This document shows positions 1 through 64,000 of a stretch of 64,000 nucleotides of DNA, piece by piece. The notes below the pieces were generated by a model. That model did not search any database. It was given only the letters and a program-made list of their open reading frames with translations, and was not told the DNA's origin. A program made the position numbers and the translations under genes. How positions within the stretch are numbered: position 1 is the stretch's first letter; each line of letters opens with the position of its first letter. The stretch is taken from positions 224,001 to 288,000 of IMG/VR virus record IMGVR_UViG_3300027804_002812; one strand, written 5' to 3'. The stretch is from a virus. Lineage: Duplodnaviria > Caudoviricetes.

Positions 1-1417
1 TTAGAAATAGTGTCGATTCATAGTCTCGTCTTCGGTCCAACGATGAATAGTTTATTCCAGTCTTTGCTCCAGTTGTCGGACCTTGACTTATATAAGCAGC
101 AGCTGCCTCCATATCACCATCATCAATCGCATCTTTTATTTTTTGACCGTAATCTCTGGCGGTTATAAAATATGGACCAACATTATATGAGAAACTCATC
201 AATGATGCTTTTTGTTTATCATTCAACCCATCCCAATTACTTACACCAAGTTGTTTGGCAATCAAAGGTGCAAATGTATTTTTTAATTGGTAATCCAAAG
301 TTTCCTCAGCTTCTTCTTTTGTCCATCGAGTATCTGCGGTAACATCTTCTAATTTACCATTTACCAATTTCTTACTTGACCCATATCCCCCTCTCCATGT
401 ACCTTCATCCTCAGAAGGTCTACTTGTAAAAGTTTCGAATTTTCTTATAAGTTGTTTTGACATTTCCAACCAATCACCTGTCAAAGATATTTTTTCCCCT
501 CCCACTGTTGGGTCAGATAATTTATTTATGTCCTCAGAGGTAATCCCTTTTTGTTTCAACATATCAATCAGTTTATTCAACATCTCAGGAGTCGCCTTAC
601 CCATAGGTTTTGAAGTACCTACCGCTGCCTTGGATAATCCTGTTGCCAAATCACTCAAATTACCTGAAGATATTGCAACGTGAACATGAGGAGTAATACC
701 TCCACCTTGCATGATTTTACCAATTACATCACCTTGTTTTACTGTATCACCAACTTTTAGTGGAGAATCGATGTGGGTATAAAATACGTCTGGTCCATCA
801 GTACTTTTGATTACAACTTGGTCTCCATATATTTTTTTGACTCCACTTTTAACAACATTGGAGTCCCCCCCTTTGAAAAGTTCGACAACTCCGTTGGTTA
901 GTGAATAAACTTCCGTACCTACAGGAGCTGTAATGTCCCACGCATTATTATTATACCAACCTGATGCACTGTGGGTACCTTGACCTGGTGTACCAATTAT
1001 TCCACCACCTTGTGCAACCAATTTTACGGCTTCATTCATGGATTCATCAGTTCCCAAGTTTTCTTCAGTGAACTTATTAACTGCTGCAGCAGTCTCAGGT
1101 CCAAATAATCCATCAACACCATGAATTGGCAAATCATATCCAAGAAGAATCAAACCAATTTGCATTGATTCAACTTCTTTTTTGAATTCGTAACTACCTC
1201 GTTGTTGTTCAGAGATTCCACCACTTTGTGCCGCAGATTCCAATGTACTATAAAACTCATCTACATCATCACCAACCAAATCAGCTTTAGTCGGGTCATC
1301 TTCTTTTCTGTATCCCAAGTCTTTCAAAAATTTATCAACGAATTCTTGTTCAACAATTTGATTACCATACATCATGGAATGCATTCTCACCAATTCTTCG
1401 GTCAATGTTTTTTTCAT
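1..1417 (-). CDS. Multidomain peptidoglycan hydrolase: leader + PG-binding domain + M23 peptidase + GH24-type lysozyme (3' end runs off window)
   Basis: Missing from the ORF track; translated by hand from ATG 1417. It reads MKKTLTEELVRMHSMM, then GVDGLFGPETAAAV (PG-binding), WDITAPVGTEVYS...FYTH...PHVH (M23) and LIRKFE...GGYG...SFSYNVG (phage lysozyme). Open to position 2. Confidence 0.85.
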   Translation of the reverse strand, partial: MKKTLTEELVRMHSMMYGNQIVEQEFVDKFLKDLGYRKEDDPTKADLVGDDVDEFYSTLESAAQSGGISEQQRGSYEFKKEVESMQIGLILLGYDLPIHGVDGLFGPETAAAVNKFTEENLGTDESMNEAVKLVAQGGGIIGTPGQGTHSASGWYNNNAWDITAPVGTEVYSLTNGVVELFKGGDSNVVKSGVKKIYGDQVVIKSTDGPDVFYTHIDSPLKVGDTVKQGDVIGKIMQGGGITPHVHVAISSGNLSDLATGLSKAAVGTSKPMGKATPEMLNKLIDMLKQKGITSEDINKLSDPTVGGEKISLTGDWLEMSKQLIRKFETFTSRPSEDEGTWRGGYGSSKKLVNGKLEDVTADTRWTKEEAEETLDYQLKNTFAPLIAKQLGVSNWDGLNDKQKASLMSFSYNVGPYFITARDYGQKIKDAIDDGDMEAAAAYISQGPTTGAKTGINYSSLDRRRDYESTLFL

Positions 1418-1433
1418 AACAATAAATATACAA

Positions 1434-2705
1434 TTACAAAAGTTTGTTGAACTTAGTTATTCTATCCCATTCTTTTTTGGACAATGTGATATTGTGTTTG
1501 GTAATCCCATCATAGTTATAATCTTCCATGTATTTCTCCCAAATGAACTTTTCGAATTCAGGTTTGACCTTAACAAAATTACAATTAAACGCGACCTTAT
1601 TCCATAACATGATATATGAAATTAAATTTGGATGATGTCCATAATTTGGTAAAACTTCATCGACACCAAAATTATAATCCAATTTGTTTGGACTAATTTC
1701 CACATATCCAAGTTCGGTCATGTTATCCATTGCCCACTCATCAATACCACCTCTTCTAAACCTTTCAGATTCATACATCCAAAAGTTATCGAAATTTATT
1801 TGATCCATTTTGAATTTAATCTCAGGCATAATCTTTTCGATATCAGATTCGGGATTATTGATGGGATTAAAATTTGGACTCAATACCACACGATTACTAA
1901 TAATCTCATATTGTTGTCTTCCTCCATTAAATAATGGGTGGGTAATTACTCCACTTTTGGAGATATCCCAATCTGATAAGGTGGATTGCATGAACAAAAA
2001 ATTATATCTCAACTTATTTTTCTCCAAATAATATTGGGTTCGCAATATGTTATCAAAATAAGTTTTGATTTTATTTTCCAATGGGAATTCATGTTCAATT
2101 CTTGAAATGTCATCATGGAAAAATTCATAATCAGGTCCCAACTCTGAATAGGCATTATGACTGGTATGAGCAGGAATCATATAAATCCTATCTTCGATTT
2201 TACCCCAATTAGACCCATTCTTTGAACGGAATAACTTGAAATATTCATAAAAAAATTCCAAATCTTCTTTTACATCTCCATTGGTCAGAGTAATTCCACG
2301 TTGTATCTCATAAAATTCAAATCTACACATCGGCCCAAAATCGAACCCCTTAAATTCAAACTTATTAAAATCCAAACCATAATGATGCGGGGGATGGATG
2401 GCAAACCGATGCCATTGCGACCATTCTACCAAACAAAAAATATTCTCAGGTTTAACTCCCAACTTCAACAACCCGTCGACAACATACGTCAACGAATCAG
2501 ATTGCCAATCCGAACCCTGACTACCCATAGATAAATTGATAGATACTATCTTGTTCCCCTCAATGCACAACCAATCAACTTGTCCATATTCATCTTTCAA
2601 TCTTTCACCCTCAATCAAATAATTAAAGATATTGAATACATAATCTGCAAGTCGGCCATAACTACAACCGCTCGATACAACAAACTTATATTTAGAAAAA
2701 TCCAT
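1434..2705 (-). CDS. SGNH/GDSL-like hydrolase family protein
   Basis: N-terminal SSGCSYG, QWSQWHR-like block, C-terminal GHHP. Confidence 0.55.
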   Translation of the reverse strand: MDFSKYKFVVSSGCSYGRLADYVFNIFNYLIEGERLKDEYGQVDWLCIEGNKIVSINLSMGSQGSDWQSDSLTYVVDGLLKLGVKPENIFCLVEWSQWHRFAIHPPHHYGLDFNKFEFKGFDFGPMCRFEFYEIQRGITLTNGDVKEDLEFFYEYFKLFRSKNGSNWGKIEDRIYMIPAHTSHNAYSELGPDYEFFHDDISRIEHEFPLENKIKTYFDNILRTQYYLEKNKLRYNFLFMQSTLSDWDISKSGVITHPLFNGGRQQYEIISNRVVLSPNFNPINNPESDIEKIMPEIKFKMDQINFDNFWMYESERFRRGGIDEWAMDNMTELGYVEISPNKLDYNFGVDEVLPNYGHHPNLISYIMLWNKVAFNCNFVKVKPEFEKFIWEKYMEDYNYDGITKHNITLSKKEWDRITKFNKLL

Positions 2706-2740
2706 ATCAAATTATAAAAACGAATATAATATTTATCAAT

Positions 2741-3376
2741 ATGAAAAAATTATGGATAATAGGAGATTCATTCAGTACCAATTTTTATGAACCAAATGAC
2801 GCCGATAACTGTTGGAAAAATCTATACTGTAAACATAAAGGATACCATCCAAAGTTTTTTGGTGAATTTGTTTCAGAAGACCTCAATATGGATTATGAAG
2901 TTTTAACCAAAGGTATTTTTGACAACTATAAAATGATTGAACTATTCATAGACAACATGGATAGATTCAATGAAGGTGATATCGTATCCTTTGGATGGAC
3001 CGCAACTTCAAGAATAAGATTTGTAAATGAATCTACCAATCAATGGGAGGTAATAAACTCCTATGGAATGAAAGGGGATTATTTCCAAGGAATGGCAGTA
3101 AGCACACTCGCAGACATAGCCGCAAATAGATACCACAAATTATATAAAATTGAATTAATCAAGTGGGCAAAATTAATTAGTAAATCTTTACCTAATATTT
3201 CAATAATACATTGGACATGGACCAATAACTCATACTTCCGTTATGAAACAATATCTGACGAAACGGAAAAAAAATTAAATGATTTACATTGGTCTGAAAA
3301 CGGACACAGACAATTTGCGGATTGGTTTATTGGGGTTCATAATAAACAAATCGAAAATAAATGTTTTGACTTATGA
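2741..3376 (+). CDS. SGNH/GDSL-like hydrolase
   Basis: IIGDSFS, FGWT..SR, DLHWSENGH motifs; TATTTAT at 2730-2736. Confidence 0.7.
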   Translation: MKKLWIIGDSFSTNFYEPNDADNCWKNLYCKHKGYHPKFFGEFVSEDLNMDYEVLTKGIFDNYKMIELFIDNMDRFNEGDIVSFGWTATSRIRFVNESTNQWEVINSYGMKGDYFQGMAVSTLADIAANRYHKLYKIELIKWAKLISKSLPNISIIHWTWTNNSYFRYETISDETEKKLNDLHWSENGHRQFADWFIGVHNKQIENKCFDL

Positions 3377-3384
3377 TAAAAAAA

Positions 3385-3403
3385 CCCACCGAAAAAAGGT
3401 GGG
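3385..3403. terminator. Bidirectional intrinsic terminator
   Basis: CCCACC-N7-GGTGGG between convergent genes, A-run on left. Confidence 0.75.
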
Positions 3404-3408
3404 AGGAT

Positions 3409-4641
3409 TTATTTATACAAGATAAAATCATTTTTCCGATCTTTCAAATCAACAACTTGAAATTCGGTTGGAGTTATAGGATAAACAAGATAATCGACCG
3501 CTTCCTTATTTTTCTTTGATTCAAATCTTTTAGCATCTGATTCAGATGATTTGACTTGAATTGTTATAGCATCCTTACCTCTTCCCATAATCAAGTCAAC
3601 GGAAAAAATCATATCAATAAAATTGCCATTTCCTCCACGATATAAGAGTTTATATCCCTTATTCTCGAATGCCTTGGAAACGTCAGTTTCCATTTGGTCT
3701 CCATATTTGGAAAATTTTGTTGAATATTTGGTGAAGTTCATTAAGTCTGTTTTACTTTCCAAATATTTTTCGAACAACTGTTCCTTGAAATCTCCTTTAT
3801 ATTTTAGAAGAACTTTTTTCATGGTTTCCGTATCAGTTGTATTAGATATTGTATCATATATTTGGGTAGAGGCTTTACTTCCAAGATTTTTGGCTTTTTC
3901 CAAATAAGTGGATAAAAGATCTGCTAAATCAGAATAGTTAGTGTTCAATTTGTTAACATAATGCCATTTTCCATTTGGGTCCAAATTACCTTCATCGTCA
4001 ACATATACCAATTTTCTATCGTATATGTATTTAACAAAATATTTATATCTCCATTGAGTTACTTTTCCATATGAAACCAATATATTCGCACCTTTAATAT
4101 TATCCTCAATATCTTTTTGTTGAATGTTAAATGTTATTCCCGACAAAATATCACCTATCACTTTTTTAAGATTTAATCCCTTTTCATCTTCAAGCCAAGA
4201 TCCGAGAGAATTTAATTTGTTATATACACTTCCACCCAACACGTTTGGGATACTCTTGTTAATTTTTTCTTCTTCTTGTCGGGAAAGAATTTTATCAACC
4301 GCCTCTCTATTCTTGTTTTGGTATCCAATGCAACCAAATGGAATTTGCAACCCACCAAATTTTGTGATTACCATACGTTTACAAGCATATGAGCTCATAT
4401 CCAACTCAAGAGCATCATCACCAATTTTAATCTCCAAATATCCCTTATTACCATACAACTGAGATAAATCATTGGCAGTTAATTTACCTTCACCTCCATC
4501 AATAACAACAGGATTGTTCACATAATAAAAATTACCCTTTGAGCCCAACGAACTACCTTTGATGACAGCAATATTTACACCCGTCTGGATGACCTCAACC
4601 AAATGATTTAACTGTTCCTCCGTAACAATGAAATTTCTCAT
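3409..4641 (-). CDS. Leader-tagged protein with C-terminal PD-(D/E)XK nuclease-like domain
   Basis: MRNFIVTEEQL leader; C-terminal E...F...GY...D...VDL...IQVK pattern. Confidence 0.6.
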   Translation of the reverse strand: MRNFIVTEEQLNHLVEVIQTGVNIAVIKGSSLGSKGNFYYVNNPVVIDGGEGKLTANDLSQLYGNKGYLEIKIGDDALELDMSSYACKRMVITKFGGLQIPFGCIGYQNKNREAVDKILSRQEEEKINKSIPNVLGGSVYNKLNSLGSWLEDEKGLNLKKVIGDILSGITFNIQQKDIEDNIKGANILVSYGKVTQWRYKYFVKYIYDRKLVYVDDEGNLDPNGKWHYVNKLNTNYSDLADLLSTYLEKAKNLGSKASTQIYDTISNTTDTETMKKVLLKYKGDFKEQLFEKYLESKTDLMNFTKYSTKFSKYGDQMETDVSKAFENKGYKLLYRGGNGNFIDMIFSVDLIMGRGKDAITIQVKSSESDAKRFESKKNKEAVDYLVYPITPTEFQVVDLKDRKNDFILYK

Positions 4642-4654
4642 ATATCAATAAATA

Positions 4655-4674
4655 CCCCACCTATTAATATGGGG
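4655..4674 (-). terminator. CCCCACC-family terminator
   Basis: CCCCA-N10-TGGGG downstream of 4683..5273. Confidence 0.6.
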
Positions 4675-4682
4675 TTGGATAA

Positions 4683-5273
4683 TTAAAATCTTAAAATTCT
4701 TTCTTTGTTTTGAATATCTACGATGTGTAAATATATATCGTCAAGGTCTTCGCCTGATTCAATTTTGTCAATAACATCTTCCTTTTTATAAAGAGTGTTT
4801 CTAACAATATAGTCAATCATCTCTTCATCTGTGATTCCTTTAGGTTTTTCAGGTTCAGGAGTACACTCGTATTCTCTATCCGATGTGCCAATGTCTTCAA
4901 TAGATAACCCCGACTCTCCAACAATTTGTTCGAACTTAGGAACCATCGTCTCATCATACCATTCAAGAATCACATGCAAAACATATGACTTTCTTATGCT
5001 CAATAATTCTGAAAGAGTATCAACAAGACCTTTGGATACCATCAAATATCCTTGGTCAAATCTACCATCCTCAAAATAATAAATTGCGGTAATTGTTTCT
5101 TTTCCATCAAAACACCAATCCTCACGAAGATTTCCGTAATTACGTGCCTTCGGAATGACCTTACGTTTACCATTACCAATATATTGATTCATATATTTGA
5201 CAATAAAATTACTAATGGACTGACTACTCTTGTTAAGTCTTCTATATTGTTCTTCTGTTAGTATATATTTCAT
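4683..5273 (-). CDS. Leader-tagged hypothetical protein
   Basis: MKYILTEEQY leader; 196-aa ORF. Confidence 0.8.
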   Translation of the reverse strand: MKYILTEEQYRRLNKSSQSISNFIVKYMNQYIGNGKRKVIPKARNYGNLREDWCFDGKETITAIYYFEDGRFDQGYLMVSKGLVDTLSELLSIRKSYVLHVILEWYDETMVPKFEQIVGESGLSIEDIGTSDREYECTPEPEKPKGITDEEMIDYIVRNTLYKKEDVIDKIESGEDLDDIYLHIVDIQNKERILRF

Positions 5274-5274
5274 A

Positions 5275-5610
5275 TTAACTTTTTTTTATTTTGAACTCAG
5301 CCCAAGTGCTATAAGGAACAACTTGAGTACGTTCAACTCTCAGATTATATTTGCTTTCGAAATACTTTCCAAAAAAGTGACGAGCAGTACCTACGTCTAC
5401 CGAAAACATAGACATAACGTCCTTAATTAAATCCGTTAAAATGTATAAATCGTCAGTGAAGTTATGCCCTATTATCCCGTGTTCTTCACCAGGAAACGCA
5501 AAGACAGTATCAAGATACCTACCTCTCTTTTTCTTAATCCCCTTCAATCTACTATCCAAGTATTTGAATACAATACTCTCTAATCTACTTTCCGTGATGA
5601 TGTATTTCAT
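5275..5610 (-). CDS. Leader-tagged paralog family A protein
   Basis: MKYIITESRLE start at 5610; shares FKYLDSKL..G..SD.VF..PG...MFS....GKY.ESRYNL with neighbours. Confidence 0.85.
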   Translation of the reverse strand: MKYIITESRLESIVFKYLDSRLKGIKKKRGRYLDTVFAFPGEEHGIIGHNFTDDLYILTDLIKDVMSMFSVDVGTARHFFGKYFESKYNLRVERTQVVPYSTWAEFKIKKS

Positions 5611-5611
5611 A

Positions 5612-5992
5612 TTATTCTTTATCAAGTATTAAGTAAGTTCTGTCAAATCTATCATTATCAACCACACTACCAAACATACTTTTAATCCTCGGAGCATAAT
5701 CCACTTTCATGTTGTATCTACTTTCAAGATATTTCCCAATTACCTCAAGAACATCACCCTCTTTCATAGAAAACATAGTTTGTATTTCCTCAAAGAATGG
5801 AAAATAAATGTGTAAATAATTATCCCCTTTTTTATGATACTTATTCACCGCAAATAACCCAACATCTTTACCAGGAACGGAAAAAACAAAATCCGAAAAT
5901 TTCCCTTTCTTTATAACGGTTCCTTCCAGCTTACTATCCAAAAATTTGAATAAAACTTTTTCTAATTTACTTTCCGTAATGATGTATTTCAT
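5612..5992 (-). CDS. Leader-tagged paralog family A protein
   Basis: MKYIITESKLE; alignable by eye to flanking paralogs. Confidence 0.85.
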   Translation of the reverse strand: MKYIITESKLEKVLFKFLDSKLEGTVIKKGKFSDFVFSVPGKDVGLFAVNKYHKKGDNYLHIYFPFFEEIQTMFSMKEGDVLEVIGKYLESRYNMKVDYAPRIKSMFGSVVDNDRFDRTYLILDKE

Positions 5993-6010
5993 ATCTTATA
6001 AATATCCCAA

Positions 6011-6169
6011 TCATTTATTACATTCACCCTTCTTTCCGCATACCTCACAGACATTCCCCTGTGAAGCACAAGTTCCCTTAAACTCACCTCCCTTAAGAAA
6101 TATCAATCTTACGGACATCAATATAAAAAATAAAGAAATAAATCCAATGGTTATTAGTAGTGTTATCAT
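6011..6169 (-). CDS. Small membrane protein with four-Cys tail (NqrM-like / Bacteroidota small membrane protein)
   Basis: Hand-translated 52 aa: MITLLITIGFISLFFILMSVRLIFLKGGEFKGTCASQGNVCEVCGKKGECNK; ATGA overlap with 6166..6528. Confidence 0.65.
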   Translation of the reverse strand: MITLLITIGFISLFFILMSVRLIFLKGGEFKGTCASQGNVCEVCGKKGECNK

Positions 6170-6528
6170 ATCCCATCTACTTTCAATGCTGAAAACTCAA
6201 AACCACAATTCCAAGTTGCAGAAGTGATATTCAAATTATATCTATTTTCAATATACCTTGCAATTGTTTTCAAAGATTCTTCCGATTGTAGAGAGAACAT
6301 GTTTTCCACCTCACGACCCAATAATAGAAAAACATATAATTTTCCTCCTTTATCAGTTTTTTCCCATCCCAATATTCCAAGTTCTTTATCTCCGTTAGGT
6401 GCCATTTTAGGAGAGATAAAAACAACATCCGAAAATTTTCCCTTCACAAGTTCGACACCTTCCAATTTACTATCCAAGAATTTGAATATGATATTTTCTA
6501 ACCGACTTTCCGTGATGATGTATTTCAT
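6166..6528 (-). CDS. Leader-tagged paralog family A protein
   Basis: MKYIITESRLEN; paralog of 5275/5612/6530. Confidence 0.85.
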   Translation of the reverse strand: MKYIITESRLENIIFKFLDSKLEGVELVKGKFSDVVFISPKMAPNGDKELGILGWEKTDKGGKLYVFLLLGREVENMFSLQSEESLKTIARYIENRYNLNITSATWNCGFEFSALKVDGI

Positions 6529-6529
6529 A

Positions 6530-6865
6530 TTAATAACTATCTACTTTTAACGGTTTCAAATTGAAAATACGCAAGTACTTGTTGGCATCCACCTTCAAAT
6601 TGTATCTACTTTCAACATACCTTCCGATAACATCAAGAACATCAGATTCATCCATTGAAAACACATTTTTAACTTCATCAACAATTTCGTAATAAGAGAA
6701 TAATTGATTAGATTTTTTCCATCCCATCAATCCAAATTCTTCACCAGGAAACACAAAGACAATATCAGAATAATCTCCTTTCTTGAGTTCAATACCCTCC
6801 AACTTCTCATTCAAAAATTTGAATATTAAGTTTTCCAATCTGCTTTCCGTGATGATGTATCTCAT
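6530..6865 (-). CDS. Leader-tagged paralog family A protein
   Basis: Start revised to MRYIITESRLEN at 6865. Confidence 0.85.
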   Translation of the reverse strand: MRYIITESRLENLIFKFLNEKLEGIELKKGDYSDIVFVFPGEEFGLMGWKKSNQLFSYYEIVDEVKNVFSMDESDVLDVIGRYVESRYNLKVDANKYLRIFNLKPLKVDSY

Positions 6866-6887
6866 AACTTCTTCTTTGAATAGGGGG

Positions 6888-7205
6888 TTAATAATATATT
6901 GAGTAATAAACCGCCTTAATGGGATTATCAGGATATTTTTTTTCAAACCATCTTTGAATTAAATCTTCAGTCTCAGAAAAATTCCTGTTGAACAATCCAC
7001 TAATTGTTAAGAACAAATGCTGACTAACTCCCAAGTGTTGGTCAAGAAACTGAAATATCATATTTTCATTTTTATCAACAAGGTCGAAGTCCTCCTCCGT
7101 CCCAATTGTATGACTTGAATCTCTTTCGATAAGTTCCCCCACCACTAAAGTAATATACTTATCAACCAATTTTACAAGTCTATCTTCTGAAATAATATAA
7201 TCCAT
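6888..7205 (-). CDS. Leader-tagged divergent family A protein
   Basis: MDYIISEDRL leader; LGVSQ.LF..IS.LF...F.E...LI..WFE pattern. Confidence 0.75.
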   Translation of the reverse strand: MDYIISEDRLVKLVDKYITLVVGELIERDSSHTIGTEEDFDLVDKNENMIFQFLDQHLGVSQHLFLTISGLFNRNFSETEDLIQRWFEKKYPDNPIKAVYYSIYY

Positions 7206-7231
7206 AATTTATAAATACCAATAAAATAAAA

Positions 7232-7255
7232 AACCCCACCTATAAAGATGGGGTT
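7232..7255 (-). terminator. CCCCACC-family terminator
   Basis: AACCCCA...TGGGGTT with A-run (U-tract on minus strand). Confidence 0.75.
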
Positions 7256-7279
7256 ATACTATAGATTGTGTTTTCGAAA

Positions 7280-7909
7280 TTACTTACCAGTTCTTGAAGT
7301 ATATCCTGTTGACGGTCTTTCCCCTTTTGCTGTCCGTATTAAAGCCTCTCGTTCTAGTTCCTCTTTTTCACCCGGTTTCAACGGTGGATAGGGTGTATCG
7401 TCTGAGGGTTGGAAGTTCGTTACCAAATTTCTAATAGGTCTCATAATTCTAGCCCATTCAGATTCATTAGAAATATCAGAACTCAAATCCGTGTATAAAT
7501 CAACATTGTAACTACTTTTATAAGCCTTTACCAATGCACAAAATTCACTAAATGATTTCAAATTTTCAAATGCTTTATAGATTAATTCTTCATTCGTTCC
7601 AACCCCTTGTACCGCATCTCTTATCATATCAGCAAACTGATTCACACGACCCCTATCTCTGTAAGAAGAATTTTCTTTGTTACATATATCACAAAACTCC
7701 TTAACTTTTTTGTCTGAATCTCCAAATCCAGTTAGGACTTGATTCAGCATACCCATCAAGTCTTGTTCATTAACCAAAGGTTTCACATCCCCAAGTTTCG
7801 AATTTAACAATTTAGAGAAACTCTCAGTCATAACCTTCATCCCTCCTGTATGTTGTTCACGGATGGAGTTCTTCTCCTGTTCCGATAAATCGTTTAATAT
7901 ATGTTTCAT
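7280..7909 (-). CDS. Leader-tagged protein with single annexin-like repeat
   Basis: DAVQGVGTNEELIYKAF...KAYKSSYNVDLYTDLSSDIS matches the annexin GxGT-DE...Y...L..DL..(E/D) repeat. Confidence 0.7.
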   Translation of the reverse strand: MKHILNDLSEQEKNSIREQHTGGMKVMTESFSKLLNSKLGDVKPLVNEQDLMGMLNQVLTGFGDSDKKVKEFCDICNKENSSYRDRGRVNQFADMIRDAVQGVGTNEELIYKAFENLKSFSEFCALVKAYKSSYNVDLYTDLSSDISNESEWARIMRPIRNLVTNFQPSDDTPYPPLKPGEKEELEREALIRTAKGERPSTGYTSRTGK

Positions 7910-7943
7910 AATTTTTAATTTATTATAAATATCTCAAACATTC

Positions 7944-7999
7944 AAAAAAAAGGGGTTGGGGATTTCCACGACCGAAGGGAGAAAGCGGATCCGAATACA
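7944..7999. repeat. Intergenic element copy 1 (A-run, GGGGTTGGGGATT, CGACCGAAGGGAG, AAAGCGG)
   Basis: Direct repeat of copies at 12421, 12907, 13614, 14478, 14895. Confidence 0.9.
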
Positions 8000-8007
8000 A
8001 ATAAAAA

Positions 8008-8030
8008 ACCCCACCTTTATGGGGTGGGGT
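8008..8030 (-). terminator. CCCCACC-family terminator
   Basis: ACCCCACC-TTTATGG-GGTGGGGT. Confidence 0.8.
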
Positions 8031-8049
8031 AAATAACAGATTGAATTTT

Positions 8050-8676
8050 TTATGCTAAGTTAGATTGTTGTGGTTTGCCGGTACTAGCATATGTTCCTTT
8101 TGGAACTGATGATCCACCAGAACCTACAGTACAAAAATCTTTTTTCAACTTATCAGTAAAATATTTTGAATATAGAGCAATCCCCTGAGGACCCGTAAAA
8201 AGTTTGGTGTCAAATGGGATTAATTGGTCGGGTTTATCACATGAGTAGCTCAAAAAATAAACATGGTCACTATTACCAACTCGGTAGTCTGTTCCATCAC
8301 TTAGTTTAACCTCTTCGTATTTATATGCAATAACTATTTTTCCAAGTTTATCTTTAGAGTCACCTAACCCACTATACATATAATCAATTCTAATTTGTCT
8401 TTTGAACTTTCTATTTTCACGATCAGTGTAAAGATTTACCGTATTTCCCTTGAAGGATTCAAATTTTTCTTCACTAAACGCATTGACTTTGTCTTGAGGA
8501 GTATCACCAGAGATTTCAGGTATCGCTTTGGACATCGGAGGGTTAATTTTGGTTTTTGTTCCAGGGTTTTCACCAGTTTGAGTCACCGTTGTTTGAACTT
8601 GCTCACTCATAAGTCGTTTCTCTAATCTCTGATTGACTTCTTGAATGTGTCTGATTTTACTATAACTTCTATTCAT
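8050..8676 (-). CDS. Leader-tagged hypothetical protein
   Basis: Start revised to MNRSYSKIRHIQEVNQRLEKRL, shared with 10591..11283. Confidence 0.8.
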   Translation of the reverse strand: MNRSYSKIRHIQEVNQRLEKRLMSEQVQTTVTQTGENPGTKTKINPPMSKAIPEISGDTPQDKVNAFSEEKFESFKGNTVNLYTDRENRKFKRQIRIDYMYSGLGDSKDKLGKIVIAYKYEEVKLSDGTDYRVGNSDHVYFLSYSCDKPDQLIPFDTKLFTGPQGIALYSKYFTDKLKKDFCTVGSGGSSVPKGTYASTGKPQQSNLA

Positions 8677-8716
8677 AATATTGTATTTCCAATAAATATC
8701 ATTAAACACAAAAAAA

Positions 8717-8737
8717 CCCCACCTTTATGGGGTGGGG
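8717..8737 (-). terminator. CCCCACC-family terminator
   Basis: CCCCACC-TTTATGG-GGTGGGG, same as the 8008 copy. Confidence 0.8.
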
Positions 8738-8763
8738 AGATATTAACTTCAATACTTAATATA

Positions 8764-9168
8764 TTATTGAGGTTGTTGAGGTGCTTGTGCTCTTGCAATT
8801 GCTTGTGCCAAAGCATCAAGTGGTGCCAATACATTGGAAATTGCCGGTAAATATGGTTTGAACGATTCCGTATTTTGATATTGAGAAACAGCTTTTTTAA
8901 TAGTATCAGGAAGATTACCAAGTTGTCTTCTGATTTTCAAAATGTCATAAATTGCATTTATTTCATTTTGTTGTGCCTGACTTGTTGCTCGGTTTGTTTG
9001 TCTCAAATCTTGTCTTGCATCTCTTCTTGCGTCCCTTGCATCTCGAACACCTGCTCTAGCGGCATCAAGTCCTTGTTGTGCGGCTATTTGTTGACTAGTT
9101 TGTTCTTGTAATGTTTTTTTAACCAATCTTGCCAAATCAGCTTCGGTCATTCTTATAATTTTTCCCAT
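8764..9168 (-). CDS. Leader-tagged helical Q/A/R-rich protein
   Basis: MGKIIRMTEADLARLVKK..LQEQ leader; DARRDARQ low-complexity helix. Confidence 0.8.
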   Translation of the reverse strand: MGKIIRMTEADLARLVKKTLQEQTSQQIAAQQGLDAARAGVRDARDARRDARQDLRQTNRATSQAQQNEINAIYDILKIRRQLGNLPDTIKKAVSQYQNTESFKPYLPAISNVLAPLDALAQAIARAQAPQQPQ

Positions 9169-9210
9169 AATAGTTTCAGTTTACAATAAATATCACAATA
9201 CTGAAAAAAA

Positions 9211-9234
9211 ACCCCCACCTATTAAGATGGGGTT
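9211..9234 (-). terminator. CCCCACC-family terminator
   Basis: ACCCC(C)A...TGGGGTT with A-run. Confidence 0.7.
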
Positions 9235-9239
9235 ATCAA

Positions 9240-9827
9240 TTAAATTATTTCCCAATCGATTTCACCGTATTGGTCGTATTCATCATTCTCATCGTGAGTG
9301 GAACCGTCAATATCTTCATGAAGTTTTCTATAAGCCTCACAAGAACTTCTTGCCATCACAGTATGAGTCCAAGTCTGAACGCAACTCCTTGATGCTTGAA
9401 TTGTATATTCTGTTTCCTCATTCTCTTCCCATCCTTCTTCATCCTCACAATCATCATCAACAACATTCTTAACATCCTCAGGAACTCTACCAAACTTATC
9501 GATTGATTCCATCAGACTATTGCGAAACGCAATCAAATCTTTCAAAGAATAAATCTTAAAGGAATAACTTGATGCGGGAGAACCATTAACCCCAATCTCA
9601 ACATATTCCTTTGTCCCATCAGATCCGTCCCAATGATAAATGGAAAGACCCGATGCATTATCGAATTCCAAAGTTGAATCATTAACATACAAATAATTCA
9701 AGTTCCAATTATCAGGATTGGAATCCTTCATTTCCTGATACTCTTTTTCCAAGTCTCTAATCTGAGACAATGCTTTGGAATACTTCTTCTCAAAAGACTT
9801 CTTCCATTTATCTGTAAATTCTGCCAT
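9240..9827 (-). CDS. Hypothetical acidic protein (no leader)
   Basis: Start likely MAEFTD at 9827; C-terminal domain resembles 22691..22939. Confidence 0.75.
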   Translation of the reverse strand: MAEFTDKWKKSFEKKYSKALSQIRDLEKEYQEMKDSNPDNWNLNYLYVNDSTLEFDNASGLSIYHWDGSDGTKEYVEIGVNGSPASSYSFKIYSLKDLIAFRNSLMESIDKFGRVPEDVKNVVDDDCEDEEGWEENEETEYTIQASRSCVQTWTHTVMARSSCEAYRKLHEDIDGSTHDENDEYDQYGEIDWEII

Positions 9828-9870
9828 AACAAATTTTTTTATAATGATAAACAAAATTTTTTAATAAAAA

Positions 9871-9895
9871 AACCCCTCCTTTATGGGGAGGGGTT
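9871..9895 (-). terminator. CCCCTCC variant of shared terminator
   Basis: AACCCCTCC-TTTATGG-GGAGGGGTT: compensatory A-T/T-A swap versus other copies. Confidence 0.8.
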
Positions 9896-9903
9896 ATATT
9901 ACA

Positions 9904-10581
9904 CTAATTTTTATCACTTAAGGCAACCCTGAGTTTATTTACATCTTCGTCCTCTTTTTTGGCATCGAAATAGTTTTTTGTAATATCATATCCAACACTA
10001 TATCCTACACCCACTCCCAAGTATTTTAATCCTGTTTTACCCAAATTTGCTAATGATGTTTTTATAGATGAAGATAATGGTTTTGATGCAGCTTGTTGAG
10101 CCAAAGTTTTGACGTGAGTGTCCAAAGAACTCTTAACAAAATCGGTTCCTTTTTTTATACCCTCAATGACGGCCAACTCTACTGAATCAGTAATTTTATC
10201 ACCTTTAGCTATTTTTTCAGCTAAGGCAGACATTCCTTTAACTCCTAGTTGTTTGATTGCAGGAATTCTATTTATAATAGCTAAAGCACCAGGCATCAAA
10301 GAAAATATTGCCACCAAACCTGCGGTTTTCGTGTCACCTTCTTTGTAATATAATGAGGCGTCCCCCAATCCGATTCCTGCTGATAAGAATGGACCAACGA
10401 AAGGTACAAAAGAACTTGCAAAGGCCAAAAGAGGTAAAAAGAAATGAGCATCTTTCACCATTAGTTCGCCCATCTTCATAATTGCCTCTGGTTTTTGGTA
10501 GTCATAACCACCTACAGGCCCTAAACCTATTGGTTGCTCAATGAGTAAATTATATTGACGTTCGGAAATAATATATTTCAT
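9904..10581 (-). CDS. Leader-tagged protein with hydrophobic Gly/Ala-rich helices (pre-toxin-TG-like)
   Basis: MKYIISERQY..LLIEQ leader; SFVPFVGPFLSAGIGLGDASLYYKEGD..AGL..IFSLMPG. Confidence 0.65.
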   Translation of the reverse strand: MKYIISERQYNLLIEQPIGLGPVGGYDYQKPEAIMKMGELMVKDAHFFLPLLAFASSFVPFVGPFLSAGIGLGDASLYYKEGDTKTAGLVAIFSLMPGALAIINRIPAIKQLGVKGMSALAEKIAKGDKITDSVELAVIEGIKKGTDFVKSSLDTHVKTLAQQAASKPLSSSIKTSLANLGKTGLKYLGVGVGYSVGYDITKNYFDAKKEDEDVNKLRVALSDKN

Positions 10582-10590
10582 GAAAAAAAA

Positions 10591-11283
10591 TTATTTAGTA
10601 ATAATATCCGCAATCGCGTCATCAAATTTTACAATAGCATCATCAAGATTCTGTTTGAAAATTTGAAATACCCTTTTGTTTCCCGGATCTAATTGTAAAG
10701 TTAAATCAAGATCACCTAATGATTTTCTAGCCCTCTTCAAAGCCAAATAGATATCGGCTAAATCTACAGCCTGTCCCTTCGGTGTTTGGAGTTTGTCAAG
10801 ATTTCTTGCCAAGTCATCTCCAACGTATTTGAGTCTAAGGAAAGCATTAGTTGCCACATCATTACCATAGGGTAATTTTGGTTGAGGTAAGGTAGACATA
10901 ATATTTTTGAAGTCTCTTAAGGCTACAACTACTTCATCTCTTACAGGAGACAAAAATCGAGTCAAAACATCTGACATTTTAAGCGTACCAAGTTTCGACA
11001 ATAATCTTGCGGTACTACCCGATGCCCCTGCCTTCACCAAACGAGAAATCATTTCGTCCGCAGTTTCTGGTTTTGGAGGAGCAATCCATGGCTTTGACGT
11101 AGTACCCATGGCTTTTTTAACAAGGTTTTTACCTCCTTGAACTAAACCTTTAGCCAATCCTGTAATTGCGGGAACAATTTGTTCGTTAACGTCTCCTTCG
11201 GTGATTACATTCTCAACCAATCTTTTTTCTAATCTTTGGTTGGCTTCTTGAATATGTCTGATTTTACTATAACTTCTATTCAT
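10591..11283 (-). CDS. Leader-tagged hypothetical protein
   Basis: Start revised to MNRSYSKIRHIQEANQRLEKRL at 11283. Confidence 0.8.
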   Translation of the reverse strand: MNRSYSKIRHIQEANQRLEKRLVENVITEGDVNEQIVPAITGLAKGLVQGGKNLVKKAMGTTSKPWIAPPKPETADEMISRLVKAGASGSTARLLSKLGTLKMSDVLTRFLSPVRDEVVVALRDFKNIMSTLPQPKLPYGNDVATNAFLRLKYVGDDLARNLDKLQTPKGQAVDLADIYLALKRARKSLGDLDLTLQLDPGNKRVFQIFKQNLDDAIVKFDDAIADIITK

Positions 11284-11322
11284 AACTTTGTATTTCCAAT
11301 AAATATCATACGGCACAAAAAA

Positions 11323-11344
11323 ACCCCACCTAAAAAGATGGGGT
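11323..11344 (-). terminator. CCCCACC-family terminator
   Basis: ACCCCA...TGGGGT with A-run. Confidence 0.7.
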
Positions 11345-11351
11345 AGGATAA

Positions 11352-11834
11352 TCAATCTCTTGGAATTCTAATCTTCTCAACTCCACGATTTTCTTTCATA
11401 AATCTAATATAATCATCAAGCAAAGATTTTACCTCTTCAAGAACACCAGCGTCTTTGGCAACAGCGAATAGATTAAAATAACGATTATTATCGTTGTGAA
11501 TTTCCAAATAGTTATTGTAAAGATTGAAAGCAAATTTACCAGTTCCGAATTTCTCTCTAATTTCGGGATTTTTAATCATAATCATACTAACATCCGATTG
11601 TCTATCAATATATCCCTGAAAAGTAGATTCCCCCTTGTTGCCAGTCACACACCACTTGGTGTCAGATCCATATTTACAAGACGCTGTAAATGTCAATGGA
11701 ACAACTTGTAAAAAATTTTCTGTATCCGATATAACAATTCTTTCATCTTTGGAAATCTTATATTTTGTCTCATCAATCACTCGTCTAACCAATCTTGTTA
11801 AATCTGACTCGGTTAATCTTACAACTTTTTTCAT
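11352..11834 (-). CDS. Leader-tagged PcfJ-related domain protein
   Basis: MKKVVRLTESDL leader; ASCKYGSDTKWCVT motif similar to 45751..47091. Confidence 0.6.
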   Translation of the reverse strand: MKKVVRLTESDLTRLVRRVIDETKYKISKDERIVISDTENFLQVVPLTFTASCKYGSDTKWCVTGNKGESTFQGYIDRQSDVSMIMIKNPEIREKFGTGKFAFNLYNNYLEIHNDNNRYFNLFAVAKDAGVLEEVKSLLDDYIRFMKENRGVEKIRIPRD

Positions 11835-11852
11835 AATGTATTTTCAGTTCAT

Positions 11853-12398
11853 TTATTGTAAAAGTTCATCAAAATCGTCCCTCATATTTTTTTGTCTTTC
11901 GATTTCGTCCAAGAAAAATTCATAAATGTAGGCATCAACCTCACCCAAATCCAATCCTGCGCAATCTGGGAATGCATCAGAATTTACGAGTTCCTCCAAA
12001 TAATTGATAAATCTCTCTCGACAATCCTCAGTATTTTCAGGAGTTTCATTGTTGTTCCACACGTAAAGATCCCCACCTTCGTGGTTGACATAATTTCCAT
12101 TTTCATCAAATTCAACCTCGGATTGTTCAAACATGAACTCTATGTAAGATCTAAGACATTCAAGTTCATCATCCATAAAATCTTCCGAATCTCCTGTCAC
12201 CGGAACTTTAGTCATCTCAACATCAGGATTATCCAATATAAATTTTTCGTCATCAGTTAAAGATTCAATCCCCTGAGAACTAATCTTATCCAAGATAGCG
12301 TCAATCATATCTTGATTCTTCAATCTTTTTGCCTCAGTAATCATTTTCTTAACCAATGATACCAACTCAGACTCTGTTAACCTTAAAACCTTTTTCAT
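11853..12398 (-). CDS. Leader-tagged acidic protein with DUF6576-like helix
   Basis: MKKVLRLTESEL leader; IDAILDKISSQGIESLTDDEKFIL. Confidence 0.7.
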   Translation of the reverse strand: MKKVLRLTESELVSLVKKMITEAKRLKNQDMIDAILDKISSQGIESLTDDEKFILDNPDVEMTKVPVTGDSEDFMDDELECLRSYIEFMFEQSEVEFDENGNYVNHEGGDLYVWNNNETPENTEDCRERFINYLEELVNSDAFPDCAGLDLGEVDAYIYEFFLDEIERQKNMRDDFDELLQ

Positions 12399-12420
12399 AT
12401 CAATAAATATTCAACATTCC

Positions 12421-12474
12421 AAAAAAGGGGTTGGGGATTAGAACGACCGAAGGGAGAAAGCGGATCCGAATACA
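12421..12474. repeat. Intergenic element copy 2
   Basis: GGGGTTGGGGATT-AGAA-CGACCGAAGGGAG-AAAGCGGATCCGAATACAAAT, near-identical to copy 1. Confidence 0.9.
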
Positions 12475-12483
12475 AATAAAAAT

Positions 12484-12503
12484 CCCCACCTAATAAGATG
12501 GGG
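12484..12503 (-). terminator. CCCCACC-family terminator
   Basis: CCCCA...TGGGG. Confidence 0.7.
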
Positions 12504-12512
12504 TTGGATAAT

Positions 12513-12878
12513 TCATATTATGTAATTATTGACATCCCCTCCATTTTTTTCTATAGAGTTGATTACTTGATAATATTTCTCATCACTCCAATCATTTTGA
12601 CTATCTTGTACATATGGAATACAATCGGGTAAAGGATGTTTGATTGCTTCCAATCTCCACGGATTTAATTCAATTTGTTCGTCAGTTAAGTTTTCAAGTG
12701 TAATTACACTACAATCACCTTCCCAATTTGGTTCAGCAACTCCACCTTGGCCATCACCAGGTTTTGTAACAAATATAATATTGTTGTCAACAAGTTTTTG
12801 GATATCAAAAGTCATACGAGAATTATCCATTCCCATCATTATCTCGTGTATTCTTTTTATGTTCTCTTGTAAGTTCAT
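12513..12878 (-). CDS. Leader-tagged hypothetical protein
   Basis: MNLQENIKRIHEIM leader. Confidence 0.8.
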   Translation of the reverse strand: MNLQENIKRIHEIMMGMDNSRMTFDIQKLVDNNIIFVTKPGDGQGGVAEPNWEGDCSVITLENLTDEQIELNPWRLEAIKHPLPDCIPYVQDSQNDWSDEKYYQVINSIEKNGGDVNNYII

Positions 12879-12906
12879 AATGTTTTTTGTTTATAGATAA
12901 ATAGTC

Positions 12907-12945
12907 AAAAAAGGGGTTGGGGATTGGAACGACCGAAGGGAGAAG
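12907..12945. repeat. Intergenic element copy 3
   Basis: GGGGTTGGGGATT-GGAA-CGACCGAAGGGAG. Confidence 0.9.
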
Positions 12946-12950
12946 ACGGA

Positions 12951-13592
12951 TTAGGATGGATGGGCAACCCAGCTCTTTCCTTTTATTTCAGGAATCTTTC
13001 CTTGCTCATATAATTTCATCAAGGCAATAAGACGATTCCATCCTTCGTTCCATTTATACATGCCATCAACCATTTCAACAACAAAAGGTTCATTGTCAGT
13101 CAAGGTTTCAACACCATCTTTTAATGCCCTTCTCATCTGAACTTCAATACGTTCCTTACCACCTTCAACGGATTCTTTGTAAGGAATGAATTTCATTGTT
13201 TCAGGATGAATTTGGTCAGGGGTAACAGAAATTGTTTCCAAACTTATTTTGGAAAACTTATTTTTGTATCTGTCAACCCTCTCTTCCATTGTGACAAATT
13301 CATCAGGACCAACTTGCATATTTTTTGGATCCAAATCTATAAAATAATGACTAGGATTATCCTTATTTGGGGGAAGAAGAGGAAACATCATTTCTTTAAT
13401 TGCCTCCACAGGAAAATCACTTTCTCCCGCAATACAAGAAAATATTTTTGAAAGTTCGTCCCTACCATATTTCTTCCCTGGCTCATAGTCAGATGGATAA
13501 CAATCCGTTTCTTCTTCAGGTTGAATGTCCTCATCCTCTTTTAGAATCCCCATCAACTCTTTAAGTCGATATATGTTTTCGTTTAAGTTCAT
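12951..13592 (-). CDS. Leader-tagged protein with ParB/Srx-like C-terminal domain
   Basis: MNLNENIYRLKELM leader; EPFVV...GMYKWNEGWNRLIAL resembles the ParB-like (D/E)GxHR motif. Confidence 0.55.
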   Translation of the reverse strand: MNLNENIYRLKELMGILKEDEDIQPEEETDCYPSDYEPGKKYGRDELSKIFSCIAGESDFPVEAIKEMMFPLLPPNKDNPSHYFIDLDPKNMQVGPDEFVTMEERVDRYKNKFSKISLETISVTPDQIHPETMKFIPYKESVEGGKERIEVQMRRALKDGVETLTDNEPFVVEMVDGMYKWNEGWNRLIALMKLYEQGKIPEIKGKSWVAHPS

Positions 13593-13613
13593 ATTCATAA
13601 ATATCAATTATTC

Positions 13614-13655
13614 AAAAAAAGGGGTTGGGGATTGGAACGACCGAAGGGAGAAAAC
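13614..13655. repeat. Intergenic element copy 4
   Basis: GGGGTTGGGGATT-GGAA-CGACCGAAGGGAG. Confidence 0.9.
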
Positions 13656-13670
13656 GAATCGACAGGTTAA

Positions 13671-14441
13671 TTACAAATAAAGAAGTTCTTTAATACGGAT
13701 GATTTCTTCTTGCAATTTTTCATCAACCAATGATACGTTGCCTATCACTTGTGTATCTTCAGGAAAATCCAACATAAGTTCAGGAATGTGTCCATCTCCG
13801 ATGAATGCAACTCCTCCGTTCATCAATTTATTCTTTAGATTCTCTCTCCTTAATTTAGTTCCTTGTTTGGCATAATGAGATAAACTCCCCTCGGGTCCAC
13901 CAGTTTTTACATCATAATTATCCCACATCAAACTCTCACCTTTTTTCAAAAAGTTAATTATATTTTCGGGTGTTGGTTCGGCAGATAATTCTTCTTCTGA
14001 GAAATTATTATCCAATAAAGTTTCGAAATCCGCGATGTTAGAGACAGATAAACTATTTTGTGTTGCAATTCCTTGATTGGCAGCATTTACAATCACATCT
14101 TTGACAGTATCTCCTTGTACACCAAGCAATTTATTCAATGTTTCTTTGTTTGCCTCAATATTCGAAAACATTACATAACCATTATAGAACCCCAAATCCA
14201 AATCATCGAATGTTCCGTTATTTTTTGCAGATATACCCAATGAGTTTAGGAAACTTCTTTCTCTCCCTTCACCACCTCCACAGTTGTCTTCTCCACAACC
14301 TTCGAAATAAAACCCATTCCCACCCGATTTTTTGATATATTCTATTAATTCGGGATTTGAAATGGTACCAACTGAAGGAGCATTATGGTCTGAAGGTATT
14401 ACCACACCATTTCCTAGTCTTATAATTTCAGTATAACTCAT
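13671..14441 (-). CDS. Hypothetical protein, possibly TIKI/TraB/ChaN-EreA superfamily, with the leader-like motif at its C-terminus
   Basis: GVVIPSDH, FYFEG, AFIGDGH motifs; ends KLQEEIIRIKELLYL. Confidence 0.5.
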   Translation of the reverse strand: MSYTEIIRLGNGVVIPSDHNAPSVGTISNPELIEYIKKSGGNGFYFEGCGEDNCGGGEGRERSFLNSLGISAKNNGTFDDLDLGFYNGYVMFSNIEANKETLNKLLGVQGDTVKDVIVNAANQGIATQNSLSVSNIADFETLLDNNFSEEELSAEPTPENIINFLKKGESLMWDNYDVKTGGPEGSLSHYAKQGTKLRRENLKNKLMNGGVAFIGDGHIPELMLDFPEDTQVIGNVSLVDEKLQEEIIRIKELLYL

Positions 14442-14477
14442 TGTATTATATTTTTACAACAATAAATATCTATCATC

Positions 14478-14542
14478 AAAAAAAGGGGTTGGGGATTAGA
14501 ACGACCGAAGGGAGAACGGGGCGGTATTCGAATATCCCCACC
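14478..14542. repeat. Intergenic element copy 5 with half terminator
   Basis: GGGGTTGGGGATT-AGAA-CGACCGAAGGGAG...ATCCCCACC. Confidence 0.85.
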
Positions 14543-14544
14543 TA

Positions 14545-14829
14545 TTAATTAACAAACATTTTCCCCAACTCTTCACCAAGTCCCTCCACCACAATGGGTT
14601 CACCGAACTTAACCTCATGGGAGATGTACTCATAGAGAGAATGCTCATTGCTCTGAGCCTCCACCATCTTGATAAGAGCATTTTTCAAATCCTCCTTATA
14701 AGCATACATCACCAAATCGGAATCAACAGGAAATGAAAAATCCACCCCACCCTTCGGCTTCCAATAAGGAATATTGGAACCAGAATAATTCTCGTAGTAT
14801 TGAGCGGAAACTAAAATAGAAATCATCAT
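14545..14829 (-). CDS. Hypothetical protein (host-RNAP promoter class)
   Basis: 94-aa ORF preceded by a TTTG-N19-TATCTTTG promoter. Confidence 0.7.
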   Translation of the reverse strand: MMISILVSAQYYENYSGSNIPYWKPKGGVDFSFPVDSDLVMYAYKEDLKNALIKMVEAQSNEHSLYEYISHEVKFGEPIVVEGLGEELGKMFVN

Positions 14830-14855
14830 ATCGTATAGAGGTTATCGTTGAAGTA

Positions 14856-14887
14856 CAAAGATACAATAATTTTCATACCACACAAAA
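14856..14887 (-). promoter_or_regulatory. Bacteroidota sigma70-type promoter (-33 TTTG / -7 TATCTTTG)
   Basis: Minus-strand TTTG then 19 nt then TATCTTTG, upstream of 14829. Confidence 0.7.
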
Positions 14888-14894
14888 TATTTTC

Positions 14895-14945
14895 AAAAAA
14901 AAGGGCTGGGGATTTCCACGAACGAAGTGAGAACGGACGGGGCGG
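14895..14945. repeat. Intergenic element copy 6 (covarying variant)
   Basis: GGGCTGGGGATT-TCCA-CGAACGAAGTGAG; stem CC/GG changed to AC/GT. Confidence 0.85.
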
Positions 14946-14957
14946 TATACAAATAAC

Positions 14958-15530
14958 TCACTTTACCAAATGAGGATATTTCTCCATCATTTTATTCACC
15001 TTTGTAATTGTATTAATACAAACCCCCAACTCTTCAGATATCCTATTATGCCTCCATCCCAACTTTTTTAATTCAACAATTTTCTTAATCTTTACTTTTT
15101 CAAAAAATAATTCAGGACTTTCACTTGTACCAACTTTTCTACCTGTATAAATTCCAAGTTCCTTTGCCCTTTTTATTCCCTTCATTCTCATCTCCTTAGA
15201 GTCTCTATTTATCACCAATTCCACAATCCCCAATAGATACTGCTGAATATAAAACGGTATAAACTTACACCTATATCCCTTCGAAATATTTTCCTTTAAT
15301 GGAAGAAATTGAATATTTCTCAAATCTGCAATATACTCAGGGGGTACGTTCAATCTATATCCAAATGAAACAGGAAACTTGTGGTCTATCGTCATTCCCT
15401 CAGGAACAATAATTCCTTTATAATTCAAATTTTGATTAGTATACCAATCAACCTTTCTTCTATAACTATTCATTGAAATTTCCATAACTAAAAAATAAAC
15501 AATACCACAAATTTTGTAAAATTTTTCCAA
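14958..15530 (-). CDS. HNH-like endonuclease fused to serine-resolvase-type arm and HTH
   Basis: TIDHKFPVS...NIQFLPLKENISKG (HNH); RMKGIKRAKELGIYTGRK...ISEELGVCINTITKV (resolvase arm + HTH). Start may be 15473. Confidence 0.6.
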   Translation of the reverse strand: MEKFYKICGIVYFLVMEISMNSYRRKVDWYTNQNLNYKGIIVPEGMTIDHKFPVSFGYRLNVPPEYIADLRNIQFLPLKENISKGYRCKFIPFYIQQYLLGIVELVINRDSKEMRMKGIKRAKELGIYTGRKVGTSESPELFFEKVKIKKIVELKKLGWRHNRISEELGVCINTITKVNKMMEKYPHLVK

Positions 15531-15591
15531 AAATTTTTTTTAACGTTGAAGGAGTATTTCCAAATAGGGGGTCAATGTTTAGAAAATAAAA

Positions 15592-15613
15592 AACCCCTCT
15601 GTTGGGAGGGGTT
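15592..15613 (-). terminator. CCCCTC variant terminator
   Basis: AACCCCTC...GAGGGGTT with A-run. Confidence 0.75.
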
Positions 15614-15617
15614 AATA

Positions 15618-15905
15618 TTAGTTCAACTTCTTTATGTATTGACCAACACCTGTACTCATGAATCCATTTTTCCTCAACTTACTTTTAATCCTAAGACCTG
15701 TATCCTTATCAAACCCATTCCATCCAAAATAACTTGGACTTTCCACATCCACCACAACATAACCCCCAATATATTTTACAGTCACACATTCAGAGTCCAT
15801 ATACTGTTTCAAATCATCAAGAATATCAATATCTCGGACTTCTTTAATCACCCCTCGTATAATCTTAATCAATTCAGATTCCGTAAGTCTTACAATTTTT
15901 TTCAT
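15618..15905 (-). CDS. Leader-tagged hypothetical protein
   Basis: Start revised to MKKIVRLTESEL at 15905, with TATTTAT just upstream. Confidence 0.8.
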   Translation of the reverse strand: MKKIVRLTESELIKIIRGVIKEVRDIDILDDLKQYMDSECVTVKYIGGYVVVDVESPSYFGWNGFDKDTGLRIKSKLRKNGFMSTGVGQYIKKLN

Positions 15906-15998
15906 ATTAATAAATACCCAAAAAAGGTCATTTTTTTCCCAAAAATTATTTTGCATAACATAGGGGATTATCCCCCCAAAACTGACATTCTGACAGGA

Positions 15999-16060
15999 GG
16001 GAAGGGGGGATACGGGGGGTAGGGGCCCCATATGGGGGGGTGGACCCCATGCCAGAGGGG
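15999..16060 (+). other. G-quadruplex-forming motif
   Basis: Six G-runs (G3, G6, G6, G4, G7, G4) within 62 nt of an AT-rich genome. Confidence 0.6.
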
Positions 16061-16100
16061 AGGTATTAGATATATTTATTTATCCCCCACCCCCTATGAG

Positions 16101-16163
16101 TTATCCACAACTTATCAATGTGGATAACTTGTGGAGGTAAACAGAATAATATATTGTGGATAA
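16101..16163. promoter_or_regulatory. DnaA-box cluster 1 (three perfect boxes)
   Basis: TTATCCACA 16101-16109; TGTGGATAA 16119-16127 and 16155-16163. Confidence 0.8.
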
Positions 16164-16352
16164 GTGGTATGACAGGCAGTCAGGAATAAAAACCACGTAG
16201 GGGTAACCAAAGAATGTTCTGTATACACAGTACAATTATATCTTGGAATCGTACGCACTACTTAACATAATCTAGATTATATAACATACTTCTATAACTC
16301 CCCCAACCTTTTATTGTATTATGTGGGGAATGTTTAGACACACCTTAAAAGT

Positions 16353-16787
16353 TTAGATAGTCATGAAAGGTTGTTGACCTTCCTTACGATTGATGTGCCA
16401 TGTCCCCACTTCAAGATTACGTCCCCTAATCTTAAACTCATCAGGAATGGCGGGGTTCTCAGTAACATCTTTGATTACAGACCTTATCCCATCACGGACT
16501 GACTTGTACTGTTCATACTCCATATCGTTAATAAGGTTGGGGTAAGACCAATCCAAATACTTCCCCTCATCAATCAACTCCTGAATCCATTCCTTCGTCT
16601 CAAAACCATAAGCCTCAGAAAACTCAGTGGGGTCGAACTCAAAGTTCAAAAAAATTGTTGTATAGAGATCCAAGTCCTCCTGTCTGACAAACACATCCTT
16701 AATCCATGGGTACTTCTTTTTTAATGCTCTCTTAATCAACTTGAAAACATATACGTTATAAATTTGTTCAGGTGTAATCTTCCCCAT
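16353..16787 (-). CDS. Hypothetical protein
   Basis: 144-aa ORF with TATTTAT upstream. Confidence 0.75.
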   Translation of the reverse strand: MGKITPEQIYNVYVFKLIKRALKKKYPWIKDVFVRQEDLDLYTTIFLNFEFDPTEFSEAYGFETKEWIQELIDEGKYLDWSYPNLINDMEYEQYKSVRDGIRSVIKDVTENPAIPDEFKIRGRNLEVGTWHINRKEGQQPFMTI

Positions 16788-16801
16788 GGTAATACTGTTT
16801 A

Positions 16802-17038
16802 TTATAAATACTCAGTCTTTATCATCTTTTGACATACCTCCACAATATCCTTGGGGAATATCTCATAGTCAGACACTTCGTACAACTTCTCAATCTTGGC
16901 ATCAACACAAACCCAAGCATCCATACTTAATGGTTTATTCGTAAACCCCCTCTTCGCTTTCTCAAAATACAGAGAACCAACCTCTTCCTCTTTGAAGGAG
17001 ATAATAAACCGTATTCTCCCCTCCTCTATCTTGTCCAT
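16802..17038 (-). CDS. Hypothetical protein
   Basis: Start revised to MDKIEEG at 17038 (TATTTATA at 17041-17048); the longer frame runs through DnaA boxes. Confidence 0.65.
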   Translation of the reverse strand: MDKIEEGRIRFIISFKEEEVGSLYFEKAKRGFTNKPLSMDAWVCVDAKIEKLYEVSDYEIFPKDIVEVCQKMIKTEYL

Positions 17039-17058
17039 CTTATAAATAAAATCTGTCA

Positions 17059-17162
17059 TGTGGATAAGTATACATTCGGAACATATAAAAATAAAGTTAT
17101 CCACACACTGACATTATGTCTGGCGGGGTCGTCATGTGGAAAACTTTTTCCATTGTGGATAA
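17059..17162. promoter_or_regulatory. DnaA-box cluster 2 (three perfect boxes, one 1-mismatch)
   Basis: TGTGGATAA 17059-17067 and 17154-17162; TTATCCACA 17097-17105; TGTGGAAAA 17135-17143. Confidence 0.8.
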
Positions 17163-17247
17163 CTATTATGACCAAAAAACTTGATTTTGTCAAAATGTCA
17201 GGGGAGCGTTACATGGGGGATAATCCCTTTGGGGATATTCGGTTCCC

Positions 17248-17271
17248 CCACTCTCTACCACATTCCCCCAC
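17248..17271 (-). promoter_or_regulatory. GTGG x3 array with 10-bp period (MraZ-box-like)
   Basis: CCAC at 17248, 17258, 17268; inverted partner GTGG at 17509 and 17519. Confidence 0.5.
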
Positions 17272-17405
17272 CATGAGTAGTGAATTTATGGCTGGTTATA
17301 GTGTAATGACCACTTTTTCCCCCCTGACGATAGCAGGAAGACCATTTTTTTACTATGTCTGTTTTCTAGCAAAAAAAGGATTAGTAAGTGAGACCCCGCG
17401 TGTAA

Positions 17406-17418
17406 CGAACGTAGTGAG
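17406..17418 (+). repeat. Isolated mini-hairpin core of the repeat element
   Basis: CGA-AC-GTA-GT-GAG. Confidence 0.6.
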
Positions 17419-17858
17419 TGTTTTAATCCCCCTTCAACGAATCACCATGGTTATATAGACCATATGAGATGACCATTACATTCCCCTTCAAGGGACATAT
17501 CGTGGATGGTGGTAAGAAGTGGGAGTAAGTATATGACATGGTATTATGAACCGAAGGTATTATCTTATATGTCATCTCACTATAGAACTGTATGTGAAAT
17601 AATATATGTTAATTCGGAAATTCCCCGAATGGGGATGGTTTATTTAACATCTCACCTTCACACTATACACCATCTCGTTTGATGTCCCCTCATTTAGCGG
17701 GGATTAGTTTGGCGGGGATTATACAACAAGAGAGAGAATAAGGGACAATCCACGGAACAAAGTGTAGTGGATAATGTCTGTCCCGAAATGAACGAACTTG
17801 GTGGATAATCATCACAATTATTTAATATGGTGTGAGTTTCTTTATTCTATTTATTGCT

Positions 17859-18557
17859 ATGATAAAAGACTTACTAACAATCGTTATACCCTGTAAGAAT
17901 GAAATGGAGTTAATTGATTTGACTCTGAGTTTAATTAACAAACAAGAGGGCATATCAGGTACAAGAGTTATTATTGCTGATTCCTCTGATGATTCGACAA
18001 GGGACATTATATTATCAGGAGGACATGATAATTTGAACATTACTATTATTGATGGTGGTTATCCGAGCGTAGCAAGAAACAAGGGTTCTGAGTTATGTAC
18101 AACCCCCTATATATTATTCTTGGATGCTGATATATTCTTGATTGATAATACCACCATTAAGAAGTGTATGGATATTATACAGAAACAGTCATTGGAGTTA
18201 TTAACCTGTAAGTTTAGATGTGAAGGCAGGTATTCATTTGTCTTCCCCATCTTTGAATTCTTTAGAGATTTATCTGTTAGATATTCCCCATGTGCGATTG
18301 GTGGTTTTATGTTGTTTGAATATGATACCTTTATTAGAGTTGGAGGATTTGATGATGAAGATAAGTTTGCTGAGGATTTTCATCTTAGTAGTAAAATCTC
18401 CCCTAAGTTATTTAAGGTGGTGAATAAGAAGATATATACTACGGATAGAAGATTTAAGAAGAAAGGATTATTTTATATGGTTAAAGTTGCCATTCTATCC
18501 ATAATGAATAAGAACAACCCCGCGTTTTTTAAGTATGACCACAACTACTGGCTATAA
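17859..18557 (+). CDS. Glycosyltransferase family 2
   Basis: TIVIPCKNE, IIADSSDD, ARNKG, LFLDAD, GGFD...AED; start revised to 17859 (TATTTAT at 17848). Confidence 0.9.
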   Translation: MIKDLLTIVIPCKNEMELIDLTLSLINKQEGISGTRVIIADSSDDSTRDIILSGGHDNLNITIIDGGYPSVARNKGSELCTTPYILFLDADIFLIDNTTIKKCMDIIQKQSLELLTCKFRCEGRYSFVFPIFEFFRDLSVRYSPCAIGGFMLFEYDTFIRVGGFDDEDKFAEDFHLSSKISPKLFKVVNKKIYTTDRRFKKKGLFYMVKVAILSIMNKNNPAFFKYDHNYWL

Positions 18558-19260
18558 GGTCGTGATAATGTCCGACCTCCACTTGGGAATGAAAGACTCT
18601 TCCCCTAAAAAGATATTGGAATTCTTGGATTCCATTCATACCGACCTGCTAATCCTTAATGGAGATATCATCGATATGGACGCCCTTAAACGTGGAAGCA
18701 AATGGAAAAATAAACATACAAAAGTTATTATGAAACTTCTTGATATGTCCCGTGATACTGATATCATATATCTTCGTGGAAACCATGACTCAGACTTGGA
18801 AGATGTTTATGGATATAAATTTGGAAACATAAAGTTTATGGATGAATACATCTATAATCATGAAGATAAAAAGATGTTGATATTTCATGGTGATAAAATT
18901 GATGTCACCGTCAAATATAAATTTCTTAGTCAGATCGGATCCATCGGTTATGACGTTGCCCTTCGACTGAACACTTTATATAATGAATATCGAATGAGAA
19001 CTGGCAAACCATATTACTCCATATCCAAATGGATTAAAAAAAATGTGAAGAATGCAATCTCCTTCGTTAACGACTTTGAAATAAATGCTTGTGAATACGC
19101 CAAATCCAAGAAATGTGATTCCGTCATATGTGGACATATTCATATCCCCGTGATTAAAAAAATTGATGAAATCGATTACTACAACTCAGGTGATTGGGTT
19201 GAAAACTTCTCCTGTCTTGTGTTGACTTCAGAAAATGAATGGAAATTAATTGAAAGGTAA
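18535..19260 (+). CDS. Calcineurin-like metallophosphoesterase, UDP-2,3-diacylglucosamine hydrolase (LpxH)-like
   Basis: SDLHLG, LNGDIID, GNHD, FHGD, CGHIH, YNSGDW. Confidence 0.85.
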   Translation: MTTTTGYKVVIMSDLHLGMKDSSPKKILEFLDSIHTDLLILNGDIIDMDALKRGSKWKNKHTKVIMKLLDMSRDTDIIYLRGNHDSDLEDVYGYKFGNIKFMDEYIYNHEDKKMLIFHGDKIDVTVKYKFLSQIGSIGYDVALRLNTLYNEYRMRTGKPYYSISKWIKKNVKNAISFVNDFEINACEYAKSKKCDSVICGHIHIPVIKKIDEIDYYNSGDWVENFSCLVLTSENEWKLIER

Positions 19261-19639
19261 TCCGAAAAGTATTACCTTTGGGACTATGAAGAATACCCTG
19301 AAACTTAAGAGATTAATGATGTCGTACTTAAACACCACGTACCCTGAGATTTACCTATTGAAGTTGGATTTCTTGGGGGATATCGTACAGACCTTTGATG
19401 AAAGTAAACAAAAGGGATGGTTCGACGAAAATGGAGTGAATAGTAGTCCTGATAGTTGGTGGGTCATGAGAAAGAAAATCATCTCGAGATTGGAGTTGAT
19501 GTTCTCTGTGGATTATGTCACCGCTGACAGCGTATTGAATGATTGGGTGAACTGTAGACCTAAATATGAGTATGTCAGAAACTCTATGAACGAGCAAGTC
19601 CTTGTCCGTGTGATGGAGGAATGTCATACGACATTATAA
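19250..19639 (+). CDS. Hypothetical protein (distant family A-like)
   Basis: 129-aa ORF; LELMFSVDY....VLNDW pattern. Confidence 0.65.
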   Translation: MKGNPKSITFGTMKNTLKLKRLMMSYLNTTYPEIYLLKLDFLGDIVQTFDESKQKGWFDENGVNSSPDSWWVMRKKIISRLELMFSVDYVTADSVLNDWVNCRPKYEYVRNSMNEQVLVRVMEECHTTL

Positions 19640-19702
19640 CTGTCATTTGCCGGGATTGATTATCCCCCAACCCCCTTTTTTATTTTAATGATATTTATTA
19701 CT

Positions 19703-20014
19703 ATGAAGTATATTATATCTGAGCACAGATTCGAAAGATTTATAATAAAGTACTTAAACACTTTGGACTTTATTGATGATAACCATAGTGAAGATGGCTT
19801 TGATGTGATGTATAACGGTAGTGAAGCGATGGCTTACCGAAGTCGTCATAAAAAATTATACATTAGCACTGACTTAATTAAAGATATGAAATCCCTTTTT
19901 AATTTGAGTCAAAAAGAAGTCATGGACTATATAAGAACGTGGTTTCGTAATGAATATGATGTGGAAGTAAATACCTTATGGTTTTTATTTCCTGATGAAC
20001 CATTTACCTATTAA
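19703..20014 (+). CDS. Leader-tagged family A-like protein
   Basis: MKYIISEHRFE at 19703, TATTTAT upstream. Confidence 0.8.
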   Translation: MKYIISEHRFERFIIKYLNTLDFIDDNHSEDGFDVMYNGSEAMAYRSRHKKLYISTDLIKDMKSLFNLSQKEVMDYIRTWFRNEYDVEVNTLWFLFPDEPFTY

Positions 20015-20023
20015 ATCTGTCAT

Positions 20024-20329
20024 ATGCCGGGATTGAATTTACCCCCTACCCCCTTTGATGTTGAAAAAACTTTACGTAGAGTTGTTGACAAAATCATCTT
20101 ACCCAAGTTCCCCGAGGTTAAGACTTATGTTATCACACCAACTGAAGTTGATTGGCCAGGAAAGGTAACTGAATATTATCATCTATATTACGGTATTACC
20201 GCAGATATCTCGATTGAACGTGCCAGAGAATTATATGAGGACTCTTATAGATTGTTTAACATGTTGGGTTTCGATAACGCCAAACTAAATGTATCCACGA
20301 AACGGGTGATGGATGGAATGTCTATCTGA
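20024..20329 (+). CDS. Hypothetical protein
   Basis: 101-aa ORF in co-directional cluster. Confidence 0.7.
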   Translation: MPGLNLPPTPFDVEKTLRRVVDKIILPKFPEVKTYVITPTEVDWPGKVTEYYHLYYGITADISIERARELYEDSYRLFNMLGFDNAKLNVSTKRVMDGMSI

Positions 20330-20350
20330 TTAATTAACCTATATTAGAAT

Positions 20351-20635
20351 ATGAAATACATTATCTCCGAGAGTCGACTTGATAACATCATGAAAAAGTA
20401 TTTGGACTCTTTCTTATTGGGTAAGAATGTAGTCGATAATAAAAGGGTTATTGCAGTGTATAGTGATGAGGAGGATTATTTACAATATTTCCCGAGAAAA
20501 AAAGAACTATTTATATTGGATGAATTCTTGGATGAGTTCGAGGCTATGTTTGGTCTTACTCGAAAAGAATCAATTAGATTCATTATGGATTGGTTCGAAA
20601 ATGAATTTCATGTGAAAGTTCAGATGGCTGGATAA
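20351..20635 (+). CDS. Leader-tagged family A-like protein
   Basis: MKYIISESRLD leader; MFGL....S...I.DWFENEF. Confidence 0.8.
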   Translation: MKYIISESRLDNIMKKYLDSFLLGKNVVDNKRVIAVYSDEEDYLQYFPRKKELFILDEFLDEFEAMFGLTRKESIRFIMDWFENEFHVKVQMAG

Positions 20636-20642
20636 TTGGTTT

Positions 20643-20984
20643 CTACCCAACATATTTTTTGGCGCCACGTGTATATAAAGACACAAACTTCTCCAACAAT
20701 TCCTTATCACTATTGATTAAATTACGAAGTCCGTCTTCTAATTCTTCCATTTGTCGAACGTGGATATCAGCATAATCCGTAGGTATTACACTTATAATCC
20801 CCGAGTATATTGCTCTATCTAAGTATGTTTGAAAGTCAGGCATAAATGATGGCATGTACCAATCTGCCGCTAGAATAACTGCGTTGATAAGTTCGGGCAT
20901 TCTTCTCTTGAGATATGGATCTACGGAGCCTTCATTAATCCCCATCACTTCTTTAATTCTATCTATATCTTCTTGTAAGTTCAT
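20643..20984 (-). CDS. Leader-tagged paralog family B protein
   Basis: MNLQEDIDRIKEVMGINE; YLKRR...F..YLDRAI domain. Confidence 0.8.
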   Translation of the reverse strand: MNLQEDIDRIKEVMGINEGSVDPYLKRRMPELINAVILAADWYMPSFMPDFQTYLDRAIYSGIISVIPTDYADIHVRQMEELEDGLRNLINSDKELLEKFVSLYTRGAKKYVG

Positions 20985-21325
20985 ATTAAATCGAGTTTGC
21001 TTATGTAAATTTGTTGAAGTTTTTGGAATAGTTCTCTGTCTCTATTGATTATTCTCCATAAAATAATTTCGAGTTCCTTTAATTCATCGTGAGTCAAATC
21101 ATAAGTTGCTATTACGTCTCTAATTGAACCAAATATTGCCCTGTCTACAAAATTCAGAAAATCGTGATCAGAATATTCTCTGTCACTCCTAACATATATT
21201 GCGTCAGCAATATCAACAATTGCCTCCACAAACGCAGGAATTCTTCTTCTTAAATATGGATTAAGAAAACCTTCAGTGATCCCCATCACCTCTTTGATCC
21301 TATCTATATCTTCTAATAAATTCAT
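20981..21325 (-). CDS. Leader-tagged paralog family B protein
   Basis: Start revised to MNLLEDIDRIKEVM at 21325. Confidence 0.8.
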   Translation of the reverse strand: MNLLEDIDRIKEVMGITEGFLNPYLRRRIPAFVEAIVDIADAIYVRSDREYSDHDFLNFVDRAIFGSIRDVIATYDLTHDELKELEIILWRIINRDRELFQKLQQIYISKLDLI

Positions 21326-21329
21326 TTGG

Positions 21330-22292
21330 CTATATGTTGGAGATATAGTGATCGTAAATCTCATCGTATATTGAATGTTTCTTTATTAACTCCAATATCA
21401 TCGGCTCTAACTCCTCACGAATCTTTAACTGTTCCTCGTATTCCCCTCCTATTTCATCGTGAACAAAATCTCTTGTTGCTGAGAATACAACCCTCTTTAG
21501 AAAATCATTAAAGTTATCGTATGCTCTTGGCGATAACCAATCATATGAAGCCTCAACATAATCAATTAAAGCATCCATTCTTCTTTTGACACGATTAATT
21601 TCTTTGGATTCATTCAATCCGTTCACTTTTTCAAAGGAAGTTTCATTAGGGTCACCCCAACCACCTTCTGAGAAAAAGTAATTATGAATCTCGTCATACA
21701 TTTCTTTATTGGTATTTATGTAGTTCAACATTTTTGGTTCGAAGTCATCCATCATCTTTGACATATCATCAAAATCTTCGGAATCAAAAAAATCCATGGC
21801 AATATGCCTAGTTGTGTCATGTACAACTCTCCTTAAAAAATGGTCAAAGTTGTCGAATCTACTAGCAGCTAAATCACTATATTGAGAACGTATGTCATTA
21901 TTTAACCTACCTAATCTTCTTTTGATAGGAAGTGCGTAATCGGATTCATCGATTCTTGAAGTAACCCTATAATTTATGTAATTACGTTTGATTCTTTTGA
22001 ATAACCTCTCATCATTACGTAATATTCTAAGAGCAATTGGAAGTAACTCATCTATTTCTTCACTGGTCACAAGAATATCATTATGACCGAAGAAACTGTC
22101 TATTGCATGCATCAAAATCTCCTCGACATATTCTTCAAAACTATCACTATCAGTTTCCTCTACATCAATCCACTCGAAAGAATTAATAATATCATCTATA
22201 AATTCCTCCTGTCTTCGTATAAAAAAAGTGTTGCGGTTTTCGTTAATACCCATCACTTCTTTAATCCGATTTATGTCTTCCTGTAGATTCAT
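21330..22292 (-). CDS. Leader-tagged family B protein with three tandem domain copies
   Basis: MNLQEDINRIKEVM; three RR...F(D)(S/N)F..FL.RVV...(T)R repeats. Confidence 0.8.
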   Translation of the reverse strand: MNLQEDINRIKEVMGINENRNTFFIRRQEEFIDDIINSFEWIDVEETDSDSFEEYVEEILMHAIDSFFGHNDILVTSEEIDELLPIALRILRNDERLFKRIKRNYINYRVTSRIDESDYALPIKRRLGRLNNDIRSQYSDLAASRFDNFDHFLRRVVHDTTRHIAMDFFDSEDFDDMSKMMDDFEPKMLNYINTNKEMYDEIHNYFFSEGGWGDPNETSFEKVNGLNESKEINRVKRRMDALIDYVEASYDWLSPRAYDNFNDFLKRVVFSATRDFVHDEIGGEYEEQLKIREELEPMILELIKKHSIYDEIYDHYISNI

Positions 22293-22318
22293 GTTAATAA
22301 ATATCTGTGTAATGAAAA

Positions 22319-22341
22319 ACCCCCACCTTTTGGGTGAGGGT
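22319..22341 (-). terminator. CCCCACC-family terminator
   Basis: ACCC-CCACC...GGTG-A-GGGT. Confidence 0.6.
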
Positions 22342-22346
22342 CTTAA

Positions 22347-22685
22347 TTAAAATACTCTTAGAAAATGTCCCAAGAGACCCGTTACTCCAATCATGATTGG
22401 AATGTAGGTTTTTGCTCCACCCATAAGTGATAGATGTATTACTGTTGCAGCACTCATGAATGATGCGATTAGAATTGCTCCGAACAATGATGTTGCAGGA
22501 ATCAATAGTAATACAACTCCTAATAGTTCACCTAATCCTGTAACAACTCTATACTTATCTAACTTCATGTACGCGAAATTACCCACCATTTCTTTAGTTC
22601 CGATTAGTTTTTCGATAGCGCCTTTTCCCAAAAATAGTGCTGTTACCACGGATAGTGCCCATCCGATAATTGATAAAATTTCCAT
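22347..22685 (-). CDS. DoxX-like membrane protein
   Basis: Four hydrophobic segments; GLGELLGVVLLLIP...GAIL....M.AA..IH. Confidence 0.8.
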   Translation of the reverse strand: MEILSIIGWALSVVTALFLGKGAIEKLIGTKEMVGNFAYMKLDKYRVVTGLGELLGVVLLLIPATSLFGAILIASFMSAATVIHLSLMGGAKTYIPIMIGVTGLLGHFLRVF

Positions 22686-22690
22686 AGTTT

Positions 22691-22939
22691 TTATTTTTTA
22701 TATAATTGTGTTAATCTTTCTAATTCTTGTTCATCCAATTCTTGTTCATCGTCTAAAAAAAATTCGATGTCATCAGTGTAAACCTTTTCATCGTCGTGGT
22801 GGTAAATGTCATCGCATCCACCATCAGCACATGAATCGATAAGATCACGTGCCTCGTCTTCATCTTCTGCTAATACACTATACGTCCAAGCGGTAACAAG
22901 TGTTCTTTCACCAATAAATGTAAATTTTTTCTTTGCCAT
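22691..22939 (-). CDS. Hypothetical acidic protein
   Basis: 82-aa ORF; resembles C-terminus of 9240..9827. Confidence 0.7.
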   Translation of the reverse strand: MAKKKFTFIGERTLVTAWTYSVLAEDEDEARDLIDSCADGGCDDIYHHDDEKVYTDDIEFFLDDEQELDEQELERLTQLYKK

Positions 22940-22995
22940 AAATTTTTTATTTAACTTTAATAATTTATTTTGGGATTGTCAAATAGAGACAATAC

Positions 22996-23121
22996 CTATT
23001 TTCCCCTTAAGAAAAATAATACTATTGCTCCTATAATTAGGTATGTCATAAAGTTTGGAATATTGGTCATACCCCAAACAATGATGAATCCTACAATCAA
23101 AACATTAATAAGTCGTAACAT
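22996..23121 (-). CDS. Small two-TM membrane protein
   Basis: Hand-translated 41 aa: MLRLINVLIVGFIIVWGMTNIPNFMTYLIIGAIVLFFLRGK; TATATTTG at 23146-23153. Confidence 0.55.
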   Translation of the reverse strand: MLRLINVLIVGFIIVWGMTNIPNFMTYLIIGAIVLFFLRGK

Positions 23122-23185
23122 GAGTTATTTTTTTTAGGTGTGTACCAAATATAAAAAAAATATTTGAATAAAAAAACTTTTGTCC

Positions 23186-23869
23186 TTATATCAAATTAGA
23201 AGGTATAGTAAATTTCTTGTAAAGAATCTCCGCAAATCTTTTATGCCCCGCAAATGAAAAATGATAATCGAAAATACCACTATCTTGCCAAATAGTCTGC
23301 ATACTTAAAACAATAGGATCCTGTATTTGAAATGTAATGGTTTGACATTTCTTTTTATTTAACTCTTTGATAATAAAATTGAAACGCTTTTCCCACCTGT
23401 CTTTCCACAATGGACTTTCTGAAAAAAAATATTGATAGTCAATTATTGTATTCCAAAGTTTTTCCTCACTAATATGGTTTTTCAAAAAATTTCTTAAATT
23501 TTTCTCTCCTCTGTCTTCAAACATTGATATAATGCTAATCCATGATTGGTACATTGGTATATCCATTCTAGCCCAACTTGTCATACCAATTATGACCTTA
23601 TCATTTTCTTTTATTTGTTCGAAATTATCAAGGACCCAATCAAATATTTTGTCGTTGCTGGCCCCCGATTGAGATACATTTTTAATATCTTCGTTCAACC
23701 ATTCACCAAGCCATTCAATCCAAACCTTGTCTCCTTCTTTTTTGTGTTTGATATAATATTCATGTATTGGATAATCTGTGTGTCCGAATCCCCAACCTGG
23801 TCTACAGCCATGTCCCCATGTGAAACTATCTCCAAATCCCCATATCATGTTAAATAACTCCTTTGTCAA
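23186..23869 (-). CDS. SGNH/GDSL-like hydrolase
   Basis: GFGDSFTWG, NVSQSGASND, IIGMTSWAR, DYHFSFAGH. Confidence 0.75.
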   Translation of the reverse strand: MTKELFNMIWGFGDSFTWGHGCRPGWGFGHTDYPIHEYYIKHKKEGDKVWIEWLGEWLNEDIKNVSQSGASNDKIFDWVLDNFEQIKENDKVIIGMTSWARMDIPMYQSWISIISMFEDRGEKNLRNFLKNHISEEKLWNTIIDYQYFFSESPLWKDRWEKRFNFIIKELNKKKCQTITFQIQDPIVLSMQTIWQDSGIFDYHFSFAGHKRFAEILYKKFTIPSNLI

Positions 23870-24566
23870 CCATTTCCTCCATCACAGCAAGTTGTTCAGG
23901 ACTAGGAGGTTCTAACCATGAAATGGCTGTGTCAAAAACCCAATTCAATTCAGGTGTTAATAAATTTCTCTCTTTTAATATAGATTTTACGTATGACAAT
24001 CCTTGTTTCAATTTTTCAACTTGTTTTACTAAAACGTCAACACTCAAGGTTTTTGTCATTTTCAACAAGAGCAACCACCAAGAATAATTCCAACCTGTTT
24101 TGCCAAACAAAATTCGATATTTAATTATTCCTTTACTTATTGCCCACCTTTGAATTTCGTCTGGAGTTAATTTCAATACATTTTTAATCCCTTCCTTAAT
24201 TCCTGCGGATGCCACGTTTCCTCCAACTGGAACAAATCCCAGTGCTGCGGTCGCCAACCCTAAAAGAATAAACTCGGTCCTTTCGAGACCTGATGTCATG
24301 GCGGCTCTTGCAAAATAAGATATAGCATGAATTTCATCTATTGCAAATGACACTACATTACCCACACCTGGTACAACATCTATTGCCGCGGAAACGGTAT
24401 CAATCATAAAATCAGGGTTAATAGGGGTTTTTGAATCGATTGCTCCTTTGGATTGTCCGAAATTTTTAGGTGGTGCAGATTTTGGAGCAAGTGTTTTTCC
24501 TTTCAATTCAAGAGATGTTTGCTCCATAACCTCTTTGATTCTATGTATATCCTCTTGTAAGTTCAT
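23850..24566 (-). CDS. Leader-tagged protein with pre-toxin-TG-like hydrophobic hairpin
   Basis: MNLQEDIHRIKEVMEQ; DVVPGVGNVVSFAID...LGFVPVGG. Confidence 0.65.
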   Translation of the reverse strand: MNLQEDIHRIKEVMEQTSLELKGKTLAPKSAPPKNFGQSKGAIDSKTPINPDFMIDTVSAAIDVVPGVGNVVSFAIDEIHAISYFARAAMTSGLERTEFILLGLATAALGFVPVGGNVASAGIKEGIKNVLKLTPDEIQRWAISKGIIKYRILFGKTGWNYSWWLLLLKMTKTLSVDVLVKQVEKLKQGLSYVKSILKERNLLTPELNWVFDTAISWLEPPSPEQLAVMEEMVDKGVI

Positions 24567-24567
24567 C

Positions 24568-24993
24568 TTATTTCTTTTTCTTAACACAGTTCGGATATCT
24601 TTTACCAAACATGGTTTTCATTCCTTTTTGAGTATATCCTTTCCAACATCTTTCGGTAATTTCACCTTCAGATAGGTCTTCTGTGTCCTCACAATCACTA
24701 ACAAATCTTGATTGCAATAAAGGTGGAATTTCAAAATAATTATTAATGAGCAAATATATCTCATTCATGATATCTTGATGAAAATAGTGAGTAAGAATGT
24801 TGTCACCAGTTTTGAAAACAACTGAAACCCAATATCTTGGATATGTTTTCTCAATCCCATATCCCTTAACAACGATTTTACAAATGTCATCAGGATATTT
24901 GGATACAATAGTATTATCCAATAACCTTTGAATGTATTTGGTCAAATCTTTCTTTGTTTCTTCTTTTAATATTTTTCTGATAAGGTCTCTCAT
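24568..24993 (-). CDS. Leader-tagged protein with CWKGY...PNCVK tail
   Basis: MRDLIRKILKEE at 24993; C-terminal CWKGYTQKGMKTMFGKRYPNCVKK, a motif recurrent in large-phage virion-associated proteins. Confidence 0.7.
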   Translation of the reverse strand: MRDLIRKILKEETKKDLTKYIQRLLDNTIVSKYPDDICKIVVKGYGIEKTYPRYWVSVVFKTGDNILTHYFHQDIMNEIYLLINNYFEIPPLLQSRFVSDCEDTEDLSEGEITERCWKGYTQKGMKTMFGKRYPNCVKKKK

Positions 24994-25013
24994 TGTATAT
25001 AAATACAAAGAAA

Positions 25014-25415
25014 TTAAAATAACTTTGATAAAATTCTACGTGTGAATTCTTCAGTTTTTGTAAGCCCTCTAACTGTCCACAATTCCTTATCAATTAACCT
25101 TTCAAATTTTTTATATAAAGAATTTCTTAAAAACAAAAAATCCCAATGGTCAACAACAAACCTTTTAACATAAGTTTTATTTGGTAACCTGAAAGAAAAC
25201 GCTAATAATGAACTCTCATGTAATTTATTAAGGACTGTGAAAACTCTGAAGTTGAATGCAGAAGAATCTCCATAATATCCAATAGTGAATAAACTAACTT
25301 TGAAACTGACTCTATGTAGTTTCCATGAAACTTTTTCTAAAAACTTATTTATACCCATATTAAAAAAATAATAAAAAGTTGTACGATAATAAAGAAATTG
25401 GAATAGTTTTTCCAA
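25014..25415 (-). CDS. Hypothetical protein
   Basis: 133-aa ORF; true start may be further downstream. Confidence 0.6.
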   Translation of the reverse strand: MEKLFQFLYYRTTFYYFFNMGINKFLEKVSWKLHRVSFKVSLFTIGYYGDSSAFNFRVFTVLNKLHESSLLAFSFRLPNKTYVKRFVVDHWDFLFLRNSLYKKFERLIDKELWTVRGLTKTEEFTRRILSKLF

Positions 25416-25705
25416 TCTTATTTTTTGTTATATTTCTTAATATGACAACAATCGAAAAACATATCGTGAAATATATTGATGATAAATTTGGTTTCCCTTA
25501 TCTACATTATAGCCGAGAGGAACAAACTTGGGTAAATGAATTTTTTTTATTCGACATCAAAACAAAGACAATGTATATTTCAGATTTGGTTAAGTTTGAT
25601 TTGAATAAAAAATATGGTAAAGGTTATATTGATAATGTACTTTTGACTGTGGTTAATTATTGGTTCAAAAAAACATATAAACTTGAAGTAAAGGAAGTTG
25701 AATAA
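25379..25705 (+). CDS. Hypothetical family A-like protein
   Basis: MYISDLVK.DL...YG....NYWFKKTYKLEVKEV; start probably 25442. Confidence 0.65.
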   Translation: MYDNKEIGIVFPILFFVIFLNMTTIEKHIVKYIDDKFGFPYLHYSREEQTWVNEFFLFDIKTKTMYISDLVKFDLNKKYGKGYIDNVLLTVVNYWFKKTYKLEVKEVE

Positions 25706-25717
25706 CTATTTACTGAT

Positions 25718-26371
25718 ATGAGTTACTTAGTTGCAAACATCCCGCCCGTAGAGGTTTTTATAGATAAAAAGTTTTTATACGATTTTCAAAAAGATGAATC
25801 AGGAAATTACTTAGGTGATGGAGAGTGGGAAAAAGGACATTGGGTCAGCGTAAAATCTATTCCAAATCGAGCCTTGTTATTCGAAACTTATGTTGATAAG
25901 TTTGGTGCGGTTTACGACAAATTACCAATTCACGCATTTCGTTGGAAGGAACCACAACCAACAGATAAAGTGTTTCCATTGGACTTCTTGCAACTTTGGG
26001 ATTGCCTGTCATACAACATATCTGTAATTGAGAAACGTGTCCTGAGAGGTGTTAAAACCTATACTACGATGAAGGACCAAAGTATTGTTGAAGGTGAATA
26101 TTTGTTCACAATAGATACGACTCACTCGGATCCAAATGAAATAGATTGTGGATGGAGCGAAACTCCTAATGAACACAAATGTTACAATATATCTAAATTA
26201 GAAAATGGACAGATATGTGCTCAACCTAATAACCGAACAAGATGGTATCAACCGAGCAGAACTTCGGACATAACACAAATTCCTTATTTCAGATATTCAA
26301 CAAAAATTTGGAAATCAGAGGACTATAGTAAATGGCGTCCTTCAGATGAAAATTGGGACTACACTCCTTAA
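25718..26371 (+). CDS. Conserved T4-like/jumbo-phage hypothetical protein
   Basis: MSYLVANIPP...LQLWDCLSY...YLFTID...HKCYN..KLENGQICAQPNNR. Confidence 0.7.
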   Translation: MSYLVANIPPVEVFIDKKFLYDFQKDESGNYLGDGEWEKGHWVSVKSIPNRALLFETYVDKFGAVYDKLPIHAFRWKEPQPTDKVFPLDFLQLWDCLSYNISVIEKRVLRGVKTYTTMKDQSIVEGEYLFTIDTTHSDPNEIDCGWSETPNEHKCYNISKLENGQICAQPNNRTRWYQPSRTSDITQIPYFRYSTKIWKSEDYSKWRPSDENWDYTP

Positions 26372-26374
26372 TGA

Positions 26375-27193
26375 CTATTGTAGTTCACCAATCAAAACCA
26401 TAGGAGTCATTCCTAATGCCGCCGCAGTTGAAAGTCTTGTATTACCAGCAACCAAGTAATATCTATCACCAAACTTAAGTATCATCGGTCTATGGTAATC
26501 TCCTCCTAATAGTGCTTTAGCTAATTTTGTTGGATTGGTTTTGTTGAATTCTTTGGCGATTTTCCTTACCTTGTCCATTTCACCCACCTTGATTTGGTTG
26601 GAATGTGTGTTTTCTAATTTTCTCCACACTTCAAAAGGAATTTCAATTTCAACACCGTTTCTGAATGCTCTCACAACATCTTTAACTGATGTATCGACTC
26701 CATAGTTTCTCGATAAATCCTCCACCGTTCTTTCGATTTCTTCTATTTCATCATCGATGGGGTCTTTTTTTCTCCGAAGAGAAACGACTTTTTTATCTTC
26801 ATAAAGCCTCTCTTTGAATTCAGGATTTTGTTTGTCGAACTTCTTAATAAAAATACCTGAGAGAACGTTACTCATGTTCTCCTCAGGTCCTCCGATGTCT
26901 TGTATTTTTTCTTTTTCGTCAACACCCATTTCTTGAGTCTGATACTCATGAACCCATTCATGTGATAAAGTTCTTAAGATGTCAATTAACATTCTACCTT
27001 TAGATAAAATGACAATCTTACTATTTGGCATTCTCACACCTGTAGTGACAGTTTGATTTCGATCATCTACAAATTTTACCTCTACATCTGAAGACAACGG
27101 AAGCTGGCTTTGTAAAAATTTGATAAAGGAGGAAATAACCTCCATTTGTTCCTTACTAACTCCTGATTTTGCGACTTTGATACAAACTTTCAT
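26375..27193 (-). CDS. Zincin (HExxH) metallopeptidase-like domain + ParB-like domain
   Basis: ILRTLSHEWVHEYQ; RPMIL...YYLVAGNTRL. Confidence 0.65.
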   Translation of the reverse strand: MKVCIKVAKSGVSKEQMEVISSFIKFLQSQLPLSSDVEVKFVDDRNQTVTTGVRMPNSKIVILSKGRMLIDILRTLSHEWVHEYQTQEMGVDEKEKIQDIGGPEENMSNVLSGIFIKKFDKQNPEFKERLYEDKKVVSLRRKKDPIDDEIEEIERTVEDLSRNYGVDTSVKDVVRAFRNGVEIEIPFEVWRKLENTHSNQIKVGEMDKVRKIAKEFNKTNPTKLAKALLGGDYHRPMILKFGDRYYLVAGNTRLSTAAALGMTPMVLIGELQ

Positions 27194-27223
27194 CAGGTAT
27201 AAATATTATGAAATATTGTTATT

Positions 27224-27361
27224 TTATTTGACGGTTACTTTTCGTTTTTTACTTTCAATCCTTTTACACTCTTTTGAAATAACTTTGACCAACTCTCCCA
27301 TTGGATTATTTGCTAAAAAAAACCTCATTCTTGTGTCTGATTCTAATGTTCTTAAGTTCAT
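27224..27361 (-). CDS. Small basic hypothetical protein
   Basis: Hand-translated 45 aa starting MNLRTLESDTRMRFFLANNPMGELVK. Confidence 0.4.
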   Translation of the reverse strand: MNLRTLESDTRMRFFLANNPMGELVKVISKECKRIESKKRKVTVK

Positions 27362-27411
27362 ATTTTTGTTATTATTTACTAATTTAATAAATAGTCGCAT
27401 TTCACCAAATA

Positions 27412-27663
27412 TTATTTGGTGTGATGTGATTTGTCAATCGTCTTAATACACTTTTTCATCGCCTCGAACTGACCCCAAGTCAACATGAATCGAGTTGGTC
27501 CACTCAAATCTTCAATGTGAATATCATATCCTTCTCCGTTGGTCCATTCAGTGACTTCCAAAAAGTCACCTTTACCTTTCCTGTCTCCCAAAGACCCAAC
27601 ACAGTAATCTTCTAAATGAACAAATGCGGATTTTCGCATTTCGATTTTTATTTCTTTTTTCAT
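27412..27663 (-). CDS. Hypothetical protein
   Basis: 83 aa; FLEVTEWTNGEGYDI motif. Confidence 0.7.
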   Translation of the reverse strand: MKKEIKIEMRKSAFVHLEDYCVGSLGDRKGKGDFLEVTEWTNGEGYDIHIEDLSGPTRFMLTWGQFEAMKKCIKTIDKSHHTK

Positions 27664-27667
27664 AATA

Positions 27668-28030
27668 TTATATTTGGTCTACATCATATGCTTTAGGTGA
27701 GGGTAAACCACTGTACTCACAGTAAAGTTCTTCACGTTGTTTTTCGAGTTCGTCTTTAATTTCTTCAGGAAAATACATTCCATCGGACTCCATATCAGAA
27801 ATGGTCCTGTCGATAGTTTTTAATAAATTCTTTTTTTCTTTTACGGACAATTTATCATCGTTGAATAAATTTTCCAAGAGATTATAAAGTGCGTCTCTAC
27901 CGAATACAGGTTTTTTATACTGATACGGTTCCTTCTCCATTTTGGAGATTTCTTTAATAGATGCGATGATGAAAACCAAAAATGCTATCATCACAAATAT
28001 TGACAAAATTAAAATCCCTATGTTATCCAT
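27668..28030 (-). CDS. Membrane-anchored hypothetical protein
   Basis: N-terminal TM; C-terminal CEYSGLPSPKAY. Confidence 0.7.
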   Translation of the reverse strand: MDNIGILILSIFVMIAFLVFIIASIKEISKMEKEPYQYKKPVFGRDALYNLLENLFNDDKLSVKEKKNLLKTIDRTISDMESDGMYFPEEIKDELEKQREELYCEYSGLPSPKAYDVDQI

Positions 28031-28202
28031 TTCTTTTTTTCAAGTTAAAAATCATTACGAATCCTAAAATGGTAGGACACCATAGCCCGATAAAGATGGC
28101 TTTGAGGGGTTCATTCAAGAACACAAAGTAGTATTCCGATATCATGATGAGAATTAACACCAATACCAATAGTGCCAACTCTGATTTTTTGAATTTGTTC
28201 AT
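28023..28202 (-). CDS. Small two-TM membrane protein
   Basis: Hand-translated 59 aa: MNKFKKSELALLVLVLILIMISEYYFVF...AIFIGLWCPTILGF. Confidence 0.6.
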   Translation of the reverse strand: MNKFKKSELALLVLVLILIMISEYYFVFLNEPLKAIFIGLWCPTILGFVMIFNLKKRNG

Positions 28203-28282
28203 ATCTTTTTTTTAGTGAGTTTCAACCCCTAAAAGTAAAGAAAAAAATCTATTAAAAAAAATAAGTGGTTAAAATTAACCAC

Positions 28283-28681
28283 TTATTTTTTCTGCCAACT
28301 TCCTTCTGAAATGATTGTTGGTTTATCGTTCCTATCAATCATAATCCATTCAGATTTCACAAGTCCGAATGGTTCGAAACAATCCATGACTTGTTCCAAT
28401 GTAAAACACTTACAACTGTAAATGTCAAACTGTATCATGGGTAACTCCAAATTGTCCCAAATGTGAATGGAAGCATGAGAAGTCGCCAACGTCACGGTTC
28501 CCGTTAATCCTTCATTACCTGGATCTGAAACATATACACTTGTAGGTCCTGCCACAACTTTCATCCCCACCGTTTCAACCAAGTTTATAAACCATTTGTT
28601 TAATTCCTCCTCCTGTTTTGGAGGATTAGTTGCCCAACATTTAACAAGTAAGTGTTGGTGATAAGGATTGAATTTCTTCAT
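28283..28681 (-). CDS. speD: S-adenosylmethionine decarboxylase proenzyme (class 1b) homolog
   Basis: HQHLLV, G.TGTVTLATSHASIHIW, QFDIYSC. Confidence 0.85.
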   Translation of the reverse strand: MKKFNPYHQHLLVKCWATNPPKQEEELNKWFINLVETVGMKVVAGPTSVYVSDPGNEGLTGTVTLATSHASIHIWDNLELPMIQFDIYSCKCFTLEQVMDCFEPFGLVKSEWIMIDRNDKPTIISEGSWQKK

Positions 28682-28729
28682 CTATAATATATGTATTTTT
28701 TTACATATATATCAGGAATTCAAGAAAAA

Positions 28730-29818
28730 TTAAAATTTGAATCCTGTAACTCTTTCATATAGTTTTTCACCATTGGAGAGTGTATCAATTCCAAAACTTG
28801 GATATACGGATTTATAATAGTTATGTATCTTTCTAATCCATTCCTCACCATAGTTTTTGTGAATATAACCTATACAAATACATTGTAATATTTCGTCCCA
28901 CTTTCTGTATGTTAGATGTTGAACCCCAAAGAAATCAAAGTCAAACAGTTTAACCAAATCCTGCTCTGTATTAACTATAATTTCCCTTTCATTTCGATTA
29001 TCATGAGAAGATGACATCAAACTATGATACTGCCCATAACCTTTGGGTGTTGTAACAATGAACTTGAAAGGGAATTGGTAATTACTATTTGTAATCCCCA
29101 TATACTCCTGTTCGAGCATCAGGAATTCTTTATGTGATAAGAATGTACTTTTATTTTTAACTTGTTCTCTATACCTTTCATTAATTTCCATCAGATTCAA
29201 ATGAATCATCAATTGCTCAATATAACATTCACCACCCGCTCCATCAATAAATTTTCTATTTCTGTTGTAATGGTCAATTGATTTTTTTGCAGCCAAGTTC
29301 ATGGACTCATAATCTTTGGCATAAATAACAGACATATTAGGAATTTCTGAAACTCTGAAATTATCTTTTATAAAATCGCTATGTTGTTCCTGTAATACAT
29401 AAAAAGGGCCAGCATAAGTTTTAACAAGATTAGGAAAATCGTTTTCATTCAAACCTTCAGGCCCTACGTCACTTGGACTTGAAAATATAAATTCTCTCCC
29501 CGAATCTTGGAAGTGGAAATTTTTATATAGAATTGTATCGGTATCAATATGTAAAAACTCTTCTTTTATATTTTCAAATACCTTCAGTTTGTAATAACTA
29601 TACATCTTACTTTTCTCCTTATTTAATAAAGAGGTATTAATATAGTCATAAGGCAATCCAATATCCTTTAATTGTTTTTTTGTTGGAGTGTTTGTATAAA
29701 TTGAAATGTTCCCGTAGTTCTTCTTTGCCTCAAGAACACTCAATAGTTGTGGATACATTTCTTCTTTCCAAATAATTGCGGATTCTCTTGGTATGTACGT
29801 ATGATAGACGTTCAACAT
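28730..29818 (-). CDS. GT-A fold glycosyltransferase-like protein (DUF6734-like)
   Basis: LSVL.AKKNYGNISIYT, YYKLKVF, FLHIDTDTILY, PNMSVI, YIEQL. Confidence 0.6.
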   Translation of the reverse strand: MLNVYHTYIPRESAIIWKEEMYPQLLSVLEAKKNYGNISIYTNTPTKKQLKDIGLPYDYINTSLLNKEKSKMYSYYKLKVFENIKEEFLHIDTDTILYKNFHFQDSGREFIFSSPSDVGPEGLNENDFPNLVKTYAGPFYVLQEQHSDFIKDNFRVSEIPNMSVIYAKDYESMNLAAKKSIDHYNRNRKFIDGAGGECYIEQLMIHLNLMEINERYREQVKNKSTFLSHKEFLMLEQEYMGITNSNYQFPFKFIVTTPKGYGQYHSLMSSSHDNRNEREIIVNTEQDLVKLFDFDFFGVQHLTYRKWDEILQCICIGYIHKNYGEEWIRKIHNYYKSVYPSFGIDTLSNGEKLYERVTGFKF

Positions 29819-29829
29819 TCTAATAATGA

Positions 29830-30144
29830 TTAATCACAATTATCAGGGTGAGGACAAGCTTGGCCAGCGCCTTCAATGTATCCATATCTTTGATGGATAT
29901 TTGTGGTTTTGAGGTATGGAGTTACCTTTCCACACACAACACAAGTATCGTAGTCATCAGGACGATGTATTGCGGTCACCAGTCCATCTTCATTAATAGT
30001 TAAACCAACATGTTCATCATCAATTCGAGGTCCTTCTAAGTCCCTCTTTGCTTGCCAAAATCTATCATGGACTTTTTTACCCATATCATAATAGTTTGAT
30101 GTTGATAAAATCTCTTCTTCAGTGAAAGTAATTTTGATTGACAT
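29830..30144 (-). CDS. Hypothetical protein with C-terminal Cys cluster
   Basis: CVVCGKVT....R..YIEGAGQAC. Confidence 0.7.
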   Translation of the reverse strand: MSIKITFTEEEILSTSNYYDMGKKVHDRFWQAKRDLEGPRIDDEHVGLTINEDGLVTAIHRPDDYDTCVVCGKVTPYLKTTNIHQRYGYIEGAGQACPHPDNCD

Positions 30145-30198
30145 AATATGTTTTTTATATTCAAAACATAATTAGGTAAAAAGAAAAAATAAATGTAT

Positions 30199-30256
30199 TT
30201 ATCAATATGATTAACATAAAAACATTATCAATATGATTAACATAAAAACATTATCA
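30199..30256 (+). repeat. 26-bp tandem duplication over a start codon
   Basis: TTATCAATATGATTAACATAAAAACA at 30199-30224 and 30225-30250, plus TTATCA. Confidence 0.9.
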
Positions 30257-30598
30257 GAAAAGTTAAAATATTTAATCGGAGAAGAATCTAATAGACAATT
30301 TGAAATATTTGATTTGGATGTGGATTTTTATGACGGAAATAGTGGTTATCAATTATTCATTAAGTTTGATTACTTTGGGGGATTCGATTCTCAGATGCCC
30401 GGCTTTACAACGGATATATCTAAAATGATAGAAAAAATAGAAAAAATTGTATCCAAAGTTACAATCACACCTGAAAGAAAATTATCTTTGTCTCAGGAAG
30501 TTAATGTCGAATCTTTTATCGATCAAATTGATTATAAGATTGAAGATAGACATATTTTTACTATTTCTTTTTTAGTTCACTACCCTGACAAAAATTAA
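30233..30598 (+). CDS. Hypothetical protein
   Basis: 121-aa ORF. Confidence 0.75.
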   Translation: MINIKTLSEKLKYLIGEESNRQFEIFDLDVDFYDGNSGYQLFIKFDYFGGFDSQMPGFTTDISKMIEKIEKIVSKVTITPERKLSLSQEVNVESFIDQIDYKIEDRHIFTISFLVHYPDKN

Positions 30599-30601
30599 AT
30601 T

Positions 30602-31426
30602 ATGGATGAGAAAATAAAAAAAACTGCCACCAAACTTCAAGGTTTAGTAAAACATTACGATAACCCTAGTGAAGTTTATTACGATGTTAGAAAGATTGCC
30701 GAAACACAAAGTGATTACTTCCAATACTTAGGTCCTGACAATATAATCAAATTAACATTATACATCTATTCACTCAAGAAAACTGGAGATTTGAAAATGG
30801 GTGAAAAAATGATTAACAATTTATCTTTTGTACAACTTTTAACAACTGACAACGAACCCACAATAAAAGAGTGCGAATCATGTGAAGGAAGTGGTACGGA
30901 AAGATGTGAAAGATGTAAAGGTTCTGGTATGATAGAATGTCCAACATGTGATGGTGATGGTGAAGTATCTTGTGAATGGTGCGACGACTATGAATATGAG
31001 GAATGTGAGGAATGTAATGGAAGTGAAACTATGAATTGTAATAGTTGTGAAGGTAGCGGCGACGTATATTGTCCTTCATGTAATAGGGATGGTGAAACAG
31101 TTTGTGAAACATGTGGAGGTGAAGGTGAAGTCACAAGTGAAGACGAAGTATCCTATGAGACTTATTTTATTGCAACTTGGAACAAACAGATTCAAGATCT
31201 TTGTGAATTACGTGTTGAGACATTAGAACCAATTATGTCTTTGACGCAGTTTCTCAAGTTAAACGACGATTATTTGGAGTTGATTAGGTGGAACGGATCG
31301 TCTAATCTCAATGTAGATAAAGACCAAATGTATTGTACTGATTACTCTAACGAGCCAGAAATCTACCTACAAAAAAATATGCTCATCAGACCAAGACACA
31401 TTCGAGATTCAGATTATTTGAAATAG
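30602..31426 (+). CDS. DnaJ-type zinc-finger repeat protein
   Basis: Eight CxxC units, most CxxCxGxG. Confidence 0.8.
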   Translation: MDEKIKKTATKLQGLVKHYDNPSEVYYDVRKIAETQSDYFQYLGPDNIIKLTLYIYSLKKTGDLKMGEKMINNLSFVQLLTTDNEPTIKECESCEGSGTERCERCKGSGMIECPTCDGDGEVSCEWCDDYEYEECEECNGSETMNCNSCEGSGDVYCPSCNRDGETVCETCGGEGEVTSEDEVSYETYFIATWNKQIQDLCELRVETLEPIMSLTQFLKLNDDYLELIRWNGSSNLNVDKDQMYCTDYSNEPEIYLQKNMLIRPRHIRDSDYLK

Positions 31427-31429
31427 AAA

Positions 31430-31449
31430 AAGGAGACCGAAGTCTCCTT
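31430..31449. terminator. Bidirectional terminator with UUCG loop on minus strand
   Basis: AAGGAGAC-CGAA-GTCTCCTT between convergent genes. Confidence 0.8.
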
Positions 31450-31491
31450 TATAGGGCTGTACAGGTTTTGTACAACTTCCACCACCAAGTT

Positions 31492-31791
31492 TTATCGGAC
31501 TTGGAAACCGTTGTTTCTGAAAATAGAGTTAGCCAATTCCTCCAATTTTTCAGCGTTCATATAACCAATCACATCTTCACCAATTTCAGGGAAGAAATAC
31601 ATAGTGACAAAATTTCTATCTTTAGTATCCAAGATTGCAACTTCAAAAGTTTCATCAAAATCACCATATAATCCTTTTGCCCCACCAACAATAGACAATT
31701 CATATTTACGGTTGAAGATGTTTGTCATTCTCCCACCTTTCCCGATTGGATGAGGTTTTGACCAATTTTTTATGTCTTTAATTCTAATCAT
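31492..31791 (-). CDS. Hypothetical protein
   Basis: 99 aa; SIVGG..GLYGD...TFEVAI motif. Confidence 0.75.
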   Translation of the reverse strand: MIRIKDIKNWSKPHPIGKGGRMTNIFNRKYELSIVGGAKGLYGDFDETFEVAILDTKDRNFVTMYFFPEIGEDVIGYMNAEKLEELANSIFRNNGFQVR

Positions 31792-32069
31792 TTTGATACC
31801 TCCGCTTCGATTTTAGATTTATTAATAAGATGTTCCGCTAATGTATAAGTATCCACATTTGTGGTTATGATGGATTCAACCAAATGTTTATAAGGAACGT
31901 GAACGAAGAAATCCACTCCATTAAAAAACGTCAAATCGTTTTTCAATTCAATACTTCCCTGAATCATCTTAAGAAAAAGCTTGAATTGAGTTCCATTTAC
32001 AAATGTCTCATTCAGAAGAGTTCCGAACTTTTCGTGTTGAATCTTGATGTTGTGGGATGTCATGTTCAT
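31788..32069 (-). CDS. Hypothetical protein
   Basis: Start revised to MNMTSHNI; TATATTTG at 32089-32096. Confidence 0.7.
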   Translation of the reverse strand: MNMTSHNIKIQHEKFGTLLNETFVNGTQFKLFLKMIQGSIELKNDLTFFNGVDFFVHVPYKHLVESIITTNVDTYTLAEHLINKSKIEAEVSK

Positions 32070-32124
32070 ATCTTCGTCGTTTGTTTTACAAATATAGTAA
32101 ACTCCTACTATAATAAAAAAAAAA

Positions 32125-32147
32125 TCCCCTACTTTTTTTGTAGGGGA
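32125..32147 (-). terminator. Intrinsic terminator
   Basis: TCCCCTAC/GTAGGGGA stem with A-run on left. Confidence 0.75.
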
Positions 32148-32199
32148 GGTGAGAAAAATAAGAGGGTTTACGACCCTCCACATTGATGACCAAACTTAT

Positions 32200-32547
32200 C
32201 TATTCGGTCTGATGCTGATAGTGTAATTTTCTGTGACAATTAGAACACAAAACAATACATTTTTCGATTTCATTTTGTATTTTTTGTTTTCCCCAACCTC
32301 TTCCAGCCGCTCTTGATACAATTATTTCTTTTTCATTTGGATTTTTATGATGAAAGTCCAAAGTCGCTGGATGATTTTCGCCACAAATCTCACAAAACAA
32401 ATTTTTTTTGAATTCCTTAAACTCCTCTCTTGCCTTGGATTTGCTTTCTCGAGATTTTGTTATATAGTATTCCTTATTATTTTGATAATGTTTTTTTTGG
32501 TACTCTCGGTTCTTTTCTCTTTGTTTTTCTTTGTCTTTGTATGGCAT
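32200..32547 (-). CDS. HNH endonuclease (free-standing homing-type)
   Basis: CEICGENHPATLDFHH...CIVLCSNCHRKLH; start revised to MPYKD. Confidence 0.85.
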   Translation of the reverse strand: MPYKDKEKQREKNREYQKKHYQNNKEYYITKSRESKSKAREEFKEFKKNLFCEICGENHPATLDFHHKNPNEKEIIVSRAAGRGWGKQKIQNEIEKCIVLCSNCHRKLHYQHQTE

Positions 32548-32638
32548 ACCTTTTTTAATATAAATACATGAAAAAAGGTAAAAATTTCGAACTAAAAATA
32601 AAGTTATGAGACCCAAACTTAAATAGTCCAACAAAAAA

Positions 32639-32680
32639 GTCCCACAAACTCCTTCTCTCTCGAACTCTCATTTGTGGGAC
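32639..32680 (-). terminator. Terminator-like hairpin with large purine-rich loop
   Basis: GTCCCACAAA/TTTGTGGGAC 10-bp stem, 22-nt loop, U-tract on minus strand. Confidence 0.6.
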
Positions 32681-32797
32681 AAATGTTTCACAAACATAGT
32701 CAGAATATTTTATTATATCAAACTAAAATGAAACTTTTTGTGGGGGTGTTGAATCTCTCGATTCAGTTTTATAAATATAGGTAAGTTTGATAAAAAA

Positions 32798-33211
32798 TCA
32801 AACTACTTCGAAATATTTTTTTAATATTGTTTGTAAATTGGATTCCAATCCCAATTTTTTTGTTTCTTTGAAGGTAAAGTATCCACATTTGGTATGTTCA
32901 TGTCCGTCTACCGCTGAATCCAAGTCAGGTAATATTTCATCAGTAAGTTCAGATATGAACACATAGATAAAGTCCTTATCAGATTTCACACCATCTTCGA
33001 TTACAGGAATTGTTCCAATGAAATCAATATCGTTCTCTGATAATTCAAAATCAGTCTCTTCGTATAGTTCACGAACAGCGGCTTCCCGTGGAGTTTCCCC
33101 TCTTTCGATTTTACCTGTAGGAATGAACCATTGGTTAGGATGTGAATCCTCACCATTTCGTTTACACAGTAAACACTTATCCTTGTATTTTAATATTACA
33201 CCTGAGTACAT
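32798..33211 (-). CDS. NUDIX hydrolase
   Basis: GKIERGETPREAAVRELYEETDF Nudix box. Confidence 0.9.
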   Translation of the reverse strand: MYSGVILKYKDKCLLCKRNGEDSHPNQWFIPTGKIERGETPREAAVRELYEETDFELSENDIDFIGTIPVIEDGVKSDKDFIYVFISELTDEILPDLDSAVDGHEHTKCGYFTFKETKKLGLESNLQTILKKYFEVV

Positions 33212-33238
33212 TTCAACTTAAATTGTATTTATATAATT

Positions 33239-33586
33239 ATGGACGTATCAATAAATAATCACAGATTCGAAGTTACAACATTAATTGACCCAAAATCTCA
33301 AAGAATCGGAATGATGGGTAAAAGATTTTCACACATCAAACAAGGAATGTTGTTTTTAATGGGAGGAAAGGAACAATGTTTTTGGATGAAGAACTGTATT
33401 ATACCTTTAGACATTATTATAATAAAAAATAATGTGATTGTCAACATCCATCATGATTGTCCTCCATGTCTTCAAGATGATTGTCCTTCTTATTGTGGTA
33501 ATGGGAATATCGTATTAGAATTACGTGGAGGTGCTTGTCAAAAGTTAGATATCAAACCTGGAGATACGGTTAATTATTTGTTTTAG
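33239..33586 (+). CDS. DUF192 family protein
   Basis: GMMG....GMLF....FWMKNCIIPLDII...VLELRGG...IKPGD. Confidence 0.85.
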   Translation: MDVSINNHRFEVTTLIDPKSQRIGMMGKRFSHIKQGMLFLMGGKEQCFWMKNCIIPLDIIIIKNNVIVNIHHDCPPCLQDDCPSYCGNGNIVLELRGGACQKLDIKPGDTVNYLF

Positions 33587-34973
33587 ATTCCGATATTTTT
33601 TCCTTCAAAATTTTTTGGAATTGGTTTGCAATCATTTTTGTAAACTTAACCGTTGGACTATCTTCTGAATCATTATACTTGTATCCACCTTGAGGAGGTC
33701 TCGTACTTCTCCCAAGATAGTTTAACCCTGATATATTTGTGATACATTTGTGTCCACCTGAATTAGACTGTATTAAATCCCAAGCATTGACTCCGATTTT
33801 ATCCAAAATTCTCATCTCATCTTCGGTCAAACTCTTGAAAGGTTTTTCCATCATATCCCCAATTTTATCTAAAACTTTTTCGCCGTTGTCCATGAACATT
33901 ATTTTATCTCCATACAACGCCTTAAAATCTTTGAATGTGAATCCAATACTTTCAGGTCCAACACTTGTTTCACTAACCCACTTTATTGTTGATAATGGCA
34001 CAGTTTTTTGTCTTAATTGTTCTTCCCACTTGCCCAATACTTCCTGAGCAATCTCACCCAAATTTACACCTTTAAGTTCTCTATCTTTTTTGAACGGATT
34101 ACAAGATGCTTGGACAAGTCCCATCGGCCATGCCATAATTAAAAAATCTGCCTCAGGATTGTTCTTATAAGGAGTGTATCTATCATAAGAACCTGGCTTA
34201 AACATACTTCCACCACCATATTGGAAAATGATATTGTCCGTTACGGTTGGGAATGACTTCATTTGCTGAGTGTAGTCTTCAGCATTTTTCTGTAATTGTT
34301 CAGGTGTTGGAGATCCAACCGACTTCATCCAAGATTTGATATTATTCAAAATAGACATCAGAGATGGTTGTGAATCCATAACCAACATCTCTAAGAAACC
34401 AGGTTTGTTCTTGAATGCTAACAATAGTTTGTTAATTACTAATCCCAACAACATCTTATTTCCTTGAAGAGAAGTTTCTCTATCAAATCGGAATAGATAA
34501 TTTACAACGTCTTCGGGACTAAGATTTTGTCTTGCAAAATCTGCAGAGTCAACTGTATTAATTAACAATATGTCTGATGATGGAAAGAGGTCTTTTGGTG
34601 AAACAACCTGTGATATTGTTGCAACATTAGATCGAGATTGTCGGAATGATGTAGACTTTGTATCTTCAGCGCCAGCCTGTCTATCATGATGGTCTGTGTG
34701 AATAACGAACATTGGTTTTCCATGTGCAAAGTCAACAAGTACTGGCATGGTATCTCCCATTGCATCATTCTTTTTCACTGCGAATTCTTTGTCCCCGTAT
34801 TGAATTACGTGAGTATCAACAACATCAATACCATTATCCTCAAGGTACTTTTTCATTGCAATCGCAGTCGTTACCCCATCTAAGTCCTGATGGAAGTAGA
34901 TTTCTGCCTTGGGATATCGTTTACTTAATTCTTTAATATCCCGAATACCACCCTCTTTTAATATTTTTTTCAT
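33570..34973 (-). CDS. Leader-tagged DHH-family phosphoesterase-like protein
   Basis: MKKILKEGG start; YFHQDLDG, VDFAH, TDHH motifs. Confidence 0.7.
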   Translation of the reverse strand: MKKILKEGGIRDIKELSKRYPKAEIYFHQDLDGVTTAIAMKKYLEDNGIDVVDTHVIQYGDKEFAVKKNDAMGDTMPVLVDFAHGKPMFVIHTDHHDRQAGAEDTKSTSFRQSRSNVATISQVVSPKDLFPSSDILLINTVDSADFARQNLSPEDVVNYLFRFDRETSLQGNKMLLGLVINKLLLAFKNKPGFLEMLVMDSQPSLMSILNNIKSWMKSVGSPTPEQLQKNAEDYTQQMKSFPTVTDNIIFQYGGGSMFKPGSYDRYTPYKNNPEADFLIMAWPMGLVQASCNPFKKDRELKGVNLGEIAQEVLGKWEEQLRQKTVPLSTIKWVSETSVGPESIGFTFKDFKALYGDKIMFMDNGEKVLDKIGDMMEKPFKSLTEDEMRILDKIGVNAWDLIQSNSGGHKCITNISGLNYLGRSTRPPQGGYKYNDSEDSPTVKFTKMIANQFQKILKEKISESKTNN

Positions 34974-35332
34974 TGGAACTGTTTTTTGACCCAATCGAGA
35001 AAATTTCCCCAATAATCTTCGTGTACACCATACTCATTAGCATTTATGTTTTTCAACATAATTTTGTCCTTTTCAGGCATTTTGGCGTAAGTTTTGTCTC
35101 CAAATTGTCCATCTGTAGGATATACTCCGATCATGTCTTGATATTTAGCAATTGCTTCCTCAGTCTTTGAATTTCGGCCAGTTCTACCATCCACTACCAA
35201 ACCAGCATTCATTCTTTTATTCAGAAAAGCCTGTATTCTGTAAATATGTTCTCGGTGATACATTTGTTCGTTAATCACTCTTCTAACAACTCTTGTTAAA
35301 TCCGATTCAGTTAATTTTATTACTTTTGTCAT
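34970..35332 (-). CDS. Leader-tagged peptidoglycan-binding domain protein
   Basis: MTKVIKLTESDL..VINEQ; IQAFLN...VDG..G..T..AIAKYQ....DGQFGDKT. Confidence 0.75.
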   Translation of the reverse strand: MTKVIKLTESDLTRVVRRVINEQMYHREHIYRIQAFLNKRMNAGLVVDGRTGRNSKTEEAIAKYQDMIGVYPTDGQFGDKTYAKMPEKDKIMLKNINANEYGVHEDYWGNFLDWVKKQFQ

Positions 35333-35334
35333 GA

Positions 35335-35712
35335 TTAAGATTTTAAGGTTAATAAGAACTTTGATTTGTTAATCAATGCCAACATTTCATCTCTAATATT
35401 CAACAAGTCTGTGTCATATCTTGTATCCAATTGGTCTGAAAAACTAACTAAAAATTCGGTAATTCCATCCATAAAATTTTGTATACTGATGGAGGAAATG
35501 TCTTGAAACATCAACGCAAATTCAGGCTCGAATTCTGGTCTTCCATATTTTCCCATCATGACTTCAGTAAATTCATCAATTAAATCACCAAGTCCGTCAT
35601 ATAATTCTCCATAAGTTCTGTGTTTAGCATCTCCGTATGTTTGCCAATGTAAAAACTTCCACTGAAGTTGTACCTGTACCAATTTTTTAATTAATTCTTC
35701 TTTCATCTTCAT
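35335..35712 (-). CDS. Ferritin/Dps-like protein (DUF5856-like)
   Basis: KFLHWQT...HRTYGELYDGL.DLIDEFTE...GKYGR. Confidence 0.7.
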   Translation of the reverse strand: MKMKEELIKKLVQVQLQWKFLHWQTYGDAKHRTYGELYDGLGDLIDEFTEVMMGKYGRPEFEPEFALMFQDISSISIQNFMDGITEFLVSFSDQLDTRYDTDLLNIRDEMLALINKSKFLLTLKS

Positions 35713-35731
35713 AAATATAAGTAGATATAAA

Positions 35732-35754
35732 AAAAAGGTCTCGAAGACCTTTTT
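35732..35754 (-). terminator. Intrinsic terminator
   Basis: AAAAAGGTCT-CGA-AGACCTTTTT. Confidence 0.75.
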
Positions 35755-35762
35755 TGTTGAAT

Positions 35763-36611
35763 TTAGAAATTCAAAACACCTTGTTTTTTTTGGTCAACAA
35801 AGTGTTGAACCCTTTTTCGTGCAACTTCAGAATAATTCGAACTGAGTTCGATTCCAATCCATCTGCGTCCTAAAATTTCTGCAGAAACCAAACTTGTTCC
35901 GCTTCCAGTAAATGGATCCATAACAATATCATTTTTATATGTAAGAATCTTGATTGCTTTAGATGGAATATCCATTGAGAATGTTGCTTTGGTTTGTTGT
36001 TTTGTATCCGCAAAATATTCCCATTGCCCATAAACCAAAGACATGAATTCTTTTTTATCCTCTTCTTTGTATACCGTTTTCTTTTTCAACGTGCCATCTT
36101 CTTGTTCAACATCCACAATCTCAAACTCCCATTGTGTTTCCCCTTTAACTTTCTTAATTCTATCTTTCTTGTAAGCAAGGATTACACATTCTTTTGGATT
36201 GTAAATGTAAGGTGAAGAAGGAGACATCCAAGAACCCCAAGCAGTGGTCTTACTTCTATGTGGAGCATTCTCATCAAGGTCAACAAGTCCATAAAATTTG
36301 AACCCAACCTTTTTCATAACAGACCAAAATTCAGACATGAATAATACTCTACCACCTCTATCTTGGACGTTAATTTCATATGGAATATTGACCGCAATCC
36401 TTCCATCATCTTTTAATACTCGGAAGGCTTGAGACAACCACTTCTCAGTAAATTCCCAATAATCATCCATTAATTGATTATCATCATGAGTATCATAATC
36501 AATTCCTACATTGTATGGCGGTGACGTAACAACCAAATCGATTGATGACTCAGGTAGTTTACCCATTTCCTCAACACAGTCACCATTTATAATTCTATTT
36601 GTTTCTAACAT
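35763..36611 (-). CDS. DNA N4-cytosine/N6-adenine methyltransferase (beta class)
   Basis: VTSPPY before DPFTGSGT. Confidence 0.9.
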   Translation of the reverse strand: MLETNRIINGDCVEEMGKLPESSIDLVVTSPPYNVGIDYDTHDDNQLMDDYWEFTEKWLSQAFRVLKDDGRIAVNIPYEINVQDRGGRVLFMSEFWSVMKKVGFKFYGLVDLDENAPHRSKTTAWGSWMSPSSPYIYNPKECVILAYKKDRIKKVKGETQWEFEIVDVEQEDGTLKKKTVYKEEDKKEFMSLVYGQWEYFADTKQQTKATFSMDIPSKAIKILTYKNDIVMDPFTGSGTSLVSAEILGRRWIGIELSSNYSEVARKRVQHFVDQKKQGVLNF

Positions 36612-37012
36612 CGTAATTTACCTTCGTTTCTTAATTGTTCTCTAATTTTGGTCGCAGAAATATCCCCAACTTCTTGAGGTGGAATATGTTCTATAATATC
36701 GTACCCAACTCCTCTACCAAAATTAACTGATTCAATATCAGGAATAATGATAACTTTGACCCTACCTTCACCAACTAGCTCTGATAGTTCTTGCGAAACG
36801 TTATTATAAACTTCTTCTGAAGTATAAGGATTTTTATCGTCAGGTTCAATATCTCTAATGCAAATAAGAACATTTTTACCTTCATCCAAGCATTGGTTGA
36901 TTAACCATTTGTGGCCATCATGAAACGGTTGATATCGTCCCACCAGCATAGAATACTGTTTACCTCCAGTATTTTTTAACTTGGGGTCTCCCTCAACGTG
37001 AATCTTTTTCAT
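36605..37012 (-). CDS. HxGH nucleotidyltransferase (cytidylyltransferase-like)
   Basis: GRYQPFHDGH; ISATKIR. Confidence 0.85.
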   Translation of the reverse strand: MKKIHVEGDPKLKNTGGKQYSMLVGRYQPFHDGHKWLINQCLDEGKNVLICIRDIEPDDKNPYTSEEVYNNVSQELSELVGEGRVKVIIIPDIESVNFGRGVGYDIIEHIPPQEVGDISATKIREQLRNEGKLRC

Positions 37013-37020
37013 ATTTGTTT

Positions 37021-37461
37021 TTAATTTGTTTTTATAAACTCCAAAATCATATTTGCAGAATCATTAATTGAAACATTCGTTGTATCAATATCTATATAAT
37101 TTTCTGTTGGTGGTTCATAGTCTTGTACGAATAAACTTTCTTTCCCACGTATTTCTGTTGTATGAACATAAACTTCAATAAGATTATTGCCCATCTTTGA
37201 TTTGAACTTATCTCTTTGGTCTTTATATGGAGACACTAAGGAAACAAATAAGTGTTTACCTTTGTTATGAAGATATTCTGAGATTTGTTGTGCAAGTTCA
37301 ATATTCTTTCTACGTCCAACTTCAGAGTAATCCTTATTATCAAATAAATCCCTCAAATCATCTCCATCAATATGAAATACATCCGAACCCATGTTTAACA
37401 TCATTCGTTTACATAGGGTTGTCTTACCTGATCCAGGTTGTCCTGTTAACCAAATTATCAT
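37021..37461 (-). CDS. cysC: Adenylylsulfate kinase-like P-loop kinase
   Basis: WLTGQPGSGKTT, IDGDDLR, SLVSPY...R, YEPP. Confidence 0.8.
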   Translation of the reverse strand: MIIWLTGQPGSGKTTLCKRMMLNMGSDVFHIDGDDLRDLFDNKDYSEVGRRKNIELAQQISEYLHNKGKHLFVSLVSPYKDQRDKFKSKMGNNLIEVYVHTTEIRGKESLFVQDYEPPTENYIDIDTTNVSINDSANMILEFIKTN

Positions 37462-37682
37462 TTTTCTAAATTTTTAATTTTTCGGTCCAAATAAAATGCT
37501 GCTTTCTTTAAGTCTTCAAGTTCTTTCGTTTGGTCTTTTTTACCCGCCCTTGCAACGTATTTAACTACGTTGAATAAGTAAGCGTCTTTATCTAAATCCC
37601 ATGCTTCACACACTTTGATGACCTCATACGTATTATCCTCACCTCCATAGTGGTTAGGATGATTTACCATTTCTTTACTCAT
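37458..37682 (-). CDS. DUF3310 family protein
   Basis: VNHPNHY...YEVIKV...NVVKYVARAGKK...EDLKKAAFYL. Confidence 0.85.
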   Translation of the reverse strand: MSKEMVNHPNHYGGEDNTYEVIKVCEAWDLDKDAYLFNVVKYVARAGKKDQTKELEDLKKAAFYLDRKIKNLEK

Positions 37683-37812
37683 TGTTTTTACCCCACTTTT
37701 TTCCGATGTATTCATTGTATCTATCATATTTTCTTGGACTATATAACATCCAAACAAAATAGATATCAATGAACCATTCTATCTTTTTAAGAATATTTTT
37801 AATTTTTTCCAA
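37675..37812 (-). CDS. Small hypothetical protein (TTG start)
   Basis: Fills the gap between genes: LEKIKNILKKIEWFIDIYFVWMLYSPRKYDRY. Confidence 0.35.
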   Translation of the reverse strand: MEKIKNILKKIEWFIDIYFVWMLYSPRKYDRYNEYIGKKWGKNNE

Positions 37813-38020
37813 AATATTGTTCAATAGTTTCAAGTCGTTCATCAGCATCTGCCAACATACGGAGAGCTTCTTCAGCATTCTCATAAAAGTCTTTTGTCGA
37901 ATGGTCACCAATACCTACTCCAGTATTACCCAACAAGTCCAAGGTTAATAGCGCTTTTGCTTTATCTGCCTCCGCTGAGGTCTTTAACATTTTGATTAGA
38001 TTTTTATTCATAATTTCCAT
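37799..38020 (-). CDS. Hypothetical protein
   Basis: 73 aa; GIGDHST motif. Confidence 0.7.
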   Translation of the reverse strand: MEIMNKNLIKMLKTSAEADKAKALLTLDLLGNTGVGIGDHSTKDFYENAEEALRMLADADERLETIEQYFGKN

Positions 38021-38022
38021 TT

Positions 38023-38205
38023 TTATTTAATTACATTCAATATTTCTTTATCAGTTTTTCCCTCTATGTGCAGTTTGAAAATTAGAGAACAAGTATCATT
38101 CTCAAAATATAACATATCACTTTTTCCGTAGTATTCTTTCAATCTTCCTTCTCTAAGGGCAGAGACACACTGGTCAAGTTTTACCCATCTCTTGTTAACG
38201 CTCAT
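38023..38205 (-). CDS. Hypothetical protein
   Basis: 60-aa ORF in operon. Confidence 0.6.
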   Translation of the reverse strand: MSVNKRWVKLDQCVSALREGRLKEYYGKSDMLYFENDTCSLIFKLHIEGKTDKEILNVIK

Positions 38206-38223
38206 TTTGAAAATATAATAAAG

Positions 38224-39003
38224 TTAGTTCTGAGTGTCAAAGTTATTAATTTTTTCAAAATTAACAACCTGAAAAATATAAGACATAACTTTTCTTTTTA
38301 TAATTGGTACCATTGTTTCTTCGAATGGAAAATTCTGTGAACATTTAATCTCGAATATTGGGAGGTCTTTATAAAATTCGGTTTGATTCCATTTTGAATT
38401 TGAATCAATAATTTCGGTAAGTGTCCGTTCATCAATTCCACCTTCAGATATCAAACTCAAATGTGTTCTGTTCGTGGATTTATCTTTTTTGTCGGGTTTA
38501 ATCTCATACTCCCACACATACATCTTTTCTTCAGACTTTCGATAGAAAAAAATGTAACCCGAGCCAGATATTAGATTTTTTTTGTTTTTTCGTAAATACA
38601 AATCAATAGATTCGAATGCGATGTTCCATATTGATTTGGCAATGTTGAAGGCATCAAATAGTTTTGGTCCCGAAAACTTCAAAGTTTTATCCAATTCATT
38701 TTCTTCTTGTTCGGTTAATTGTCTTGGTTTTTTTGGAGTTAATTCTTTAACAAGTATTTCATCATCAGGTGATTCAAATTTCTTATTGGTTAACAAAAGT
38801 GTATTCTCCTTTGAGATTGATTGAATATTTGCTAAATGTAATGACAATTCCACAAAATTTGGGTATAGTTCAAACTTGTCAAAACTTTGGTCACATTTCT
38901 GAAGATAGTTCAACAAGGTATATTTGTTGTACTCGAAATCCAATGGTTCTTTGAACATCCATTCTGGATTTAATTTGAATGATATCTTTTTCTTTCTACC
39001 CAT
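38224..39003 (-). CDS. Conserved hypothetical protein
   Basis: 259 aa; PLDFEYNKYTLLNYLQK motif. Confidence 0.75.
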   Translation of the reverse strand: MGRKKKISFKLNPEWMFKEPLDFEYNKYTLLNYLQKCDQSFDKFELYPNFVELSLHLANIQSISKENTLLLTNKKFESPDDEILVKELTPKKPRQLTEQEENELDKTLKFSGPKLFDAFNIAKSIWNIAFESIDLYLRKNKKNLISGSGYIFFYRKSEEKMYVWEYEIKPDKKDKSTNRTHLSLISEGGIDERTLTEIIDSNSKWNQTEFYKDLPIFEIKCSQNFPFEETMVPIIKRKVMSYIFQVVNFEKINNFDTQN

Positions 39004-39029
39004 AGGGAAATTATAATAGTTATTAACTA

Positions 39030-39872
39030 TTAATCAATTCTCATTATATAAAATAAGTCTCCGTCAGCATAAACCTCGTGAGCCTCTCCATCATACCTTG
39101 CAAGAAAATGTCCATAACCGTCTGTATCAATCAAATCTTCGATAAGAGATTCCACATCAACAAATCGTTCCCAATTAACGTCAAATTCGTCTATAAACCA
39201 CCATGGGTCTCTTCTGACATCACGTAAATTATCCGCAATCCTTTCTTCAATTAATTCATCAGGAAACTCCCCTTCAGGTTCTGAATTTATTTCTTCAATT
39301 TCAATTTCGTATTCGTCAATTAATTCGTTGAATTCTACTATCTTGGATGAAAGCCAACTATCATTTTTCCCACCCATTGCATTTTGAAATTGTTTAATCC
39401 CATTTTCTAATCTCTCCTTCTTCTTGGTAAGAATTTCGACTTGCTCAAGTTGTTTTCCAGACAACATTCTATCTTTGTCATCGAAATATGCTTCAGGATA
39501 ATCATTGATATCTTCAGTATAATACTCTTCCGCGTAATTAATGACTTCTTCTATATCTAAATGGCCTTCCACAAAATCTTTATTGAAAGTTTCTATCCCT
39601 TCCGTTTCTATCATATCTTTGATGTAATTATAACAAGAATCTCGGGTATCATATTCATCACCAACAGCATATTCCTTATCCTCAACAATGATCAGATCCA
39701 TATCAAAATAGTCTCCTCCATACACTATATCGTCCAAAGTTGTGTCCTCGTCCAAATCTCCAACATCTTTTAGCCAACTCAAAAGGAGTTCAGCCTTCAA
39801 TTTTAATGAGGGATTTTCCAAAAATAGTTTGGTTCGGTCTTTGGCGGATTCATTTTGTTGTGAAAATTTCAT
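39030..39872 (-). CDS. Acidic hypothetical protein
   Basis: 280 aa, D/E-rich; TATTTAT upstream. Confidence 0.75.
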   Translation of the reverse strand: MKFSQQNESAKDRTKLFLENPSLKLKAELLLSWLKDVGDLDEDTTLDDIVYGGDYFDMDLIIVEDKEYAVGDEYDTRDSCYNYIKDMIETEGIETFNKDFVEGHLDIEEVINYAEEYYTEDINDYPEAYFDDKDRMLSGKQLEQVEILTKKKERLENGIKQFQNAMGGKNDSWLSSKIVEFNELIDEYEIEIEEINSEPEGEFPDELIEERIADNLRDVRRDPWWFIDEFDVNWERFVDVESLIEDLIDTDGYGHFLARYDGEAHEVYADGDLFYIMRID

Positions 39873-39959
39873 CAGTTTTTTATTTAATAAATATCTTTAT
39901 GCAATATAATTAAAGTAAGGAACTATTTATAGACATAAACAAATTAAATTATCACCACC

Positions 39960-40115
39960 ATGGGATGCGGATGCAAAAACAATAATCAACCTCAGCCTCA
40001 GGCTCAACAACCAACAACAACTCAATTAGTAAAAGAACAACAAAATGAGAGTGTTAAGGCGGCTATCAAAAAAACTGTAGAGAAGTATTACAACGTAAAC
40101 AAAACTTCTAACTAA
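39960..40115 (+). CDS. Small protein beginning MGCGCK
   Basis: Hand-translated 51 aa; TATTTAT upstream; terminator 40141-40158 downstream. Confidence 0.7.
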   Translation: MGCGCKNNNQPQPQAQQPTTTQLVKEQQNESVKAAIKKTVEKYYNVNKTSN

Positions 40116-40140
40116 GTTTTAGTGTAAGGGATTTATGAGA

Positions 40141-40158
40141 GGGACAATTTTTTGTCCC
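40141..40158 (+). terminator. Intrinsic terminator
   Basis: GGGACA-N6-TGTCCC followed by T-run. Confidence 0.7.
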
Positions 40159-40176
40159 TTTTTTGTATTTATTAAT

Positions 40177-41172
40177 ATGGATTTTCAAAAAATAATAGAC
40201 GATTTCAATGATGGTGAATTTGACGCTGAACTTTTTTTTGGTGATTGGGACACATTTTTTACTGTTTTGGACAAAAGAGGTTTAATTAACCAAATTGATA
40301 TTGAGAATACAGAGGTACAGAATGCGTTGTTAATTTGGCTTCATGGTAGGGACCGTAAAAGGTTCCTTGAATTTGTTGAAGATAAATTGTCGGATATTTT
40401 CGTTGACGAAAATGGCGTGGTTTATTTGGATTTGGATGAAAGGTCTGATTTGGCGAATTTTTTCTGTGAACGCACCCGAAATGGTCTCTCAACATACTAT
40501 ATAAATGCCATTCTTTCAGGTGAAAACGATGCCTTTTTCAATTACGACACAACTGATAGTGTTTATCGTGATGTTATTGAAGGGCTAACCCCAAAAAATA
40601 TGAAACGTCTTAGAGAATATGTAGTCGAAAATCTAAAAGGCCAAAAAATAAAAACTGAAACTATCGAACTAGAAGATATTGCAAGGGAACAAGGTCATCC
40701 CGAATATGTTATAGTCGATGATTCTATAACGGCGCAAACTATCATAGACGATAAAGAGTCAATGAATTACCTTTTAGAGACTTATCTTGAAGAGTTAAAT
40801 GACGAACTACTGTCCATTCATAATAATGCTTACAACCAAGCATATGAGAGTGAACTTTACGGAAAAATTTTCAGTGAATTACAAGAATATATAAACGGTA
40901 ATGGTGAATATTATTCACAACCTCACCGTTTCAAAAAAGATACAATGACTCAACGGTTTAGAGTTCCTGTTGCATCGAACTTTGACGAAATAATTTTGGA
41001 CTATTTAATTTCAAACAAGAATCGAGGATCTCGTGGATTATTAGAATATTGGGGTGATTACATACCAATGATTCAAGATGAAAAAGATTGTTTAACGGTA
41101 CATTCCCCAGACTATCCTGACTTTAGAGAGGTTGAAAATAATATTAATGAAATTTTCACCGATTACATCTAA
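40177..41172 (+). CDS. Acidic hypothetical protein
   Basis: Start revised to MDFQ at 40177 after TATTTAT. Confidence 0.75.
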   Translation: MDFQKIIDDFNDGEFDAELFFGDWDTFFTVLDKRGLINQIDIENTEVQNALLIWLHGRDRKRFLEFVEDKLSDIFVDENGVVYLDLDERSDLANFFCERTRNGLSTYYINAILSGENDAFFNYDTTDSVYRDVIEGLTPKNMKRLREYVVENLKGQKIKTETIELEDIAREQGHPEYVIVDDSITAQTIIDDKESMNYLLETYLEELNDELLSIHNNAYNQAYESELYGKIFSELQEYINGNGEYYSQPHRFKKDTMTQRFRVPVASNFDEIILDYLISNKNRGSRGLLEYWGDYIPMIQDEKDCLTVHSPDYPDFREVENNINEIFTDYI

Positions 41173-41229
41173 TTATTCTATTCTTTTTGTAAGTACAATT
41201 TATTATCATTCAACAAATCAGTTAATTAA

Positions 41230-41976
41230 ATGATATTAAAGAAGACTAACAGCAGGGTTTATACAATAAATTTATTTTCAGACTATCTACTAACCAAAAT
41301 CCCAAACACAGAAGAATCAATTTTCTCTGTAGCAGATTGTAAAAATTTCATTATTATAAAAGGCAAGACCTCCCATAAAGAAATTTTGGATATCAGTTCA
41401 ATAACAAAAGAGTTCAACGAAAAATACGAACCTGAAACACCAATTTCTCACACAATAGATTTAATTGAATATGATTGTAAGTTATCCAAAGTAAAAAATT
41501 TGGAATTCATCTTACATAAGTCAGAAAACTGTTCTTACCATAAAACCCAAATTGAAAAATTCTCCTTGAATGAATCATCATTTGATTTCAATTGTTACCC
41601 ATCGAAAGTATCTGATGATGATTTGATTGTGACATCCGAATTCCCTCATGGTTATTCCTTGAATCAGGGAAGGCTTATCTATCTTTACGGAAAACATATT
41701 TTTTATAGTATTCCAACTAACTACAGAGATTCATCCATTATTTTTAATCTGTCTTTGGAAAAAAATGATGATAATGATAATATCATATCAATCTTTGATG
41801 TGGATAAAAACTCTGAAGATGAAACCTTAAAGTCCGCAATATTAGATGTATTCGATTTTGATATGTCTTGGTTATCATCTGAAATGAAAAAAGTGGATTG
41901 GAGTGTTGAACTCACAAATCCACTCGAGGAATATCCTTTTATCAAAAAGAAAAACAAGGACTTTATTATTTTCTAA
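41230..41976 (+). CDS. Hypothetical protein, remote similarity to SAM synthetase (MetK) domains
   Basis: NLFSDYLL...IFSVADC..FIIIKGKT and PHGYSL resemble MetK N-terminal and central segments; catalytic motifs not seen. Confidence 0.35.
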   Translation: MILKKTNSRVYTINLFSDYLLTKIPNTEESIFSVADCKNFIIIKGKTSHKEILDISSITKEFNEKYEPETPISHTIDLIEYDCKLSKVKNLEFILHKSENCSYHKTQIEKFSLNESSFDFNCYPSKVSDDDLIVTSEFPHGYSLNQGRLIYLYGKHIFYSIPTNYRDSSIIFNLSLEKNDDNDNIISIFDVDKNSEDETLKSAILDVFDFDMSWLSSEMKKVDWSVELTNPLEEYPFIKKKNKDFIIF

Positions 41977-42272
41977 ATAATCCCAACATTCTTTCGATGT
42001 TCATTGATTATTTGAAGTGCTTCCGTCAACTCGTTATAATTTTTTTCAGGTGTGTATAGGAAGGATTTATAATCCTTCCCACTACCTTCAATAATCAATA
42101 ATGCTGGAATCATATCATTATCAGTTATTTCACTGAAAATGTCGTATTCATCTTTATACTCATCGATATCTCTATCAAAAAATTCAACTCCCTCTTCCTT
42201 CAACATTTTTTTGAAGTCGACACAAAAGGGACATCCTTTCATAGTATAGACAATTACATTCAGATCCTTCAT
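41973..42272 (-). CDS. Glutaredoxin-like protein
   Basis: YTMKGCPFC. Confidence 0.85.
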   Translation of the reverse strand: MKDLNVIVYTMKGCPFCVDFKKMLKEEGVEFFDRDIDEYKDEYDIFSEITDNDMIPALLIIEGSGKDYKSFLYTPEKNYNELTEALQIINEHRKNVGII

Positions 42273-42277
42273 AATCT

Positions 42278-42595
42278 TTAATCTAATAATTTAAGAAGTT
42301 GATCTGGTGACATCACACCTGGCTTTGAAAAAGTTTCCTCTCCATTCTCAAATATTTTAATCGTAGGAACTCCCCTAACATTCCACTCTTTCATAAGGTC
42401 CATATCTTGTTCAATGTCAAATTTATAGACCCCGTATTTCGGTGTTCCTTTTTGCATTAAAGATTCATTAACTTTTTCAAGGTTTCCCAACATTATTTTG
42501 CACGGTCCACACCAAGTTGCAAATAGGTCAAGGACGAAGTTTTCCTTGTTGTTAATTTTTTGTTTTAGTTCTTCACTTGTTAGTTGTTTTGTCAT
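42278..42595 (-). CDS. trxA: Thioredoxin
   Basis: FATWCGPCK; VRGVPT. Confidence 0.9.
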   Translation of the reverse strand: MTKQLTSEELKQKINNKENFVLDLFATWCGPCKIMLGNLEKVNESLMQKGTPKYGVYKFDIEQDMDLMKEWNVRGVPTIKIFENGEETFSKPGVMSPDQLLKLLD

Positions 42596-42911
42596 TGTTA
42601 AATTGTTTTAATAGTTGTTGTATAAAAATTGTTAGTTCGCTGTATTGACTCTGATTGTAATAGACAATTAAATTCGATTCAACTTCACCTAACAATAAAT
42701 ATAAATAAAATCCCTGTTTTGTTTTATAAATTTTTTTATTGAATTCAGTTTTTACATTAATAATACCTGTGAATGCCTCACTCCAAACGACTTCTAAACT
42801 TCTATTATCAATGAATTTATAAATAGAATGTCCAGGAAAATCCAATCTTAAACTGGAAAAAACGTCCGAACCAATTTCTTTGTTTTTTATGTATTCAGGT
42901 TTTTCTACCAT
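42573..42911 (-). CDS. Hypothetical protein
   Basis: 112-aa ORF in operon. Confidence 0.65.
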   Translation of the reverse strand: MVEKPEYIKNKEIGSDVFSSLRLDFPGHSIYKFIDNRSLEVVWSEAFTGIINVKTEFNKKIYKTKQGFYLYLLLGEVESNLIVYYNQSQYSELTIFIQQLLKQFNNDKTTNK

Positions 42912-42916
42912 AGTTA

Positions 42917-44593
42917 TTAAAAGTCTAATGTACGAGGTCCCTCGATTGTTTTATGTCTCCATTTCAAGAAACCATCCTCATCCCAATATGAGTCGGATTC
43001 AAAGAATACCCCATTATAACACTTTTTGGTTATTTTCACGGTTTCAAATCTATCATCGTTTACGTAATATAACATTTTCAAATCCAATTTCAATAGCCAG
43101 TACATCCATTCATCCGATAATTTCCCATTGTATTTCCCCAAACTTTGTACTCTACGACATTTAACCTTATCATCCTCTCGATATAACTGATATTCAATAG
43201 TTGCCCTTTCCTCAGAATATCTTGAACCCTTCCTGAAAGATAGTATTATATTTGACGGCTTACCAATATAGGTTTTTACACAGTTTGATTGAATTGAACT
43301 TTCTTGATTATATGAGGTTGAATCATCCAATAATACAGGATAATATTCTCCCAATGGTTGTTCCAAATGTTCGTAAGAATAGATAGGGTAAATCCTTTCA
43401 TAGTGACCATTTTTATAGAATGTCAATTTATCCGACCAATCCAAATGTTCATTTCTAAAGATGTCTACATCATTACTCATCCACCTCAAATCGGTTTCAC
43501 CATACATTTTTAATTGGGTGTAAATTTCAATGTGGTCGATGAATGTATAGGTGTCTAGCATTTCCTCAAAGTATACTTTCTTGAATAAATTGAATACCCT
43601 ACGTAGTTCATCTTTACCAATTACATTTACAAACTCAGCGGGAACATCCCTATCTTTGATTTTGAACTCAGAATTCAAAGTTTGTAAAATAAAATCATCA
43701 TCTTGATTAATCCAATCATCACCGAATAATTTTCTTGCTATCAAGTACAAGTCCAAGTTAAGTGATTTACAACCATGAAGACATTTTTTTAATTTCTTTC
43801 CAGTCAATCCATTATGTATCATAAACGCATCCACCAATCGATTGTCATTCTTTTTAAGTGTCTTTCTAAAGATAGGACCAACTAATTTGGAAGAATACAA
43901 ATGGAAATTGTTTGGATACTTAATCCCTTTTTTGTCTAAATAAAACTTGAATAATCTTTTGTCTAAACTAAAGAAACTAATTAATCCTCTCCCATCAATC
44001 TCATCCATAAATTTTGATGATGCATCCACAGCAACCTCTATAGAGTTATGTGAATATGACCATATTTTATCTCTTATGACATATCCTATGTTTGATATCG
44101 GTTCGTATAAGAAAAAATTTTTGTGAAGTTTTTTATGTACTTTCTTCTTATTTTGATAATTGCGTAAAAATCCTGAGTATACATCACCAGTTTTGGTGTT
44201 GACGGTGATGTAGTCTACGTTCCGAACAACTTTGAACCACTTGTTTCCAACTTTTCTTTCTCTAAACCCATTAAAGACCTTCATAGAGACCTTATCTCCA
44301 TCACGTTCGACCACAATCATCAAATAAGATTTGAGTACCCTAGCTAAAGGATTTCCGTAGTGTAACACAAAGTCCTCCTCAACATTGGAAACGAAGTTCT
44401 CTAAATAAACATCAGATTTTTTTGATAAGTTTATTTTATCATTTGCACAAAGTAGTTGGTCCCAAATATCCGCTTCATTTTCATCATCGAAAAAATATTT
44501 GTTTCTTGAGTGCGGGAAGGTAATCGGAACGGTGTCGTGAAATACGACCGTAGTGTAAGCGTCATAACTAACTTTGAAAATTTCTTCTTTCAT
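42917..44593 (-). CDS. PcfJ-like domain protein
   Basis: C-terminal YNQESSIQSNCVKTY....IILSFR....RATIEY. Confidence 0.65.
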   Translation of the reverse strand: MKEEIFKVSYDAYTTVVFHDTVPITFPHSRNKYFFDDENEADIWDQLLCANDKINLSKKSDVYLENFVSNVEEDFVLHYGNPLARVLKSYLMIVVERDGDKVSMKVFNGFRERKVGNKWFKVVRNVDYITVNTKTGDVYSGFLRNYQNKKKVHKKLHKNFFLYEPISNIGYVIRDKIWSYSHNSIEVAVDASSKFMDEIDGRGLISFFSLDKRLFKFYLDKKGIKYPNNFHLYSSKLVGPIFRKTLKKNDNRLVDAFMIHNGLTGKKLKKCLHGCKSLNLDLYLIARKLFGDDWINQDDDFILQTLNSEFKIKDRDVPAEFVNVIGKDELRRVFNLFKKVYFEEMLDTYTFIDHIEIYTQLKMYGETDLRWMSNDVDIFRNEHLDWSDKLTFYKNGHYERIYPIYSYEHLEQPLGEYYPVLLDDSTSYNQESSIQSNCVKTYIGKPSNIILSFRKGSRYSEERATIEYQLYREDDKVKCRRVQSLGKYNGKLSDEWMYWLLKLDLKMLYYVNDDRFETVKITKKCYNGVFFESDSYWDEDGFLKWRHKTIEGPRTLDF

Positions 44594-44615
44594 ATTTTAA
44601 TTATAATAAAAAAAA

Positions 44616-44635
44616 TGGGGGATATAAACCCCCCA
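44616..44635 (-). terminator. Intrinsic terminator
   Basis: TGGGGG-ATATAAA-CCCCCCA with A-run on left. Confidence 0.65.
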
Positions 44636-44640
44636 CTTAA

Positions 44641-45390
44641 TTAACAATAAGACTCCGCCAACTCCCAAAGATTAGTATTAATCTTGTTGATGGATTGGAA
44701 GTTTTTCAATTCTTTCATCGAAGTGAATCTTCCTTTTTCGGATTGGTATCTCAAACCTCCTCGAACAAACTTCTCTTGAATTACGTTGAACGTAGTCCAA
44801 ACTGAACTTCCTGAATCCTCATGTCTGATAGGACGAAGGAAGTCCTCAAATTTGATTTTAGGGATTGACCCTCTTTCCCAACGGATTGAAGTGGCTTTGG
44901 TTACAAAGTCAACCACTTTTTCTTCATCCAAGAATGTAGTCTCCATCTTACCTACAGACCTTTGGATTACTGGCAGTCTTTCCGCAAATTGGTCTGTGAT
45001 TTGTTTCACTGTCCCCATGTCAAACTTCATGTGTTTAACAGAAATTTTATCCGAAAGGGACGTTGGTACTGTTAGACCATTGGAACAAACTAATCGATAA
45101 AGTCCAGCGCTTACTGAGAACGTACTCATTCCATTGTGGGAGTTTCTGATAATCGCCTCTACCAAAGAATCCCCTACCTGTGGAAATTCCACATTACGTA
45201 GTCTTAACTCATGTTGAGCGTAAGATCCTCTACCATTTTGTTTAGCGGAGAACACTTTCCATCCTTCATTCTCAAAGTTTTCGAGAATGTCCATTGTCGG
45301 TACAAAAGTGTACTTGTTCGACATTTTTGGAGATGGAGAGGTGGTGAATACTGAGGGAGCGATTCTCTTAAGGTAGTCTGTCGTTATCAT
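44641..45390 (-). CDS. DUF932/DUF945 family protein
   Basis: YTFVPT, NSHNGMSTF...AGLYRLVCSNGL, WTTFNVIQE; TATCTTTG at 45410-45417. Confidence 0.85.
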   Translation of the reverse strand: MITTDYLKRIAPSVFTTSPSPKMSNKYTFVPTMDILENFENEGWKVFSAKQNGRGSYAQHELRLRNVEFPQVGDSLVEAIIRNSHNGMSTFSVSAGLYRLVCSNGLTVPTSLSDKISVKHMKFDMGTVKQITDQFAERLPVIQRSVGKMETTFLDEEKVVDFVTKATSIRWERGSIPKIKFEDFLRPIRHEDSGSSVWTTFNVIQEKFVRGGLRYQSEKGRFTSMKELKNFQSINKINTNLWELAESYC

Positions 45391-45442
45391 GTCTTATTGA
45401 TTTAGAATTCAAAGATATGATAAGAAATTTAATTTGCCAAAC

Positions 45443-45724
45443 TCAATTCAAAAAAAGATAACCAAATTTCGTTTTTTGAATAAAATTTTTTGAAAGTTCT
45501 TCAACTACCTGTTTATCAGGTTGATTAATTTCGGAGCAGACATCAATTAATTGAGATTGGGTGAGGCTCACGTCCTCACCCTTCTCATAATTTTCAATCG
45601 CTATTTCTTTGATTTTGGTGTAAAAGTATTCTTCCTTGTCTTTGGAGACCAAATTCAATAAGTCAGTAGGATTTTCCCTAAAAAACTTAATGATGTTATT
45701 CATGTATATCTCAACATCAACCAT
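45443..45724 (-). CDS. Hypothetical protein
   Basis: 93-aa ORF. Confidence 0.7.
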   Translation of the reverse strand: MVDVEIYMNNIIKFFRENPTDLLNLVSKDKEEYFYTKIKEIAIENYEKGEDVSLTQSQLIDVCSEINQPDKQVVEELSKNFIQKTKFGYLFLN

Positions 45725-45750
45725 ATCAATTAAAATTAATTTACGAAATA

Positions 45751-47091
45751 CTAATTTTCACTTTTGTCCATATATTCCAAATCCCACATGTTAGGGCCTA
45801 TTGGATCGCCTTTTTCTTCTATTTTCTTAGGTACTCTTACATTGTCACATCCTTTTAGATTCAAAAACATAAGATTCGGTAAATCAGCAACACAATCAGG
45901 TATTGTTCTTAATTCAGGATTTCTAGTAATCGCTAAAAAATTCAAATTTTTAAGATTACATATTGAATCAGGTATTTTTGAGAAAGTAATATTGTCTGTA
46001 AGAATATTAGTCAAGTTTTGAAGCTTACCAATATCTTCCGGTAATTCTACATGTATAGGGTCTTTACTGTCTCTGTTTTGAATTAGAATTCTTTCCAAAG
46101 ATTTAGGTAAACTGTCCATTAAGTCCTCTAAACCATATAATGCAATGAATTTACCAACAGAACCTGAACTTAAACTCTCAATTTTTAATTCTTTACCTCC
46201 GAGTACAATGCCTTTAGCAAATTCAGGTTTGAAGAAAGGTTTCAACTCGGACATAGGCCCATTCAATAGTTGAACTAAATCTTGTTGTCTGTCATCCTTA
46301 TCCATGAACTGGTTAGATTGAAAATGGAATTGATATCTTTCCTTAGGAAGTCCTGTCATTGGACTGACATCGGTATCATTAGGATTAAAAATTACATATA
46401 GAGGTCCATCTTTTATGTATCTGTCGAACCAGCTAGCACCTGGTGCTGAAGTACACCATCTCGTTTCTTGGTTGTTTCCACCATAGAAACAAGCCGCTTC
46501 CTTACCTACCGCTCCTTTATCCTCAATTTCTACAACTCTCCAATTTTCCCCGTCATAAACCAACTTTGCGCCTGGATGAACAGGTGCAGATTTTCTTTCA
46601 GCCTTTGTTGTAGTCGCTAATGTTAAATCAAAATCTTTAACCGCGTCATAAAGTTGATCAGGTGTCAACTTATTGATGTCTCTCATTTCTTTAGGAAGTC
46701 GTCCTTTGAATCTATCAAACTTTTTAAGATCATCAGTAACCTTGTAAAGGTCTTCCATGAAAACATCCTTAGCGCGTTTTACATCTTTTTCATAGGTATA
46801 ATCACCAGGATTTGTTTCAGTTTTTGGCATCAAATAATGCTTCACCAGCCAAGGAACATAACTTCCAGCTTTAATCTTACCCAATTCCTCAGGAGTGGCA
46901 GTTTCAATGTCCACGTTGTTTAATCTAGTTGTTGGGTCTGCTAATACCAAATCAACAAACTCTTTCTTTGAAAGTTTAGGTCTTAACTTATTACCCTCTT
47001 TGTCCTTACCAGATTTAGTTAAAGCGTTCATCAAAACCTCAAATCTTGACTGTTCAACTATGATTGACTTTAATAACGAAGTAAATTTCAT
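45751..47091 (-). CDS. Leader-tagged PcfJ-related domain + leucine-rich-repeat protein
   Basis: MKFTSLLKSIIVEQ; AACFYGG...TRWCTS; LPEDIGKLQNL, IPDSICNLKNL, IPDCVADLPNL LRRs. Confidence 0.75.
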   Translation of the reverse strand: MKFTSLLKSIIVEQSRFEVLMNALTKSGKDKEGNKLRPKLSKKEFVDLVLADPTTRLNNVDIETATPEELGKIKAGSYVPWLVKHYLMPKTETNPGDYTYEKDVKRAKDVFMEDLYKVTDDLKKFDRFKGRLPKEMRDINKLTPDQLYDAVKDFDLTLATTTKAERKSAPVHPGAKLVYDGENWRVVEIEDKGAVGKEAACFYGGNNQETRWCTSAPGASWFDRYIKDGPLYVIFNPNDTDVSPMTGLPKERYQFHFQSNQFMDKDDRQQDLVQLLNGPMSELKPFFKPEFAKGIVLGGKELKIESLSSGSVGKFIALYGLEDLMDSLPKSLERILIQNRDSKDPIHVELPEDIGKLQNLTNILTDNITFSKIPDSICNLKNLNFLAITRNPELRTIPDCVADLPNLMFLNLKGCDNVRVPKKIEEKGDPIGPNMWDLEYMDKSEN

Positions 47092-47135
47092 TTAACTTTA
47101 ATTTATTAATAAATATATTGTTATTACAAAAATAA

Positions 47136-47975
47136 TTAATAATTCAATATTAACAGCTCTTCACCCATATTTTGTTTTGTACCTTTTTTCGCTGCGGCGG
47201 CTTTAGCAAATTCTTTTTTCTCCCATCTATTTTTGGTTTCAGGAAACCAATCGTGTAATAGTTCAAAATCATAGTAGGATAAACTGAACTTACCTTGTAC
47301 CTTGTTCAAAGCAATTGCCAATCTTTCATGATCATCTCTATCAAAATCATGGTTACTATAATAATTTTCAGTTTTCCAATAAGGTGGATCAACATAAAAA
47401 TAAGTGGATGGTGAATCATATTTCTCAATCACATCTTGAAAGTCCAAATTCTCTACATCAGTAATTTTGAGAAAATGGTCAACCCATTTTGGTTTACTAA
47501 GTTTGTCTCTGAATGCAAGATATTTCGATCTATATTTACCCTTCAAATCAATGAAATTAGACGTTTCAGGTTTACTACCACTGAATACTTGTGACAATAC
47601 ATAAACATACTTCGCAGCGGTAAGATAATCACACTTCCCAACGTTGAACCTTTCATTGAATATCTCAGACTGAAACATGTAGAACTTATCTCTTAGTTCT
47701 ATTGGAGTGTATGCCACCCCAACTTTCTGTACTTCGATTTCATCCATTACACGTTGAAGCTCTGATGGATTCTGAACACATTGAAATAGATTGTAATTTA
47801 ATGGATTAAAGTCATTGTAAACGACTTTCTTAAGGTTTGGATACTTTTCCATATCCATGTTAAAAAAACACCAAAACATACCTGAAAAAGGTTCTACATA
47901 TGTTTCCATGTCTGTTGGATAAAATGGTACTATCCACTTACCTATTTTTGATTTACCTCCAATATAACTTATCAT
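47136..47975 (-). CDS. dam: Dam-like (D12 class) DNA adenine methyltransferase
   Basis: YIGGKSK, YVEPFSG, YNDFN, YVDPPY. Confidence 0.85.
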   Translation of the reverse strand: MISYIGGKSKIGKWIVPFYPTDMETYVEPFSGMFWCFFNMDMEKYPNLKKVVYNDFNPLNYNLFQCVQNPSELQRVMDEIEVQKVGVAYTPIELRDKFYMFQSEIFNERFNVGKCDYLTAAKYVYVLSQVFSGSKPETSNFIDLKGKYRSKYLAFRDKLSKPKWVDHFLKITDVENLDFQDVIEKYDSPSTYFYVDPPYWKTENYYSNHDFDRDDHERLAIALNKVQGKFSLSYYDFELLHDWFPETKNRWEKKEFAKAAAAKKGTKQNMGEELLILNY

Positions 47976-48030
47976 AGCACAATGATAATAAAAAAATTTA
48001 ACAAAGGCAATTACTTATAACAATTTTTGT

Positions 48031-48136
48031 AAGGGCGACAGGAGGCTTTCTGTGTAAATCCCATTTCATCACACGGTGTCGACTCACAATAGGATTTACT
48101 ATACTTACGAGGTTTTTTATATTTCCCCTGTTCCTT
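48031..48136 (+). ncRNA. Candidate 6S-like RNA (Bacteroidota 6S-Flavo type)
   Basis: Non-coding. Closing stem AAGG..ACAGG (48031-42) with CCTGT.CCTT (48127-36); central bubble containing ACTTA; inner stem GTAAATCC (48054-61) with GGATTTAC (48092-99); TACTTATA motif just upstream. Confidence 0.55.
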
Positions 48137-48194
48137 CTCGTCAAGGTACATATAAAGGATTCTACGAATTTGTTCACTTAGCATACTTATAATT

Positions 48195-48335
48195 ATGGCA
48201 GAATGTAAAAAATGTAATCAAAAACCAACAAGTAAAACACAATATTACACAATTGGTATTGGTGTTTATCTTTTAGGGTCATCAATCTACGGAACAGTAA
48301 AAATATTTGAATTACTAATTGGATTAATTAAATAG
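48195..48335 (+). CDS. Small CxxC + single-TM protein
   Basis: Hand-translated 46 aa: MAECKKCNQKPTSKTQYYTIGIGVYLLGSSIYGTVKIFELLIGLIK. Confidence 0.65.
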   Translation: MAECKKCNQKPTSKTQYYTIGIGVYLLGSSIYGTVKIFELLIGLIK

Positions 48336-49242
48336 TCCTCTCGAACTTTACGTTCAATTTCAAATACATATCCCCTCCATTATAACCCTTACCTCTTAAC
48401 CTTAAGGGTTTGGACGTATCGAACACCTTTGGAGAATCTATCCTTAACTCACCATCAGGATGTGGAATATTGTATTTATCTTTTTTCAAATCTTCCAAAT
48501 TCAAAAATAAGTTATAAATTAAGTCGTTGTTGAATTTCTCGAAACCGTCTTTAGGCACCACCTCAATTTGAATTACCAAATCACCGTATTCTCCATTCTT
48601 AAAATCACCAGCTCTTTCTATTTTTAGGTATTGACCACTATCAACTCCCTTAGGGATCATAAACCTTAAGTCCGCAGCAGTTTGTTTTGTGCCTCTACCA
48701 TCACACCCATAACATTTGTGAACCAAAGTATATCCTCTGCCTCCACAAGTTGGACAAGCGGATCTAACTTGTTGAGTCATAAATCCAGTTCCAAAGTATT
48801 TCATAAAGAATCCTTGTCCATTACAAGACCCACACTTTTGTTGTTCCCCACCTGCCCCACTACATACATTGCAATGAGTATCCTTCATATATTGAATGGT
48901 CTTTTCGTCTCCCTTATATGATTCAATCGGATTGATTTGAACCCGTACAATTTTATCAGGAGCACTCTTTCGTTTCGGTTGTTGGAACCCTCCACCAAAC
49001 ATTTGTGAAAACATTTGTTCGTACGCAGTACCTTGAAATGGATTATTTCCTCTGTTGTCGTATTCAGCTCTTTTATCAGGATTACCTAAAATTTCATATG
49101 CTTCTGCAATTTCTTTGAACTTCTCTTCCCCCTGAGGATTTTTGTCAGGATGGTATTGTGCCGCAAGTCTTCTATAAGACTTTTTTATTTCATCCTGAGA
49201 GGCTTTCTCTTCAACTTCTAAAATTTTATAGTAATCTTTCAT
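48328..49242 (-). CDS. dnaJ: DnaJ chaperone (J domain, Zn finger, C-terminal domain)
   Basis: HPDKN; four CxxCxGxG motifs. Confidence 0.95.
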   Translation of the reverse strand: MKDYYKILEVEEKASQDEIKKSYRRLAAQYHPDKNPQGEEKFKEIAEAYEILGNPDKRAEYDNRGNNPFQGTAYEQMFSQMFGGGFQQPKRKSAPDKIVRVQINPIESYKGDEKTIQYMKDTHCNVCSGAGGEQQKCGSCNGQGFFMKYFGTGFMTQQVRSACPTCGGRGYTLVHKCYGCDGRGTKQTAADLRFMIPKGVDSGQYLKIERAGDFKNGEYGDLVIQIEVVPKDGFEKFNNDLIYNLFLNLEDLKKDKYNIPHPDGELRIDSPKVFDTSKPLRLRGKGYNGGDMYLKLNVKFERTI

Positions 49243-49244
49243 AT

Positions 49245-49889
49245 ATGGAGAACTACATGGTAGTCTTATTCAAGAATAAAAAAAAGAAAAAAATTATAAA
49301 GAAGTTTATAACATTCTCCCGTGCAAAACAATTTTATGATAAATTAATTAAAGAATCAAACGAAGTATTATTTGAAGTTAAAGTTGAAGGTGGCGCCGAA
49401 TGTAGGTACGAAGTGGGAATTGTGGAGATGAGTTCAAAACAATTAATCCCAGTTTATATGACCGACGAGTATGGCAGAAATATCAAAGTTAAATTGGATG
49501 AAGATGGTATGACTTTGTTCAAAATTGAACCGTATAAAAAAGAAGAAACCATTTACGACATCAGGGAACAGAAAAAAATAAAAACACAAACCTTTATTAA
49601 AAAATATTTGAAGGGGGACGGTTTGAAAATGATTTCAGTACTTAATAATAAAATTGTTCTCCAAGAAGACGAAAAGATTCACCTCTTTACATTAAAGTCA
49701 GAAAGTGAATCTTCAAGATTTGTTGATAGTATTTCCTCGTATTTTTTCAAAATCAAAAGAGGAGATTGTTTGTTTGTAAAAGATTATTCTACCGCACAAA
49801 GGAAATCTTTATATGCATTATTAGAATCTGCAGGTATCGATAAAAAAATATTATATAGGAAATTTACGACGCTACCTCAGTCAAAATAA
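49245..49889 (+). CDS. Conserved hypothetical protein
   Basis: Start MENYMVVLF at 49245, 2 nt from the divergent dnaJ start. Confidence 0.7.
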   Translation: MENYMVVLFKNKKKKKIIKKFITFSRAKQFYDKLIKESNEVLFEVKVEGGAECRYEVGIVEMSSKQLIPVYMTDEYGRNIKVKLDEDGMTLFKIEPYKKEETIYDIREQKKIKTQTFIKKYLKGDGLKMISVLNNKIVLQEDEKIHLFTLKSESESSRFVDSISSYFFKIKRGDCLFVKDYSTAQRKSLYALLESAGIDKKILYRKFTTLPQSK

Positions 49890-50094
49890 AATGAAATTCT
49901 GTGCCTGAAATATCAATAGAAAATTGTTTGTGATGTCGATCAACCTCCCTGAAATGATTAATAACACTGGTATATTCTCCCTTTGGTAACTCGAATACAA
50001 TTGTTGCCTTACCACTAAAAATAGTCTGACAGGACTCAGCAATTAATGCCAACTTTTCTAACTCCCCAAAATTAATATCTTTATCTTCTGCCAT
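49864..50094 (-). CDS. Hypothetical protein
   Basis: 76-aa ORF in operon. Confidence 0.65.
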   Translation of the reverse strand: MAEDKDINFGELEKLALIAESCQTIFSGKATIVFELPKGEYTSVINHFREVDRHHKQFSIDISGTEFHFILTEVAS

Positions 50095-50252
50095 AATGTT
50101 AGTTTTTTAGGTTCTCGGAACAATTCTTCTTTTTTGATACCACGAATTTCCTCAATATATTTTCTTTTTGTATTTTCAATTTCCTTTGTATCTTTCAACT
50201 TTTCACTTTCCAACCAATTCAGTATCGACTGGTTCCTGTTCGTCTTGCTCAT
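50058..50252 (-). CDS. Hypothetical protein
   Basis: Start likely MSKTNRN; ends KKLTLWQKIKILILGS. Confidence 0.6.
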   Translation of the reverse strand: MSKTNRNQSILNWLESEKLKDTKEIENTKRKYIEEIRGIKKEELFREPKKLTLWQKIKILILGS

Positions 50253-50676
50253 AGTCAGAATCATTATCGTCATCATCCAATTCAACATCTAATTCTGGTG
50301 TATCATCACCATCATCGAAGTCAAAATATAAATTTTGAAGTTTATCTAAATCAGTTTTTTCAAATGTAGATTTCAATCGTTCAACAGTTTCTTTGAATAA
50401 TCTTTCTTTTAATTCTTTTTCTTTGTTTAACTTAATGACCTTAGATATTTTTGTCATAGTCTTAGAAACTTCAGAATCATCTATAGGAGAAACAAATGAA
50501 ATCCCTTTCAGGTTTTGATTTTCTGCCTCAAATCCGACAATCTGACCTTCTTCAACAATACTTTTAGGTAAAGACCATTTAGTAGGGAAAACCATATCAA
50601 AACTTAAGTAAGTTTTTAGTTTCCTAATCGAGTGTAGATACTCAACAAATGGTAATAATTCTTTATAAAAACTCAT
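50203..50676 (-). CDS. Hypothetical protein with acidic tail
   Basis: 157-aa ORF. Confidence 0.7.
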   Translation of the reverse strand: MSFYKELLPFVEYLHSIRKLKTYLSFDMVFPTKWSLPKSIVEEGQIVGFEAENQNLKGISFVSPIDDSEVSKTMTKISKVIKLNKEKELKERLFKETVERLKSTFEKTDLDKLQNLYFDFDDGDDTPELDVELDDDDNDSDYEQDEQEPVDTELVGK

Positions 50677-50861
50677 GATAGATATATGTAGGTGATGATG
50701 TAACTTATTGATAATCCTAAGGTTATAAGTTCCCTGTTAGAATAAACCAAAGGTTTTGGTTCTTTTTCTAACAGGGCTCCTATAAATTTTAATGCGTGTC
50801 TTAGTGACACTAATATTGTAAACACAAATATAAAAAAATATATTGTATTAATATTATGCAT
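50673..50861 (-). CDS. Small two-TM membrane protein
   Basis: IYFFIFVFTILVSL and LITLGLSISYIITYIYL segments. Confidence 0.65.
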   Translation of the reverse strand: MHNINTIYFFIFVFTILVSLRHALKFIGALLEKEPKPLVYSNRELITLGLSISYIITYIYLS

Positions 50862-51036
50862 TTTTCTCGGTTTTGCTGTGTTCAAGAACCTCAGTTCTGA
50901 ATTGTTGAAGTAAAGCTTTTAGTTCTTGTGCAGATTTTCTTGCACGGGTACCCGCACTTTTATTACCTTTATAGAATTTAGCCGCATCAACTGACAATAG
51001 TTCAGTAAGTTCTTTAATTTGTTCTAATGTTTCCAT
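50854..51036 (-). CDS. Histone H1-like Hc1 family protein
   Basis: KFYKGNKSAGTRARKSAQELKALLQQFR. Confidence 0.8.
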   Translation of the reverse strand: METLEQIKELTELLSVDAAKFYKGNKSAGTRARKSAQELKALLQQFRTEVLEHSKTEKNA

Positions 51037-51116
51037 TTCTAATCTAATTAATGTTTATTGTTTATGTGATAAAAATAACTTTATTTACTCCTGTGTAAAT
51101 AGAGGATGGTTTTTTT

Positions 51117-51593
51117 CTACTTAACATTTTTCTCCATCATTTTGTAAATCTCCGTAATCATATCCAAATCTGACTTGCTAAATGGTTTTGACATATTGAA
51201 TATATCATTCAGAAATATTGGAACCGAGTCTTTAACTTTCTTGTCACTTTGGTTATAAAATGTGTCCATGTAAAAAGACTTAAGATAGTCTTTATGTTCA
51301 CCATTCAAGGTAATGACTATATTTTCTTTCTTAAAATTTTCAATCATTTTCTCCCAACACCAGTCAAAATGAGATTTTTTATCATCTTGAGATAAAACTA
51401 TTTTAGTTTCAATTGCATTGCCATTTGAATCACCCATATAGGTGTCAGTAATCACATAGTTCAATGATTTGAATATGTCACCATATAATTCAATTTTTTC
51501 ATAAATCATATTGTGCACGTTAAACCAAATGACCACTTCGTCATTGGGAACTGGTTTGGCTATCCAATTAAAAAAATTCTCCATAGAGTTCAT
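51117..51593 (-). CDS. Conserved hypothetical protein
   Basis: 158-aa ORF. Confidence 0.7.
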   Translation of the reverse strand: MNSMENFFNWIAKPVPNDEVVIWFNVHNMIYEKIELYGDIFKSLNYVITDTYMGDSNGNAIETKIVLSQDDKKSHFDWCWEKMIENFKKENIVITLNGEHKDYLKSFYMDTFYNQSDKKVKDSVPIFLNDIFNMSKPFSKSDLDMITEIYKMMEKNVK

Positions 51594-51632
51594 CTATGGA
51601 GAATATAATACAAATCAAATAAATGTGAATTT

Positions 51633-53093
51633 TTATTGTGTTTTTCTGTTGTATCCGATAAGATTTTTCATCTTTTCCATCTCTTCAGAAATAACTTTAG
51701 ACTTTTTGTTTTCAGTTGACTCAAGTTGGTTCATTATTTTCTGTGCCTTTGCCGTAGAACCTTTCTTCAATCCACCTGATTGTGTTTTGTCACCAGCAAT
51801 ATCTACAGGTTGTGGTTGTCTCTTGTATGAAACATTCATTTGTTCCGCTCCGTACAAATTATCGTCAAAATTCTTTTTGAATCTGTCGCCAACTTTTTCA
51901 CTTCTTTTAGAAACGTTTCCTAATGCTTTACCATCTTTACCTGTTACAGCATTTCCGTTTTTAGAATCACCTTTGATTTGCTTCTCAATCATCTCGTCAT
52001 CAGGTTTGATTTCATCATAAACTAAATTAGTCATTCCAGGATATGCGAATGCCTCGATATACTCTTCTACTGCATCGGATGGATGATATTTCTTTTCCTT
52101 GTGGTCTTTTTCCATGTCGTAATTACTTTGAGGGAAATCGTCAGGGTTTTCGTCATATCCTCCATCACCTGATACCATGTCCTTCATGTAATCCTTCATT
52201 TTCTTAATTACCTCTTTAGCGTAATCATCATTTTCTTTTTTATTAAGACCCAAAACCTTATCAGTTTTTTTCAAACCTTCAGGACTCTTGTTAGAAATAT
52301 TTGATTTTTCGTCTTTATCTTTAACTGATTGTTCCAACACGATTTGTTCTATTAGGTCAATCAATTCATCCTCAGTCAATTTCAAAGAAGATTTTCTATT
52401 TTCTTTAACCTTGTATGTTTTTCCATCAACTTCAAAGGAATCTTTACCAGATTTCTTCGCGTCAGCTAATGCCCCACTAAATGCATTCCCTTCTTCAGTT
52501 TCAGCCTCTCCCATATCTCTTGGAGTTCTAACTCTGAATGGCTTTCCATACCTTTTTTTATATAAGTCAAAGAATTTTTTACCCTCTTCACCTTGTGCAA
52601 ATAATCTTTGTTTTCCACCATACTTAGAATCAAATGAATCGAAATCGTCAAACTCTTCTTCATCATAATCAAAGTCAAAATCTCCAGTATATTGTCTATC
52701 GTCTTCGTCATAAAATCCGTGTTCATCATCAAATGAACCAATCATTTTTGGTCTACGAGTCACATGAAACTTATCTCTACCCATTTCCATACCCATATCT
52801 TCTTTTTCGAAGTCATCTCCACTCTCACTTTCATCATCGTAGAAATAAAACTCATCAACTTCTTTTTTGTGATTTTTAGTATCTCTAAGTTTTTTGAAGT
52901 CAGCAGCTGTGATTTTACCTTTTGGTTCTGCAACATCAATCTTTTTTTGGCCACCTTTAAGTTGTTCGTCAACTTCAATCTCAGTCCATTCTCCTTCTTC
53001 TAATTGTTCAGAAATTTGTTTTGCTTTATTTTCAATTTCCTCATTCAATATTTTGGAAACTAATTTGTCTATGTTGATTTTGAAATTACTCAT
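51633..53093 (-). CDS. Acidic putative internal head/scaffold-like protein with multiple xxE motifs
   Basis: KILNEE, LKLTEDELIDLIEQIVLEQ, ISEEMEKMKNLI; GNAFSGAL..AKK.G..SFEVDGKTY and KGKITAADFKKLR modules. Confidence 0.55.
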   Translation of the reverse strand: MSNFKINIDKLVSKILNEEIENKAKQISEQLEEGEWTEIEVDEQLKGGQKKIDVAEPKGKITAADFKKLRDTKNHKKEVDEFYFYDDESESGDDFEKEDMGMEMGRDKFHVTRRPKMIGSFDDEHGFYDEDDRQYTGDFDFDYDEEEFDDFDSFDSKYGGKQRLFAQGEEGKKFFDLYKKRYGKPFRVRTPRDMGEAETEEGNAFSGALADAKKSGKDSFEVDGKTYKVKENRKSSLKLTEDELIDLIEQIVLEQSVKDKDEKSNISNKSPEGLKKTDKVLGLNKKENDDYAKEVIKKMKDYMKDMVSGDGGYDENPDDFPQSNYDMEKDHKEKKYHPSDAVEEYIEAFAYPGMTNLVYDEIKPDDEMIEKQIKGDSKNGNAVTGKDGKALGNVSKRSEKVGDRFKKNFDDNLYGAEQMNVSYKRQPQPVDIAGDKTQSGGLKKGSTAKAQKIMNQLESTENKKSKVISEEMEKMKNLIGYNRKTQ

Positions 53094-53120
53094 TGTTTTT
53101 ATTTTTTATAATAAATATCT

Positions 53121-54098
53121 TTATTTGTTACTTTTGTTCTTATTTCGGTATTCATGCTCCAAAATAGTTATAATCACAGACTCATCAATATTCAATTTAC
53201 TTGCCACTCTCTTTATTGCTTCTTTAACTGATTCATTTTTACTTAATTTCAAGTTTGTGATATCACCCTGATTACAATATGGGAATGTTGTACATTTCTT
53301 CTTAATCTTTACAAATGACCCTCCTTTATATTGTGTCTTTCGACTTGGCCCCCAATCCTTTTTCTTTGTTGATTTTGCCCACATTGCAGGTGTTTCATAT
53401 CCTCCTGATGAACCTGTTGTTGTCGCCTCTTTCGCTTCAACTTTCTCAACTTCACTCTCTTCCAATTTTGGTGTTTCACTTCTACTTCTTTCCCAAAACT
53501 GATCATCACCACCAAAAACTGGCGCTGAATATGCTCCAACAGAACCTGATCCAGTTGCTTCTTTGGGCTCCGATTTCTTAATTTGTTTGAAAGCACATCT
53601 CTTCAAAAAATCTACGTGGTCAAAATCAACTTTTTCCCTCTTCAATTTTTTAATCATATTATGTGCAACCTCTTTTCTGTTAGACGTATCTTTGATTTGC
53701 TTGATAATTTCAATTATTCCATCAACCATTTCTTTATCATTTTGGTCGGACTCATTGTGTTTAATTTCGTTTGTCTCCATCTTAGATAATTTATCGTAGT
53801 ACTTTGGGTCTTCTGATATGTGGTCCATAGCAATTTCTTTTGCTTTCTCCTTATCGTCTGTATGTTCCATCTCAACTTTAACACCTTTATCAAATTGTTT
53901 GGTTAATACTTTAACATCAACTTTGTGTTTTTTTGCAATATCACTCAAACTTTTATCATCAGCAACTCCTCCTTCAAGTTTTTCCTCTGTGAATCCTTGT
54001 TTATATTTCATGTGGTCTTGTAATGTTGATGAGTTTAGACTTATCTGCGAAAACGCTTTATCTAAACTATTCTTGAATAAATCTGCTGAACTTTTCAT
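53121..54098 (-). CDS. DUF5661-like domain putative virion protein
   Basis: KGVKVEMEHTDDKEKAKEIAMDHISEDPKYYDKL; repeated KEAT(G/T)(S/T)GS.G.Y. Confidence 0.6.
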   Translation of the reverse strand: MKSSADLFKNSLDKAFSQISLNSSTLQDHMKYKQGFTEEKLEGGVADDKSLSDIAKKHKVDVKVLTKQFDKGVKVEMEHTDDKEKAKEIAMDHISEDPKYYDKLSKMETNEIKHNESDQNDKEMVDGIIEIIKQIKDTSNRKEVAHNMIKKLKREKVDFDHVDFLKRCAFKQIKKSEPKEATGSGSVGAYSAPVFGGDDQFWERSRSETPKLEESEVEKVEAKEATTTGSSGGYETPAMWAKSTKKKDWGPSRKTQYKGGSFVKIKKKCTTFPYCNQGDITNLKLSKNESVKEAIKRVASKLNIDESVIITILEHEYRNKNKSNK

Positions 54099-54109
54099 TT
54101 CACTTATTT

Positions 54110-54355
54110 TTAGGCATTCTTAAGTCTTGGCTCCCAATAACTTCTATTCATCCACATGAATTGGTAGAATTCTCGGAACATTCTTAATGTGATGTCTTTG
54201 ACTTCACCCTCGAGTTTACCTCGTTTAATTTCTTTCTGAATTCTATCCATCAACTGGTCTTCAAACTGTTTAATAGTATTATTGTTCATAAAGGATTTTA
54301 TTTCTTTACGAATCATAACTTCTATTTCTTTAGCTTCTGAACTTGTAAGTGCCAT
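54110..54355 (-). CDS. Hypothetical protein
   Basis: 81-aa ORF. Confidence 0.7.
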   Translation of the reverse strand: MALTSSEAKEIEVMIRKEIKSFMNNNTIKQFEDQLMDRIQKEIKRGKLEGEVKDITLRMFREFYQFMWMNRSYWEPRLKNA

Positions 54356-54780
54356 TAGTTACCTATTAATAAAAACGTGGTTAATCCCAACCCTGCAAAA
54401 GTACCCAACTTCCATAAAAAAGTTTGAGCTCTTTGTCCCTTTAATTCTTTATGTAAACTATCCGTTAACTCTTTGGATAATTTAAGTTGCTCGTCCTTTT
54501 TTCCAATGATGAACTGATTATTCTCATCTTTTTGTGTCAAAATGGTAATGATATTATCTTTTTGTGACTCTCTTTCCTCCACTTTTTGAAGTTTGAGTTT
54601 CATAAATCCCATTTCTTCCTTCAATCCATCATATTTCAACAAATCTTGATAGACCAATCTGGCAACTCTAACGCTTAATACTACTTTGGAAGAATCTGTT
54701 GTCTCAGTTTGAATAACGGTCTGCGAAAAGCTTCTCGAGCTCAACATTACCAATAAAACCAACACTAATAACTTTTTCAT
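54355..54780 (-). CDS. Signal peptide + coiled coil + C-terminal TM protein (spanin-like candidate)
   Basis: MKKLLVLVLLVMLSSRSFSQ; C-terminal FLWKLGTFAGLGLTTFLLI; overlaps 54704..55054. Confidence 0.5.
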   Translation of the reverse strand: MKKLLVLVLLVMLSSRSFSQTVIQTETTDSSKVVLSVRVARLVYQDLLKYDGLKEEMGFMKLKLQKVEERESQKDNIITILTQKDENNQFIIGKKDEQLKLSKELTDSLHKELKGQRAQTFLWKLGTFAGLGLTTFLLIGN

Positions 54781-55054
54781 CAGTTTGTTCTTTTACCATT
54801 TCTATATTGTTATCGATTTCATGAATTTCTTTGGTTATAGAATTTACTGTTTCTTTTATTACCAAAACTTTTTCATCCATCTCTTTATTGACAGATTGAG
54901 CAGAATCAATTTCAACTTGGATATTCTCAATTTTTTCTTTATAGGATTTAACATCTGTTTTAATCCCATTTGTATTCAAAATATTCCATAACGCTAACAC
55001 TAATACTATCACTAGTAATATGTTTTGTTTGTTATTGATTATTTTCTCTCTCAT
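54704..55054 (-). CDS. N-terminal TM + coiled-coil protein (i-spanin-like candidate)
   Basis: ILLVIVLVLALWNIL then a long heptad helix. Confidence 0.5.
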   Translation of the reverse strand: MREKIINNKQNILLVIVLVLALWNILNTNGIKTDVKSYKEKIENIQVEIDSAQSVNKEMDEKVLVIKETVNSITKEIHEIDNNIEMVKEQTDEKVISVGFIGNVELEKLFADRYSN

Positions 55055-55055
55055 C

Positions 55056-55628
55056 TTAAACTGGTGATTCCGATGTCTTCTTTCTATTCGCCAAAACTTT
55101 ACCCCACTTGGACTTAAATTTTTGGTAGAATTGTTGAAGTTTATTTATTAAAGTTAAAAACTCCTCATCGACTTTTATCATTTCTCCATTGATGTATATT
55201 CCACTGTTCTCTCCAATTGTTAGGATGAAATCAATGTCTTCATCAATAAGTTTCCCCGACCACTCAACGCTATTTTTATATACATTCAATGTGTTGAAAT
55301 CAACCAAGTCGGAAACCTCCTCAACGAATTCGTCCATCGTCTCTTGGAAAGCAACTTTCTCATCTGTGGTGATATCCAAATCACTTCTATCTTTACCGTG
55401 AAGTTTCAAAATACCACCAGAAATTCTGTATTTTTGGGACTTGTCTTTTGGAGTTGGTTCTTCACCAGCTTCAATATCAGTCTCAGCAGTATCATACTCA
55501 ACATCTTGTTGGATCCTACTTTCAACATCTTTAGCAACGTTTATTTGTCCGTCTTGCTCAAAGAGTAATTTGGACTTCTTTAATAGAGATTTAATCTCAT
55601 CGTACCTTTCGTTATGCAAATTGCTCAT
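55056..55628 (-). CDS. Leader-like tagged hypothetical protein
   Basis: IKSLLKKSKLLFEQ N-terminus. Confidence 0.7.
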   Translation of the reverse strand: MSNLHNERYDEIKSLLKKSKLLFEQDGQINVAKDVESRIQQDVEYDTAETDIEAGEEPTPKDKSQKYRISGGILKLHGKDRSDLDITTDEKVAFQETMDEFVEEVSDLVDFNTLNVYKNSVEWSGKLIDEDIDFILTIGENSGIYINGEMIKVDEEFLTLINKLQQFYQKFKSKWGKVLANRKKTSESPV

Positions 55629-56217
55629 TTTCTAAAAATTTAATAAAGGTTTCGAAATTGAATGATGGGCTCAAGTCTGTGAATGTGGAGTTATAGTTAC
55701 TTCTCGAGCAAATACCCTCGAAGTTTTCTATATTATCCACTTTCGTATTATGACCTACACACGTCTTTTCAATCTGAAGAGTATCTGTCAAATACTTACA
55801 CAACTCAGCAGTCATTTGAATTTGCTCAGGAGTGTAAGGTTGCCAAAAATAATAGTCTCTCCATTTTTTTTCGTAAACCTGTTGATTATAAATACTTCCT
55901 TTCCAGTTAATATAATGATTGGATAATGGTTTCTTTTCCAACCATCCCAAATTCTCCAAACTCACAATTATCGAAAGTTTATTTGTTATTACATCGTCAA
56001 AGAAATTACTATGTCCTTCATTGGACAATAATTGTAATACCCTTCCATCTCGAGTCACAACATAGTTTGGTATTTTATCGTATTTGGTGTTGTACCTAAA
56101 CGTAAGGGAAGCCAAGTATTCCTCGACTTCCCTTGAAGTATGACACAAAATTATTTGCGTCTTTTGTTTGTATTTTCCTGTTGGTTTGAATTTTCCGTAT
56201 CTTTCAATATTAACCAT
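55612..56217 (-). CDS. N-acetylmuramoyl-L-alanine amidase (Amidase_2), probable endolysin
   Basis: ILCHT, YVVTRDGRVLQL, SIIVSLEN, VGHN, TDLSP. Confidence 0.8.
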   Translation of the reverse strand: MVNIERYGKFKPTGKYKQKTQIILCHTSREVEEYLASLTFRYNTKYDKIPNYVVTRDGRVLQLLSNEGHSNFFDDVITNKLSIIVSLENLGWLEKKPLSNHYINWKGSIYNQQVYEKKWRDYYFWQPYTPEQIQMTAELCKYLTDTLQIEKTCVGHNTKVDNIENFEGICSRSNYNSTFTDLSPSFNFETFIKFLENEQFA

Positions 56218-56920
56218 GACTTCTCAAATAACTGAGCCTTTTAACTTCAGAATCAGAATTTGATTCTTCTTTGAGTTCATTTTCTAAAACTCCAAATTTT
56301 TGTTCATTCAGTTTTCTTAATTCATTTTCCAACTTTTCCAGTTCTTCTTGAGTTGGTGTATATTTTTCTTTATCGACTTCCGCCTCCATCTTACCCGCCT
56401 GAATACTTAATTGGTCAATATCCAAAACTTGAGGTTGTGGAGTTGGCGTTTTTTTCTTTTCCTCTTCTTCAAACTTAACTAACATGTGCAAGAATGAAAG
56501 AGAAATTATTGGTAACATACCTCCAGCAAACAAAGCCAAAAATCTTTTATGACCAACAAAATCACCAGATTCAACACCCAAATAACTAACAAAAGGATCA
56601 ACTAAATCAACCCAATCCTTAAATGATTGTGAATCAACATCGATGTATTGATAGGCAAAGAAAATATTTCCAATGAACTGAATAAGTGTCACAATACCGA
56701 ATGGGAAATATACCTTAGATCCCATCTGTGCTGAGATTGCCGCCAATGCAGAAAGAGCAGCGATTTCAATACCCACTGACAAATAAATCGCCCAACTTAA
56801 TGGATTTGATAATCCATACCAAGAAGTTACGTGAGATATGGATACAAATGCAACGGTTAAGATTGGAACTAAAAAGGAAATATAAATTATTGCCTTGAAA
56901 TTCTTCTGAACCCAATTCAT
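56210..56920 (-). CDS. Multi-TM membrane protein with charged tail (holin-like candidate)
   Basis: Four hydrophobic segments; adjacent to the amidase. Confidence 0.5.
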   Translation of the reverse strand: MNWVQKNFKAIIYISFLVPILTVAFVSISHVTSWYGLSNPLSWAIYLSVGIEIAALSALAAISAQMGSKVYFPFGIVTLIQFIGNIFFAYQYIDVDSQSFKDWVDLVDPFVSYLGVESGDFVGHKRFLALFAGGMLPIISLSFLHMLVKFEEEEKKKTPTPQPQVLDIDQLSIQAGKMEAEVDKEKYTPTQEELEKLENELRKLNEQKFGVLENELKEESNSDSEVKRLSYLRSHG

Positions 56921-57204
56921 TTCCTCTGTGATTTAAGTTTTTTTATCTCATCTTCGATTTCAGTTTGTCTTCTGACATCAAATAATTTTCTATCGGTAGC
57001 CTGAATCATTCTTTTTTCTGCCTCCAATCCTGAGATTTGTAATTCAATGTTTAATTCTTGTTTGGTATATGTCGAATCTTTAATTGCGGTAATCTCTTGT
57101 CTTACTTTGGTTAATTCTCTTGAATCACCACAAGACTTGAACAATGTGAGTAAGGTGATTACCAAAACAATAATAACAAAGTTGTTTTCAATAAATTTTT
57201 TCAT
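56917..57204 (-). CDS. Membrane/lipoprotein-like coiled-coil protein
   Basis: Hydrophobic N-terminus ending LFKSC. Confidence 0.5.
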   Translation of the reverse strand: MKKFIENNFVIIVLVITLLTLFKSCGDSRELTKVRQEITAIKDSTYTKQELNIELQISGLEAEKRMIQATDRKLFDVRRQTEIEDEIKKLKSQRK

Positions 57205-57273
57205 AACAATTTTATTTTGATTTATCCTTAAAATATAAAAGGTGTATTAAATAAATACACCCTTTATCCTAAT

Positions 57274-58071
57274 TTACAGATAGTCGAAGAGAATACCCGT
57301 TTCGTTTCGTAACTTTCTCAAAGCTTTTTCTTTGATTTGTCTAACCCTTTCTTTGGTCAAATCGAAGTCAGTTCCAATGTCCTCAAGGGTTCTTGTTGAA
57401 CCTGATAACCCAAAATAATCTTCAATAATCACCTTTTCTCTCTCGTCTAAGACATCCAACATATTCAAAAGTTTTTCTTTCAAAGTGTCTTCAGTGGATA
57501 AATTTTTGTCAGCCAAATCAGCGTTTGGATTAACCAAAATGTCCAATAATGTATCACCTTCTTCATTAAGTGGATTATCCAAGTTAATGGTATAAGGTAG
57601 ATTCACCATCTTTTCGGGTAATTCAACACCAGCCTTTTCAAGTTCTTTCTTAGCCTTATGAAGTTCTTGGACAACATTGACAGGAAGACGAATGGTTCTC
57701 GCGTTCTCATTCAAAGATTGCAATATGGATTGTCTAACCCACCATACAGCATAAGAAATGAATCTTAATCTTTTAGTCCAATCAAAGTTTTCGATCGCCT
57801 TCATCAATCCAAGATTACCTTCAGCAATCAAATCACATAAATCCAAACCTTGATTCTGATATTGTTTGGACACGGTGATAACGAAACGCAAGTTACCTTC
57901 CAATAATTCTTTTTGGATTTCTTTCTTCTCTTCTTCAGTAATAAACCCTGATAACATTCTTTCAGCAAGTTCACGTTCCCTCTCAGGAGTCATGACCTTA
58001 ATTTTTCGAATGTCTTTCAGATAATGACTGATTTCTTCTTGATTAATTGGAATTGAGGATTTTTCTTTCAT
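57274..58071 (-). CDS. rpoD: RNA polymerase sigma-70 factor, Bacteroidota RpoD/SigA-like
   Basis: NLRFVITVSKQYQNQG..DLIAEGNLGL...FISYAVWWVRQSI; region 4 TLEDIG...LTKERVRQIKEKALRKL; no region 1.1. Confidence 0.9.
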   Translation of the reverse strand: MKEKSSIPINQEEISHYLKDIRKIKVMTPERERELAERMLSGFITEEEKKEIQKELLEGNLRFVITVSKQYQNQGLDLCDLIAEGNLGLMKAIENFDWTKRLRFISYAVWWVRQSILQSLNENARTIRLPVNVVQELHKAKKELEKAGVELPEKMVNLPYTINLDNPLNEEGDTLLDILVNPNADLADKNLSTEDTLKEKLLNMLDVLDEREKVIIEDYFGLSGSTRTLEDIGTDFDLTKERVRQIKEKALRKLRNETGILFDYL

Positions 58072-58072
58072 A

Positions 58073-58627
58073 TTAGTTATTACTGTAGTTTTGAAGTAGA
58101 GTTAATTCGTGTTTGGTAAGGGAGTCCATTCCTAAGACATTAATCTTATCCAAGATGGTATCCAAAGTTGTTTTCACTGCTGGAGTACCCATCCAAGGTG
58201 CAAGCTTGGACTTGAATTGTGACTCCAATTCATTTGAAAAACTCATATCGATATCATCCTCATCATAGTCATTATACAAATCAGTATTCTCAACAACACC
58301 TTTCATGTCGATTGAATAGTCATTATTTTGTCCAGGATTATCTAAATCAAATAAATGTCCAGATTTTTCGTAAGGGACATGAACTGACACTTTGTCAGAT
58401 ACTTCTGTCAAAATTAGTATTTCACTATCTACATGGATAAGTCCAGTGATATATTCAAAGATTTCGTCTTTAGGAACATCTGTTGCGAAGTACATCATTA
58501 TAATTCCTCCTCCGAATTGAAACTTCATGTTTGGTGAATCCACCAATGGTGCGACTGACATTACCATTTGATTACAACTTTCGTCTGTAATGAAATTACC
58601 AATAACTGTGGCTAAGTAGTTTTTCAT
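58073..58627 (-). CDS. Hypothetical protein with C-terminal DUF6576-like helix
   Basis: LDTILDKINVLGMDSLTKHELTLL. Confidence 0.7.
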   Translation of the reverse strand: MKNYLATVIGNFITDESCNQMVMSVAPLVDSPNMKFQFGGGIIMMYFATDVPKDEIFEYITGLIHVDSEILILTEVSDKVSVHVPYEKSGHLFDLDNPGQNNDYSIDMKGVVENTDLYNDYDEDDIDMSFSNELESQFKSKLAPWMGTPAVKTTLDTILDKINVLGMDSLTKHELTLLQNYSNN

Positions 58628-58642
58628 GTGTTTGATTATTTT

Positions 58643-59143
58643 TTACAAAGATACTGATTTAATATTACTAACAAAATATACTCTTCCTTTAGTTCCCGAA
58701 TGTTGCTCGTACCACTTACCTTCTTTATCTTTCCAAACATATGGATTGTTTGGGTCGACATCCCATCGATACTGTGAATAGAAGTCGAAATCTTTTTTTA
58801 ATAGATTGGATTTGTGTGAGTCATGAAACTTTTGATTACCGAACCAATCAGGATAGATTACTGGTTCATCAATATCCTCCTTATCCATAGTGTTCTTGAA
58901 CCCACGTTTAACCCACTCGTCAATACTTGCATTCAAGTACATCTTCAAAAGTGGAACATGGTTCCTCCACATAACAGAGCATGGATGGTTTACCCACCCT
59001 TTGTAGGGGGTACCATCCAACTTTAATCTGCCAGTGATTGCACTGATAATTTGATAGGTTTCAACTCGTTGTTTACCGAGTCTCTTGTTGTCAAGGACTC
59101 TCATTGATTCAGTAATGTCTGAGTATGGTAGGAATGTTTGCAT
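58643..59143 (-). CDS. Pyrimidine-dimer glycosylase-like / MSMEG_6728 family protein
   Basis: MQTFLPY...LDNKRLGKQRVE...NHPCSVMW...SHKSNLL.KD..FY; TATCTTTG 4 nt upstream of ATG. Confidence 0.8.
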   Translation of the reverse strand: MQTFLPYSDITESMRVLDNKRLGKQRVETYQIISAITGRLKLDGTPYKGWVNHPCSVMWRNHVPLLKMYLNASIDEWVKRGFKNTMDKEDIDEPVIYPDWFGNQKFHDSHKSNLLKKDFDFYSQYRWDVDPNNPYVWKDKEGKWYEQHSGTKGRVYFVSNIKSVSL

Positions 59144-59176
59144 ACCACAAAGATATACATTATGAATTGAATTGCA

Positions 59177-59782
59177 CTATTCCCACTCCAAAATTTGTTT
59201 GTTAATTTTGATAATTTGTTTTCTTAGATATTCTTGAACCAACTTTTTGAAATCACTATACCACTTTTGTTTTCCCTTGTCTGTGAATACCAAGTCTTTT
59301 TTCGCGTTTTTGATTTGAAGTTGACCTTTACCTAATGCTCCTACACCTAATACGGAAATATCCAATTCCCAAATGAAAAATACTTTGATGTCAACAATAT
59401 TTACCCACCCATTTTCGAGTTTATATTTCACAGATACATAAATAAGTTCTTTCTTATCGGATGAGAATAATTTCTTAATCTTATCTATAGAAGTAAGATT
59501 TGGCATCGAGAAACCAGAGTCCATGTCGTGAGTCTTAGGGTCGATATAGAACGATACCAAGTCAGAAACTAATGTAACATCTTCGATGGATTTTTTACTC
59601 CTTGGTCCCTTAGTTTCAGTAATCAAATCACTTTTGGCATTCATTAAAATTTCAGTCACCTTACTTTCTACCAAATCACCTACTGTTCTTTGCATGCCAC
59701 CATTAACCAATTCAAAACTTCTCAAGTTTTCGGTTAGCAAATTCTGAATGTACTCTTTTACCATTACTTTCTTTTTTTTCAT
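59177..59782 (-). CDS. PD-(D/E)XK type II restriction-endonuclease-like protein
   Basis: GDLVE...IEDV...YIDPKT...MPNLTSIDK...GKGQLQI. Confidence 0.55.
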   Translation of the reverse strand: MKKKKVMVKEYIQNLLTENLRSFELVNGGMQRTVGDLVESKVTEILMNAKSDLITETKGPRSKKSIEDVTLVSDLVSFYIDPKTHDMDSGFSMPNLTSIDKIKKLFSSDKKELIYVSVKYKLENGWVNIVDIKVFFIWELDISVLGVGALGKGQLQIKNAKKDLVFTDKGKQKWYSDFKKLVQEYLRKQIIKINKQILEWE

Positions 59783-59849
59783 ATCGTTTATTTTTGGTTA
59801 ACTTATTTTTCAAATATACTAAAAATTTTCGAATAAAAAAATCTCACAA

Positions 59850-62231
59850 TTATTGTGAGACTTTTGAAATATTATCAACCTTACTTATCCTGACCACGTT
59901 ATTGGACCAGTTATTTACAAGTGGATTGTGAGTGATTACAAATATCTTCTCAAAGTAATCTCTCATTTTGGTAAAGAATTCCCCAACCATTTCAAGATTA
60001 TCATTAGAAATTTTTCCGAACACTTCGTCCCACACAATTATGTTTGGTTTTGGAAGTGAACAAACTTTTGATAGTACCGCTCTCAATGCCATCGCTGCAA
60101 TCGTTCTTTCATAACCAGATCCTGACACCATCAGTTTTTCAACACCAGTGGAGTTATCTATCATGATGAACTCAACCTCATTCTTGTCATTGATACGGAT
60201 TTCCAAACTGAAGTACGCTGAGTCCTGAAGCAATCTCTGAAGTTCAGAATTAATCAATGGCATCATGGTCTTCATAATCATTTTGGTGATTCCATTCTTA
60301 CCATAAATTTCAACGTAGATTTTATAAATCTTTTCACGTTCAAACTCCTCAGCAATCTTAAGAATGATGTCGTTGTTCTTTTCGATTCTTGACTCCAAAG
60401 ATTCTATCCGTGTTGAATTTGTGGTCTGCGTTCTTTCATATCCCCGCTTTTCATTAATAAGTTCATCAATACGTAAACCAGCCTTAACTAACTGAGCGTC
60501 AATCTCATTATTTTTCTTAATCTTGTCTTGAACTTCCTCGTATCTTCTGAGTTTATCTTTAACTTGAGTCAATTTGAGTTCAGTGGATTCCAAAGATAGT
60601 TCATACTTCTCCTTGATGAGTTTGTTTCTTTCATATTCATCAAAGTCTTTCTTGAGTTGTGTGAAGGATTGTTCTTTCTTTTCGTACCCATCAATTTCTT
60701 CTTTGAAATCCTCAACAAGTCTTTTGAATGAATCGAGTTGTTTAATTTTCTCGTTGGTCAATTTAGCCTCCATCAATTTGATTCCACAATGTTCGCATTG
60801 AATTCCGTCACCATATTTTTCAATAAGGTCTTGGATTTCCTCAACTTTGTTCTCACAAGTAACCAGTTCGGCAAATCTTGATTTGATTACCTCTTTTACA
60901 TTATCATGTTTATCTTCATGATAAAACTCTTTTGGTTCAACGATTTTGATTTCGTTGATTTGTCTTGTGGTTTTATCTCTGGACTCTTCGAGGTCAGAGA
61001 TTTCTGATTGAAGTTTAATTGGATTCAAAGTAACCAATTCCTTATCCAAATCCATGAATTTAGATTTGAGAAGATTATCCTTGTATTCTTGTCCCTTCTG
61101 AAGTCTTGCATCCACGTCTGAGATGTTTTTGGACATCAAGTTAATCTCATCCTTCATTCTACCTATCTCCTCACCAGAGTTGATGTTATCTTGTTTCAGA
61201 GACTCTGTGTTATAGACATTGGACACCATCCCTTTGGAAAACTCAGAATAAATTTCTTTACCAGTTTCTTCCTTTTTCTTTAGGAATTCCAATCCAAGGA
61301 ATCTACTCAAGACCTGTCCTCTCGCAGTTGGTTTTGCCTCCAACAAGTCCTCAAGATTGGACGCGGTCGTAACAATAGTCATCAAGAAATCTTCCATACT
61401 TCCGATGGACTTCTTCATGAAATTTTCAGTCTCCCTTCTTTGTTCACCTGTGAAGTTTTGTAGTTGTCCGTCAGCAAGTTTTTTGAAAAACTCCAATTCA
61501 GTTTTGATATTCCATTCACCAGCCTTGGACTTCTTTCTTTCTATTTGACGCAAGATAACATAGTCTTCACCATCAATAGTAATATCACCTTGAACACTAA
61601 CTTTGTTTACATCGGTAAACCTATTGAAGATTTCTTCAGCCTTCTGAGTTTTGGTTGTTGTATTGAAGAATAAAAACAATAGAAGGTCAACGGTTAATAC
61701 CGTCTTCCCTCCAAAGTTTGGTGGATCTGATTCAACTACCGTAATCCCATTACACTTTTCAAAATCAATTACCTGATTCTGCCCGTAGGAAAGAAAATTA
61801 CTGAATTCAATCTTCTTGATGTACCATCTTTTGAATGGTGTCACCTCAACCTCATTCGCTAACATTCTGTTTTCAACCGCAAGGTCAATGTTCATAAGTT
61901 GGTCGAAGTATTGGTCTTGACCTTTGGATTCCAAATAACTTTTTACCAACTCTTTTTGATAATTCTTATCCATGATGTTTACTGAAACATCAATAGTCTG
62001 TTGGGATTCGTCATCAGAACTTTTCACTTTAGTAATAACGTTTATATTCGTTGAAGAATACTTTTTCATAAAGTATTGCTTCACAGACTTTATTCGTTCC
62101 TGAGTAAAGTTTTCTGGTGTGTCTTCCCAAATTACCTGTATATAAGGATTTTCCAAAATAGACGTATCTATATTATTTGGCATATTCGTGTAGTTGTAAG
62201 TTGGATATGGATTAAACAAATCCCATTTCAT
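59850..62231 (-). CDS. sbcC: SbcC/Rad50/gp46-like recombination ATPase
   Basis: NFLSYG, PNFGGKT, zinc hook CEHC, SGSGYE signature, WDEVFG, FVITH. Confidence 0.9.
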   Translation of the reverse strand: MKWDLFNPYPTYNYTNMPNNIDTSILENPYIQVIWEDTPENFTQERIKSVKQYFMKKYSSTNINVITKVKSSDDESQQTIDVSVNIMDKNYQKELVKSYLESKGQDQYFDQLMNIDLAVENRMLANEVEVTPFKRWYIKKIEFSNFLSYGQNQVIDFEKCNGITVVESDPPNFGGKTVLTVDLLLFLFFNTTTKTQKAEEIFNRFTDVNKVSVQGDITIDGEDYVILRQIERKKSKAGEWNIKTELEFFKKLADGQLQNFTGEQRRETENFMKKSIGSMEDFLMTIVTTASNLEDLLEAKPTARGQVLSRFLGLEFLKKKEETGKEIYSEFSKGMVSNVYNTESLKQDNINSGEEIGRMKDEINLMSKNISDVDARLQKGQEYKDNLLKSKFMDLDKELVTLNPIKLQSEISDLEESRDKTTRQINEIKIVEPKEFYHEDKHDNVKEVIKSRFAELVTCENKVEEIQDLIEKYGDGIQCEHCGIKLMEAKLTNEKIKQLDSFKRLVEDFKEEIDGYEKKEQSFTQLKKDFDEYERNKLIKEKYELSLESTELKLTQVKDKLRRYEEVQDKIKKNNEIDAQLVKAGLRIDELINEKRGYERTQTTNSTRIESLESRIEKNNDIILKIAEEFEREKIYKIYVEIYGKNGITKMIMKTMMPLINSELQRLLQDSAYFSLEIRINDKNEVEFIMIDNSTGVEKLMVSGSGYERTIAAMALRAVLSKVCSLPKPNIIVWDEVFGKISNDNLEMVGEFFTKMRDYFEKIFVITHNPLVNNWSNNVVRISKVDNISKVSQ

Positions 62232-62233
62232 TT

Positions 62234-62422
62234 TTATTGTTGTGTTTCAGAAGTTCCGTTTTGTTCAGACTCTTGTTTTTTCTTAAATTCTTCCATCTGA
62301 AGTTTCATTGTCTCATTAAACAACTTCTGAATTGCCGATTGTTGTGTCTTGATAGATTGATTTCTATTTTCAACTCTTTTTCTGTGAGCTTTAGCTCCAC
62401 CTCTTACTTTTGATTTTCCCAT
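62234..62422 (-). CDS. Small basic hypothetical protein
   Basis: 62 aa; KAHRKRV..RN. Confidence 0.65.
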   Translation of the reverse strand: MGKSKVRGGAKAHRKRVENRNQSIKTQQSAIQKLFNETMKLQMEEFKKKQESEQNGTSETQQ

Positions 62423-62426
62423 TTTG

Positions 62427-63020
62427 TTAGTCGTTTAATGTAAATAATTGAACGGTAACTCCCTTACCATTGGTCGCCTGAAAGTCATAATCAACTTCCA
62501 ATTCAGTTCCCTTGAAGAAAACTTTGTTAATAAAGTCCCAGTCTGCATAATCAGTCCCTATTGTACCAGGGATATATGAAAAATCTTTTGGTGATGGAAC
62601 TTCTTCAGATTCAAAATTAAATCCATAAACCATTCCTTTGTTCTCTTCCATAAACAGCAAAACATTCTCATTCTCACCTTCAGAAGGAAATCCATGATAA
62701 TCAACACTTTCATAATTTTCATCAATTTCATAGTGGTCAGTCATTTCATCCAATTTGAATGTAACAATGTCCTCACCATTTTCATCTGCAATTATGAAAC
62801 TAAGTCCATCATTGTCCATAGGTTTGTCAATAACCCACATATTTGTGTTAAAGGGTTCATAACCTTCAACGATTGTTTCCAAGTCCCAAGCCATTTCACT
62901 CAGGTCCTCATATCCATTTTCTTCTTGATATTCTTGAATATCTTGAACCTGTTGGTCGGTAAGGGATTGTGCGGATGCGTTCAATTCCCACCCGTAAACT
63001 TTTAATTGATACTTTGCCAT
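62427..63020 (-). CDS. Acidic hypothetical protein
   Basis: Start revised to MAKYQL. Confidence 0.7.
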   Translation of the reverse strand: MAKYQLKVYGWELNASAQSLTDQQVQDIQEYQEENGYEDLSEMAWDLETIVEGYEPFNTNMWVIDKPMDNDGLSFIIADENGEDIVTFKLDEMTDHYEIDENYESVDYHGFPSEGENENVLLFMEENKGMVYGFNFESEEVPSPKDFSYIPGTIGTDYADWDFINKVFFKGTELEVDYDFQATNGKGVTVQLFTLND

Positions 63021-63046
63021 TTTGTTTTTATTTTGTTGTTTGTTTT

Positions 63047-63397
63047 TTATTCTGATTTTGGTCGATTTACTTCGAACCATTCTACAATTGCATTTATTGC
63101 CCATACGGCTCCTGAGGCAAACATTCCATCAAAAAACCAAGAGTACCATAATGATTCCCCAATGATTATATTCCAAGGAGAATATACAAAAATTCCAATA
63201 AAGAATCCAACCCAAGTTGACGTACACATCATACATCTTAGCATATCGGATAAGAATATCCAAAAATCTTGGAAAATTGAGTCAACATCTGCCGCCCATT
63301 TGTTTATCGCGTTTCTTGGTCTATTGAAAATACTTCCATAAACGAGGATGTTGCTCATACCATAAGCCATTATCATCCATATTAATATTTGTACCAT
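63047..63397 (-). CDS. DUF1360-like membrane protein
   Basis: GSIF..PR....CMMCTSTWVGF. Confidence 0.65.
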   Translation of the reverse strand: MVQILIWMIMAYGMSNILVYGSIFNRPRNAINKWAADVDSIFQDFWIFLSDMLRCMMCTSTWVGFFIGIFVYSPWNIIIGESLWYSWFFDGMFASGAVWAINAIVEWFEVNRPKSE

Positions 63398-63402
63398 AAT
63401 TT

Positions 63403-64000
63403 TTATTTATATAATGTGTCGTCCAAATTTGAACCTTTGAGGAATGCCGCTTTTCTATCTTGTTGGAATTTTTGAATTTCTTCAATAGTTTTTTGGTATT
63501 CCATAATCTGTTTATCTTTCTCGATATTGTCTTGTTTCAACTTTTGAACAGTATTTTGAATTGCCTCTAACTTTGATTTCAATCCAATATCAGTACTCTC
63601 TTTTTCAATAACTACTTCTTTGATAATTTCTACAGGAACCTCCTTAATCACTTCAATTACTTTTTCGAGTGGTGGAGTTTGTCTAAGAATGTCTAAAGAA
63701 TGTCTAAGTTCGTCTAATTCTTTATCCTTTTTAGACATTTCTTCTTGGAAAATATTTTCCATTTCTTGAGTTTTAGTGGAAAATACTTTGCGTTGTTGTT
63801 CGAATTCCTGTTCTTTTTGGAAAATTTTTGTGTTCATCTCTTCTTGGTCAGTAACATAAACTACCTTATCAACAGGAACCTCTTTGATGACATCCTTGAT
63901 TACCACCTTCTCAACGGGTATTTCTTTGATAATCTCAACAACTTTTTCAACCACCCTTTCAACAGGAACTTCTTTAATAATTTCTACAACCTTTTCGACT
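63403..64000 (-). CDS. VPV-repeat (articulin/alveolin-like) coiled-coil protein, 5' end outside window
   Basis: Frame open to the window edge; tandem VEKVVEIIKEVPVE repeats. Confidence 0.75.
   Translation of the reverse strand, partial: VEKVVEIIKEVPVERVVEKVVEIIKEIPVEKVVIKDVIKEVPVDKVVYVTDQEEMNTKIFQKEQEFEQQRKVFSTKTQEMENIFQEEMSKKDKELDELRHSLDILRQTPPLEKVIEVIKEVPVEIIKEVVIEKESTDIGLKSKLEAIQNTVQKLKQDNIEKDKQIMEYQKTIEEIQKFQQDRKAAFLKGSNLDDTLYK

Follow-up and report, generated by a model that had tools for sequence, protein, structure and literature searches.

The closest described kind of element to the one analyzed here is the PeSL (promoter-early stem-loop), that is, the composite terminator-promoter cassettes of T4-type phages (Arbiol et al. 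2010, PMC2839356; Comeau et al. 2014, PMC4122927). In the known cassettes, which shuffle accessory genes, the stop part is an ordinary hairpin, and in the phage described here a different module occupies that slot. A second relevant system is the promoter of the N4 virion RNA polymerase (vRNAP), in which about four unread bases separate +1 from a hairpin at -17 to -5 with a purine-centered triloop closed by C:G, and the stems have 5-7 Watson-Crick pairs (PMC4496689). We regard our element as a variant of the PeSL kind, with a non-canonical stop part in the cassettes of its clade, and the explanation that we favor, tentatively and at somewhat less than an even chance, is that it is an atypical, factor-recognized stop module of PeSL-like terminator-promoter cassettes.

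The source genome is that of a freshwater, T4-like jumbo phage (326,291 bp) with a T4-type Gp23 capsid gene (match E 1e-62) and a sigma-70-family gene, which support a PeSL-type setting, and the window (the whole 64,000-nucleotide stretch analyzed) holds an array of small ORFs on the minus strand, most of which match no family, as expected for the small variable ORFs of a T4-type genome in which PeSLs occur. Since all local genes are on the minus strand, the plus strand, on which the original prediction was based, is the template strand. Scanning the whole genome revealed a 40-base repeat in six near-identical copies and one diverged seventh, within one 10-kb stretch only, all of them intergenic and in the same orientation as the minus-strand genes. 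The coding-strand consensus is CTC-NN-TYC-N'N'-TCG, a 4-6 nt spacer, AATCCCC-NN-CCCC, and then a run of T5-9. On the plus strand, A6-8 precedes each copy and CGANNGNANNGAG matches at 7969, 12444, 12930, 13638, 14502, 14919 and 17406; these seven are among 10 window matches vs. 0.65 expected from shuffles, which recovers the repeated intergenic motif originally listed at the same positions. Copies 1-5 carry GGGGTTGGGGATT 4 nt to the left of the hairpin motif, and copy 6 has AGGGCTGGGGATT instead. The copies are as follows:

7944..7981, minus strand: copy 1, with T8 at 7944-7951, C-tract block at 7952-7964, spacer at 7965-7968 and hairpin at 7969-7981 (coding strand CTC-CC-TTC-GG-TCG)
12421..12456, minus strand: copy 2, with the anatomy of copy 1 and the hairpin at 12444-12456
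12907..12942, minus strand: copy 3, hairpin at 12930-12942
13614..13650, minus strand: copy 4, hairpin at 13638-13650
14478..14514, minus strand: copy 5, hairpin at 14502-14514; GGTGGGGAT upstream is able to pair with the C-tract
14894..14931, minus strand: copy 6, the AC/GT stem variant, hairpin at 14919-14931
17371..17432, minus strand: copy 7 (diverged), hairpin at 17406-17418 (CTC-AC-TAC-GT-TCG), 23-nt spacer, AATCC, T7

Copy 7, which sits in the divergent DnaA-box control region, has the 13-mer without the G-tract block and is nonetheless conserved in a relative (G002), and just left of the window (genome 223,972-223,988) there is a single C-tract/T-run copy without the hairpin. A scan of the genome and of relatives had been proposed as a check; it places the full element only in this stretch of the genome and finds about 180 further copies in related freshwater phage contigs, with 2-7 copies per genome clustered beside one control region, which argues against a general-purpose terminator. 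The element is common to an entire clade of T4-like jumbo phages from fresh water, all of them uncultured and with a probable host among the Bacteroidota, and is a practical marker for the clade and for cassette boundaries in metagenomes. A narrow literature search, to which we give little weight, returned no match to the element sequence.

The mini-hairpin is real, since its inner pairs are almost always Watson-Crick across five different pair combinations. Among 46 distinct aligned copies, pair 4:10 was CG in 25, AU in 13 and GC in 8, and pair 5:9 was CG in 38 and UA in 8; the inner pairs were unpaired in none of the 46, which 0/500 shuffles matched, bearing out the covarying CC/GG to AC/GT stem of the original prediction. 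When copies were surveyed without selection for pairing, the picture was the same, with both inner pairs Watson-Crick in 55/57 and 100/102 copies. Positions 2:12 and 3:11, in contrast, were Watson-Crick in 0/46 rows, which leaves the stem short of the 5-7 pairs of the N4 type, and one relative has A:T pairs in place of both mismatch positions. The predicted GNA triloop holds for most copies (GAA, GGA or GTA on the template strand) but not for all, as ATA and AAA loops also occur, in about half of the members of a GT/AC subfamily with a T:A closing pair. DNA mini-hairpins of the d(GCGAAGC) type, that is, C-GNA-G triloops with sheared G.A pairs, are extraordinarily stable, as reportedly found by Hirao and colleagues, and the plus strand of the element resembles them in being mostly C-GAA-G, C-GGA-G or C-GTA-G flanked by tandem G.A/A.G; the GT/AC subfamily differs in its T:A closure and non-GNA loops, and formation of the structure in vivo is putative. 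Nearest-neighbor folding predicted no stable hairpin on either strand, contrary to the very stable hairpin originally claimed. On the coding strand, the RNA hairpin would contain U.C/C.U mismatches, and its predicted energy is 0, which counts against the stop-module explanation. The invariant mismatches favor the template strand as the carrier of the hairpin, because they are G.A/A.G only there, by established thermodynamics. Strong constraint on both sequence and structure is evident in the hairpin (13 nt) and in the AATCCCC and CCCC blocks.

One reading of these data is a DNA-hairpin promoter on the template strand, or another initiation site, of the N4 vRNAP kind, with the plus-strand hairpin and the 4-nt spacer as a ruler placing the start at the first A of AATCCCC. 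The likeness is considerable in form: a template-strand hairpin whose 3-nt purine-centered loop has a 5' G, a 3' A and C:G closure in most copies (the ATA/AAA loops being exceptions) and whose stem has conserved positions as well as positions that need only pair, then an unread spacer, and then a conserved block whose first base coincides with the +1 predicted from the dominant 4-nt spacer. Further, it is the template strand that carries the stabilizing G.A pairs, the few copies cluster in one orientation next to a divergent control region (copy 7 and the copy of contig L165 lie in divergent regions), and two metatranscriptome contigs span the C-tract and T-run upstream of TATTTAT while the upstream gene is uncovered in those runs. 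We nevertheless consider this reading unlikely. N4 stems have more Watson-Crick pairs than the three (plus two G.A pairs) found here, which are too few for extrusion from duplex DNA; conservation continues 20 nt past the predicted +1; some copies stand at convergent junctions; and plain terminators replace the element at orthologous sites. The RNA contigs that end near the hairpin do so about 26-30 nt into the repeat, as k=31 assembly breaks predict for assembled contigs, and the contigs that cover the genes behind copies 1 and 2 end before reaching it. The genome yielded no RNA polymerase of the T7/N4 or the multisubunit type, although a very divergent enzyme may be present: searches for the beta or beta' subunit gave no match, a PF00940 search gave none in the genome or in control genomes (hence a weak negative), and neither family nor PDB matches turned up for the giant ORFs. 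More generally, and with a probability that is low but not negligible, the template-strand mini-hairpin may be read as an ssDNA structure by an unrecognized phage protein, e.g., a polymerase or primase, or one that loads a clamp or factor. If so, a T4-like jumbo phage would have a set of N4-like sites for structure-specific initiation or control next to the DnaA-box control region, and structure-specific DNA recognition would extend beyond N4-like phages. The original ssDNA-signal reading stands in part, for the mini-hairpin and the strand-stability argument; it overlooked the position of the element in the terminator slot of terminator-promoter cassettes, where it is swappable with plain terminators.

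The same ssDNA structure had also led to the idea of a site beside the origin for priming of the lagging strand, through single-strand initiation or assembly of a primosome. A stable plus-strand mini-hairpin is plausible and the copies are near DnaA-box clusters, but the proposed resemblance to ColE1/pBR322 did not survive the search, in which 72,556 plasmids gave 12 weak hits, none of them ColE1-type, and no similarity to a ColE1-type origin was detectable. Moreover, forks leaving the DnaA-box region leftward would make the plus strand the leading-strand template, i.e., the wrong strand, the position is fixed relative to promoters, and the orientation follows the gene arrays in 183/183 copies. 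The plus-strand bias follows transcription and cassette orientation, and priming is very improbable.

On the coding strand, small hairpins can act as protein-bound RNA sites, as does boxB in the nut sites of phage lambda, and the Rho-dependent terminator lambda tR1 has the order rutA-boxB-rutB. A corresponding regulatory RNA site, in which a phage protein binds the small hairpin and controls read-through or processing at the C-rich tract and U-run, would account for the invariant unpaired bases that flank a covarying stem, a feature typical of protein-bound hairpins. The long form of the element, with C-rich tracts on both sides of the hairpin, resembles rutA-boxB-rutB at tR1, and in one contig (L256) the module lies in the loop of a long stem with a T.G wobble that is compatible with the coding sense only. 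However, the tandem U.C/C.U mismatches and zero predicted energy noted above weigh against it, there is no consensus RNA structure beyond the mini-hairpin and no Rfam match, and no candidate binding protein was identified, which makes such a site quite doubtful. A related alternative is Rho loading: a 50-nt coding-strand stretch at copy 3 has 24 C and 4 G, which exceeds the mean of the genome by about 4 sd. Like tR1, the element offers C-rich, G-poor untranslated RNA broken by a small hairpin and then a pause-prone U-rich stretch; unlike tR1, its C-rich part is much shorter (~40-55 nt) and its sequence is conserved across diverged phages, and a role for Rho is putative.

The relation of the element to ordinary terminators supports the stop-module explanation. 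Three such terminators are:

8008..8030, minus strand: ordinary intrinsic terminator just upstream of copy 1
12484-12503, minus strand: second ordinary terminator, upstream of copy 2
9871..9895, minus strand: ordinary terminator whose orthologous site in a relative (G004) holds a full element

Copies 3-6 have no ordinary terminator just upstream, and among all copies 83% have no other terminator within 100 nt upstream. Where G004 has the element and our phage the plain terminator, homology resumes exactly at the T-run; in a second exchange of this type (contig L301 vs. the plain terminator at genome 223,972-223,988) it resumes at the C-tract. At convergent junctions (5/183 copies), moreover, there is no co-oriented gene to promote, consistent with a stop module; an opposite-strand gene upstream, and hence no gene to terminate, in 5/183 copies counts against it. 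The element is not simply a canonical intrinsic terminator: the U-run is always present (T4-10) but the GC-rich hairpin abutting it is mostly missing, the C-tract being paired beside the U-run in the minimum-energy fold of 32% of copies vs. 18% of shuffled controls, and therefore most copies are not of the canonical type. A complementary 5' arm was significant in only 21/47 copies, which also counts against the stop-module explanation.

Downstream, the element is followed at fixed spacing by a promoter and a start codon; its stop part has the U-run, but a C-tract stem stands beside that run in only the said 32% of copies. The phage motif TATTTAT is found upstream of ~100/402 genes of this genome, with 9-fold enrichment in the sense orientation, and the promoters behind the copies are:

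7925..7931, minus strand: TATTTAT behind copy 1 (motif match)
12403-12409, minus strand: TATTTAT behind copy 2 (motif match)
12897-12903, minus strand: TATTTAT behind copy 3 (motif match)
13597-13603, minus strand: TATTTAT behind copy 4 (motif match)
14462-14468, minus strand: TATTTAT behind copy 5 (motif match)
14856..14887, minus strand: host-type promoter behind copy 6 (TTTG, N19, TATCTTTG), of the Bacteroidota sigma-A type, replacing TATTTAT

The T-run of the element starts 16-18 nt before TATTTAT in 80/118 elements, and that of ordinary terminators in this genome 15-18 nt before it in 8/10. Behind most copies the promoter is TATTTAT and behind 11/102 it is host-type (TTTG-N19-21-TAnnTTTG), and hence more than one class of promoter can stand behind the element. 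The likeness to PeSLs is that a short conserved intergenic unit of stop part, promoter and start codon separates small variable genes in a T4-like phage, and that insertions, deletions and replacements between relatives have their breakpoints at the unit. The differences are the 13-nt hairpin with two invariant mismatches, spacer and unpaired C-tract in place of a plain GC hairpin abutting the U-run, the mostly TATTTAT rather than early sigma-70-like promoters, and the only 2-7 clustered copies per genome. Under the stop-module explanation, the element would stop or insulate transcription that reads through from the gene upstream, by a route that is probably factor-dependent and not canonical and may combine the C-rich, G-poor, Rho-utilization-like tract, the U-run, and the hairpin as the specific binding determinant. 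Because the module is highly conserved, structure-constrained and not a canonical terminator, some specific host or phage protein must read it, and the identity of this protein would reveal how expression of the variable gene arrays is punctuated or timed in these phages.

Near-identity between copies would also make the element a crossover point for cassette exchange. Cassette order differs among the genomes G000, G004 and G002, and where relatives have gained, lost or reordered cassettes, the breakpoints lie at the element. It is conceivable, but improbable in our view, that recombination is itself the selected function, the element being a crossover or target site, either by homology between copies (as in the mini-circles of PeSLs) or because a structure-specific nuclease acts on it. 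Homology alone leaves the covariation in a 2-bp stem unexplained, the tight promoter spacing points to a role in expression, and neither a tyrosine integrase nor a Y1 transposase nor a T5orf172 gene is present in this genome. An ssDNA site of the integron attC or REP-RAYT type is not supported, since a cognate tyrosine integrase or Y1 transposase was not found in the genome; attC sites are likewise structured repeats that bound single-gene cassettes and keep their structure by compensatory change, but the present element lacks an integrase, has a much shorter stem and a strongly conserved sequence, and keeps a set position relative to promoters. In favor of a recombination site are the rearrangement breakpoints themselves, the occurrence of copies in tandem, convergent and divergent contexts, and a GIY-YIG-like gene (weak T5orf172 match, E 0.003) that in L360 is inverted between two directly repeated elements; such a gene lies immediately upstream of the element in L165, and L137 has a homologous gene as well. 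These three contigs are among those with an opposite-strand gene upstream of the element; all three have the inverted nuclease-like gene there, and in L165 and L360 it was seen to explain the exception.

The plus-strand motif CGANNGNANNGAG has 10 matches in the window, compared to 0.65 expected from shuffles, and seven of these are the plus-strand matches that the original prediction had reported as a six-copy (seven-match) intergenic element, bearing that element out position for position. GGGGTTGGGGATT stands before CGANNGNANNGAG on the plus strand, exact in five copies and with two changes in the sixth. Read on the coding (minus) strand, each copy follows the consensus CTC-NN-TTC-N'N'-TCG, four variable bases, AATCCCC-AA-CCCC and T6-8, with the heptamer TATTTAT 9-20 nt beyond the element and then a start codon, and the surrounding genes are all on the minus strand. 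The window covers bases 224,001-288,000 of a single virus record of 326,291 bp; scanning the whole record confined the full element to the copy stretch of the window, with one C-tract/T-run copy that lacks the hairpin just to its left. The features discussed are:

7944-14931 (-): copies 1-6 of the element, near-identical
17371-17432 (-): copy 7, diverged
7280-7909 (-): gene behind copy 1
9871-9895: plain terminator upstream of the gene 9240-9854
15963-17830: divergent control region rich in DnaA boxes
about 19640-19685 (+): putative second stop-module variant
7925-7931, 12403-12409 and 19692-19698: examples of TATTTAT sites
57274-58071 (-): sigma-70-family gene
genome 126847-127011: second, weak sigma region-2 match
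genome 223,972-223,988: C-tract/T-run copy without hairpin (a plain terminator)

The putative second variant consists of GGGAT, a 5-nt loop, ATCCC, CCAACCCCC, T6 and TATTTAT, without the 13-nt hairpin; in relatives (contig L007) a different insert, ATGCCGGMAT, occupies the same frame.

The covarying mini-hairpin of the original prediction is backed by much wider data. In an alignment of 46 copies (A1) the outer pair is invariably C:G, positions 2:12 and 3:11 are Watson-Crick in no row, and the inner pairs 4:10 (CG 25, AU 13, GC 8) and 5:9 (CG 38, UA 8) include no unpaired cell, a result matched by 0 of 500 shuffles and with slid controls near zero. Both inner pairs were also Watson-Crick in 55/57 and 100/102 copies in two surveys that imposed no pairing requirement. 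Extra inner pair types (AT/AT and CT/AG), a single copy with both mismatch positions converted to A:T pairs, and perfect-stem relatives (e.g., CGACC-TTC-GGTCG) were found as well. On these sequence comparisons the stem is real, though the pairing changes represent only a handful of independent events. The coding strand shows the two invariant mismatches as T.C/C.T, the template (plus) strand as G.A/A.G; since it is established from thermodynamics that a helix is stabilised by G.A/A.G mismatches and not by T.C/C.T, the only stabilising mismatches fall on the template strand, which supports the plus-strand hairpin originally chosen. The GNA triloop, on the other hand, does not hold as a constant feature, the loop being other than GNA in some copies. 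Standard nearest-neighbour folding gave a predicted stability of essentially zero, whichever strand was folded and whether it was treated as DNA or RNA. RNAalifold, applied to 25 long-form copies, returned no consensus structure on the coding strand and the mini-hairpin alone on the opposite strand, and an Rfam family search of 7000-18500 (E up to 10) matched nothing. A hammerhead core, considered by eye only, was rejected, the plus strand having GA-stem-GA but no CUGA, and a G at the invariant A14 position. In one subfamily (contigs L310, L316, L321, L343, L371 and L054), a second module, CCGAC-TTC-GTCGG or CGACC-TTC-GGTCG, in which a mismatch-free stem of 5-6 bp closes a TTC loop, lies just downstream of the element's T-run, suggesting that small TTC/GAA-loop hairpins are recurrent building blocks.

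The T-run begins 16-18 nt upstream of TATTTAT in 80/118 copies of the element, and 15-18 nt before it in 8/10 ordinary terminators of this genome. At the position of the plain terminator 9871-9895, the related phage genome G004 carries a full element, with homology restarting precisely at the T-run; similarly, the metagenome contig L301 has a full element in place of the plain terminator just left of the window, with homology restarting at the C-tract. The order of the cassettes is not the same in this group of genomes (G000, G002 and G004). Together, the spacing, the orthologous swaps and the reordering place the element in the terminator slot of cassettes similar to the promoter-early stem-loop (PeSL) cassettes of T4-type phages (PMC2839356, PMC4122927), and make it a probable crossover point. 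Another terminator lies within 100 nt upstream in only 17% of copies, and an opposite-strand gene is found downstream in 5/183 copies and upstream in 5/183.

As a terminator, the element is atypical. The tract beside the U-run is paired in 32% of minimum-energy folds vs. 18% of shuffled controls, and 21/47 copies have a significant complementary 5' arm; the long-range stem GGGGAT:ATCCCC, significant in only that number of copies and uncompensated in copy 7 of the related genome G002, was rejected. Core conservation across diverged phages is far above what is usual for terminators, and the copies are few and clustered beside a single control region; hence, a specific protein likely reads the element. 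On the coding strand C is abundant and G scarce: at copy 3, 50 nt contain 24 C and 4 G, which exceeds the mean of the genome by about 4 sd, although comparable values occur in other coding regions of the genome. This composition makes Rho-type, factor-dependent termination a reasonable mechanism by which transcription would stop at the element. Our preferred but tentative reading, which we hold as somewhat short of probable, is that the element serves PeSL-like cassettes as a stop and crossover module of an atypical kind, recognised by a factor. The function originally proposed, a single-stranded DNA signal, is partly supported.

Three contigs (L360, L165 and L137) have an inverted gene that weakly matches the GIY-YIG type (T5orf172); it lies between two elements in L360 and directly upstream of an element in L165. 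The L360 gene (600-1082, plus strand, 160 aa), which has homologs in the other two contigs, is inverted between directly repeated elements and may be homing-endonuclease-like, with the element as its landing site. Integrase and Y1 transposase were searched for in the present genome and were absent.

Alternatively, the element might be a hairpin promoter like that of the N4 virion RNA polymerase, whose hairpin occupies -17 to -5 and has a C:G pair closing a triloop with a central purine; about four bases that are not read separate this hairpin from +1 (PMC4496689). The geometry is a good fit, with the conserved AATCCCC block starting at the predicted +1, and two metatranscriptome contigs hold the C-tract and T-run with the upstream gene uncovered. 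However, the RNA-end evidence consists of assembled contigs of four metatranscriptomes, broken at the repeat; those two contigs end 26-30 nt inside the repeat, where an assembly with k=31 would be expected to break, and the contigs of the genes that follow copies 1 and 2 do not reach the element. Further, RNA polymerase subunits and a T7-type polymerase were sought in the genome and none was recognised, some copies sit between convergent genes, and orthologous sites carry terminators in place of the element. We therefore consider such a promoter unlikely. A DFDID motif, considered as a sign of a phage RNA polymerase, was dismissed because its sole occurrence lies within an aminotransferase. 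In the same four metatranscriptomes, the most consistently present region was the gene behind copy 1, whose annexin-repeat match is barely above Pfam's cut-off.

Some 180 distinct copies emerged when viral and metagenome contigs were scanned for the pattern, every one of them on a large phage-like contig. Among 185,579 prokaryotic species genomes (one per species), the full element was absent and partial matches numbered 101 vs. about 70 expected by our own estimate; matches this near chance, with no full element, indicate that the element is phage-specific. The cellular matches (CTC-N-C-TTC-G-N'-TCG plus NNNN-AATCCC; loci L197-L297) include unrelated repeated elements, for example long hairpins of Halobacteriales (several haloarchaea) and a ~117-bp repeat of an Oribacterium MAG; pair 4:10 is Watson-Crick in 55/101 matches vs. 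25% expected. Among cultured relatives, the element is missing from the Flavobacterium phage immuto and from the huge phage LR756508. Related genomes have 2-3 copies each, spanning 1.5-2.6 kb on a single strand, and in G002 and G004, as in this genome, 1-4 kb separate the cluster from the DnaA-box control region or its ortholog. This region shares 79-90% identity with its orthologs (L420:16762-18444 and L421:11828-14177) and adjoins the cluster in all three genomes, the intervening cassettes being different. A priming site near the DnaA boxes is very improbable, because forks leaving that region would use the plus strand as their leading-strand template and the element's orientation follows the gene arrays. 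The earlier-noted resemblance to the ColE1 primosome site was not reproduced, the sequence occurring in no ColE1-type plasmid among 72,556 plasmids; the best rhizobial match in this search lacks the hairpin and is due to chance.

A capsid gene of the T4 Gp23 type is present in the genome; by this capsid the nearest cultured relatives are Flavobacterium phages (45% identity). The phage occurs in many freshwater metagenomes. The sigma-70-family gene encodes 265 aa with regions 1.2, 2 and 4. TATTTAT precedes about 100 of the 402 predicted genes, is 9-fold enriched in the sense orientation, and is probably the main promoter class of the phage. The ATG mostly follows 4-5 or 14-20 nt after it, so many transcripts would be leaderless or nearly so. 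The C-tract was rejected as a -35 element, given that elsewhere G-rich terminator arms take up this position in front of TATTTAT. Behind some copies TATTTAT is replaced by TTTG-N19-21-TAnnTTTG, which we take to be the Bacteroidota primary-sigma consensus and, thus, a pointer to the host phylum. Genes behind the element often share an N-terminal motif of the MK-x-I-I-x-T-E or MNLQE type (for example at window 12398 and in contigs L017, L033 and L360), and the promoter, leader and first codons of such genes are repeated at genome 233.1, 235.8 and 153.5 kb.

Follow-up and report, generated by a model that had tools for sequence, protein, structure and literature searches.

Plasmid and phage origins of replication combine DnaA boxes with initiator repeats, and iteron-type origins with auxiliary DnaA boxes include P1 oriR (boxes at both ends), F oriS, pSC101 and RK2. 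DnaA can also regulate transcription, as it does at lambda pR and at the dnaA gene itself, and the GTTATCCACA form of its box is typical of high-affinity sites. For jumbo phages, to our knowledge, hardly any replication origin or DNA-entry signal has been mapped. The BUS of bacterial oriC consists of DnaA boxes, DnaA-trios and an AT-rich tract (PMC8287927), and E. coli has the DnaA-control loci DARS1, DARS2 and datA, the DARS boxes I and II lying 5 bp apart (PMC6868365). In T5-like phages the injection-stop region (iss) is a large stretch of untranslated, highly conserved DNA rich in palindromes and repeats, arranged as IRC-spacer-IRD plus IRD'-spacer-IRC'; the inverted repeats lie ~3 kb apart and carry eight DnaA/DnaA* boxes, including TTATCAACA and TTATTAACA, and in T5 the box pairs are 3 bp apart in 131-bp near-identical repeats that lie within the 10-kb terminal repeat (Davison, bioRxiv 10.1101/866236).

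The locus described here spans ~1.9 kb and is present once per genome in a freshwater jumbo myovirus of 326,291 bp and ~350 genes, the assembly of which is circular with a 118-bp overlap; we analysed it within a 64,000-nt stretch of that genome (the window). A pair of mirror-image modules ~1 kb apart encloses ORF A and ORF B, both of them small and conserved, and in each module the order going outward is DnaA boxes, a TGTCAnnnTGTCA motif (T) and a GGGGATAATCCCC palindrome (P) (Table 1). Beyond the right module come ~450 nt of non-coding DNA, also conserved, in which iteron-like CCACTTTTT repeats and a pair of co-varying hairpins lie. A scan of the 326-kb genome found the T, P, G-run and repeat motifs confined to the locus: the two P palindromes are the only exact GGGGATAATCCC sites, the G-quadruplex motif of the left module is the sole canonical one on either genome strand, and the density of G5+/C5+ runs reaches its genome-wide peak here. 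A single-copy locus so dense in conserved cis-elements is what would be expected of an origin or other master cis-site.

Table 1. Positions of the features of the locus, in window coordinates.
Feature	Position	Strand	Remarks
GGTCATTTTTTTCCC, GACCAYTTTTT-type repeat	15926..15940	+	between left P and leftward-block start codon; invariant in alignment A1
Left P palindrome GGGGATTATCCCC	15963..15975		kept in 13/15 relatives' left flanks
Left T motif (TGTCAGAATGTCA on minus strand)	15983..15995	-	mirror of 17188-17200
G-quadruplex motif GGGAAGGGGGGATACGGGGGGTAGGGG	15999..16025	+	inside G/C-run tract reaching ~16096
Left DnaA-box cluster	16101..16163		16101-16109 (+), 16119-16127 (-), 16155-16163 (-)
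ORF A, 144 aa	16353..16787	-	conserved; homologues at same place in relatives
ORF B, 85 aa	16802..17059	-	conserved in all relatives; ATG abuts box 17059
Right DnaA-box cluster	17059..17162		17059-17067 (-), 17097-17105 (+), 17135-17143 (-, TTTTCCACA), 17154-17162 (-)
Right T motif TGTCAAAATGTCA	17188..17200	+	
Right P palindrome GGGGGATAATCCC	17215..17227		
Iteron-like CCACTTTTT-type repeats	17245..17355	+	copies 17248, 17310, 17342; genome-unique
Two CCCCTTCAAC/G repeats with conserved blocks beside them	17428..17497	+	
Hairpin H1	17533..17575	+	7-8 bp outer stem, internal loops, inner ACC-GAA-GGT mini-hairpin
Hairpin H2	17606..17650	+	two-tier like H1, inner CCCC-GAAT-GGGG
GCGGGGATTA / TGGCGGGGATTA repeats, plus a pair of boxes with one mismatch each	17695..17808		boxes 17766-17774 and 17800-17808, both minus
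GT2 gene	ATG 17859		directly after 17695..17808 repeats

The first-pass annotation had reported six perfect TTATCCACA boxes within 1.07 kb, a seventh in the window at 41799, and near-matches at 17135 (TTTTCCACA), 17766 (TTATCCACT) and 17800 (TTATCCACC), and we recovered every one of them; it was also right that the two clusters flank two small ORFs, both on the minus strand. Shuffled versions of the window contained 1.26 +/- 1.04 perfect boxes and 0 of 100 reached seven. Across the genome there are 11, of which six lie here and the other five correspond to the chance rate. Relaxing the sequence to TTWTNCACA gives seven matches within the 1.07 kb (the six perfect boxes and the one at 17135), and four of the six perfect boxes have the extended GTTATCCACA form. 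Inside the right cluster lies a near-invariant A/T tract, CGGAACATATAAAAATAAAG (17077-17096), with a conserved 16-nt A/T stretch (17081-17096) between two boxes and without repeated 13-mers. No DnaA-trio array, taken as three or more trios (3'-GAT-5' type, NAN) beginning 0-16 bp from a box, occurs next to any box; the best trio-like signal, two runs of four NTN triplets with one or two consensus triplets each, does not exceed the background at the near-boxes of the window.

Each of the described systems shares some of this architecture. Like the BUS of oriC, the locus groups consensus DnaA boxes within non-coding DNA, here in a phage without a DnaA of its own; unlike it, the box orientations are mixed, with spacings of ~19 or ~38 bp, and the missing trios indicate that it is not a copy of the BUS. 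As in iteron origins, DnaA boxes flank putative initiator-type repeats, small genes are embedded, and host DnaA would be a helper instead of opening the DNA by itself, but there is no recognisable Rep gene, the CCACTTTTT motifs are short and irregularly spaced (32-42 bp), the modules are 1 kb apart rather than within ~250 bp, and the G-quadruplex and hairpins are without counterpart. The parallel with the T5 injection stop drawn in the first-pass annotation is apt: in conserved untranslated DNA full of palindromes and repeats, two inverted modules with genes between them carry consensus TTATCCACA boxes mixed with the same TTATCAACA and TTATTAACA variants, beside a block of small genes. Here, however, the shared arms are short (9-13 bp), the boxes are separated by 9-29 bp, the phage is an unrelated 326-kb freshwater myovirus, and even in T5 a function of the boxes is unproven. 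Each module also has the non-coding DARS arrangement of three boxes in which box I is opposed to boxes II and III (16101+/16119-/16155- and 17097+/17135-/17154-), and like DARS and datA the locus would act on DnaA without encoding it, except that the I-II gaps are 9 and 29 bp, not 5, and the boxes sit in a phage amid other conserved motifs.

The locus is common to at least 28 uncultured contigs, presumably relatives within a freshwater jumbo myovirus family, which were retrieved with the T motif, so that T is present in every one by construction. Searches of 50,697 phage records with the locus (blastn) and with ORF A and ORF B (tblastn) gave no match to cultured relatives. Consensus boxes occur in the relatives at 9.8 per kb at the locus versus 0.13 per kb (~75-fold, loci compared) and at the same positions, those at -89 and -32 keeping a constant distance to the T motif. 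Conservation of the boxes in position thus holds, but about one third of the relatives carry degenerate boxes only. In 7 of the 22 distinct relatives T, P and the non-coding region are kept while the boxes are degenerate, so DnaA cannot be indispensable for the core function. The G-quadruplex motif is retained in 7 of the 11 relatives checked, and the non-coding DNA is at least as well conserved as the neighbouring proteins (63% aa identity). Two further matches to the search anchor were discarded as chance: a 12-mer within a gene in one contig (G026), and one in a transporter-like gene of a Lachnospiraceae MAG, which gives no clue to the host.

The right non-coding stretch is rich in repeats and potential structure. 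The CCACTTTTT-type repeats number 3-6 in the relatives, and in one subclade (the L031 group) a copy is inverted, which argues for a site in double-stranded DNA. Together with two TGTCA half-sites and the two P palindromes, these repeats are putative initiator-type sites of irregular spacing. Direct tabulation of stems across relatives found eight distinct H1 outer stems, all fully paired, whereas arms swapped between sequences pair to 47%, and seven distinct H2 outer stems, again all paired. Both mini-loops are of the C-GNA-G type, and H2 has a DNA fold z of ~-2 on either strand and a terminator-like flag on the plus strand. The repeats at 17695..17808 are retained in the closest relatives only. 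Folding gave no support to a large structured RNA: the 436-nt stretch does no better than shuffles on either strand (z = -0.67, -1.06). Neither Rfam (E <= 1) nor tRNA searches, run over 15000-19000 and over the whole window, gave a match. Metatranscriptome contigs are shallow and scattered across genes and non-coding DNA alike.

The setting of the locus in the genome is less distinctive than it had appeared from the window. Genes do switch there from the minus strand to a plus-strand block, but there are ~50 such switches genome-wide; likewise, the non-coding stretch is the longest of the window, but several gaps of 0.8-1.3 kb exist elsewhere. The leftward block comprises 23 genes, many of them small ORFs without known function, and its first start codon (15905) is 58 nt from the left module; the right module faces a rightward block of 7 genes. 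GC skew tracks gene strand, and the inflection anticipated for an origin is absent at the locus. Nor did we find a sharp terminus to support the proposed genome-end signal: of the 28 related contigs, 11 stop on the box side at most 2.1 kb from the search anchor, where ~0.9 would be expected, but these ends are spread from -88 to -2082, and their scatter, with one in a poly-G run, is better explained by microdiversity and by problems of sequencing or assembly than by a terminus. The genome encodes a DnaB-like helicase, a family-B polymerase (PolB) and RNR, the replication genes lying >150 kb from the locus, and a search of the phage-encoded proteins for DnaA or DnaA domain IV found none at E <= 1, so the phage appears to lack a DnaA-like initiator of its own. 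Shine-Dalgarno enrichment is absent genome-wide, and TTTG/TAnnTTTG enrichment of the Bacteroidota type is present, although this promoter typing is suggestive at most.

Neither of the embedded genes is readily classified. Pfam and PHROG searches gave no match for ORF A or ORF B. The AF2 model of ORF A (pLDDT 85) has weak KH-like and alpha-beta matches only (Z <= 5.4), that of ORF B (pLDDT 80) weakly resembles one half of the GNAT fold (Z 5-7), and fold searches detected no Rep, winged-helix or HTH fold in either. An invertible segment between the inverted modules was dismissed, as the orientation of ORF B is constant across relatives. The nearby ORF 14958-15530 has a PHROG match to 'invertase' that is restricted to its C-terminal HTH; we read it as a putative HNH-type protein from its DHKFPVS motif, with no HNH family match. 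A plus-strand ORF at 17060-17458 is without conservation in relatives and is probably spurious.

We tentatively favor the possibility that phage replication begins, or is initiated, at the locus with host DnaA recruited in a helper role, as at plasmid origins. It would be the main cis-acting initiation region, and most likely a replication origin in the style of an iteron plasmid rather than a copy of oriC. In this working model, host DnaA would bind the perfect GTTATCCACA-type high-affinity boxes, and T, P and the CCACTTTTT repeats would be bound by proteins of the phage, perhaps ORF A, ORF B or both. The resulting nucleoprotein complex, together with structure-prone DNA (the G-quadruplex and the two hairpins with C-GNA-G loops), could then open the DNA for the DnaB-like helicase and the family-B polymerase of the phage to begin work. 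Promoters of both outward gene blocks probably lie in these modules too, and replication and early transcription may be coupled at the locus. The original suggestion of a host-DnaA-dependent origin or control site is thus supported in part, by the box excess, its conservation and the lack of a phage DnaA, but not by skew, trios or a genome end. Arguing against an origin are the absence of a clear AT-rich unwinding repeat, the distance of the replication genes and the lack of a Rep-type fold; moreover, both modules lie directly upstream of outward gene blocks, a position that promoters would fit equally well.

This last point leads to an alternative that we regard as possible, if doubtful: an early-transcription hub in which T and P would serve as core and operator for a divergent pair of outward promoters, with a further leftward promoter for ORF B/A and with DnaA as a transcription factor. 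DnaA bound upstream of or over the starts might then tie early expression to the replication or growth state of the host. Consistent with this idea, the left module immediately precedes the 23-gene block and the right one faces the rightward genes, sigma70-like hexamers occur in T/P on both strands (at the right T motif, TTGACA-17-CATAAT at 17193..17165 on the minus strand and ATGTCA-18-GATAAT on the plus strand), box 17154 is at the predicted leftward start, and box 17059 adjoins the ORF B start codon. However, the T/P motifs occur nowhere else among ~350 genes and so are not general phage promoters, the hexamers are no more numerous than in shuffles, and with Bacteroidota-type signals in place of Shine-Dalgarno enrichment they may be irrelevant. 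T-to-P spacing also differs by 9 bp between the modules, and 450 nt of repeats and hairpins, along with the G-quadruplex, would be left unexplained. We consider it very unlikely that the clusters are instead a decoy or modulator that titrates host DnaA or shifts its nucleotide state (datA-/DARS-like), thereby halting or re-timing initiation on the host chromosome, with no direct part in replication or transcription of the phage. Each phage genome copy carries seven consensus sites, and one box followed by two opposed boxes is the DARS-core pattern, but the box I/II gap of DARS is not kept, the fixed T/P spacing and other conserved elements would be superfluous, and the boxes are lost in about one third of relatives.

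A T5-like entry, end or packaging signal, with the inverted modules as injection stop, terminal-repeat boundary or pac site, seems improbable to us, as does its corollary that membrane-associated DnaA pauses or anchors incoming DNA while the small leftward genes are expressed first. The shared box variants, the many small ORFs of the leftward block and the excess of nearby contig ends speak for it; against it, those ends are scattered, the assembly is circular, a role for DnaA in T5 is a hypothesis from a preprint, and the 9-29 bp gaps differ from the 3-bp pairs of T5. Similarly improbable is that the 9-mers are look-alikes of DnaA boxes recognised by a protein of the phage, or that the non-coding part is chiefly an ncRNA gene with boxes in its promoter. 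Position -32 does tolerate TGTTGATAA, TGTTAATAA and TGTTCATAA, the hairpins co-vary with G:T exceeding A:C wobbles (9 versus 3) on the plus strand, and RNA-library contigs cover parts of 17222-17402 and 17517-17661. Yet the preponderance of the extended box form, the absence of an encoded DnaA-domain-IV protein, the lack of an Rfam match, global fold z values of -0.7 and -1.1 and the flipped repeat all count against these possibilities, and the RNA-library depth, which does not exceed that of neighbouring genes, may represent carried-over DNA. Finally, there is a small chance that mirrored DnaA modules, a G-quadruplex and C-GNA-G hairpins make up a new initiation or DNA-entry device of freshwater jumbo phages. 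One version would be a bidirectional origin opened by structure-prone DNA that two complexes of DnaA and phage protein hold between them. In the other, modelled on T5, entry would be staged, with the arriving DNA halted by tethering to DnaA at the membrane. We know of no description of either in jumbo phages.

Five independent criteria single out this locus, namely its boxes, unique palindromes and repeats, sole G-quadruplex motif, co-varying hairpins and conservation in the family, and its most probable role is that of a replication origin or an early control region making use of host DnaA. If host DnaA is used, a phage with its own helicase and polymerase would still depend on the host initiator, and the subclade with decayed boxes would offer a natural comparison for the loss of DnaA dependence. 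It would also extend the unexplained inverted DnaA-box pattern of T5 to an unrelated phage group.

Six perfect TTATCCACA boxes lie where the first-pass annotation had placed a DnaA-box cluster, and the cluster is strongly non-random: the window holds seven perfect boxes against 1.26 expected per 64 kb by chance, and none of 100 shuffles reached seven. As there are 11 perfect boxes in the whole genome, the five outside the locus correspond to chance expectation. The site at 17135 (TTTTCCACA) matches TTWTNCACA, the consensus that we applied as quoted for T5-like phages (bioRxiv 10.1101/866236), and the near-matches at 17766 and 17800 each carry a single mismatch at the final base. The extended form AGTTATCCAC / GTTATCCACA is seen in four of the six perfect boxes, and every genomic copy of this 10-mer is at the locus.

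The box clusters are portions of two larger modules in mutual mirror orientation (see table). Each of the following elements is unique to the locus in 326 kb: the T motif, the P palindrome, GGGGGGATACGGGGGG, CCCCATGCCAG, the A/T tract CGGAACATATAAAAATAAAG, GACCACTTTTTCCCC, TGGCGGGG and the hairpin cores. Across both strands of the genome there is a single canonical G-quadruplex motif, and it lies in the left module (15999-16025); the density of G5+/C5+ runs is likewise the genome's highest at this locus.

Features of the locus and replication genes (window positions unless marked genome)
Feature	Position	Strand or direction	Remarks
Left-module perfect boxes	16101, 16119, 16155	+, -, -	module read leftward on minus strand, boxes 16163-16101
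G/C-run tract		leftward	~100 nt, after left boxes
TGTCAGAATGTCA	15995-83	leftward	after G/C-run tract
GGGGATAATCCCC	15975-63	leftward	after TGTCAGAATGTCA
GGTCATTTTTTTCCC element		leftward	after GGGGATAATCCCC
ATG	15905	leftward	after GGTCATTTTTTTCCC; first gene of 23-gene block
ORF A	16353-16787	leftward	144 aa, between modules
ORF B	16802-17059	leftward	85 aa, between modules; start codon abuts box 17059
Right-module perfect boxes	17059, 17097, 17154	-, +, -	module read rightward, boxes 17059-17162
T motif, TGTCAAAATGTCA	17188-17200	rightward	after right boxes
P palindrome, GGGGGATAATCCC	17215-27	rightward	after T
CCACTTTTT-type repeats	17248, 17310, 17342		non-coding stretch
CCCCTTCAAC/G repeats			two, non-coding stretch
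Hairpin H1	17533-17575
Hairpin H2	17606-17650
DnaB-like helicase	genome 53.4-54.8 kb
Family-B DNA polymerase	genome 88-90.8 kb

Just outside the left module, the protein of gene 15618-15905 (-) begins MKKIVRLTE. ORF 14958-15530 (-; 190 aa, or 175 aa from ATG), which lies some 400 nt to the left of the locus, combines a DHKFPVS motif with a C-terminal HTH that gives weak matches to the PHROG 'DNA invertase' and 'HTH DNA binding protein' families; we read it as a putative HNH-type endonuclease, likely homing, and no counterpart was seen at that position in the more distant relatives compared. On the other side, the rightward block (17859-19260, +) opens with a GT2 glycosyltransferase gene followed by a calcineurin-like metallophosphoesterase. 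Relatives have different genes beyond the conserved non-coding stretch, and the locus therefore adjoins a region of variable gene content.

A search of IMG/VR with the GT2 protein and a pair of conserved DNA words recovered the locus from at least 28 additional contigs of 29-317 kb. All of them carry the right-module T motif and P palindrome (the anchor), both modules, ORF B and the non-coding stretch, and in one relative with a GT2 protein just 63% identical the non-coding DNA still keeps long invariant runs. In the 200 nt to the left of the anchor the density of consensus boxes is 9.8 per kb; for 177 kb flanking the same loci it is 0.13 per kb. The boxes keep fixed offsets of -89 and -32/-30, and a second cluster is found 1.0-1.7 kb further left. 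One relative has shifted a left-hand box to a new position, with the number of boxes unchanged. Only degenerate boxes (TGTTGATAA, TGTTAATAA, TGTTCATAA) stand at these positions in 7 of 22 distinct relatives, all other elements being kept. One subclade (L031, L032, L041, L042 and L045) has lost consensus boxes, carries one CCACTTTTT repeat in flipped orientation and has two plus-strand ORFs of unknown function (~140 and 128 aa) in place of ORF A. The enrichment, the fixed offsets and the moved box indicate that selection acts on the boxes in most lineages, yet the relatives with degenerate boxes and everything else intact show that they are accessory to a core of T, P and the non-coding elements.

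The phage genome (326,291 bp, 33.7% GC, rated 100% complete in its IMG/VR record), of which the window covers positions 224,001-288,000, is that of a jumbo myovirus, since it encodes a tail sheath, baseplate J and a class I ribonucleotide reductase together with the DnaB-like helicase and family-B polymerase. The record is labeled linear with no end repeats, yet its last 118 bases (326174-326291) duplicate bases 14-131, which means that the assembly either is circular or has a collapsed terminal repeat. Crude ORF calling gave further non-coding gaps of 0.8-1.3 kb at genome positions 83855-84707, 168449-169771 and 197433-198258. The phage DNA is met in many freshwater and lake metagenomes. A Bacteroidota-type host would fit, without being proven by, the 4.5-fold enrichment of TTTG-N17-21-TAnnTTTG upstream of phage genes and the absence of Shine-Dalgarno enrichment at them.

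We tentatively favor the possibility that the locus is an origin or initiation locus at which host DnaA acts as a helper. Plasmid origins that combine DnaA boxes with initiator repeats offer the best functional model. A search of the phage genome for an initiator of its own found no DnaA AAA+ domain or DnaA DNA-binding domain; PolA and a DnaG zinc ribbon were likewise not found. The skew inflection anticipated for an origin did not appear, cumulative GC skew dropping almost monotonically and tracking gene strand, and an oriC-like unwinding module was not indicated either, as no DnaA-trio run (rule from PMC8287927) lies beside any box. A somewhat less probable scenario is an early promoter hub gated by DnaA, although the locus is not a simple array of promoters, just as it is no BUS (oriC basal unwinding system) copy. 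The strand switch to which the first-pass annotation drew attention is indeed present, but is one among ~50 in the genome and so not distinctive. That the locus is instead a decoy or modulator of DnaA seems very improbable. As in the core of DARS, the E. coli DnaA-reactivating sequence, a first box is succeeded by two in the opposite orientation, but the 5-bp spacing that defines DARS does not occur.

A T5-like signal for entry, a genome end or packaging is unlikely in our estimation, although the nearest described analogue is the T5 injection-stop region. That region, which is untranslated and conserved, has palindromes as well as a pair of inverted repeats ~3 kb apart; the repeats hold eight DnaA/DnaA* boxes, TTATCAACA and TTATTAACA among them (bioRxiv 10.1101/866236). 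Related contigs do end near the locus: on the box side, 11 of 28 stop within 2.1 kb of the anchor, versus ~0.9 expected. However, these end points are spread over positions -88 to -2082, and one contig runs into a tract of more than 15 G; sequencing trouble at G-runs or secondary structure, together with strain microdiversity, fits the breaks better than does a defined genome terminus. The family contigs breaking within ~2 kb are G003 (locus L057), G009, G027, G001, G015, G023, G011, G022, G018, G030 and G002. A binder other than DnaA, or an RNA gene, is comparably unlikely.

The ~450 nt of non-coding DNA right of the right module hold hairpins H1 and H2. Each is built from an outer stem of 7-8 bp, internal loops and, innermost, a mini-hairpin with a C-G closing pair around a GAA, GTA or GAAT loop. 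Their outer stems co-vary strongly, with eight distinct stems for H1 and seven for H2, every one fully paired, whereas arms taken from different sequences pair at just 47-52%. A large structured RNA is disfavored: the 436-nt stretch shows no folding advantage over shuffles for either strand (z = -0.67, -1.06), no Rfam family matches the region, the GACCACTTTTTT repeat is flipped in the subclade without consensus boxes, and in RNA-library contigs (depths 2-12) the non-coding part is covered no more than neighboring genes. On these grounds we read the region as a probable array of protein-binding DNA sites, with the stem co-variation pointing to two structure-forming elements. C-GNA-G triloop hairpins are unusually stable single-stranded DNA mini-hairpins, and the likeness of the H1 and H2 inner loops to them may provide a lead. 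The phage is uncultured, but the locus is exceptionally well defined and is open to direct testing.
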